This document shows, piece after piece, positions 1 through 32,000 of a DNA stretch of 32,000 bases (position 1 is the stretch's first letter; the number at the start of each line of letters is the position of its first letter). A program made the position numbers and the translations under genes. The stretch spans positions 480,001 through 512,000 of the forward strand of contig AP027133.1 of the NCBI GenBank assembly GCA_027925325.1, written 5' to 3'. The stretch is from Candidatus Saccharimonadota bacterium (lineage in GTDB: Bacteria > Bacillota_I > Bacilli_A > Mycoplasmatales > Hepatoplasmataceae). The notes under the pieces were generated by a model. That model was not told the origin of the DNA. It ran no database searches and worked only from the letters and a program-made list of their open reading frames with translations.

Positions 1-935
1 GCAAATTCTTTTTTATCACCCTTGAAATTAATTGCTTTATTTAAATTATTTTGTAAATTATTCTGCTTTGCATGTAATTCTGTGATTTCTTGGTCTAATT
101 TTAAAAGATCTATTTGATCTTTTTTTAGTTCTCTTGCTAATTTATCTAAATTTTTTTCAATTAAAACCTTTTCATCATCACTTTTTAATTTGAATTGACT
201 TAATTCTTCTTGTTCTTTATAATCATCATTTAAAATATTTTGAATAAGTGGTAATTCAATCTTTGCTAATTGCTCTTTTATTTGTAAATAATTTTTGGCT
301 TGTTCACTCGCCTTTTTTAAAGGGGCAATTTGTTTTTTTAATTCTGCTAATTTTACCTCAAAAATTTCTAAATTTGTCTTTACTTTTTCAAATTTTAAAA
401 GCGCTTCTTTTTTATGGAGTTGATATTTGCTAACTCCTGAAGCTTCATCTAAAAGTGCTCGTAAATCTTGCGCTCTTGCTTCTGCAATTTTAGCAACCGA
501 ACCTTGTGAAATAATCGAAAGATCGGTATTACCTAATCCAGTATCTAAAAAAAGATTACGAACATCTTTTCTTCTTACTTTTTCTTTATTAATAAAATAT
601 TCATTTTCATTTTTATTACGATAAGACTTTCTTGTAATTATTACCTCATTTGCCTCATGTTCTAAAATTTTATTATCGTTATCAAAAAAAAGACTGACCT
701 CTGCAAATTCAGCCGCTTCTTTATTAAGTGAACCACTAAAGATCATATCATCAGTTTTTTTAGCACGCAAAGTCTTTTTTGAGCTCTCGCCCAAAACTCA
801 CTTTAAAGCGTCATTTATATTTGATTTTCCTGAACCATTTGGACCGACAATCACCGTAAGTCCCTTTTTAAATTCGACAACTGTTGGAAAAGCAAATGAC
901 TTAAAACCTTTAAGCTCAATTTTTTTTAAAAACAT
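1..935 (-). CDS. smc: Chromosome segregation protein SMC, N-terminal part (gene continues past the left window edge)
   Basis: The minus-strand frame starts at ATG 935-933: [51 protein letters not shown]. It has the Walker A motif GPNGSGKS followed by a long K/E/L/Q-rich coiled-coil. The frame is open to position 1 only when TGA is read as Trp, so it is absent from the supplied ORF track. Confidence 0.85.
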
Positions 936-1627
936 TATTTTAAATCCACCTTTTTACTAATTGCATTTTTGGCCGCTTTTTGCTCTGCTTCCTTTTTTGA
1001 ATTACCAGTCCCTTCCCCTAATTTATTATTATCATGAAAAACAGCAACCATAAAAAAATTTTTATTTCCTTCTCGTCATTGCTTAATAACCTTATAAAAA
1101 GCTGTATTTCCACCATTCGATTGTAAATTTTCTTGTAATCTTGTTTTATAGTCTTTAAACGTTGATTTAACTTTTAAATTTTTCTTTATGTAAATCAAAA
1201 TATTTTTTTTGATAAAAGATTTTACTGCTTTTAATCCAAGATCAAGATAGATTGCACCGACAAGCGATTCAAAGACATCTTCATAAACCGAATCAGAAGG
1301 TTTATTTTTCATTTCGCCTAATCCTCGTTGAATATAATTTTCAAATTGTAATTTCTTTCCAAGCTGTGAAAGGTTTTTTTTATCAACATGGGTCGAACGA
1401 ATTAAAGTCATTTCGCCTGGTGGTAAATCAGGAAAATTTTTATAAACATATTCACCAACAATATAACCTAAAATTGAATCACCAAGAAATTCTAGCCGTT
1501 CATAACTTTCAATCTGATTTTTTGCCTCATGACTAAAAGACATATGTGTAAAGGCTATTTGATAATATTTTATATTTTTAAAATTAATCCCATTTTTTAA
1601 TAAAAAAGTTTCAAAATTATTTTTCAT
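935..1627 (-). CDS. rnc: Ribonuclease III
   Basis: Track ORF 1076-1627 carries the RNase III signature ERLEFLGDS. It reads through TGA (Trp) at 1076-1078 into a dsRBD-like tail ([20 protein letters not shown]) and ends at TAA 937-935. The stop overlaps the smc ATG (TAATG). Confidence 0.9.
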
Positions 1628-2606
1628 TTTTAAGTTTTTTTTGAATGTTTTCTAATAATTGATTTTCAAGTAATCTTTTTCCTAAAATTAAGGAATTAAG
1701 AAAATATTTAGTATCAGATCCTCCATGTACTTTAATTAAAAGATGATTTAAACCTAAAACAATCGCTCCACCTACATCTCCTGCACTAAATGCTTTTTTA
1801 AATCTTGTTCGTAGATCTTTTGCCAAAAATAGACCTAATTTTGTTAAAAGATCTTTATTTGCAGTTTCTTTCATTAATTTATAAATAATATTAAAAGAAC
1901 CTTCGTAGGCTTTAATTACAATATTACCACTAATTCCATCGGCAACAATAATATCTTCATCAGCATAAAGTAATTTATCAGCTTCAATATTTCCTAAAAA
2001 ATTGATTTGTTTTTCATTTTTTAACTTATCAAAAGTTTCTTTTAATAAATTATTTCCTTTTGTATCTTCTGTTCCGATATTTAATAATTTTACTCTTGGT
2101 CGATTTGAAATTCCTAAAGCTTTAAAATATTCTGAACCCATAATCGCATAAGTAACTAAAGTATCAGAATCGGGATTAGCATTTGCTCCACCATCAATTA
2201 AAATCTTTTGATCACCAAAAATATTAGAAAAAAGCGGTGAAAAAGCAGGTTTTAAATCTTTTGTAATTGTTTTAAAATAAATATAACCAGCAGTTACCAA
2301 TGGCCCTGATGTTGCAGCCGAAATAACAAAATTAGCTTCTTTTGCAAGGACTGATTTAATCGCTCGAATTAAGGTAGAATTTTCTTTTCGCTTAATCTGC
2401 ATCGGCCCATCGGTTTGAATAATAACATCTTTACATTCAATAAATTTGATATTTTGATTATAAATACTAGGGATTATAAAATCTTTAGTTATAAAAGCTA
2501 AAATCCGATAATCTTGATTTTTTTGCAAAAATTGTTCTGATGCTTTTAATGCTGGTTCTGCACCTTTGTCACCTGACATAAAATCAAATGCAATTACTTT
2601 TTCCAT
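1617..2606 (-). CDS. plsX: Phosphate acyltransferase PlsX
   Basis: This is an intact 329-aa ORF with PlsX-like blocks (DGGANANPD, LIKVHGGSD). Its 3' end overlaps the rnc start by 11 nt. Confidence 0.88.
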   Translation of the reverse strand: MEKVIAFDFMSGDKGAEPALKASEQFLQKNQDYRILAFITKDFIIPSIYNQNIKFIECKDVIIQTDGPMQIKRKENSTLIRAIKSVLAKEANFVISAATSGPLVTAGYIYFKTITKDLKPAFSPLFSNIFGDQKILIDGGANANPDSDTLVTYAIMGSEYFKALGISNRPRVKLLNIGTEDTKGNNLLKETFDKLKNEKQINFLGNIEADKLLYADEDIIVADGISGNIVIKAYEGSFNIIYKLMKETANKDLLTKLGLFLAKDLRTRFKKAFSAGDVGGAIVLGLNHLLIKVHGGSDTKYFLNSLILGKRLLENQLLENIQKKLKNEK

Positions 2607-2609
2607 AAT

Positions 2610-4271
2610 TTACTCCATAAATAATAATAAATGATAAATTTCTTGTCCACCATATGATAATTCAAATTCTACGTCTTTAAATTTTTTAAAAATTGTTTTT
2701 TCCATTATTTTTAATTCTTGGTTTGAAATTTCATCATTGTAAAAAATTGTTACAACCTCTATATTCTCATCAATTAAATCTTTCAAAACTTTTTCAAGAA
2801 CTTTAAATAAATCATTTTCTGCATAAAAGATTTTTTTGCCGTTAACAGCGATAAATTCATCTTTTTTTACATCTATTTTATTTCTCTTGGTATCGCGAAT
2901 CGCTTTCGTAATTGATATTTCTTTTAAAGCATGAATTTTTGCTGTTAATGAGGCTTGATGTTTATTAAAATCTACCATATTATCTTTGTTAATATTATAA
3001 AGAGCAAAAATTCCTTGTTGGATTGTTTTTGTTGGTAATACATAAATATTTTTATCTTCAATATTGTTTCTTACGGCATCAGTTGTAAGAATAATATTTG
3101 AATTATTTGGTAAAAGTAAGATATTACGATAATTTAAATTATTAATTTGACTTATAAAATCTTGTACTGAGGGATTGTATGATTGCCCTCCACTTATTAC
3201 TGCATCAACACCAAGATCAGAAAATTCTTTATCTAAACCAATTCCATCGGATACAGCAATAATTGCTAATTGATCATTTATTAAAAGATCATCCTTTTTT
3301 GTTTGATATTTTACTTTTCCTGTTAAGCTAACAATATGTCCGGCTTCTTCGGCTTGTAAGGCCATATTATCAGCTTTAATTTTTGTAAATTCACCATATT
3401 TTTGCGCAATATTAAATACTTCTCCCGGTTCCTTTACATGCACATGAACTTTTAAAATATCCTCTTCTTGGATCATAACCAAAGAATCACCAAATTTTTT
3501 TAATTGTGTTTTTAATTTACTATAAGAAAATTTAGCTGGATTTTTTAAAGTTAAAATAAATTCCGTACAATAACCGATATTTTTATTTGGATTAGCCTTA
3601 AATGTTACTTGATTCACCCTCTGTTTCGCAACATGTGATGTTGGTCCTTTCGCCTTAATTGTAAGTGGTTTTCCCTCTGCCGCCCTTAAGACACCTTCTA
3701 AAAACATTAATACACCAAAAGCACCTGAATCAACAACACCTGATTCTTTTAAAACCTTAAGTTGATTTGGTGTATTATCAACAGCTTTTTTGGCTATATC
3801 TCTTAAACTACGGATAGCTGAAACAAAATCAGTTTGTTCTTTTTTAAATTCTTGTTCCATTGCCGTTGCAATCGAAAGAATTGTTCCCTCTACCGGTTTG
3901 GAAACCGCTTTATAACCGTAATCTCTAATTGATTTTAAAATTATTTTTAAATCCTTGATTGAAGTTGAAAATCGTCCGACCTTTTTTACACCTTCAGCCA
4001 ATCCTTTAATTAATTGTGAACTAATAACACCAGAATTTCCTCTAGCCCCAAGTAAAGCTCCTCTTGCAAAATCATTAAGTATTTCAATATCACTCTCAGA
4101 ATTCTCATTAATATTATTTCATGCATTTACAAGTGTCCCAGTCATATTAGAACCAGTGTCTCCATCTGGAACAGGAAAAACGTTCAAATTATTTATTTTT
4201 TCTTCATTTTGTTGAATATTTGCAATTCCTGATTCAAGAATACTTAGAACTGTTTCTTTATGTGATTTCAT
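2610..4271 (-). CDS. fakA: DAK2-domain protein of the YloV/FakA family (fatty acid kinase ATP-binding subunit-like)
   Basis: Track ORF 2610-4001 extends upstream in frame through a TGA to ATG 4271-4269, which is preceded by an in-frame TAA. The N-terminus has DAK2 motifs (PDGDTGSNM, LLGARGNSGVI). The protein is 553 aa and sits upstream of plsX and divergent from rpmB, as yloV does in Bacillus. Confidence 0.75.
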
Positions 4272-4411
4272 TTATGCAGTTATTTTCTCCCTCAAAATCT
4301 ATTTTATTTTTTATATAAAAAATTCAAGCATTTAAAAAATTATAACATTATTATAAGATTAATTTTTTTCTTAAACTAAGATTAAAGTCATTTTTTTGAT
4401 ATTATTTTATT

Positions 4412-4627
4412 ATGTCTAGAAAATGCGATATTTTAAATAAAGGTCCGCAATATGGAAATAGCAGATCAAAATCATTAAATGCTAGCAAGAAAAAATGAGA
4501 TGTTAATCTTCAGTCAATCAAAGTAGCAATTAATGGAAAAGAACAAAAATTAATGTTATCAACAAAAATGATTAGAACATTAAAAAACAAAAGCAAGGAA
4601 AATATAATTTTAATAAATAGCAAATAA
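4412..4627 (+). CDS. rpmB: 50S ribosomal protein L28
   Basis: Translation is MSRKCDILNKGPQYGNSRSKSLNASKKKWDVNLQSIKV. It contains one TGA (Trp), so it is not in the ORF track. A hairpin plus T-run follows immediately. Confidence 0.85.
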
Positions 4628-4660
4628 AAGATAGGTAGTTTACCTATCTTTTATTTTTTT
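4627..4660. terminator. Bidirectional intrinsic terminator between convergent rpmB and the 599-aa membrane protein gene
   Basis: A 9-bp stem AGATAGGTA / TACCTATCT (4629-4637 / 4641-4649) has a 3-nt loop. TTTTATTTTTTT follows on the plus strand and a U-rich stretch follows on the minus strand. Confidence 0.6.
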
Positions 4661-6458
4661 ATTTATCTCGTTGAATCTCTTTTGGTAAGAGTTCAGCATA
4701 TTGATCTTTAAGATCACCCTCTAATACGATATAAAATCCTTTGTTATTTCAATAAGTATATGCTCTTGATAATAAATTGTCTTTTTGTTGAATATAAATA
4801 GAATATACAAAATAATAAACAACGTCCTCGATTGCATAAGATAAATTATTATTATTTATGTATTCTTGATATAAAACATCAAATAAAAGAACAGCTTGAT
4901 CATCTTTTGTTTGATCATAAGGAGAATATGTTCCATCACCATTATCGATAACTTTTAATTGATAAAAATATTGTTGTGCTTTTTGATTATCATCATGATA
5001 ATTTTTTGCAAAAGTAAATGGAAATATCGGATAGTAAATATATGAATAACCGGTATATTTTCCAATATCTGATGGCAAATCAGTAAGATTTGTTGTTGAT
5101 ACTGTATTAGTAACATCATCAGGAACATCATCTTCTACTTTTATTTTAACAACCGTTCCATCAGCGGTTGTTTTTCAAGCCTCATCTTCAGGTGAATAAA
5201 AATAACTCGGATTATAAACATTTAAGTTTGCAAATTGATTTCCTTTATCTTCTCAATCCGTTATAAGTGATACTTTTTCATCACCATTATTTTCATTTAC
5301 ATCATATTTATAATTATAATATTGATTAAAATCTGTAAATGTAGATGAAACACTTAAATCAGAATTGGAAATACTTAAAACCCCTTCAAATCCTCTTAGT
5401 GATTGATCATTATTTTGTAAATAACTTTTTTGATAATCTTTATTTAATTCATCAAGAAAATCTGTTTTTGTTCCATCATCATTTGTATATGTTTTATCAT
5501 AAACACTATTTCAATTGTCTAATGTAATCTCTGTTGTCGGTTGATTAAATTTTGAAATATTATCGTATTCAATACTTCAAATAAACATCGGTCGATCAAA
5601 ATACATCTCTTCTGTTAAAAAATAATCAAAATCACCTTTTGGATTTTCTTGCCAAAGATAACTATAAACAAATAATGATTTTGCAATTTCTGTTTGATAT
5701 TCAATTGTTGAATTTAAGAATGATAATAATTCTTGATAAGAACTTAAATCACCCTGATCATCATAATAATTTTGTATATCTCAAACATTTTCCGGAAATA
5801 CCGTTGTCACAAAATCATAAATACCATTAATCTTAATCATGTCTACATACTTTGTACTAAAAGCCTCAAGATATTGATACATATCTTCACTTGATGGTAA
5901 TGTTGTGTCAATAAAAAATTTAATCTTTGCAAAATGATTTGTTAACTGATAATAAGTATCATATTGATAATTATTTGTATTTATGTATTCAGCATTTAAT
6001 CAATTATCATCTTCTGTTGGTAATAAAATAGATCCTGGTAAAATTTCTGTATTTTCATCAATCTCTGCTAAAAAATCAACCCCAGTAAGTGAAGCTTGTA
6101 AAAAAGTTTTTAAAATGATTGCTGCATATTCTTCAGCTTGTGTAGAATATGTATAAACATCAGTAGATGAATCATTTGGATCTGGTTCTGGTTCATCATC
6201 TGAATAATTATTTATTTTATTATCAGAATTTAAATTATCAGGAAAATATATCTGATCTAATTTATATAAAAAAGAATTTAATTTTTTTTCCGAATAAACT
6301 TTTTCTTCATCACCTAAATGAACTGTAATTTGCGAAGAATTATTTATCGTATTTTTACCAAAATAGAGAGAAAAAGTAAGAATTAAACTAATAAATACGA
6401 CCCCTAATGTAATTAATGTAATAATAAATCTCTTGCTTCAAAATTTTTCTTTCATCAT
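4659..6458 (-). CDS. Hypothetical signal-anchored acidic protein (599 aa)
   Basis: ATG 6458-6456 has an AGGAGA ribosome-binding site at 6466-6461. The N-terminus MMKEKFWSKRFIITLITLGVVFISLILTFSLYF is a single TM with no lipobox Cys. The rest is D/N/Y/E-rich. The frame is continuous to TAA 4661-4659 only with TGA = Trp, and the track shows only a 109-aa piece (4749-5078). Confidence 0.7.
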
Positions 6459-6464
6459 TTTCTC

Positions 6465-8771
6465 CTAATTACTTAAATTTCCCGAATCATATAATTGATC
6501 AATTGTCTTAAGTTCATAACTATCCCCTTCAAAAGAAAAATATGATAATAATTGATGTAAACTTGCATCTCAATTATAAATATCAAAATTATTTAAATAA
6601 ATACTTCCATAATCTTCAAAGAAATTATTTGATCTTGCGACTTGCGAAGTAGTTTTAGAGATATCATCTCAAAGTAATTGATTATAAAATTGATTTAAAA
6701 TCTCAGAAGGATCTGATTCTAAATCTCAATCAAGATCTTCACCCTCCTCAAAGGCAGATTTTTCAGCATCACTAAATTCTCCTCCATCTAAGTTATAAGT
6801 ATTATTAACATAATTTAAATATTGATTAAAAATAAGATCATTTGCAACCAAACTTAATCATGATTGATAACTTGATAAAATATCATAATCATATTGATAA
6901 AGTTGACTAATTGGATTTGGATTACTTTGTAATAATTTTTGATCAAGTTGATATGCAAGCATCACTTGTGCATCACTTATTAAAGTTGGATCATTTTGAT
7001 TTAAAACGTTATTATGCACTAAATGCATTCCATCAATTGATTGTGTAAGATAATAATCATCTTCATAAATTATCGAATTATCAATATTAGCATTACTGTC
7101 AGTTATATTTGCTTTAACATTACTAAAAGTAAAACTAGTTCCATCATAATTATAATAATTGATTGTAGGAATTGTTAAGTGATAAAAAATTTGTCGATCT
7201 TCCTTACTAATTAGATTTGTTGTTGAATCAACTTTAGCATAAAAACCTTTGTTTATCTGTGCAACAACCTGTGCTCCAGCTGTTGCACTAGTTAAATTGC
7301 TAATATATGTATCGGTATTTTCGCCACTAAAAGTATCATTAATAGAATTATATTTATCGATATCAGTTGATGGTAAAGGATCATCAGATCAAGTATTACC
7401 ATCACTTGTTGTTGCTCCATAAGCAGGAATAAAAAATCTATATTTATTTAAATTGGTAATAGGTAATGTCTCACCATATGCACCATAAATATCTTTAAAA
7501 ACATCACGATATTCTAATGCTACTTCTTCGTGGAAGGAATAATAATATTGAAACATTTGACTAGAATCATAAGTATTTAAATCAAAATCAGGATTATTAT
7601 AATTTTCACTAATTAAATTTCCATATATTTCCATTAAAATAAGTGAAACAGTAGAATTACTAGCAATGCTATCTGATAAGGTAGTAACACCAGAATCTGT
7701 AAATGATGGTGATGAAGTATAATCTGGATTTTTAAAATCTAAAAATTCTCAATCATCAATTGAAGCACCATTTATTGCTTGATAAGAGATTACAGCAAGA
7801 TCAGCAAGAAATACTCAAATATCATCGACATTATCAACGGTTAAAGCAAATGAATCTGTTCCACTTATTAATCCATTTTTAAGAGGCGTTTCGAATGTAA
7901 ATGGAATTAAAATATCTTCATAAGAGATTGGTTTATAAATTTTTTGATAAAAATCAAATAAAAATTGATGATTAATTACTGTCTTATTTAAAATTGGATC
8001 ATCATATAAAATTGTTTCTTGTTGGTAATCACCATTTAAAGCATAATATCTTGATGATCCTGTTTCTAAAGTTGACCGATATTTTTTGCTATTAGAATCG
8101 GTTTTATCATCAAAATAAAGATATGTATCTGAAGTTGTAATATCTGAAATTGATGATAAAAGTGAGGTTGAAATTAAATTAGTACGATATTGCCCCTCTG
8201 TATCAAATCCTTTTGATAAAAGATTTTGCTCTCATTCATCTTTTCAATCATTTCCATACTCATCACGATAAGTATCTTTTTCATCATTTATCTGATTATC
8301 TGCTTTATTTTCAGCATCATCTAAATCTTTTTGCGATCCTAAATCATCATTTATTAAAATCTGATAAGCTCAAATAACAGAATTATCTTTCAAATATTTT
8401 GTTTCATATTGTGCAGGTCTACTTTGCTTATCAATAATATATTCTTTAATTTGCTCTTTTCGATAACAAACACCACCAATACAAATTTGATTTGGCTCCT
8501 TTTTATTTGATAATCCTAATCCCAGTCCTAATCCTAATGCCAATAAAATAATAAAAATTATAAAAATAATTATAATTGCTTTTAAATGTCTTTTAAATCA
8601 ATTTTTCTCTGAACTATCTTGTTTATTATAAAAAGAGTGTTCTTCATTCCCTTTGTTATCACTCTTTTGTTTATCATTTATGTCAGTCTTTTTTTTATTT
8701 TGTTCATTTTTATTTTTTGAAGGTTCTTCATTAAAAATAAGTGAATCTTTTACTTCTCGATGTTGAGCCAT
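6465..8771 (-). CDS. Hypothetical signal-anchored acidic protein (768 aa) with a possible SurA_N/PrsA-like N-terminal ectodomain
   Basis: ATG is at 8771-8769. A ~75-aa charged cytoplasmic head precedes the TM AIIIIFIIFIILLALGLGLGLGL and a D/N/Y-rich ectodomain. The frame was checked codon by codon over 7321-8771, plus shorter stretches at 6961-7019 and 6465-6539. The TAG stop at 6467-6465 overlaps the ribosome-binding site of the downstream gene. The track shows only 7389-7634. Confidence 0.7.
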
Positions 8772-8912
8772 AATTAATATTATTATAATAAAAAAATATT
8801 TTATATATTTATAAAATAAATAAATATTAATAGTAAAATTATCTTAGATTAAAATTTTTAAATGCATTTAATTTAATATCAGATTTTATTATAAACAGAA
8901 AAAGGTATAAAA

Positions 8913-10196
8913 ATGATTAAACTTAACTTAAAATATACAAAAGTAGCACATAAAATGCAAAAATACCAATCACAAATTGATAATATTCATCAAGTGATTA
9001 TAGATCGTACAGGGGAAGGAAATGAGATGCTTGATTGATATGATTGAGCAAATAAAATTACAGATACTGAAATTAATGCAATAAATTTTAAAATTAAAAA
9101 TCTAAAGACAATTAACAAAATAGATACTTTGCTAGTAATAGGAATCGGTGGTTCATATTTGGGAGCAAAAGCCGGAATAGATTTTATTAAAGGTAAGATG
9201 AGAGCCGATGATAAAATAATTTTTGCAGGAATCAATCTTTCAGGAAGTTATTATAAACAAATTGAAGAAAAACTTAAAAATAGAAATTGAGCAATTTGTG
9301 TTATTTCAAAATCAGGAAAAACAATTGAACCAGCGATTGCTTTTAGATATTTCAGTGACTTATTAGAAAAAAAAGTTGGAAAAGCAAAAATGAAAGATCT
9401 AATAACGGTCATTACTGATCAAAAAAAAGGTTTATTAAATGATTTTGTTGATAAATATAATTATCAGAAATTTGTTATTCCCGATGGAATCGGTGGGAGA
9501 TTTTCAGCGATTACAGCTGTCGGACTTTTTCCAATGGCTTTTGCTGGAGTAGATATTATAAAAATTTTAAACGGAGTAAGAAAAGCAAATAATGATTTAA
9601 AATCTAATAAATTAAAAGATAATATCGCTTATCAATATGCGGTTACAAGATATATTTTGCACAAAAAAAATAAATTGACATCAGAAATTTTTATTACCTA
9701 TAGCGAAGATTTTTTGATGTTGCAAGAATGACTTAAACAGTTATTTGCAGAATCAGAAGGGAAAAAGGGAAAAGGTTTATTGCCAAATTCTTTAACATAT
9801 ACAAGAGATCTTCATTCTCTTGGGCAATTTATTCAAGAAGGGAAAAAAACATTTTTTGAAACTAATATTTGGCAAGAAAGTGAAGAAAGCGAAATTAAGA
9901 TTTTAAAAAATGATTTAGATTTAGATAATCTTAATTATCTTGAAGGCAAAACAATTGATTACGTTAATAAACAAGCTTTAAAGGGAGTCGTAAAAGCTCA
10001 TGTTGAAAATGGAAATATTGCCAATATAATTATTAGTTTTAAAAGAAATGATGAATTAACACTTGGCTATTTATGATATTTCTTTTTTATAGCCGTTACT
10101 TGCTCAGGTTATTTATTAAAAATAAATCCTTTTAATCAACCGGGAGTAGAAATTTATAAAAATAATTTAAATAAAAATTTACGAATAAAAAAATAA
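8913..10196 (+). CDS. pgi: Glucose-6-phosphate isomerase
   Basis: Track fragments 9390-9731 and 9780-10076 are in one frame with ATG 8913. PGI motifs are present ([32 protein letters not shown]). The protein is 427 aa with several TGA Trp codons. Confidence 0.88.
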
Positions 10197-10215
10197 TTAA
10201 TCATTTTTTTATATA

Positions 10216-10224
10216 TGGTAAAAT
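10216..10224 (+). promoter_or_regulatory. Extended -10 promoter element (TGGTAAAAT) for the ABC transporter operon
   Basis: TGnTAAAAT lies 35 nt upstream of ATG 10259, with an AAAGGAAT Shine-Dalgarno-like sequence in between. The same nonamer precedes the rplK leader. Confidence 0.4.
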
Positions 10225-10258
10225 TTTAATTGATAATTTTAAAAAATAAAGGAATTAT

Positions 10259-11269
10259 ATGGATAAAAAATTAGAAAAATTAACAGTTCAAGAACTTAAA
10301 GATGAACTTAAAAAGCAAAATATTAAATTTAAATCTTCCGATAAAAAGGCAGATTTAATTAAATTATTAGAAAACCATCATAAAAAAGATGAAAAAGTTA
10401 GTAAAAAATCTCCTAAAAGATTAATTGCTAAATTTAGAAAAAAGCGTATTAATCAAAAAGAAGATGGAAAAGAAAAGTTAATTGAGGGAAAATATCAATT
10501 AGTAATTAAAAATCTTACTAAAAAATATGGAAAAGTAGAAGTTTTAAATGGAATTACTTTAAAGGTTAAACCGGGAGAAAAGATTGCTATTGTTGGTGCA
10601 AATGGAGCTGGAAAAAGTACATTATCAGAAATTATTGCTCAAGTAAAAGAACCAACAGGAGGAGAATTACATTATTCTTTCGGAAAATCAAAAGAAACAA
10701 TTTCTGCCAAAATTGGAATTCAATTCCAAGATTCATCATATCCTGATTTTTATAAAGTAAGTGATATTGTCAAATTTATTATTGATGCCTCTGAAATTAA
10801 AATTTCAAATGAACAATTAGATCATCTTTATGAAACTTTTGATGTTAAAAATTTTAAAAGAGAAGTTGCAAAAGGACTTTCAGGTGGACAACAACAACGT
10901 TTAAACATTCTTCTTGCAATTGTCAATAATCCGAAAATTCTAATTTTAGATGAGGTTGGAACAGGTTTAGATGTTGAATCTAGAACAAAAATTAAATCAT
11001 ATATTAAATCATATATCCATGAAAATGATGCGACTTTATTACTTGTATCGCATAACTCTGATGAAGTTATAGAACTTGTTGATCGTGTCGTTGTTATTCA
11101 TAGTGGAAAAATATATGAAGATAAACCACTAAAAGAAATTTTGAAAAAATGAAAAGTATTTGATGATTATATGAATAATCTTTATTTAAATGTTTTCAAA
11201 AAGAATTTAGATTTAAGAGTAAATAAATCAGGTCGACAAAAAGAAAAAAAGGAGAAAATAAATAAATAA
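10259..11269 (+). CDS. ABC transporter ATP-binding protein with an N-terminal SAP/HeH-like extension
   Basis: Motifs are Walker A GANGAGKST, signature LSGGQQQR and Walker B ILILDE. The ORF continues through TGA at 11150-11152 to TAA 11267-11269, giving 336 aa. Residues ~8-40 (LTVQELKDELKKQNIKFKSSDKKADLIKLL) match the SAP/Rho_N helix-extended-helix pattern. Confidence 0.85.
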
Positions 11270-11271
11270 AA

Positions 11272-12120
11272 ATGTTTGCACTTTATAAAATGCAAGCCAG
11301 AGTTTGATTTAAGAATCCTTTTTCTTATTTCAGTTTCATATTTGCGACATTTTTCCTTGTTGTATTGGGTGCAATATCTGCCGTTCAAGATACAACATCA
11401 GGAGCAAGTGATCAACAGGTTCAATTGTTAGTTCAAACTTCATTTGGAATGGCAATCTCAGCTATGATCATAAGTTCAGCAAATAACTTTGGTTTTACAA
11501 TCTTTAACTTAAGAGATTCGATTCTTTTAAAAAGAATCGGAGCTACCAAAATTACAAAAACACAGGTTATCTCAGAAATTGTCTTATGAGGGATAACAAC
11601 ATTATTTTTTGTAATGATTTGAATCTTTTTCTTACAATGATTATTGGGAGTAACCGGCTTCTTCGGACAATATTCTACCGGTGAAAATATCGAAACAGAT
11701 TGAGGAAGAATTAAATGAGGAGGATTAATTGTTGCTATATTAATCGGAGCTGTCGTAAGTTACACAATTGCTCTCTTCTTTATTTCTATCTCTCCTAATA
11801 CTGATACTTACAATATAATTACTTTATTTTACTTCTTCTTCGCCGTCTTTTTAGGGGGAGGGGTAACAATTGCAAATACAAGAGATTGAATGAATATCGC
11901 TGGTAAATTAACGCCTATCGGTTGAAATAGAGAATTCATCGTCAGTTCTGTAAGTGGATTTGATGTCTTTAATTTCACAAGCGCTAATATCGTTAATCCT
12001 CCATTTGACAGTTTTGAAAAAATTGAAGGATACACTAGTGCCTTAGACTTCTTTATGCCATTTGTATTTATGATTATTGTAATGCCATTTACAGTTAAGG
12101 CCTTTAAGTGAGATCAATAA
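11272..12120 (+). CDS. ABC-2 type transporter permease (paralog 1)
   Basis: The ATG lies 2 nt after the ATPase stop. The 282-aa product is multi-TM and hydrophobic with many TGA Trp codons. It shares the motif LLKRIGATKITK with the next gene. Confidence 0.75.
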
Positions 12121-12139
12121 GATGGAAAGGAAATAAAAA

Positions 12140-12910
12140 ATGACTGCGCTTTATAAATTAATTTTAAAAACCAATATTAAATCACCAGCATTAGCCTTTC
12201 CGATTGTTACACCAATTGTTTTTATTTTGGTATTTGTAACAGGGACAAATGATCAAGAACTTACAACTTCGTTCTTTAAAATTATTTCAATAATGCTAAT
12301 GCAATCTGGAACTTTTGGATTTGGATTTAACATGATTGCCTTAAAAAAATCAATCATGTTAAAAAGAATCGGAGCTACAAAGATTAGAAAATGAGAGGTT
12401 CTAACCGCAAATATCCTTTATGGATGGACAATGCTTTTAATTAGTTTGGTTTGAACAACATCTTTTGCATTTATTCTTTCTGCTTCAGGATATTATATCT
12501 CTCCTGTTGATGGTAGTACTTTACATCTTAACTTTGCTGGAGTTACAGGTTGAGGAGGAAATTGAGGATATATCGTATTAGGAATTCTTATTTCAATCCT
12601 TGTTGGATACTCAATCGGAATTATGTTTGTTTCATTAGCAAAAACCGATGAACAATTTGCAATGTATGCGATGTTTTATCTATTCTTTACAATCCTTCTT
12701 GCTGGATTATTAATTAATAATGAAATTAGACAAGAAATACCATTTATGGTCTGGGTCGGATACTTTAATCCAACCGTTTGGGCCAATAGTGTCATAAACT
12801 TTGGTGTAACCGGTGTTAATAATGAGGAATTGTGATTAGAAATAGTTGTTCCAATTTTAATGTCATTCTTAGCAATTGGGGTTTCATTAAAAACATTTAA
12901 ATGAGATTAA
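12140..12910 (+). CDS. ABC-2 type transporter permease (paralog 2)
   Basis: The 256-aa product is multi-TM and carries the motif MLKRIGATKIRK. Track fragments 12140-12394 and 12623-12835 are in the same frame and join through TGA codons. Both permeases end in FKWD. Confidence 0.75.
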
Positions 12911-12946
12911 ATCTTTAGAGAAGAAAATTTTAAACCATTTAAAAAC

Positions 12947-12983
12947 AAAGCTAGATTTATCAAAAATCTAGCTTTTCTTTTAT
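12947..12983 (+). terminator. Intrinsic terminator of the ABC operon
   Basis: A 12-bp stem AAAGCTAGATTT / AAATCTAGCTTT (12947-12958 / 12964-12975) has a 5-nt loop and is followed by TTTCTTTTAT. Confidence 0.6.
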
Positions 12984-13025
12984 CTAATAATATAATGAAA
13001 AAATCTTTATATTTTGCTAAAAAAA

Positions 13026-13033
13026 TGTATAAT
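13026..13033 (+). promoter_or_regulatory. Candidate -10 element (TGTATAAT) for the tRNA cluster
   Basis: TATAAT at 13028-13033 is preceded by TG and lies ~28 nt upstream of the tRNA-Tyr 5' end. No convincing -35 element is present. Confidence 0.35.
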
Positions 13034-13060
13034 TAATTGGATATAAAATCCAAGGTATTT

Positions 13061-13146
13061 GGAGGGGTAGCGAAGTCTGGCTAAACGCGGGTGACTGTAG
13101 ATCATTTCCCTTTGGGTTCGGGGGTTCGAATCCCTCCCCCTCCACC
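13061..13146 (+). tRNA. tRNA-Tyr (GTA), class II with a long variable arm, CCA encoded
   Basis: The acceptor stem is GGAGGGG/CCCCTCC, the anticodon loop is CTGTAGA and the T-arm is GGGGGTTCGAATCCCTC. It folds by hand into a cloverleaf. Confidence 0.9.
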
Positions 13147-13151
13147 ATAAA

Positions 13152-13226
13152 TGGTCTGTAGCCAAGCGGTAAGGCACATGGTTTTGGTCCATGTATGCGT
13201 AGGTTCGAATCCTGCCAGACCAGCCA
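13152..13226 (+). tRNA. tRNA-Gln (TTG), CCA encoded
   Basis: The acceptor stem is TGGTCTG/CAGACCA, the anticodon stem-loop is CATGG-TTTTGGT-CCATG and the T-loop is GGTTCGAATCC. Confidence 0.9.
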
Positions 13227-13230
13227 TTAT

Positions 13231-13306
13231 GGCCTCATAGCTCAGTCGGTAGAGCAACTGACTCTTAATCAGTGGGTCGAAGGTTCAAGTCCTTCTGGGG
13301 TCACCA
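13231..13306 (+). tRNA. tRNA-Lys (CTT), CCA encoded
   Basis: The anticodon stem-loop is ACTGA-CTCTTAA-TCAGT, the D-arm is AGCTCAGTCGGTAGAGC and the T-arm is GAAGGTTCAAGTCCTTC. Confidence 0.9.
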
Positions 13307-13344
13307 TCAGTTTTTAGCAATTAATTAAATTGTCTTTGTTAATT

Positions 13345-13420
<76 letters not shown>

Positions 13421-13424
13421 TATA

Positions 13425-13513
13425 GCCCAGGTGGTGGAATTTGGTAGACACGAGGGACTTAAGCTCCCTTGGTCATTTTGACTGTGCGGGTTCAAGTCCC
13501 GCTCTGGGCACCA
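13425..13513 (+). tRNA. tRNA-Leu (TAA), class II, CCA encoded
   Basis: The acceptor stem is GCCCAGG/CTGGGC, the anticodon stem-loop is AGGGA-CTTAAGC-TCCCT, a long variable arm is present and the T-arm is GCGGGTTCAAGTCCCGC. Confidence 0.9.
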
Positions 13514-13517
13514 CAAG

Positions 13518-13543
13518 AGTAAGTTTAACTTACTTTTTTTTTA
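13518..13543 (+). terminator. Intrinsic terminator of the tRNA cluster
   Basis: The stem AGTAAGT / ACTTACT has a TTA loop and is followed by a run of T residues. Confidence 0.6.
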
Positions 13544-13585
13544 AAATTATTTTTATATTAGAATTATTTTAAAAAAAAGGTAAAT

Positions 13586-13594
13586 TGGTATAAT
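13586..13594 (+). promoter_or_regulatory. Extended -10 element (TGGTATAAT)
   Basis: A perfect TATAAT at 13589-13594 with an upstream TG lies 17 nt before ATG 13611. Confidence 0.45.
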
Positions 13595-13610
13595 TATATC
13601 GCTTGTTATT

Positions 13611-14234
13611 ATGAATAATAAAAATTTTAAATTTAAAATAGATGAAAGAAATATTCAACTAATATTAAATCGCATCAAAACAAATTCAAAATTAAAATGA
13701 ATTCTAATTTTAGGATTTGTTCTTATTCCTTATACCTTATTTTGAGTTTTATTCGGTGGAAATGAAAGTAATTTCTTCCTTTGATTAAATCAATATGATG
13801 ATGCCCCTCGTTTAGCATATGTAATTATTGATTATGGAATGCAATGATTAATCGCTGTTGTATGGGCAATTGTCGCTTTATTTTCAATTGATATCTTAAG
13901 TAAAAAAAATAAAGATATCAAAAAAGATGTATATTTTTCAATCGTCGGTTGAACCTTTGTGATGATCAATTTTTGATTAATTCCGATCGGTCTTTGAACA
14001 TTACTGCTCGCGATTCCATTTTATGTCTGCGGAGTAGCAATTGTTATCGTTATTCAAATCTTTTTATTTATGAAAAATTACCAAAAAAACCTGCAAAATA
14101 TGCAAGATAATTTTCCTGATGTTTTCAATCAACAAAATAATCAAGATGAAATAAAAATTGAAGATCATAAAAAAGATAAAGACGATAAAGATAATAAAAA
14201 AGATGATGATCAAAATACAATTGATATCAAATAA
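13611..14234 (+). CDS. Hypothetical small integral membrane protein with a K/D-rich C-terminal tail (207 aa)
   Basis: It was translated codon by codon and contains seven in-frame TGA (Trp) codons, so it is completely invisible in the ORF track. About four hydrophobic segments are present (ILILGFVLIPYTLFWVLF, WLIAVVWAIVALF, IVGWTFVMINFWLIPIGLW, VCGVAIVIVIQIFLF). The tail is EDHKKDKDDKDNKKDDDQ. Confidence 0.65.
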
Positions 14235-14250
14235 TTATTTAATTATCATC

Positions 14251-14955
14251 TTAAAGAATTTTGCTTTTAATCGCTTTATTCTCAATTTTAATCTTTAAGT
14301 TAAATTTCTTTGCTAATCTTATCAAAGTAATATAAAGAATATAATTATCCTTGTATCGAAAACAGATTATCTTATCACCACGTGCGTAAATGATAAATCC
14401 ATAATCTTGCAGTTGTACTTTTTTAATATCACGATACTTAAAAATATCAATAATTTGTGATCTCTTTTGATCATAGAAAACGATCTCAGAAGCAGAAAAA
14501 ATCAATTCTCCCTTGTTCTCTAATTGATAGATATGATTTTGATCTAATAAAAATTTATTTATATTCTTATAAAGAAAATAAGCGATCTTTTCTAATTTAA
14601 TTCCTCGATAAGAAGATTCATAGGGAGTTTCAATTGTTTTAAAAAATCTTCGATTTGTAAAATCCCTTGCTAACATATATTGTAAATTTAAATCTTCATA
14701 ATTATATAATCTTAAATCTAATTTTAAGATTATATTTTTCATTTTATTAAGAAAAAGTTGATTGTTACGATAATTTTTATTTTTTCAATCAGCAAACAAA
14801 ATACCCTTATATTCATTAAATAAATCATAATCAAAATCTTTTCCAATATCTTTGATATCTTTTTTTGATAATTTATCTAAATTAGCAAGATTTAACCTCT
14901 GATTAATCTTATAAAATTGATATTGAATATTTGCTTTTTCCTTAAATGTTGTCAT
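14251..14955 (-). CDS. Hypothetical protein (234 aa), last gene of the accessory island
   Basis: Track ORF 14251-14742 extends 71 codons upstream in frame through one TGA to ATG 14955-14953 (MTTFKEKANIQYQFYKINQR). No motif was recognised. The C-terminal half is beta-rich (GELIFSASEIVFYDQKRSQIIDIFKYRDIKKVQLQDYGFIIYARGDKIICF), which loosely resembles bacterial PH/GRAM-like domains. Confidence 0.6.
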
Positions 14956-14987
14956 AATGAAATTTATATTACTATTTAATTTTAAAT

Positions 14988-16097
14988 TTAAATAAAATAT
15001 TTTTTAAAATAATTTTCAATTATTTTAATTTTGTTAGGGAGATGAAAAATTAGATCTTCTTTCATATCTTGTATTACTTTAATTAATTGTTTTTTATATT
15101 TTATAGAAAAATAAATTCCATCATAATAAAAAATTTTAGATAAGGATTTAATTGATTCAAAATATTTAAAATCATCTTGATTTAATCAATTATCAAATAT
15201 AACTGTTTTATTATGATAAATTTTATTTCTTAAATCTTTAACATTTTTTAATTCCTCAATATATTCGGCTTTAAAATTTCTTATCTTTTCTGAATCTAAT
15301 TCATTGAAATTTTTAAAATAAAAATCTCAAGAATTCCAATTCGCTGTTAATTCATAATTTTTAAAAATTAATCTAAATAAATTTTTAAAAGATTCATTTT
15401 CAAATTTTCTTATTAGTTCAATATAATCCGAAAAATTCATTTCCTCAAATACAATTTCAATATTTTCATTAGAGGATTTTAAATTTTCTATAGTTGTAAT
15501 TGATTCGATATATTTTTTAAATTCAGGTGTTGGATTCTGAAGTATTTTAGGTGTAAATTTAATCTTATTAAATGGTAAATCTTGAACTCTAATTATAGTC
15601 ATTAAAATATTTCTTAAATATATTTCAAATTCATTTAATCAATTTCTTATAATTTCTCTTGATAAATTTTGAAAATTCCAAAATTTATCAATTATAAAAG
15701 GATTTAAAAATTCGTTATTTTCTGAATTTATTTTCAATATCTTTTTATATATATGCCAAATAAATCTAAAATTATAAATATTTGCACATGAAAAGAACTT
15801 ATTTAAATCAATAAAATTACTATTGAAAGGAGTTTTAAATTGTAATCTCATTAGATAACTATTTAGTAATTTTTTATCTGATAAAATTTTTTTAATTTTA
15901 TCTTGAAATAATAAATTCCAAACCTTTTCATAATATTTATTATTACTTATAAAGTTTAATTGTTTTTCAATGTCATTTCGAATATTATATATATAAAGAT
16001 TATCTTGATTGATAATTTCATCTATTTCAGATTTAATTTCTTTTTCATTAATTCTTTTTTTATTTTCATCCATTTCTTTATAAAATCCATTTTCCAT
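14988..16097 (-). CDS. Abi_2 (AbiD/AbiF-like) abortive-infection family protein with a HEPN Rx4H motif (369 aa)
   Basis: Track ORFs 15639-16097 and 15327-15602 are in the same frame and join through TGA at 15639-15641. The frame then continues through TGA at 15327-15329 to TAA 14990-14988. The ordered Abi_2-like blocks are IYNFRFIWHIYKKIL, EFEIYLRNILMTII, NFSDYIELIRKF and KDLRNKIYHNKTVIF (R-x4-H). Confidence 0.7.
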
Positions 16098-16140
16098 TTT
16101 TTTACCTTTTTTAAAATAAAATTTTAAATTTACGTATAGA

Positions 16141-16938
16141 TTAATTAAAATTAATATTATAAATCTCTAAAATATTATTAATTTCTCTCTTTAAATTATT
16201 CTTAATTATTTCATTGTCAGAAATATTACTGAAAATACTTTTTAAATCAGAAAATGATATATTTGAAAATTTTTTTCAAAAATTTTCTCCACGAAATAAA
16301 TTTTTATTTTCTTTTAAATAATCATCACTCCATCTTTTTTTATCATTAAAAAAATATAAAATAGGATTTATATCTTTATAACTTATTTTATTTTTCTCAA
16401 AATATCTTCTCAAAGAAAATGTAGTTTCAAATAATTTCTTATAAATATTTTCATGTTTTCCAGTATCGTGATTATCTAAAAATTTTATTTCAAATAAATA
16501 ATAATTTTCATTATTGTCATATAACAAAAGATCAATATCTTTTCTTTTGATTTTTTTGTTACTTGTTAAATCTTTATATTTTACATTTTTAAAAAAATTT
16601 AAATTAAAATCTCTTTTATTCTTCATATAATCTTCAATCGCATCATTTTCTTCTTTAGAAATAAGGCTGTCAATTTTTTTACCTGATAAATTTGATAAAT
16701 TATATTTTTGATCATTTTTCAAGATATCTCTAATTAATTTCTCAATATAGTTTCCAAAACTAATATTTAAAGATTGTAGATAGCTTATTAAATTTCTATA
16801 TTCAATCGGTAGAAAATGAATTTTGGTTTTGTTTTCTTTAGTTTTTTTATCAAATTCTTTTGCTTCAATTTTAGATTTTATTAATTTATTTGTATTATCT
16901 AAAATTATTCTTTCTAATTCAGTTTTATTTAAATTCAC
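16141..16938 (-). CDS. Putative type II restriction endonuclease, PD-(D/E)xK fold (265 aa)
   Basis: GTG 16938-16936 is the first start codon after an in-frame stop, with AAAGGAA 10 nt upstream. The ORF reads through TGA at 16276-16278 to TAA 16143-16141. The candidate catalytic motif is KDIDLLLYDNNENYYLFEIKFLD (D ... E-x-K). It lies immediately downstream of the methyltransferase gene and overlaps it. Confidence 0.6.
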
Positions 16939-18031
16939 TTTGATTAATTCCTTTTCTTATATCATCTATTAAAATATAATTATCCTCTATTTTTATATAT
17001 CAATATCTTCATCCATTTAAATATCTACCATTTTCAAATAATTCTGTTGCTTTATGAATAGAATACTCATTTTTATTAATTTCTATTTTTCCTTCTAAAT
17101 TTAGAAGAGCTTTTTCTTTTCTTGAATTATATAAATATTTTGTTTTTAATTTATTTTCTTTTATTAAATTAATAATTTTTGGATATATAATCTTTTGATC
17201 AAATTTAGAATTAATATGATCTATTAATGAATAATCATCATCTTGAATTGATTTAACATTATGAATTCTTTCATTGGCATATTTTACATATTCAATATTA
17301 TTTTCAATCCCTATAAAATTTCGATGCAATTTTTTTGCAACTGCTCCTGTTGTTCCTGTACCAAAAAATGGATCTAAAATAATATCATTTCTTTTTGTAG
17401 TTGCTAAGATAATTCTTTCTAATAATTTTTCAGGTTTTTGAGTATTATGCAATTTATTCCCATCATGATCTTTTAATCTTTCTTTTCCTGAACATATTGG
17501 AAATTTTCAAACACTTCGCATTTGCTTATTATCATTTAAATTTTTCATCGTTTTATAATTAAATGTAAATTTAGAATTTTTTGATTTTACAAATCATATT
17601 AAATTCTCATTTGAATTTACAAATTTAGTTCCCCTAAAATTAGGAGTAGGATTTGTCTTTTCTCAAGTTATGTCATTAATTACTCAAAAATTCAAATTTT
17701 GAATAATATATCCTAATCTATAAATATTATGAAATGTTCCCATTACTCAAATTGAACCATTATCTTTTAAAATTCTTTTACATTGAGTTAATCATTTTTT
17801 TGTAAAATTATCATATTCTTTATAAGATCCAAATTTATCCCACTCATCATTTACACCTTTATATTTATTTCCATCGATTCTGTAAAGAATTCCAGCCCCT
17901 GTTTGCATAAAATAAGGAGGATCAGCAAAAATTAAATCAACAGATTTTGAAGGAATCTTTTTTAATTCTTTTAAACTATCTCCTAAAATTATTTTATTTT
18001 TTAATTTATTTATGTCCGTGTTCATTTTCAT
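16925..18031 (-). CDS. Site-specific DNA methyltransferase (N6-adenine), beta class, CcrM/M.HinfI family (368 aa), probable GANTC specificity
   Basis: Track ORFs 17792-18031 and 17009-17452 are in the same frame and join through several TGA codons. The frame continues past TGA 17009-17011 to TAA 16927-16925. Motif IV IFADPPY precedes motif I ILDPFFGTGTTG, with HNTQKPEKLLERII between them. The family-specific C-terminal domain is SIHKATELFENGRYLNGWRYWYI...IDDIR. Confidence 0.9.
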
Positions 18032-18038
18032 TTAACTA

Positions 18039-18044
18039 ATTATA
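18039..18044 (-). promoter_or_regulatory. Candidate -10 (TATAAT on the minus strand) for the methyltransferase/endonuclease/Abi transcription unit
   Basis: The minus strand reads TTTATAATTAGTTAAATGAAAATG. The TATAAT lies between the rpoC terminator and the methyltransferase ATG at 18031, which implies a very short 5' UTR. Confidence 0.35.
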
Positions 18045-18060
18045 AATAATCATTTAATAA

Positions 18061-18093
18061 ATATAAAAAATCTCTTAAAATAAGAGATTTTTC
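18061..18093 (-). terminator. Intrinsic terminator downstream of rpoC
   Basis: The minus strand reads AAATCTCTTA-TTT-TAAGAGATTT followed by TTTATAT. It begins 19 nt after the rpoC TAA. Confidence 0.55.
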
Positions 18094-18111
18094 TATTAAT
18101 AATATAAATAT

Positions 18112-22089
<3,978 letters not shown>

Positions 22090-22103
22090 AATTTTATTGC
22101 TCC

Positions 22104-25100
22104 TTATAATGAATTATCGATTTCAACTTCATCGTTATTTTCATCTAAGAATCGAAGATCAATTCCTAAACCACGTAACTCATAAAATAAAACTCAAAAT
22201 CCTTCCGGAATATTTGGTCTTGGTAATTTCTTCCCTTTTGCAATTGAGTTATATAATTCATTTCTTCCTTTAATATCATCTGATTTTAATGTCAACATCT
22301 CTTGTAAAAGATTTGAAGCACCATAAGCTTCAAGTGCTCAAGCTTCCATTTCACCAAATCTCTGTCCACCATTTTGTGCTTTTCCTCGTAGTGGTTGTTG
22401 TGTAATCAATGAATAAGGACCGATTGAACGGGCATGCATTTTATCATCAACCATGTGTGATAATTTAAGCATATACATCACACCAACAGTTATTTTATCC
22501 TCATATCTTTGTCCACTAATTCCATCTGTAAGATAAAATTTTCCTGTTTGATCTAATTTAGATTCTTTTAAAACATCGACGATATCTTTTTGTGTAGCAC
22601 CATTAAAAATCGGTGTTGCGACCTTTATATTTAACATTTTTGCCGCCATTCCTAAGTGAACTTCAAGAATCTGTCCGATATTCATTCTTGAAGGTACTCC
22701 CAATGGATTTAACATTACATCGATCGGTGTCCCATCTTCAAGATAGGGCATATCTTCTTCTGGCAAGATTCGAGAAACAACACCTTTGTTACCATGTCTT
22801 CCCGACATCTTATCCCCTTCTTTTAATTTTCTTTTTTGAGCGATGAAAACTTTTACAATTTTTTCAATTCCATCATCTAAACGATCGCCATTTTCTTTTG
22901 AAATAATCTTAACATCTTGTACGATTCCTTCTGCTCCATACGGAACTCTTAAAGATGAATCTTTGGTATTTTTTGATTTATTTCCTAAAATCGCATCTAA
23001 TAATTTATCTTCTGGTGATAAATCATCTTCCCCTTTTGGTGTTACTTTCCCAACTAAGACATCACCGACTTTTACCTCTGAACCGACAAGTATTATTCCA
23101 TCTTTATCTAAATTACGCATCGATTCTTTAGAAGAATTAGGAACATCAATTGTAATTTTTTCTTTTCCTAATTTTGTATTTCGTTCCTCTATCTTATGTT
23201 CTTCAATATGAATTGATGTAAAAGTATCATCTTTTATCAGACGAGAAGAGATAATAATCGCATCTTCGTAGTTATATCCTCTTCAAGTTGTAAAGGCAAC
23301 AAGAACATTTTTTCCAAGTGCAAGTTCGGCGTTATCAACAGAAGGACCATCGGCGATAATATCACCTTTTTTTACCTTTTCATTTATTTTTACGATCGGT
23401 TTTTGATTAATTAAAGAAGCTTGATTTGATCGTAAGAATTTTTTTAATTTATAAATATGTTCTTTTTTATCTTTATTGATAATTTTAATTAATCTTGAAC
23501 TAACAAAACTAACTTTTCCATCTTCTTGTGCACACAACACTGTTGGTGAGTATTTTGCTGAAACCTCTTCAATTCCCGTTCCAACAACCGGAGCTTCGGC
23601 TTTGATTAGCGGAACAGCCTGTCTTTGCATGTTTGCTCCCATTAATGCTCTATTTGCATCATCATTTTCAAGAAAGGGAATATGAGAAGTTGCAATTGAA
23701 ACAATTTGTTTTGTTGAAACATCAACCAAACTAATTTCTGATCTTTTTACAGAGACAAATTCGCCATCTCGTCTTGCAATTAAAACCTTATCGACAATTT
23801 TATTATTATTAATTGCGATATTAGCAGGAGCAATCGTATGACCTTTTTCATCATCAACAGTCATATAAATAACGTTATTTTTATTAATCATTCCATCCTT
23901 AACTTCAAAATAAGGGGTCTCTAAAATTCCATATTCATTAATTCTTGCATATATCGCTAAATTTAAAATCAAACCAATATTTGGTCCTTCCGGCGTTTCA
24001 ATCGGATCGATTCTTCCATAGTGTGTATCATGAATTCCCCGTACGATTAATGAAGCTGTATCACGAGATAATCCTCCCGGCCCAAGGGAAGTAATTCTTC
24101 TTTTATTTGATAATTCTGCAAGTGGATTTATCTGATCCATAAATTGTGAAAGTTGAGAAGAGTTAAAAAATTCCTTGAAGACCGATTCAATTAATTTATG
24201 ATTGATTGAATTTTTAATCGTAACATTTGTCGTATCTTTTGCTGAGATTCTTGATTTTAAATTTTTCTCAATTCCAATTAAACCGATTCGAAATTGATTT
24301 TGTAATAATTCATTAATTGATTTTATCTTTCGATTAGAAAGTGAATCAATATCATCATAATCACTAATTCCCTGTTCTAAATTGATAAAATAACCGATAG
24401 CTGCAATAATATCAGAAATTGTAAGAATAATATCATTCTTATAAGGAGAAGATAAAATATTAATTATTTTATTATGATCAAATGGATCATAAATTTTTAT
24501 AATATTAACCTGTGTAAAATTTTTAATAATTTTTTCTTCTTCCTCTTTTTTTGCTATATCATTACTTAATTTTGTCTGATATGAATTTAAAGGACTGAAT
24601 TCACCAAAAATTTCTTGGTCAATTTGATAATTTGAATATGATAAATTATTATCTTTTCAATAATCATTAATTATAGTTGCTTTTGCAAGATCGATTTTTG
24701 TATCTTTTTTAAAAATAACATTTCCCTTGCTATCTTTTAAATCACTCGCTAATGTCTGATCTAAAATACGATTCTTTGGTGCAAATTTTACATTTAATTT
24801 ATATCTTCCAGTCTTTGAAAGATTATATCTTTTAGGATTAAAAATTAAATTAGAAATCGCATCATTTACGGCCTTTTTTTCAAATCGATCACCGGAATGA
24901 ATAACTTTAAAAATTGCTTTCCGTGCTTTATATGAATCTGTTTCATCTTTTGTAATTTTTTTAAATGATTCTTCGATTAATTCATGACTTGAATAAATAT
25001 CAAAGATATCTTCTCTTGTCAACCCAAATGCATTTAATAGTGTCACAAATTTTAATTTTTTTGATTTATCAATTCTAATCTTGATATCACTAGGATTAAT

Positions 25101-25679
25101 ATTTAATAATTTATAATCACGATAATCAAATTCAATTCATGATCCTCTGCTAGGGATAATTGAAGATAATTTATAAACAGAAGAATCAGAAGTTGATTGT
25201 GCTCTTGATGCTTTTAATTTTTCAAAATAAACGCCAGGAGAACGGATAATTTGACTAACAATTACTCGTTCTGAACCATTGATAATAAAAGATCCACCTT
25301 CAGTCATAATTGGTAAATTTAAAATAAAGGCATCTTTATCATCGATTACAACTCCTTCTTTTAAATTAATCATTTTAAAATGAGCGTAGACTGGAACAGA
25401 AAAATTATTACCTTTTTCTTTTGCTTCGTTTATAAGATCGATATATTTTGTTTTATCAGGCATATTTATTTTTAAGCCTGTATATTCAACACGAATTTTA
25501 TCCTTTGTTGAATGAACTGGAAAAATTTCACGAAAAATTTCATCAATTCCATATTTGATAAATTCATCAAATCCTTTTCATTGAATATCTAAAATGTTAA
25601 GAACCGGTAAATCAAGTTCATTTTTTTGATAATTTCTTCGTTTTGTATTTTTACCATAAATTTGAATTTTGTAATTCAT
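22104..25679 (-). CDS. rpoB: DNA-directed RNA polymerase subunit beta (1191 aa)
   Basis: Track ORFs 22338-23120, 23283-24140, 24657-25046 and 25137-25463 share one frame. ATG is at 25679-25677 with a GGAGAAAAT ribosome-binding site. Motifs [18 protein letters not shown] and GEMEAWALEAYGA are present. TAA at 22106-22104 is followed by the AAGGAG ribosome-binding site of rpoC. Confidence 0.95.
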
Positions 25680-25735
25680 ATTTTCTCCAATTAATAAATT
25701 TTTAATTATTAAGATTTTAAATTGTTAATTTTATA

Positions 25736-25765
25736 AAAGAGAAAAAAGAAGATATGCTTATCCTC
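25736..25765 (-). terminator. Weak hairpin plus U-run between rplL and rpoB (possible partial terminator/attenuator)
   Basis: The minus strand reads GAGGATA-AGCA-TATCTTC (7 bp with one mismatch) followed by TTTTTTCTCTTTT. Confidence 0.3.
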
Positions 25766-25790
25766 TCTTTTTAAATCTTAGCTAGAGTAT

Positions 25791-26150
25791 CTATTTAATT
25801 TCAATCTCTGCACCAATTTCTTTAAATTGTGCGGCCAATTTTTCAGCTTCATCAGCATCGATATTTTCTTTAATATTTCCACCATTATCAACAAATTTTT
25901 TTGCTTCCATCAATCCTAATCCTAGGGTATCACGGACAAGTTTAATGACAGCTAACTTATTTCCTCCAGGAGATTTTAAAACAACTGTTTTTTCAGAATT
26001 TTCTGCATTATCTCCTTGTTGTCCTGCTGCTGCAACCTGTAGTGCTGCTGAAACATTAAATTCTTCTTCGATTGCTTTAATTAATTTATTTAAATCAGCA
26101 ACTTTCATTTCTTTTAATTCTTTAATAAAATTTTCAATATTTATTGTCAT
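25791..26150 (-). CDS. rplL: 50S ribosomal protein L7/L12
   Basis: The start was chosen at internal ATG 26150-26148 (MTINIENFIKELKEMKVADL). It is preceded by AAGGAGCA and lies after the rplJ stop. The longer track ORF start would overlap rplJ. The C-terminal domain is typical (KLAVIKLVRDTLGLGLMEAKKFVD). Confidence 0.9.
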   Translation of the reverse strand: MTINIENFIKELKEMKVADLNKLIKAIEEEFNVSAALQVAAAGQQGDNAENSEKTVVLKSPGGNKLAVIKLVRDTLGLGLMEAKKFVDNGGNIKENIDADEAEKLAAQFKEIGAEIEIK

Positions 26151-26163
26151 TTTATGCTCCTTA

Positions 26164-26667
26164 TTAACTTTCTTTTTTTGCAACTTCTGTTAATACTATC
26201 GCTAAATTGCGAATGTTTCCAGTTAAAGCCGATACTAACATTGATAGTAAAACCTCTTTTGCAGGTAATGATGCTATCTCCAATATTTCTTTTGGGCCAT
26301 AAAAAATATTTTCGATATAGCCGGCCTTTATTTTAATTTGTGAATCTTTTTTGCCCTTTGTAAATTGTTTAATTAATTTATAAAGTTCAGGAAGAGCTTG
26401 CGATTTTTCTTCTGGAATAATAAGAAAAGATGATGAGTTTTTAAGATAGTCAATGATTTCTAATTTATTTGTATCTTTAAAAGCAATTTTTGCAACACGA
26501 TTTTTATAAACTCGATCTAATCCTTGCATCTCTTTAATTTTGGCTTTAATTAAAGAAATTTGATTTGCTTTTAAACTATGATATTCTCAAACAACAATCG
26601 CATATGAATCATTTATCTTCTTTACTAAATTTTCAATCTGATCTTTTTTTTCTGCTTTAGTTAACAT
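26164..26667 (-). CDS. rplJ: 50S ribosomal protein L10
   Basis: Track ORF 26164-26529 extends through one TGA to ATG 26667-26665 (MLTKAEKKDQIENLVKKINDSYAIVVWEYHSLKANQ), giving 167 aa. Confidence 0.9.
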
Positions 26668-26676
26668 TTTTCCATC

Positions 26677-27366
26677 CTAATCTTTTGCAATTCTAATTCC
26701 TGGTCCCATCGTCGTTGATAAGAATATATTAATAATATATTCTCCTTTAACTTCACTTGGTCTCTTTGCTTTAATTAAATTAAATATCGCTTGATAATTA
26801 GCTTTTAACTCTTGATTAGAAAAAGACAATTTTCCAATCGGAAGATTAATTAATCCTTGATCGTTTGTTCGATATTCAATTTGACCTTTTTTGATATTTA
26901 AAACAGCTGTTTTAACATCTTGTGTTACGGTTCCTAATTTAGGATTTGGCATAAGTCCTTTTGGACCCAAAATTTTACCATACTTAGCAAATTTTGCCAT
27001 ATATTTAGGTGTAGTAACGATATAATCAAAGTCAAATCAATTTTCGCGTTGAATCTTTTCCAAAACAAGCTCGTCATTTACATAATCAGCACCTGCTTCT
27101 TTTGCTTCATTTTGCTCGTTTTTATCAGCTACAACTAAAACTTTTGCTGTTTTTCCTGTTCCATATGGTAAAACAATCGCCCCACGTAATTGTTGAGAAG
27201 CTTTTTTTACATTTAAATTAAGATTAAAAGAAACCTCAACCGATGGATTAAATTTTTCAAAAGAAACTTTTCTTATAATATTTAATCCATCATCAATTGA
27301 ATATAAACGGTTTTTATCAATCAGTTTATTTGCCTTTTGCAAATTTTTTGATAATTTATTAACCAT
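26677..27366 (-). CDS. rplA: 50S ribosomal protein L1
   Basis: Track ORFs 26677-27000 and 27037-27366 are in the same frame and join through TGA (ENWFDFDYIVTTP), giving 229 aa. The motif GKILGPKGLMPNPK is present. Confidence 0.92.
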
Positions 27367-27800
27367 TACTTGTTTTCTCCATCTTCTTTTTTAGAAATTG
27401 TAACACCCATATTTTTAGCTGTTCCAATTACCATTTTCATCGCTGCTTCAAGATTTGTAGTATTTAAATCTTTCATTTTATATTCAGCAATCTCTCTTAC
27501 TTTTTCTAATGATAATGTCCCAACATTTTCTTGTCCGGATTTTTTTGAACCAGATTTAATTCCTAATGCTTTTTTGATCATAACTGAAGTTGGGGTTGTT
27601 TTTAATTCAAATTCAAATGAACGATCATTATAAGCTTTTATAACTACAGGAACAATATCTCCATCTCGATCTTTTGTTGCATCGTTAAAAGCACGTGTAA
27701 AACCTACCATATCAATTCCAAGTCCAGCAAGTGCTGGTCCTGGCTTTGCTTGCCCGGCTGGAAACTGCAATTTTGCAACTCTTGTTAATTTTTTAGCCAT
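27366..27800 (-). CDS. rplK: 50S ribosomal protein L11
   Basis: This is an intact 144-aa ORF (KLQFPAGQAKPGPALAGLGIDM). Its stop overlaps the rplA ATG (TAATG). Confidence 0.92.
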   Translation of the reverse strand: MAKKLTRVAKLQFPAGQAKPGPALAGLGIDMVGFTRAFNDATKDRDGDIVPVVIKAYNDRSFEFELKTTPTSVMIKKALGIKSGSKKSGQENVGTLSLEKVREIAEYKMKDLNTTNLEAAMKMVIGTAKNMGVTISKKEDGENK

Positions 27801-27974
27801 TTCTTTATTCTAACCTTTCAAAAGTAAACTTTAGTTTCACCAGGTAAATTATTTATTACTAAAGTTCTTATTAAAAACTATTTAATAATAACCTCAGTAG
27901 CATATTTAAACATTGTGTGGCTACTTTCTTTGGTTTAAATTATTTAAATAATTAAACACGACATAATTTTACCA
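27801..27974 (-). promoter_or_regulatory. rplK-rplA promoter (TGGTAAAAT at 27974-27966) plus ~160-nt 5' leader
   Basis: An extended -10 nonamer lies 15 nt after the nusG stop. The unusually long untranslated leader contains the hairpin GTAGC...GCTAC. L11-operon leaders are the site of L1 autoregulation in other bacteria, but no L1-site mimic could be verified by eye. Confidence 0.35.
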
Positions 27975-27988
27975 TAAAAAGAAATTTT

Positions 27989-28564
27989 TTAAACTTTTTC
28001 AATGTAATTTAAAGGGAGTTCAATTACTATATTTCGACTAAACATTTCAATTTCAACTAATACAAATTGTTTAATTATAGAAATATCTTTTACTTTCCCT
28101 TTTTTGCCCGCAAATTCTCCCATTTTGATCTCAATCTTGTCATCGATATCATAATTGACCTCTTTTATTGCTTCTTTATTATTTGTTACTTTTTGCAAAT
28201 CTTCGTAATGACTTATTTCTTTTTTTTCGAGTTCTTTAATTTTAATAATTTGCTCTTCTGGAATTGGTGTTGGTTTTGTTCTTTGACCACTTGAACCGAC
28301 AATTCCTGTAACATATTGAGTATTTCTTATGATATATCAAGATTTATCAGTCATATTTAATTTGATATAAATATAACCTGGAAATAATGGTTTCTTTTTG
28401 ATCTTTTTAGTTTTAGTTTGATGATATTTGAATGGAATATAAATTTCTGAAATTCCTGTATCCTTATCTTCAAATTCACGATTATCAAGTGATTCTTTTA
28501 CTTTTTGTTCGTAATTTGAAATAACTTGAATTATATATCATTTAATATTTTTGTCTTTTTCCAT
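27989..28564 (-). CDS. nusG: Transcription termination/antitermination factor NusG
   Basis: Track ORF 27989-28198 (KOW region GEFAGKKGKVKDI) extends upstream through TGA codons to ATG 28564-28562. The N-terminal NGN region is MEKDKNIKWYIIQVISNYEQKVKESL...LFPGYIYIK. The protein is 191 aa. Confidence 0.88.
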
Positions 28565-28594
28565 TAATAATATTTCCTTTAAATTTAAAATTAA

Positions 28595-28762
28595 TTATGA
28601 TAGAGCATCAATTAATGAGGTAACACCTCAAGAAAATAAAACAATAATAATAGTAAGAATAACAATTACAAGTAATGTAAGCAAAAAAACTTTTAATACC
28701 TGTCTAAATTTTGCTCACCTAATTGTACGAAATTGAAATGCGAGTCTTTTAAAAAAATTCAT
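28595..28762 (-). CDS. secE: Preprotein translocase subunit SecE (55 aa)
   Basis: Translation is MNFFKRLAFQFRTIRWAKFRQVLKVFLLTLLVIVILTIIIVLFSWGVTSLIDALS, with a single TM. It sits between rpmG and nusG, and its ATG overlaps the rpmG stop (TAATG). Confidence 0.75.
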
Positions 28763-28923
28763 TATTTGGTTTCTTTATGAATTGTCATTTTATTGCAATT
28801 TTTACAATATTTTTTAAATTGTAAATTTTCATTGACGCCAGAAGATTTATTAATTGCATAATTTCGTGAAAAACATTCACTGCAAACTAAAACAACTTTA
28901 TTCTTACCTTTTTTATTTTTCAT
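28762..28923 (-). CDS. rpmG: 50S ribosomal protein L33
   Basis: Translation is MKNKKGKNKVVLVCSECFSRNYAINKSSGVNENLQFKKYCKNCNKMTIHKETK, with the CxxC...CxxC zinc ribbon and the HKE tail. Confidence 0.88.
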   Translation of the reverse strand: MKNKKGKNKVVLVCSECFSRNYAINKSSGVNENLQFKKYCKNCNKMTIHKETK

Positions 28924-28941
28924 TTTTTAATTTGTGCATAA

Positions 28942-28947
28942 ATTATA
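28942..28947 (-). promoter_or_regulatory. Candidate -10 TATAAT for rpmG-secE-nusG
   Basis: The minus strand reads TTAATATAATTTATGCACAAATTAAAAAATG. The TATAAT is 18 nt upstream of the rpmG ATG and downstream of the sigma-gene terminator. Confidence 0.35.
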
Positions 28948-28961
28948 TTAAAAATCAGCGA

Positions 28962-28997
28962 TTTTAAAAATAAAAACAACATAGTTATTCTATGTTG
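28962..28997 (-). terminator. Intrinsic terminator of the sigma-like gene, with the stop codon in the loop
   Basis: The minus strand reads CAACATAG-AATAA-CTATGTTG followed by TTTTTATTTTT. The TAA stop (28987-28985) lies in the loop. Confidence 0.5.
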
Positions 28998-29620
28998 CCA
29001 AAATTTTTTAATTTATTTGTAATTTTTTTACGATAACGATAAATAGTTTTTTCAGGAATATTTAATTTCTCCGCAGCTTTCTTTACGCTTCCTTCTGTTT
29101 CTAATAATTTTGTTAAAATTTTGTTTTCCTTATCTGTGAAAATTTTGAAATCAATTGTCTTAATTACTCATGTCATAAAATCTTCATCATCATTGAAAAT
29201 TTCTTCTGTTAAAATTATTCCGTAGTTAAAATTATTATTATCAATCGGAATTGCATAATTTAATAAAATATGATTTTTTGTTGTAAATTTTTTTGCATAA
29301 TTTTTTAAATCATATTCAAGAAAAGTTTCAATATAGCTTGCAAACTTTTTTCGACCATTAAATTTATAATCTACTGTTCGTTTATAAAAACAATAGATTC
29401 CATATTGGTAATAATCATCAAATTTTAAAGGAGAATTATCAAATCTTAATGCTACCTTATTTGATATTTTTTTAATAAAAGATTCATATTTACTTAATAG
29501 TATTTTGAAATTTATATCATTTTTTTTGTCTTTATTTTTTTGAATTTTTTGAATTAGGTTCTTTTGTTCTTCATAATCTAATTGTTGATAATTTATTTGT
29601 TGATTTTCTTTAATTATCAC
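28985..29620 (-). CDS. Sigma-70 family RNA polymerase sigma factor, SigH-position (211 aa)
   Basis: Track ORF 29168-29620 starts at GTG and reads through TGA 29168-29170 to TAA 28987-28985. A region-2-like block is present (FDDYYQYGIYCFYKRTVDYKFNGRKKFASYIETFLEYDLKNYAKK), as is a region-4 HTH (LTKLLETEGSVKKAAEKLNIPEKTIYRYRKKI). It occupies the sigH slot of the Bacillus cysS...sigH-rpmG-secE-nusG arrangement. Confidence 0.7.
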
Positions 29621-30326
29621 TTGTTAAAGCGTAAAGAAAAATACCAACCGAAGTTGCTACATTTAAAGATTCAACTTTCGGATTGATATTAATTTTTGAT
29701 GTATAATCAGATGAATTAATTAATGATAAACGAATGCCTTTACTTTCATTGCCAAAAATTAAAACTAAATTTTGATTTAATTTTTTTAACTCTTGTGGTT
29801 GATATTTTCCTTTTAGAATTGTTGAGACAACTCAAAAATTATTATTTTTTAATTTCTTGATAACATTTGCAGCAGAAGATATCATAACAATATCGACATC
29901 TAATCACCCACCAGCCGATGCTTTAATCGCTGTATTTGTAATTTTTGCACTATTATCTTTTGTAATTAAAATCCCATCAACATTAAAAGCGGCAGCATTT
30001 CGTATAATTGCCCCTAAATTTTGTGGATCTTGTATTCGATCTAAAAATAGCAAAATTGATTTTTGCTTATTTTCAATTTTTTTAAGCAATTGATCTAATG
30101 TAAGTTTATCTGGTAGATCAATTTCAGCAATGATGTTTTGAAAATTATTTACATTTGGAAATTTTTTTCTTCAATAATGAAAATCAAATTCAAGCACATT
30201 TATTTTCGCATTTTTTAAGATTTGATAAAAAGAAAAATGTTTACTTTTATCTAAATAAACTTTCTTAATTAAATCTCTTCTTTTAGTAAAAATTTCCTTT
30301 ACGGAATTTATTCCATATATTTGCAT
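29610..30326 (-). CDS. SpoU/TrmH-family RNA 2'-O-methyltransferase (RlmB/YacO-like, 238 aa)
   Basis: ATG 30326-30324 lies upstream of the TTG-initiated track ORF 29904-30089. The frame continues through TGA codons to TAA 29612-29610. SpoU motifs are present (DRIQDPQNLGAIIRNAAAF, LIFGNESKGI, INPKVESLNVATSVGIFLY). Confidence 0.8.
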
Positions 30327-30330
30327 AACA

Positions 30331-31497
30331 CTATTTTTTCATTAAATATTTTAAATTAAATCCAAGAATCTCTAAATTAAAAATTAATTTTTGATATTCG
30401 ATTTCATCAAATTTTTTATTAATCTTTTTTAATTGCAACATCAAATACGAAATTGCATTTGGTGTATTTAAATTATTTTCCAAAATTTTAATGAAATCTT
30501 GATCTATTAAGGATTTTGCGCTTTTATTATTGAAAATTTTATTGATTTTTATCAAAAAATTAGATATTTTTGCTATCTGAATTTTTGCATTATTAATAAC
30601 ATTTTCATTAATATTAATTGGTTTCTGATAATAACTTAATAAAAAAAGCATTCTCAAAGTATTTGGAGAATAAGCTTTTAAAAAATCCTTTGCATAAATA
30701 ATATTATTTAAAGATTTCGACATCTTTTTATTATTAAAATTTATATGTCCGACATATAACCAACTTTTTGCCAATTGATTTTTATGGATTGCTTCATATT
30801 GCGCCATTTCATTAATATGATGTGGGAAATATAAGTCAATTCCTCCGCCATGAATATCAATTCCATTATTACCAAAATATTTTTCGATAAGATAAGAACA
30901 TTCAGTATGTCAACCCGGTCTGCCTTTACCTCAAGGTGAATCGAATTTTATACCTGCTGTTGTTGTTTTTCAAAGAGCAAAATCATTTTGATTATTCTTA
31001 GAAATAATTTTGCTTTGTTTATTTATTAATTCACCCATATCTATATTAAGTTTTGAATTATAATTTTCTCATTTATTTATTGAAAAATAAACACCTTCAT
31101 TAGTTTGATATGCATAATTTAAGTCAAGTAATTTTTTAATAAAATTTATCATTCCAGTTATGTTATCGGACACCTTTGGAAGATAGGTCGGTTTGATAAT
31201 ATTTAATTTTTTTAGAAGAAGTAGATAATTTATTAAATATTTTTCTGAAATTAATTTTTCAGTTTTATTTTGTTTTAAAGCTTGATCAATTATCTTATCA
31301 TCAATATCTGTAATATTATGTACGTAAATAACTTCTTGTTTGTTTACTTTTGCAAGACGATGCAAAACATCAAAAACAACCACTGCACGAAAATTACCAA
31401 TATGAGGATAATCATAAACGGTTGGTCCACAAAGATAAATATTAAGTTTCCCTTTAAATTCTTGTTTTTGTTTTGTATAAAAATCTATTAAAAACAT
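30331..31497 (-). CDS. cysS: Cysteine--tRNA ligase (388 aa)
   Basis: Track ORFs 30331-30807 and 31069-31497 are in the same frame and join through TGA codons. The HIGH motif (PHIGNF) and KMSKS are present, and the stop is TAG. No Shine-Dalgarno sequence is evident. A TATAAT (31512-31507, minus strand) lies only 9 nt before the ATG. Confidence 0.92.
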
Positions 31498-31522
31498 ATT
31501 GATAAAATTATAATAAATAATT

Positions 31523-31728
31523 TAAATAAAAGTAGATAGGATTTAAATCCTATCTATTTAATCATAAATGCACACTTAGGGATTTATGTATCAAAATATT
31601 TAATGAAACTTGTTGCTCACTTGATAATAAAAAAGAGCAACATTTATGCGAGATGCCAAGTATCTTAATTAAATAAGAAGTGCATAAATGCTGCTTTTTT
31701 TCTCTTATTTAATTTTGGATACAAGGCA
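31523..31728 (-). ncRNA. Candidate structured RNA, unit A (sRNA or cysS leader/attenuator); function unknown
   Basis: The minus strand has TTGAGA (31764-31759), an 18-nt spacer and TATAAT (31740-31735). A ~200-nt region with a 20-bp helix and alternative pairings follows. It ends in the hairpin AGATAGGAT-TTAA-ATCCTATCT (31555-31534) plus ACUUUUAUUU, 36 nt before the cysS ATG. Confidence 0.3.
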
Positions 31729-31778
31729 ATATATATTATATCCATTTAACTTTTTAAGTCTCAAAAAATTTATCTTTA

Positions 31779-31987
31779 ATAAAAAAGCAGATAGGCAAAA
31801 CCTATCTACTTCATCATTAAATGCACTTAGGGGATTAATATCTTTTAAATATTTAATGAAACTTAATGTCACTCTATTTATAAAAATAAAAAAGAGCAAC
31901 ATTTATGCGAGACGCCAAGTATCTTAATTAAATAAGAAGTGCATAAATGCTGCTTTTTTTCTCTTATTTAATTTTGGATACAAGGCA
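31779..31987 (-). ncRNA. Candidate structured RNA, unit B (paralog of unit A)
   Basis: The TATAAT is at 31999-31994 on the minus strand, with the -35 outside the window. It has the same 20-bp helix as unit A (31889-31908 / 31941-31960). It ends in the hairpin AGATAGG-UUUUG-CCUAUCU (31807-31789) plus GCUUUUUUAUU. Confidence 0.3.
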
Positions 31988-32000
31988 ATATATATTATAT

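Follow-up and report, generated by a model that had tools for sequence, protein, structure and literature searches.

The bacterium that carries this locus lives in the woodlouse gut and has a tiny genome, and the question is whether four minus-strand genes next to its rpoC gene form an accessory defence island, as the initial annotation proposed. We know of no phage of Hepatoplasma. The Ca. Hepatoplasma scabrum MAG AP027133.1 comprises 606,194 bp (PMC10928387), and "the window" below is the 32,000-nucleotide stretch of it that was analyzed. The features of the locus in the window are:

18061–18093, minus strand: intrinsic-terminator-like hairpin of rpoC, AAAAATCTCTTA-TTT-TAAGAGATTTTT plus a T-run; left edge of the variable interval
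18039–18067, minus strand: promoter-like site TTTATA-17 nt-TATAAT, with the best score (10/12) within 13400–18400
16925–18031, minus strand: gene 1, methyltransferase, 368 aa, ATG at 18031 (ORF call, translation table 4)
16141–16938, minus strand: gene 2, endonuclease, 265 aa, GTG start
14988–16097, minus strand: gene 3, Abi-like gene, 369 aa
14251–14955, minus strand: gene 4, ORF4, 234 aa
14082–14106, minus strand: terminator-like hairpin plus T-run, 145 nt past the stop codon of ORF4, within the 3′ end of the 207-aa gene that runs convergently
13611–14234, plus strand: membrane-protein ORF, 207 aa, between tRNA-Leu and ORF4

The gene structure of the block is established by these coordinates. 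Four minus-strand ORFs were confirmed under code 4, with a 14-nt overlap between the methyltransferase and the endonuclease (16925–16938), a 43-nt gap between the endonuclease and the Abi-like gene (16098–16140) and a 32-nt gap between the latter and ORF4 (14956–14987). The block had been placed between the tRNA cluster and rpoC. This is correct on the rpoC side, but on the tRNA side the 207-aa membrane-protein ORF had been overlooked; since this ORF separates tRNA-Leu from ORF4, the block and the tRNA cluster are not direct neighbours.

We compared six Hepatoplasma loci, including the window. Their content, in order, is:

Window: methyltransferase, endonuclease, Abi-like gene; then ORF4
L005 (strain Ps): Abi-like gene, methyltransferase, endonuclease, 91-aa ORF; then ORF4
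L006: Abi-like gene, DUF262/GmrSD_N gene; then ORF4
L002: HNH nuclease, methyltransferase, endonuclease, GmrSD_N gene; then ORF4
L003: methyltransferase, endonuclease; then ORF4 (the contig ends upstream, leaving the rpoC side outside it)
L001: HNH nuclease, 217-aa ORF, 426-aa ORF (weak HNH_2 match), 589-aa fused C5 plus N6/N4 methyltransferase; then ORF4

As can be seen, gene content next to rpoC differs among the six loci, in line with the accessory character ascribed to the block, and these six loci mark the interval from rpoC to ORF4 as a defence hotspot whose content varies between conserved flanks. A comparison of L005 with L006 reveals how the content changes. Protein identity between these near-identical strains is 99% for rpoC, 100% for ABC2b, 100% for the membrane protein and 98% for HNH, but 92% for ORF4 and 48% for the Abi-like protein; dS is 0.006–0.07 in the flanks, 0.34 in ORF4 and 0.63 in the Abi-like gene. 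Identity falls from ~96% to 50–70% at the rpoC stop/terminator hairpin and is back to 98–100% past the ORF4-HNH spacer, so that the edges of the slot are sharp breakpoints. Near-identical flanks enclosing different content and Abi-like alleles of 48% identity indicate exchange by recombination. We consider it likely that the rpoC slot carries swappable defence cassettes, in the window a HinfI-type pair and an Abi-like gene with ORF4 at the edge, that are exchanged in this way. Across Hepatoplasma strains, the slot 3′ of the rpoC terminator would hold interchangeable anti-phage cassettes, replaced by homologous recombination with breakpoints at the rpoC stop/terminator on one side and just past ORF4 on the other. 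The window slot would then consist of two modules, a HinfI-type type II pair and a single-gene divergent Abi_2/AbiD-AbiF-like protein.

With known defence islands and hotspots the slot shares conserved flanks (the rpoC terminator and ORF4) around content that varies among close relatives, sharp boundaries and deeply diverged alleles, and most of its family-assigned genes are defence-related (type II restriction-modification, HNH type-IV-like nuclease, DUF262/GmrSD_N, Abi-like). It differs in lacking an integrase, a transposase, a tRNA attachment site and flanking repeats, in lying directly 3′ of the rpoBC operon of a ~0.6-Mb reduced symbiont genome, and in a mode of exchange that resembles plain homologous recombination. 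As a defence island the slot is of an ordinary kind, although its gene 3 belongs to a family whose known members have been placed only in Hepatoplasma.

The terminator hairpin reported to close rpoC at 18061–18093 was borne out. It folds with −16 kcal/mol (z = −2.8; 0/200 shuffles fold equally well) and has a T-run, and terminator-like hairpins with different stem sequences lie 3′ of rpoC in L001, L002, L005 and L006, the four other loci that take in the rpoC 3′ end. The hairpin was missed by a consensus terminator scan because it contains only 2 G-C pairs. No terminator-like site was found between the four genes in the scan of 13400–18400; the sole minus-strand site detected there, at 14082–14106, is a possible end of the transcription unit. 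The TTTATA-17-TATAAT site is weak evidence of a promoter, since DNA this rich in AT contains many similar matches (63 vs 48 expected). Its −10 box stops 7 nt ahead of the methyltransferase ATG; the mRNA may thus be leaderless or nearly so, and a single transcription unit for the genes, starting from this predicted leaderless promoter, is plausible.

The notion of a four-gene accessory island holds for the stretch from the rpoC terminator up to ORF4, which varies among relatives, but not for ORF4 itself. ORF4 occupies the same position in 6/6 loci, with 74–82% identity between the window and the other five, and is under purifying selection (dN/dS 0.09–0.19); being present in all six loci, it is not accessory. 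It had no family match in Pfam, PADLOC, NCBIfam or PHROGs, and is a conserved Hepatoplasma-specific gene that delimits the variable interval on its right. Its AF2 model is poor (pLDDT 50) and has N-terminal helices; the top Foldseek matches are PH/PTB domains (E 0.02–0.3), a mere hint of a possible C-terminal PH/PTB-like beta domain. That the four-gene unit is nevertheless right, with ORF4 serving as a working part of the cassette (a regulator, sensor or anti-toxin), we regard as unlikely. ORF4 is indeed always the next gene downstream, in the same orientation and at the slot edge, in the window there is no terminator between it and gene 3, and its dS between L005 and L006, far above that of the flanks, implies that it travels with the exchanged segment. 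Yet its position is constant whatever the cassette (HinfI pair, Abi-like gene, GmrSD-like gene or fused methyltransferase), it resembles no defence family, its identity pattern tracks the core phylogeny, and in all loci a −10-like box, apparently its own, lies 5–12 nt ahead of its ATG.

The calls of genes 1 and 2 proved correct: by Pfam, PADLOC, NCBIfam and PDB 6pbd they are a HinfI/CcrM-type type II pair. The methyltransferase matches Pfam N6_N4_Mtase (1.8e-67), PADLOC MTase_II (6.8e-146), the NCBIfam CcrM model (4.7e-131; 437 bits, below the 830-bit equivalog cutoff) and PDB 6pbd CcrM (6.3e-105, residues 13–361, C-terminal domain included), and its DPPY motif (aa 37) precedes FFGTGTTG (aa 222). 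It is a beta-class N6-adenine DNA methyltransferase of the CcrM/M.HinfI-like type and, as a full-length CcrM homologue, has GANTC as its predicted target. The endonuclease is a HinfI-family type II restriction endonuclease: it matches NCBIfam restrict_HinfI (4.4e-38; 131 bits, below the 175-bit cutoff) and PADLOC REase_II (1.8e-25) and contains a PD-(D/E)XK-like motif, DIDLL...FEIK, at aa 134–152. Homologues with 70–73% identity lie directly 3′ of the methyltransferase in L002, L003 and L005; the one in L003 matches Pfam PF09520 at 9.6e-9, whereas the window endonuclease has no match to this model. Both genes are under purifying selection (dN/dS 0.12–0.28 for the methyltransferase and 0.25–0.36 for the endonuclease). 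Like the HinfI system and the CcrM family, the window pair combines a methyltransferase that aligns with CcrM over its full length, with DPPY before FxGxG, and an endonuclease that fits the HinfI-family model, the two genes overlapping in the same orientation; unlike them, it scores below the NCBIfam equivalog cutoffs, is very AT-rich, uses TGA for Trp, and its GANTC specificity is predicted. The methyltransferase would modify both strands of GANTC by methylating the adenine, the PD-(D/E)XK endonuclease would cut incoming DNA at unmethylated GANTC, and the 14-nt overlap would couple translation of the endonuclease to that of the methyltransferase.

A CcrM-family orphan GANTC methyltransferase is present in all Mycoplasma agalactiae strains, and a regulatory role has been proposed for it (PMC9465063). 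By this precedent, and given the full-length homology to CcrM, gene 1 could be mainly an epigenetic regulator, with the endonuclease a decaying remnant and the block no active defence. This is very unlikely in our judgment. The window shows no depletion of GANTC (93 sites vs 81 expected), so restriction has left no sequence footprint, the window endonuclease fails the PF09520 model, and between L002 and L005 endonucleases have diverged faster than methyltransferases (70% vs 91% identity). The endonuclease ORF is, however, intact and full-length in 4/4 genomes that have the methyltransferase, always directly downstream and tightly coupled, with its PD-(D/E)XK-like motif and purifying selection retained. 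The Caulobacter and M. agalactiae enzymes are orphans, whereas the window methyltransferase has an endonuclease partner; the M. agalactiae enzyme is strain-universal (PMC9465063), whereas the window-type methyltransferase is missing from some Hepatoplasma strains, namely those of L001 and L006, and is therefore not an essential regulator in Hepatoplasma.

Gene 3 had been called Abi_2/HEPN. Abi_2 proteins (PF07751; lactococcal AbiD/AbiD1/AbiF, C. difficile AbiF) are single-protein HEPN abortive-infection toxins. Three motifs of gene 3 bear on this call:

15612–15629, minus strand: FEIYLR, aa 157–162
15432–15461, minus strand: IEIVFEEMNF, aa 213–222
15213–15233, minus strand: LRNKIYH, aa 289–295

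The call finds support in profile comparison. When the gene 3 family (five members among 1.84 billion representative proteins) was aligned by hhalign with 16 plasmid "Abi family proteins" (4/16 were checked and match Pfam Abi_2 at ~1e-50), a probability of 84.5% (E 7e-6, 178 columns) was obtained, and the alignment spans the whole Abi_2 domain with FExxLR, EEMxF and RNxxxH in register. The score of 47.7 compares with 12.3 ± 2.4 (maximum 22.6) for column shuffles and is also far above reversed-sequence controls; other AT-rich Hepatoplasma proteins gave probabilities of ≤1.1%. Against the call, the HMMs of Pfam, PADLOC, NCBIfam and PHROGs gave no match to gene 3. Nor was RF03085, the abiF RNA motif that acts as antitoxin in characterized AbiF systems (PMC12373285), found upstream of it. 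With all filters off, the Abi_2 HMM did not separate family members from shuffled sequences. Gene 3 resembles Abi_2 proteins in size (369 aa vs 342–367 aa for lactococcal/enterococcal ones), in its all-alpha fold (AF2 model all-helical, pLDDT 75.5), in its three collinear motifs and in being a single gene beside restriction-modification/DUF262 genes; Abi2/AbiD/AbiF genes embedded in restriction-modification operons and adjoining ParB/HNH DNase proteins have been described (PMC3710099), a setting like the present one. It differs in lying 43 nt from the endonuclease, in the small size of its family and in its motifs, with IEIVFEEMNF in place of PIW...E..sFG and (I/Y)H in place of AH. Gene 3 is thus a candidate remote Abi_2/AbiD-AbiF-like HEPN protein, not a demonstrated member. 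Its conserved RNxxxH motif makes it a probable HEPN ribonuclease, with a probable role in abortive infection; the protein would shut down or kill the infected cell as a second layer behind restriction.

It is doubtful, though by no means far-fetched, that gene 3 instead encodes a helical protein that is specific to the lineage, evolves fast, has an unrelated function and resembles Abi_2 in its short motifs by chance. Neither HMM nor structure searches gave a significant Abi_2 or HEPN match (Foldseek against PDB and BFVD yielded nothing significant, the best hit being Cas13d at E 0.24), the family is tiny, and its dN/dS is high (~0.7–0.8, at saturation), which could reflect relaxed constraint. 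In Ca. H. vulgare the homologue lies near an rRNA gene and not in the rpoC slot. Among block shuffles, in which motifs were kept and their order scrambled, 1/45 equalled the hhalign score of the unshuffled family; the signal is therefore mostly one of motifs. On the other side stand the profile-profile probability, far above the column-shuffle, reversed-sequence and other-protein controls, the collinearity of the three motifs across the entire domain, RNxxxH being invariant in 4/4 full-length members, the lactococcal-type size, and the position of the gene beside restriction-modification or DUF262 defence genes in 3/4 genomes.

The block is indeed more AT-rich than its flanks: GC is 0.166 for the Abi-like gene, 0.168 for the endonuclease, 0.215 for the methyltransferase and 0.218 for ORF4, vs 0.27 ± 0.03 for the other 22 window genes and 24.7% genome-wide. 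Such values, together with an excess of TGG among Trp codons of the Abi-like gene (4/7 vs 7/79 in other window genes, p = 0.004), would fit recent acquisition of the block from outside Hepatoplasma (from another mollicute or a phage), a scenario that we find highly improbable. Most of the GC deficit is at the first two codon positions, and GC3 (0.084–0.105 vs 0.15 ± 0.04) is in the range of several resident genes; low GC thus stems mostly from amino-acid composition, not synonymous sites, and is weak evidence of foreign origin. Three other Hepatoplasma lineages have orthologues of the methyltransferase and endonuclease at this locus, and the dS of these relative to the window (0.53–0.66) matches that of core genes (0.68 for rpoC, 0.77–0.88 for ABC2b), which argues for long residence in Hepatoplasma. 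Of the two origins initially offered, long residence is therefore the better supported, and acquisition from another mollicute less so. Searches of the locus for an integrase, a transposase or flanking direct repeats were negative. For the Abi-like family, at least two of the four relatives of gene 3 are in named Hepatoplasma genomes, and among the relatives placed no assembly outside the genus was found in the search of 1.84 billion representatives. The adaptation to code 4 noted earlier is evident in all four genes, with 8 in-frame TGA codons in the methyltransferase, 1 in the endonuclease, 3 in the Abi-like gene and 1 in ORF4. In-frame TGA is present in every cassette gene at every locus compared, and the TGA codons of the methyltransferase fall on positions that are Trp in Caulobacter CcrM.

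ORFs were called with translation table 4. Four minus-strand ORFs were found at exactly the positions given in the initial annotation, which had described them as a four-gene accessory defence island beside rpoC. The first two overlap by 14 nt, and gaps of 43 and 32 nt follow. The features of the locus are:

16925-18031, minus strand: gene 1, methyltransferase, 368 aa
16141-16938, minus strand: gene 2, endonuclease, 265 aa, GTG start
14988-16097, minus strand: gene 3, Abi-like, 369 aa
14251-14955, minus strand: ORF4, 234 aa
13611-14234, plus strand: membrane-protein ORF, 207 aa, between tRNA-Leu and ORF4
13425-13513: tRNA-Leu

As can be seen, the membrane-protein gene, overlooked initially, intervenes between the block and the tRNA cluster. 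The proposed use of genetic code 4 holds: there are eight, one, three and one in-frame TGA codons in genes 1, 2, 3 and ORF4, respectively, and those of gene 1 fall at positions where Trp is conserved in CcrM of Caulobacter. The impression that the block is unusually AT-rich was correct as far as total composition is concerned (GC of the four genes 0.166-0.218 compared to 0.27 ± 0.03 for other genes of the window), but the deficit lies mostly in codon positions 1 and 2, and the range of GC3 (0.084-0.105) overlaps that of several resident genes.

The expected rpoC terminator is present as an inverted repeat (18061-18093) followed by a T-run, with a folding energy of -16 kcal/mol (z = -2.8). In four related genomes rpoC is likewise followed by a hairpin, the stem of which differs in sequence. 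Downstream of the rpoC terminator, no terminator-like site was found until 14106-14082, beyond ORF4. The proposed TATAAT promoter fared less clearly: the sequence TTTATA-17-TATAAT (18067-18039) is the top match in the region, but such matches are frequent in the DNA of the window. Since the -10 box ends just 7 nt 5' of the gene 1 ATG, the gene 1 transcript may be leaderless. ORF4 has a -10-like box of its own in all loci compared.

The product of gene 1 matched the full Pfam N6_N4_Mtase model (1.8e-67) and the PADLOC MTase_II model (6.8e-146). Its catalytic DPPY (motif IV, aa 37) is N-terminal to the SAM-binding FFGTGTTG (motif I, FxGxG, aa 222), and the protein aligned to CcrM (PDB 6pbd, residues 13-361, 6.3e-105), the C-terminal domain included. 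The score with the NCBIfam CcrM equivalog model was 436.9 bits, below the 830-bit cutoff. Gene 1 is thus predicted to encode a clear member of the CcrM/M.HinfI family, i.e., a β-class N6-adenine methyltransferase, though family membership does not certify the same specificity. The gene 2 product matched the NCBIfam restrict_HinfI model (4.4e-38, 131 bits, below the 175-bit cutoff) and PADLOC REase_II (1.8e-25) and contains a PD-(D/E)XK-like DIDLL...FEIK sequence. Pfam PF09520 did not match gene 2 of the window; its L003 orthologue (73% identical) did (9.6e-9). These matches in Pfam, PADLOC, NCBIfam and PDB bear out the original methyltransferase and endonuclease assignments, and it follows that genes 1 and 2 can be predicted to constitute a HinfI-type type II restriction-modification system with GANTC as the predicted specificity.

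There is no avoidance of GANTC in the window (93 sites observed versus 81 expected), and composition is therefore uninformative with respect to restriction activity. The dS values of the methyltransferase and endonuclease genes of the window relative to other lineages (0.53-0.66) are like those of core genes (0.68-0.88), while dN/dS is 0.12-0.28 for the methyltransferase and 0.25-0.36 for the endonuclease. The pair is thus old in the genus and maintained by purifying selection. This speaks against decay of the endonuclease and agrees with long residence, one of the two histories initially considered. The endonucleases are ca. 70% identical in every pair of loci; the identity of methyltransferases varies from 78% to 91%. 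In Mycoplasma agalactiae, every strain has a CcrM-family GANTC methyltransferase, and this enzyme is an orphan (PMC9465063), whereas the Hepatoplasma enzyme is accompanied by an endonuclease and varies in presence among strains. The Ca. Hepatoplasma scabrum MAG AP027133.1, a 606,194-bp circular genome with 24.7% GC from the host Porcellio scaber, has been described earlier (PMC10928387). No type II restriction enzyme appears in the defence table of that work (Table 4), and so the pair at 16141-18031 seems to have been overlooked there.

Gene 3, which had been labelled Abi_2/HEPN, was more difficult to assign. Searches against Pfam, PADLOC, NCBIfam and PHROGs HMMs returned nothing beyond HEPN_Swt1 at E = 1. 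Even with E up to 10, Pfam Abi_2 (PF07751) matched no protein of the five-member family, the PADLOC AbiD/AbiF models did not match gene 3 at E up to 0.1, and an Abi_2 HMM that we built, when run with --max against single family members, gave no signal above shuffled sequences. When 1.84 billion representative proteins were searched exhaustively with phmmer, only four relatives (34-48% identity) were retrieved: two are from Hepatoplasma genomes, one is from an assembly whose flanks are 99-100% identical to those of strain Ps, and the fourth is a fragment. Querying a word index of 5.8 billion proteins with a single sequence recovered nothing but the query itself, and the family profile recovered only the query and protein P0009. 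tblastn searches of plasmids and phages with proteins P0001 and P0009 gave no match or noise. The sole match in a profile search of PDB sequences, to an exotoxin, was judged spurious.

The alignment of the gene 3 family reveals conserved FExxLR, FEEMxFxDY and LRNKIxHxKT sequences. The last of these contains the HEPN Rx4-6H (RNxxxH) catalytic motif, which takes the form LRNKI(Y/F/S)H in each of the four full-length proteins (aa 289-295 of the gene 3 product of the window) and aligns with the RNxcAH of genuine Abi_2 proteins. An AlphaFold (AF2) model obtained from this shallow alignment is all-helical (pLDDT 75.5, pTM 0.68). Foldseek comparison of this model with BFVD gave nothing, and the best PDB match, Cas13d (9m33_A; E 0.24, probability 0.13), was not significant.

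To obtain Abi_2 references, a short consensus peptide was used to draw 181 records from a plasmid collection; among the matches listed, almost all were annotated as "Abi family protein". Sixteen diverse examples were aligned, and each of the four that were checked matched PF07751 at ca. 1e-50. Comparison of this alignment with that of the Hepatoplasma gene 3 family by hhalign gave a probability of 84.5% (E 7e-6, score 47.7, 178 aligned columns), with the match covering template positions 28-214, which correspond to the Pfam Abi_2 domain. Three pairs of motifs were in register (FE(I)YLR with iEIsfRt, IEIVFEEMNF with PIWvavEvlsFG and LRNKIYH with iRNxcAH). In control comparisons, column shuffles scored 12.3 ± 2.4 (maximum 22.6), the reversed template scored 16.8, and seven other AT-rich Hepatoplasma proteins did not exceed 1.1% probability. 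Shuffling of 15-column blocks, which keeps the motifs, gave 28.0 ± 6.7, with 1 of 45 shuffles reaching the real score. Judging from these controls, the Abi_2 signal is real, but it is moderate and largely motif-borne.

The genomic context of gene 3 is consistent with such a relationship, since Abi2/AbiD/AbiF genes have been found embedded in restriction-modification operons and beside ParB/HNH DNase proteins (PMC3710099), an arrangement that matches the Hepatoplasma neighborhoods. Conversely, in characterized AbiF systems an upstream abiF RNA motif (RF03085) acts as an antitoxin (PMC12373285), and no such RNA is located near any of the four gene 3-type genes. RF03085 had no match in window positions 13400-18400 at E up to 10 or in L004-L006 at E up to 1, a general Rfam search revealed neither abiF RNA nor any other family tied to the island, and there are only 43 nt upstream of gene 3 in the window. 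Thus, the profile-profile match and the RNxxxH motif support the Abi_2/HEPN label, while the silence of Pfam and PADLOC HMMs and the absence of abiF RNA do not. We therefore regard gene 3 as a candidate remote Abi_2/AbiD-AbiF-like HEPN protein and not as a certified member of the family.

In order to compare the locus across strains, six further Hepatoplasma loci (L001-L006) were gathered using ORF4 and gene 3 homologues and arranged so that rpoC lies at the left. In Ca. H. vulgare (L004, AP027131), the Abi-like gene is located elsewhere, near a 23S rRNA gene. Contents of the interval between rpoC and ORF4 in the remaining loci and in the window are listed below.

Genes between rpoC and ORF4 in Hepatoplasma genomes
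Window: methyltransferase, endonuclease, Abi-like gene
L001 (AP027132): HNH nuclease, 217-aa membrane ORF, 426-aa ORF (weak HNH_2 match), 589-aa fused C5 + N6/N4 methyltransferase
L002: HNH nuclease, methyltransferase, endonuclease, GmrSD_N gene
L003: methyltransferase, endonuclease; contig ends upstream
L005 (strain Ps, CWGI01000001): Abi-like gene, methyltransferase, endonuclease, small membrane ORF
L006: Abi-like gene, DUF262/GmrSD_N gene

The interval is 2.6-4.8 kb long, and six loci have six different contents between conserved flanks. The accessory block beside rpoC is thus variable among relatives, as had been anticipated. The cassette HNH protein resembles type IV methyl-directed enzymes (mREase_IV, 5.8e-14), the DUF262/GmrSD_N proteins are similar to NsnA and PD-T4-2_A, and a type II model matches the fused methyltransferase of L001 (2.7e-202). 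By these similarities, the content of the interval is dominated by defence genes, with a few small or orphan ORFs that could be assigned to no family.

ORF4 behaves differently from what was expected of the fourth gene of an accessory island. It follows the interval at the same place in all six genomes (the window, L001, L002, L003, L005 and L006) with 74-92% identity (74-78% to Candidatus Hepatoplasma crinochetorum proteins), its identities follow the core phylogeny, and its dN/dS is 0.09-0.19. A scan of genome contigs with ORF4 found strain Ps only, and a metagenome scan found nothing. The AF2 model of ORF4 is poor (pLDDT 50), and its PH/PTB-like structure matches are only a hint. Since ORF4 is present in all six genomes, has a core-like phylogeny and low dN/dS, it is not accessory, and the accessory unit is the interval from the rpoC terminator to ORF4. 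The initial observation of a distinct block beside rpoC is therefore confirmed, while its interpretation is supported in part.

L005 and L006, which represent virtually one organism, are informative on how the content changes. Their flanking proteins are nearly identical (rpoC 99%, ABC2b 100%, membrane protein 100% and HNH 98%; dS of the flanks 0.006-0.07), whereas the Abi-like proteins are only 48% identical (dS 0.63) and the ORF4 proteins are 92% identical (dS 0.34). Precisely at the rpoC stop codon, sliding identity drops from ca. 96% to 50-70%; it is 90-95% through ORF4, collapses in the spacer between ORF4 and HNH, and then returns to 98-100%. Such a sharp drop and return indicates that the whole segment, including ORF4, was most probably replaced by homologous recombination with a diverged donor and did not diverge in place. 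Similarly, rpoC of L002 and L006 is 96% identical, and their GmrSD-like proteins are only 44% identical. Hallmarks of a mobile island were not found: there is no integrase or transposase ORF in the interval, no convincing direct or inverted repeats flank it that could serve as attachment sites, and the membrane-protein gene separates it from the tRNA cluster, i.e., from a tRNA insertion site. In-frame TGA codons are present in all cassette genes of all loci, and hence the pool from which the segments are exchanged uses code 4.

A scheme can be proposed in which the methyltransferase would methylate GANTC sites and the translationally coupled endonuclease would cut unmethylated GANTC in incoming DNA, while the Abi-like protein may act as a HEPN RNase that is activated upon infection and aborts it. 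Transcription of the genes may start at a leaderless promoter located after the rpoC terminator. A more far-reaching reading is that gene 3 represents a new Hepatoplasma-only branch of AbiD/AbiF (Abi_2) HEPN proteins that has lost the abiF RNA antitoxin and is controlled by other means, that the slot is a dedicated integrase-free cassette-exchange site preserving immune diversity in a ca. 0.6-Mb host-restricted symbiont, and that ORF4 is a recombination anchor or a shared accessory factor. Taken as a whole, we consider this reading possible but somewhat improbable.

The locus is made up of elements of known kinds, namely a defence hotspot and, within it, a type II restriction-modification system and an Abi-like gene. 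It is a well-documented example and not a new principle, and views on how such systems work are unchanged. Its novelty is modest and concerns an Abi_2-like family that is known only from Hepatoplasma and is invisible to HMMs, and a slot for cassette exchange that has no integrase and lies immediately 3' of rpoBC in a symbiont genome of 0.6 Mb. The defence inventory of Ca. H. scabrum gains a complete HinfI-type pair and a candidate abortive-infection gene. Swapping of defence cassettes between strains at a recombination hotspot, even in a ca. 600-kb woodlouse gut symbiont, implies that these bacteria still encounter phages or other mobile DNA and that genes flow between members of the genus. 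The Abi-like family also indicates that a known defence family can escape annotation by standard HMMs when its sequences are extremely AT-biased, and so the defence content of mollicutes may be undercounted.

Several additional observations were made. TATAAT-like boxes (in the window, at 18039-18044 and within 14956-14987) precede the start codons of both the methyltransferase gene and ORF4 by only 5-12 nt in every locus, and none of these starts has a Shine-Dalgarno sequence, a pattern that suggests leaderless mRNAs. Gene 3 uses TGG for four of its seven Trp codons, compared to 7 of 79 in other genes of the window (Fisher p = 0.004), despite being the most AT-rich gene of the window; its homologues in L005 and L006 encode Trp by TGA only. 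A 342-aa orphan ORF located 3' of ORF4 in L003 (2758-3786) contains an Rx4H-like LLRDDVMH sequence but has no significant profile similarity to the gene 3 family or Abi_2 and was rejected as a relative. In L004 (7500-12300), the Abi-like homologue is ca. 3.3 kb from the 23S rRNA gene amid many small ORFs, one of which (8523-8819) duplicates a fragment of a neighboring 309-aa gene (11284-12213); this region, too, looks degraded or variable. The sign of GC skew in the window switches at ca. 8.8 kb and a second time near 13.5 kb. The switches track gene orientation, a plus-strand block (8913-14234) lying between minus-strand blocks, and the skew at 8500-13500 does not point to a replication origin.

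The HNH nuclease gene (243-251 aa), absent from the window, is found on different sides of the cassette depending on the strain (L001 5239-5973, L002 5949-6704, L005 14293-15024 and L006 13164-13895). The N-terminal ca. 110 aa of its product also form the N-terminus of an ABC-transporter ATPase in L001 (15479-15814) and L003 (8660-8968), where the ATPase is 454-456 aa long versus 336 aa in the window (10259-11269). In each of the five other loci (L001 10708-11769, L002 10692-11768, L003 3830-4921, L005 15156-16232 and L006 14027-15103), an Ion_trans (K+ channel-like, 353-363 aa) gene separates ORF4 from the gene for the 207-214-aa membrane protein. It is absent from the window (at 14234-14251), where convergent stop codons are only 16 nt apart, and so its loss in Ca. 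H. scabrum looks like a clean absence or deletion. Matches to the Rfam K_chan_RES family (potassium channel RNA editing signal; 41.6-44.4 bits, below the gathering score of 51) lie inside the Ion_trans coding sequences of L005 (15474-15587) and L006 (14345-14458). Their likeliest cause is resemblance to K+ channels at the coding level, not an RNA element.

What the first reader, a model, noticed from the sequence alone, without database searches (positions are those of the whole stretch)
31498..32000. Tandemly duplicated ~255-259-nt structured element directly upstream of cysS: candidate novel ncRNA or attenuator on the minus strand
Two head-to-tail units fill the region upstream of cysS. Their promoter-proximal halves are nearly identical: 31626-31741 matches 31885-32000, 116 nt with one mismatch. 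The terminator-proximal halves are diverged. Read on the minus strand, each unit looks like a self-contained transcription unit. (i) It begins with TTGAGA, an 18-nt spacer and TATAAT (31764-31759 / 31740-31735). The unit B TATAAT is at 31999-31994. (ii) A 20-bp helix (31630-31649 with 31682-31701; unit B 31889-31908 with 31941-31960) closes a 32-nt loop. (iii) A second hairpin re-uses the 3' arm of that helix, so the two structures are mutually exclusive. In unit A it is GUUGCUC/GAGCAAC (31612-31618 with 31635-31641). In unit B the partner differs at two positions (31868-31875 with 31893-31900). Those changes give U-G and G-U pairs in the minus-strand RNA but C.A and A.C mismatches in a plus-strand RNA. 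This is strand-specific conservation of structure. (iv) The complementary octamers CAUUUAUG and CAUAAAUG occur three times per unit, which allows further alternative pairings. (v) Each unit ends in an AGATAGG...CCTATCT hairpin followed by a U-run. Unit A ends 36 nt before the cysS ATG, so it could act as a regulated leader as well as, or instead of, an independent sRNA. I do not recognise it as any common RNA family. RNase P, tmRNA and SRP RNA do not fit its size and features, and it lacks a T-box.
Basis: partly seen in the sequence, partly recalled or inferred. Interest (0 to 1): 0.8.

Follow-up and report, generated by a model that had tools for sequence, protein, structure and literature searches.

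The report
Conserved bistable RNA upstream of cysS
The two tandem repeats in front of the cysteinyl-tRNA synthetase gene of this isopod-gut mollicute (Candidatus Hepatoplasma) are copies of a previously undescribed structured RNA that can fold in two mutually exclusive ways and is kept in front of cysS across the genus, most likely as a transcription-termination switch for cysS and the genes behind it.

Summary
Two head-to-tail units lie upstream of cysS, and their cores are 116 nt long with one mismatch. Promoter-like and terminator-like signals are found only on the minus (cysS-sense) strand.

The window comes from Candidatus Hepatoplasma. The same element sits upstream of cysS in six other Hepatoplasma-like genomes (CysRS identity down to about 50%). 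It is absent from two outgroups, from Rfam 15 and from the literature I could search.

The core is four segments, X–T5–Y–T3, forming two interleaved and therefore mutually exclusive helices:
- **X:Y** carries the invariant motif CUUGGC(GG) paired with (CC)GCCAAG.
- **T5:T3** is a 20-bp hairpin, usually followed by a U-run. Its sequence is unrelated between lineages but stays complementary.

Both helices show compensatory changes, are close in energy, and contain G·U pairs that work only on the cysS-sense strand. A third copy of X (X3) lies in or beside the last terminator before cysS. It pairs with Y over up to 18 bp, with compensatory change between genomes.

Best reading: a new terminator/antiterminator switch, or an sRNA plus leader pair, controlling cysS–rlmB. 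The signal it senses is unknown. It is not a T-box, a Cys-codon leader peptide or a mobile repeat.

The parts
31994..31999 (-). Unit B promoter -10 box TATAAT. The -35 box lies beyond the window end.
   Evidence: In the collinear genome L002 the distal unit has TTGAGA-18-TATAAT.
31961..31986 (-). Unit B segment X (GCCUUGUAUCCAAAAUUAAAUAAGAG), the 5' strand of helix X:Y
31941..31960 (-). Unit B segment T5, the 5' arm of the 20-bp terminator-like helix
31911..31939 (-). Unit B segment Y, containing the invariant CUUGGC at 31919-31914. It is the 3' strand of X:Y and sits in the loop of T5:T3.
31889..31908 (-). Unit B segment T3, the 3' arm of the 20-bp helix, ending in a U-run
31868..31900 (-). 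Unit B hairpin H2 (GUUGCUCU / AGAGUGAC). It re-uses part of T3.
31847..31864 (-). Unit B conserved unpaired block AAGUUUCAUUAAAUAUUU, identical in both units
   Evidence: (D4)
31784..31838 (-). Unit B X3-like segment plus terminator H4 (GAAGUAGAUAGG...CCUAUCUGCUUU followed by a U-run)
   Evidence: terminator 31812-31784. One search gives a weak model hit at 31775-31838.
31735..31764 (-). Unit A promoter TTGAGA-18-TATAAT
   Evidence: 11 of 12 consensus matches
31702..31727 (-). Unit A segment X
31682..31701 (-). Unit A segment T5
   Evidence: (I8)
31652..31680 (-). Unit A segment Y, with CUUGGC at 31660-31655
31630..31649 (-). Unit A segment T3
   Evidence: (I8)
31612..31641 (-). Unit A hairpin H2 (GUUGCUC / GAGCAAC)
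31594..31611 (-). Unit A conserved unpaired block AAGUUUCAUUAAAUAUUU
31553..31580 (-). Unit A X3-like segment (CCUAAGUGU...AUUAAAUAGA). It is the best downstream partner of Y and overlaps the 5' arm of H4.
   Evidence: dG -12.2. One search gives a weak model hit at 31525-31587.
31533..31556 (-). Unit A terminator H4 (UAGAUAGG...CCUAUCUA followed by a U-run), 36 nt before the cysS ATG
31507..31512 (-). TATAAT box 9 nt upstream of the cysS ATG. It could be cysS's own promoter and give a leaderless mRNA.
   Evidence: The same arrangement is seen in L002 and L009.
30331..31497 (-). cysS (388 aa, genetic code 4), the gene the element is linked to
29610..30326 (-). rlmB (23S rRNA Gm2251 methyltransferase), directly downstream of cysS
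   Evidence: TIGR00186, 194.7 bits against a cutoff of 160.15

Best explanation
Each unit encodes an RNA on the cysS-sense (window minus) strand whose core is a two-state switch.

**The two states.** Four consecutive segments, X, T5, Y and T3, form two interleaved helices.
- **State A:** X pairs with Y.
- **State T:** T5 pairs with T3 to give a 20-bp hairpin, usually followed by a U-run (an intrinsic-terminator shape). Y is then exposed in the loop, in most lineages as a small hairpin with the loop UUGGCG.

The linkers are 0-3 nt, so the two helices cannot coexist.

**The third partner.** A third copy of the X sequence (X3) lies in or next to the last terminator before cysS and pairs with Y.

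**Proposed mechanism (inferred).**
- Y is handed from partner to partner.
- If X:Y forms while the RNA is being made, the T5:T3 terminator cannot form and the polymerase reads on.
- Y then pairs with X3 and interferes with the last terminator, so transcription enters cysS-rlmB.
- If Y is trapped in its local hairpins, possibly by a bound factor, T5:T3 forms and a short RNA of about 100 nt is released. That RNA still displays Y and could act on X3 in trans.

**The window lineage.** Here the whole module (core plus X3-like segment plus terminator) has been duplicated in tandem.

**Shown:** the family, its strand, both competing helices, the Y:X3 complementarity, and the linkage to cysS.

**Inferred:** transcription, termination, the direction of regulation, and the signal.
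For: - **Family and synteny:** units lie directly upstream of cysS in the window, in L002 (two tandem units), L005, L020, L006 (two units), L009 and L010. Upstream neighbours differ between genomes (DUF3800-like ORF, PTS EIIBC, other), while cysS-rlmB is constant.
- **T5:T3:** 20 pairs, 12 with changes on both sides, 89% of cells paired against 44-54% when the partners are slid, 0 of 500 shuffles as high. The result holds without the window lineage.
- **X:Y:** 19 pairs, 93.8% of cells paired against 33-50% slid, 4 pairs changed on both sides. A hand-registered table confirms the register.
- **Bistability:** in the window, state A is -22.2 and -21.3 kcal/mol and state T is -23.9 and -25.4 kcal/mol. 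The MFE picks X:Y for unit A and T5:T3 for unit B.
- **Y:X3:** 18 contiguous bp in L005 and in L020, with a compensatory CG-to-UA change between them. L009 has 15 bp that use lineage-specific bases. L006 and L010 have 8+6 bp. X3 lies next to or inside the last terminator.
- **Strand:** G.U against A.C at helix positions is 23:4, 9:0 and 14:2. Promoter and terminator calls are on the minus strand only.
- **Independent membership test:** a covariance model built without any window-lineage sequence finds the two window units on the minus strand (27.4 and 24.2 bits; E 0.009 and 0.041 over 121,557 bases, both strands). It also finds the L002 and L004 units and nothing else in the window.
Against: - No transcript data were available, so the promoters, RNA ends and termination are all predictions.
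- Promoter-like sites are not enriched over shuffles in this AT-rich DNA.
- T5:T3 lacks a good U-run in both L006 units, so it may not terminate everywhere.
- cysS has a perfect TATAAT 9-10 nt before its ATG in the window, L002 and L009. If that box is used, cysS is made as a leaderless mRNA and read-through control would matter less.
- In the window lineage X pairs imperfectly (U.U mismatches). The X3-like partner is weak (-12 kcal/mol) and degenerate in L002A, L003 and L004, so the relay step is poorly supported in the window itself.
- X3 sits differently relative to the last terminator in different lineages: inside the loop in some, overlapping the base of the stem in others. The sign of the effect is therefore uncertain.
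- The sample is small (11 units from 7 genomes) and the shuffle controls ignore relatedness.
- The structures were derived by folding the sense strand, which favours G.U counts.
Confidence: 0.6

Rival explanations
1. The units are independent small-RNA genes rather than a cis leader. Each is transcribed from its own promoter and ends at T5:T3 or at the AGAUAGG terminator. The released RNA displays Y in a loop and pairs in trans with X3 in the short leader of cysS, in the manner of antisense-RNA-controlled attenuation. In L005 and L020 the 18-bp Y:X3 duplex is followed directly by a U6 run, so the sRNA could even supply one strand of a two-molecule terminator.
For: - In L005 and L020, unit 1 and the X3-containing leader each have their own TATAAT box. 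They are separated by another terminator-bounded region of about 300 nt.
- Y:X3 is more stable and more contiguous than X:Y in L005, L020 and L009.
- Each window unit has its own promoter and strong terminator, and cysS has its own TATAAT.
Against: - L006, L009 and L010 read equally well as one continuous leader.
- No transcript ends are known.
- In the window lineage no convincing X3 exists in front of cysS.
- This rival shares most of its anatomy with the best explanation and differs only in cis versus trans action.
Confidence: 0.25
2. It is a ribosome-mediated attenuator. A short leader peptide with cysteine codons senses charged tRNA-Cys, as in the uORF motif found upstream of cysS in Rhodobacterales.
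For: - L002 (both units) and L004 carry an AUG-started uORF, M(H/P)SYLIKILG(I/V)SHKCCSF..., with tandem Cys codons UGU-UGC inside the T3 arm.
- L005 has an 18-codon uORF ending ...NNWCCP.
- A cysS uORF attenuator is precedented (PMC8632094).
Against: - In the window an extra C (GCACUUC instead of GCAUUC) cuts the uORF to 6 codons, in both units.
- L009, L010 and L020 have no Cys-containing uORF.
- The invariant CUUGGC is read in different frames in different lineages.
- The L005 uORF starts inside the presumed -10 box.
- No Shine-Dalgarno sequence is evident.
- The Cys codons lie in the 3' arm of the terminator, where a stalled ribosome could not act before the polymerase has passed the U-run (inference).
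Confidence: 0.05
3. It is a highly diverged T-box leader, or otherwise a sensor of uncharged tRNA. The UGG of the invariant CUUGGC would bind the 3' CCA end of tRNA, as the T-box bulge, RNase P RNA and the ribosomal P-loop do.
For: - cysS is a classical T-box-regulated gene in Firmicutes (established knowledge).
- Y contains UGGC and its partner X contains GCCA.
- In state T the motif is displayed in a hairpin loop that is supported by covariation (helix 3: 96% paired, 2 pairs changed on both sides).
- A tRNA-Cys gene lies about 0.85 kb upstream in L002.
Against: - The Rfam T-box model gives no hit at E<=10 in the window, L005 or L006.
- There is no Stem I and no specifier loop. UGC or UGU is not at a conserved position.
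- The terminator and antiterminator are interleaved, not sequential as in T-boxes.
- The tRNA-Cys of H. crinochetorum Ps has discriminator U73, which would mismatch UGGC.
- Complementarity of Y to tRNA-Cys is limited to a 6-mer in the D-arm.
Confidence: 0.05
4. It is not an RNA at all. It would be a DNA-level repeat such as a MITE-like mobile element with terminal inverted repeats, a recent neutral duplication, or a protein operator.
For: - X and Y form an inverted repeat, CACCGCCAAG...CTTGGCGGTG, at the DNA level.
- The two window cores are nearly identical, as after a recent duplication or gene conversion.
- The plus strand folds as stably as the minus strand.
Against: - Only two copies, in tandem, exist in a complete 614-kb genome, and there are no other copies in about 120 kb of held sequence.
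- The position upstream of cysS is kept across genomes whose CysRS is only about 50% identical.
- The internal helix is replaced by unrelated but still complementary sequence.
- G.U pairs strongly outnumber A.C.
- Inverted repeats about 60 bp apart do not fit a dimeric operator.
Confidence: 0.03

Closest known systems
T-box leader RNA (Rfam RF00230), the usual cysS/cysE regulator in Firmicutes
   Same: - It lies upstream of an aminoacyl-tRNA synthetase gene.
- It works through competing terminator and antiterminator structures.
- It has a conserved UGG-containing motif that could in principle pair with a CCA sequence.
- Tandem copies of T-box leaders are known.
   Different: - It has no Stem I, specifier loop or T-box sequence.
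- It gives no covariance-model match.
- The competing helices are interleaved (X-T5-Y-T3) rather than sharing one strand in series.
- The UGGC would mismatch the U73 discriminator of tRNA-Cys.
Antisense-RNA-mediated transcription attenuation (pT181 RNAI/repC, pIP501 RNAIII, pAMbeta1); named from my own knowledge
   Same: - A short RNA displays a loop sequence that pairs with a complementary stretch in the leader of the regulated gene, next to a terminator.
- The leader's alternative pairings decide termination.
   Different: - Here the regulator is encoded in the same orientation and upstream of its target, not antisense to it.
- It carries its own internal competitor (X) and is itself bistable.
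- It is chromosomal and controls a housekeeping operon.
Riboswitch-terminated RNAs acting in trans (Listeria SreA/SreB; EutX/Rli55); named from my own knowledge
   Same: A terminated leader-type RNA could double as a trans-acting sRNA, with a terminator decision setting which form is made.
   Different: No known aptamer is present and no ligand has been identified.
uORFC-8-2 ribosome-mediated attenuator upstream of cysS in Rhodobacterales (PMC8632094)
   Same: It is linked to the same gene, ends in an intrinsic terminator, and some strains (L002, L004) carry a uORF with tandem Cys codons.
   Different: The uORF is not conserved in the family and is frameshifted in the window. The conservation is in RNA pairing, not in a reading frame.
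Autoregulatory rRNA mimics in ribosomal-protein leaders (L1, L10, L20, S15 and others); named from my own knowledge
   Same: The hairpin NAC-UUGGCG-GUN in state T resembles 23S rRNA helix 80 (GAC-UGGGGCG-GUC). Helix 80 is the substrate of RlmB, whose gene directly follows cysS (PMC4014445).
   Different: - The resemblance is a 12-13-nt hairpin with one substitution and one deletion, which could be chance.
- No autoregulation of RlmB is reported.
- The hairpin is weak in the window lineage.
- Binding was not tested.

Membership tests
T-box leader (RF00230) | Match to the family covariance model (Stem I, T-box sequence, antiterminator) | tested here: not met
   No T-box hit at E<=10 in window 31300-32000, L005 4400-5030 or L006 4400-5030. 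No hit at gathering score in the window, L002, L009, L010 or L020.
T-box leader (RF00230) | Specifier codon for the cognate amino acid (UGC/UGU) at a fixed position in a Stem I internal loop | tested here: not met
   There is no Stem I: X starts at or near the predicted 5' end. UGC/UGU occurs at non-homologous positions or not at all (L009, L010).
T-box leader (RF00230) | UGGN bulge whose N matches the tRNA discriminator base | tested here: not met
   The motif is UGGC in all units, whereas tRNA-Cys of H. crinochetorum Ps has U73.
Ribosome-mediated attenuator with a Cys leader peptide (uORFC-8-2 type) | Conserved uORF with a start codon and in-frame regulatory Cys codons | tested here: not met
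   Present in L002 and L004 only. It is frameshifted in the window and absent from L009, L010 and L020. The conserved motif is read in different frames.
Any Rfam 15 family | Score at or above the gathering threshold | tested here: not met
   Only tRNAs reach threshold in the window and loci. The best sub-threshold hits are hairpin look-alikes, e.g. a plastid psbA 3'UTR family at 24 bits against a gathering score of 55.8.
Intrinsic-terminator-based attenuator (general kind) | Terminator hairpin with a U-run, plus an alternative pairing that excludes it, both conserved | tested here: met
   T5:T3 is followed by a U-run in the window, L002, L005, L020, L009 and L010, but the U-run is weak in L006. 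X:Y interleaves with it. Both helices show covariation. Function was not tested.
Intrinsic-terminator-based attenuator (general kind) | Transcription starts upstream and reads into the regulated gene in a regulated way | not testable with these tools
   No transcriptome data were available. Only consensus promoter and terminator scans were run.
MITE-like mobile repeat | Many dispersed copies with target-site duplications | tested here: not met
   The exact core pattern occurs twice, in tandem, in the 614-kb H. crinochetorum Ps contig. The covariance model finds no further copy in about 120 kb. The position is syntenic across the genus.
New family defined here (X-T5-Y-T3 unit of Hepatoplasma) | Window units score with a model built only from other lineages, on the cysS-sense strand and upstream of cysS | tested here: met
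   Window 31881-31985 scores 27.4 bits (E 0.009) and 31622-31726 scores 24.2 bits (E 0.041), both on the minus strand. These are the top hits in the window. The E-values are modest and the calibration is rough.

The most novel reading that the evidence does not exclude
The element is a new class of regulatory RNA for the cysS-rlmB operon. Its invariant hairpin loop (UUGGCG closed by AC/GU) mimics the 23S rRNA P-loop (helix 80). The effector that flips the switch would then be one of two things:

- **RlmB**, the Gm2251 methyltransferase encoded directly downstream. This would be the first rRNA-modification enzyme found to autoregulate through an rRNA mimic.
- **The CCA end of uncharged tRNA.** This would make it a T-box-independent tRNA sensor built on P-loop-like recognition.

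In the H. vulgare lineage the released RNA would also supply in trans one strand of an 18-bp duplex followed by a U-run, forming a natural two-molecule terminator.
Probability: 0.1. Interest if true: 0.85.

Novelty: new variant of a known kind. Interest (0 to 1): 0.6.

Why it matters
**Regulation in a reduced genome.** Mollicutes have lost most transcription factors, and how they regulate core genes is poorly understood. This appears to be a genus-specific, RNA-only device placed in front of cysS–rlmB. All the genes that follow, through the ribosomal-protein genes to rpoBC, lie on the same strand and may be transcribed with them. Firmicute relatives use a T-box at the equivalent position.

**Unusual design.** Two interleaved helices are both under selection, and one strand (Y) has three alternative partners. 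This arrangement differs from classical attenuators and riboswitch expression platforms.

**Testable questions.** If it works as proposed, it offers a compact natural example of a strand-relay switch and raises a concrete question about what it senses: RlmB, tRNA, temperature or nothing.

**Practical points.**
- The tandem near-identical cores break short-read assemblies exactly upstream of cysS.
- The region is left unannotated in all the genomes examined.

Tried and rejected
- **Rfam:** searched at gathering score and at E<=10 on the window and six loci. Only tRNAs were found.
- **Fetching the source contig:** The exact L33 and P0001 look-ups were not on record. The collinear H. crinochetorum Ps contig was used instead.
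- **Metagenome scan:** the pattern CCGCCAAG..TTATGTT..CTTGGCGG gave nine hits, all chance matches in unrelated contigs of 42-68% GC. The Prevotellaceae hit of the genome scan (L001) is likewise chance.
- **Leader-peptide hypothesis:** rejected as a family-wide mechanism.
- **tRNA-Cys pairing:** only a 6-mer (GCCAAG in the D-arm) matches Y, and the acceptor-end pairing has a mismatch at U73.
- **A pseudoknot in which both helices coexist:** rejected on geometry, because the linkers are 0-3 nt for helices of about 18-20 bp (inference).
- **ANTAR and PRD/RAT-type antiterminator targets:** considered from memory and rejected because the loop and sequence patterns do not fit.
not recovered in the consensus fold of six units.
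- **X:Y counts on the first MAFFT alignment (A1):** X of the window lineage was mis-registered, which blurred the counts. They were redone on A2 and by hand.
- **Comparison with M. capricolum MCS RNAs:** not possible, because no sequence is in the accessible literature.
Full report
**1. What is in the window**

The window has 26% G+C and reads TGA as tryptophan. On the minus strand it carries the gene order rpoC-rpoB-rplL-rplJ-rplA-rplK-nusG-secE-rpmG-(sigma-like)-rlmB-cysS. CysRS (30331-31497, 388 aa) is identical to the protein of a 'Candidatus Hepatoplasma scabrum' genome.

Upstream of cysS the repeat is as described. 31626-31741 matches 31885-32000 over 116 nt with one mismatch, and the remaining halves align only with indels. 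The consensus scans find one strong promoter-like site, TTGAGA-18-TATAAT at 31764-31735 (a second, weaker 9/12 site overlaps it), and two terminator-like hairpins at 31812-31784 and 31556-31533. All are on the minus strand. The terminators are far above the shuffle expectation; the promoters are not. The 'three octamers per unit' claim holds for unit A only.

**2. It is not a known RNA**

Rfam 15 gives only five tRNAs in the window. In the region itself it gives nothing better than hairpin look-alikes far below threshold, and no T-box. The same is true of the homologous regions of six other genomes. The Hepatoplasmataceae genome paper does not mention riboswitches, T-boxes or cysS. Two cysS regulators are known: the T-box, and a Cys-codon uORF attenuator in Rhodobacterales.

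**3. It is a conserved, cysS-linked family, not a scattered repeat**

The exact core of the helix occurs in only one other Hepatoplasma genome of the 185,579-species collection, H. crinochetorum Ps. There it is again two tandem copies directly upstream of cysS. A second hit, in a Prevotellaceae MAG (L001), shows no similarity to the window and is taken as chance. The Ps contig is collinear with the window at about 86% identity. Beyond the second unit it carries a minus-strand DUF3800-like ORF, tRNA-Cys and tuf, so there are exactly two units and no plus-strand gene family.

Three short-read contigs of closer relatives end 154-220 nt upstream of cysS, inside the repeated core. That is the expected result when two near-identical copies break an assembly graph.

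More distant genomes have unannotated gaps of 240-570 nt upstream of cysS that hold one or two units of the same architecture. These are H. vulgare (L005), its relative L020, and L006, L009 and L010, with CysRS about 50-54% identical. Tyloplasma (L008) and L021 have no gap and no element. The upstream neighbour varies between genomes, but cysS-rlmB does not.

**4. Anatomy of the core**

Read in the cysS direction, each unit is X - T5 - Y - T3.

- **X and Y.** X contains (CC)GCCAAG and Y contains CUUGGC(GG). CUUGGC is invariant in all 11 units.
- **X:Y.** X pairs with Y through a proximal helix on this motif and a distal helix that is lineage-specific: GAACAUAAG/CUUAUGUUC, UAACAAUA/UAUUGUUA, and in the window AAUUAAAUAAGAG/CUUCUUAUUUAAUU.
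- **T5:T3.** T5 pairs with T3 in an 18-21-bp helix whose sequence is unrelated between lineages.
- **Mutual exclusion.** The four segments alternate and the linkers are 0-3 nt, so the two helices cannot coexist (inference from geometry). In the window lineage they also overlap in sequence.

Pair counts:

| Structure | Alignment | Pairs | Pairs changed on both sides | Cells paired | Slid controls | Shuffles as high |
|---|---|---|---|---|---|---|
| T5:T3 helix alone | A1 (9 units incl. window) | 20 | 12 | 89% | 44-54% (all 29 state-T pairs; 81.1% observed) | 0/500 (all 29 state-T pairs) |
| State T | A2 (6 non-window units) | 29 | 11 | 82.6% | 49-63% | 0/500 |
| X:Y | A2 (6 non-window units) | 19 | 4 | 93.8% | 33-50% | 0/500 (covariation score) |

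The two states are close in energy. In the window they are -22.2 against -23.9 kcal/mol for unit A and -21.3 against -25.4 kcal/mol for unit B, and the MFE chooses different states for the two units.

In state T, Y sits in the loop. Outside the window lineage it forms a small hairpin NAC-UUGGCG-GUN that is itself supported: 96% paired, with two pairs changed on both sides.

**5. Strand**

At helix positions, G.U pairs outnumber A.C mismatches by 23:4 (state T), 9:0 (X:Y) and 14:2 (H2 and H4 of the window lineage). An A.C mismatch would be a G.U pair on the other strand. The caveat is that the structures came from folding the sense strand.

**6. A third partner next to cysS**

In every non-window genome a third copy of X (X3) lies between the last unit and cysS.

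- **L005 and L020.** X3 is 18/18 complementary to Y. Between the two genomes Y has changed G to A and X3 has changed C to U at the paired position.
- **L009.** 15 contiguous pairs use the lineage-specific GCGA/UCGC.
- **L006 and L010.** 8+6 pairs.

X3 is either inside the large loop of the last terminator hairpin (L005, L020, L009) or immediately 5' of a compact terminator, overlapping its base by about 3 nt (L006, L010).

In the window the best downstream partner of Y is CCUAAGUGU...AUUAAAUAGA (31580-31553). It overlaps the 5' arm of the AGAUAGG terminator, but the duplex is weak (-12 kcal/mol) and the segment is degenerate in L002A, L003 and L004. The covariance model gives weak hits on exactly these 3' halves (31525-31587 and 31775-31838). 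I therefore read each window unit as core plus X3-like/terminator module, with the whole module duplicated in tandem in this lineage.

**7. Membership of the window units**

A covariance model built only from the six non-window units ranks the L002, window and L004 units highest among non-training sequences, apart from one antisense hit on the training L010 unit (29.0 bits). All are on the cysS-sense strand.

| Source | Coordinates | Bits |
|---|---|---|
| window | 31881-31985 | 27.4 |
| window | 31622-31726 | 24.2 |
| L002 | 2932-3045 | 30.7 |
| L002 | 3195-3308 | 24.4 |
| L004 | 19-104 | 23.6 |

It finds nothing else in the 32-kb window. The E-values (0.002-0.055) are modest on their own, but with synteny they are convincing.

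**8. The window-lineage 3' half**

Hairpin H2 pairs the T3 arm with a downstream GAGCAAC-type segment. It is kept in six units and changes only on one side, giving G.U wobbles. Terminator H4 is nearly invariant. An 18-nt unpaired block, AAGUUUCAUUAAAUAUUU, is identical in both window units. H3 is not supported.

**9. How it most likely works**

*Shown:* a conserved, strand-specific RNA architecture with two mutually exclusive helices, one of which has terminator shape, and a third pairing partner beside the last terminator before cysS.

*Inferred:* a strand-relay attenuator.

- X:Y forms first during transcription and blocks the T5:T3 terminator.
- Y then moves to X3 and weakens the last terminator, so cysS-rlmB is transcribed.
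- If Y is held in its local hairpins, T5:T3 forms and a short RNA is released.

A trans-acting version (sRNA plus leader) fits the H. vulgare lineage at least as well. There each piece has its own TATAAT box, and the 18-bp Y:X3 duplex is followed by U6.

Weak points:
- No expression data are available.
- T5:T3 lacks a U-run in L006.
- A perfect TATAAT lies 9-10 nt before the cysS ATG in the window, L002 and L009, which suggests a leaderless cysS mRNA.
- The placement of X3 varies between lineages.
- Pairing is degraded in the window lineage.

**10. What it senses is unknown**

- **T-box.** There is no Stem I, specifier or T-box sequence.
- **Leader peptide.** A uORF with tandem Cys codons exists in L002 and L004. 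It is frameshifted in the window and absent elsewhere, and CUUGGC is read in different frames.
- **Constraint on Y.** Y stays invariant while X drifts in the window lineage (GCCUUG and GCCUAG give U.U mismatches). Something other than X therefore constrains Y.
- **A lead only.** The P3 hairpin resembles 23S rRNA helix 80, the P-loop (GAC-UGGGGCG-GUC in E. coli). The P-loop binds the CCA end of tRNA and is the substrate of RlmB. The gene after cysS is RlmB, one of the few rRNA-modification enzymes present in all Mollicutes (PMC4014445). No RlmB autoregulation is reported. The similarity is short and could be chance.

**11. Verdict**

This is an undescribed RNA family of Hepatoplasma. It belongs to a known general kind (terminator-based RNA switch, or sRNA plus leader pair) but has an unusual interleaved, three-partner design and an unknown input. 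Its taxonomic range is narrow and its host is uncultured, which limits its immediate impact.

Noticed in passing
L005 4763-4842 and L020 about 2250-2330: An approximately 80-nt block is almost identical between H. vulgare and its relative. It lies inside a separate promoter- and terminator-bounded region between unit 1 and the cysS leader. It contains a 17-codon ORF, MLVLFVFECVFNYIYYF, that is identical in both genomes. It could be a small hydrophobic peptide or another sRNA.
   Followed up: no
L002 4167-4241 (minus strand): In H. crinochetorum Ps a tRNA-Cys gene lies about 0.85 kb upstream of the units. The order is tuf, tRNA-Cys, DUF3800-like ORF, unit B, unit A, cysS. The region beyond window position 32000 probably looks the same.
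   Followed up: partly
window 31654 and 31913; L002 units: The single difference between the two unit cores is the base directly after CUUGGC (A or G). In the window the cysS-proximal unit has A and the distal unit has G. In H. crinochetorum Ps it is the reverse. All other lineages have G.
   Followed up: partly
L003 1-154, L004 1-220, L007 1-156: Three short-read (Logan) contigs of related strains end inside the repeated core just upstream of cysS. L003 and L007 begin right at or after the one polymorphic base. This is consistent with the tandem near-identical copies breaking the assembly.
   Followed up: yes
L002 (both units) and L004; window 31685-31665 and 31944-31924: An AUG-started uORF with tandem Cys codons (…SHKCCSF…) runs through Y and T3 in two related strains. 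An extra C truncates it to MHFLFN in both window units.
   Followed up: yes
window 30331-31497: CysRS of the window lineage is 388-389 aa, against 400-426 aa in other Hepatoplasma-like genomes and about 445 aa in Spiroplasma. Its precomputed Pfam hits lack the PF09190 domain listed for many of the ~445-aa relatives.
   Followed up: no
window 16141-18031 (minus strand): An ORF with a DNA-methyltransferase-like DPPY motif and a neighbouring ORF lie between the tRNA cluster (13061-13513) and rpoC. They may form a restriction-modification module.
   Followed up: no
window 31507-31512; L002 and L009 equivalents: A perfect TATAAT lies 9-10 nt upstream of the cysS ATG with no Shine-Dalgarno sequence. 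This suggests a leaderless cysS mRNA.
   Followed up: partly
L010 2640-2680: A degenerate extra unit (…UUUAUGUUUUGAAUUUGGUGGUU…) lies upstream of the intact one. This suggests that two units plus X3 may be the ancestral state, with decay in some lineages.
   Followed up: no
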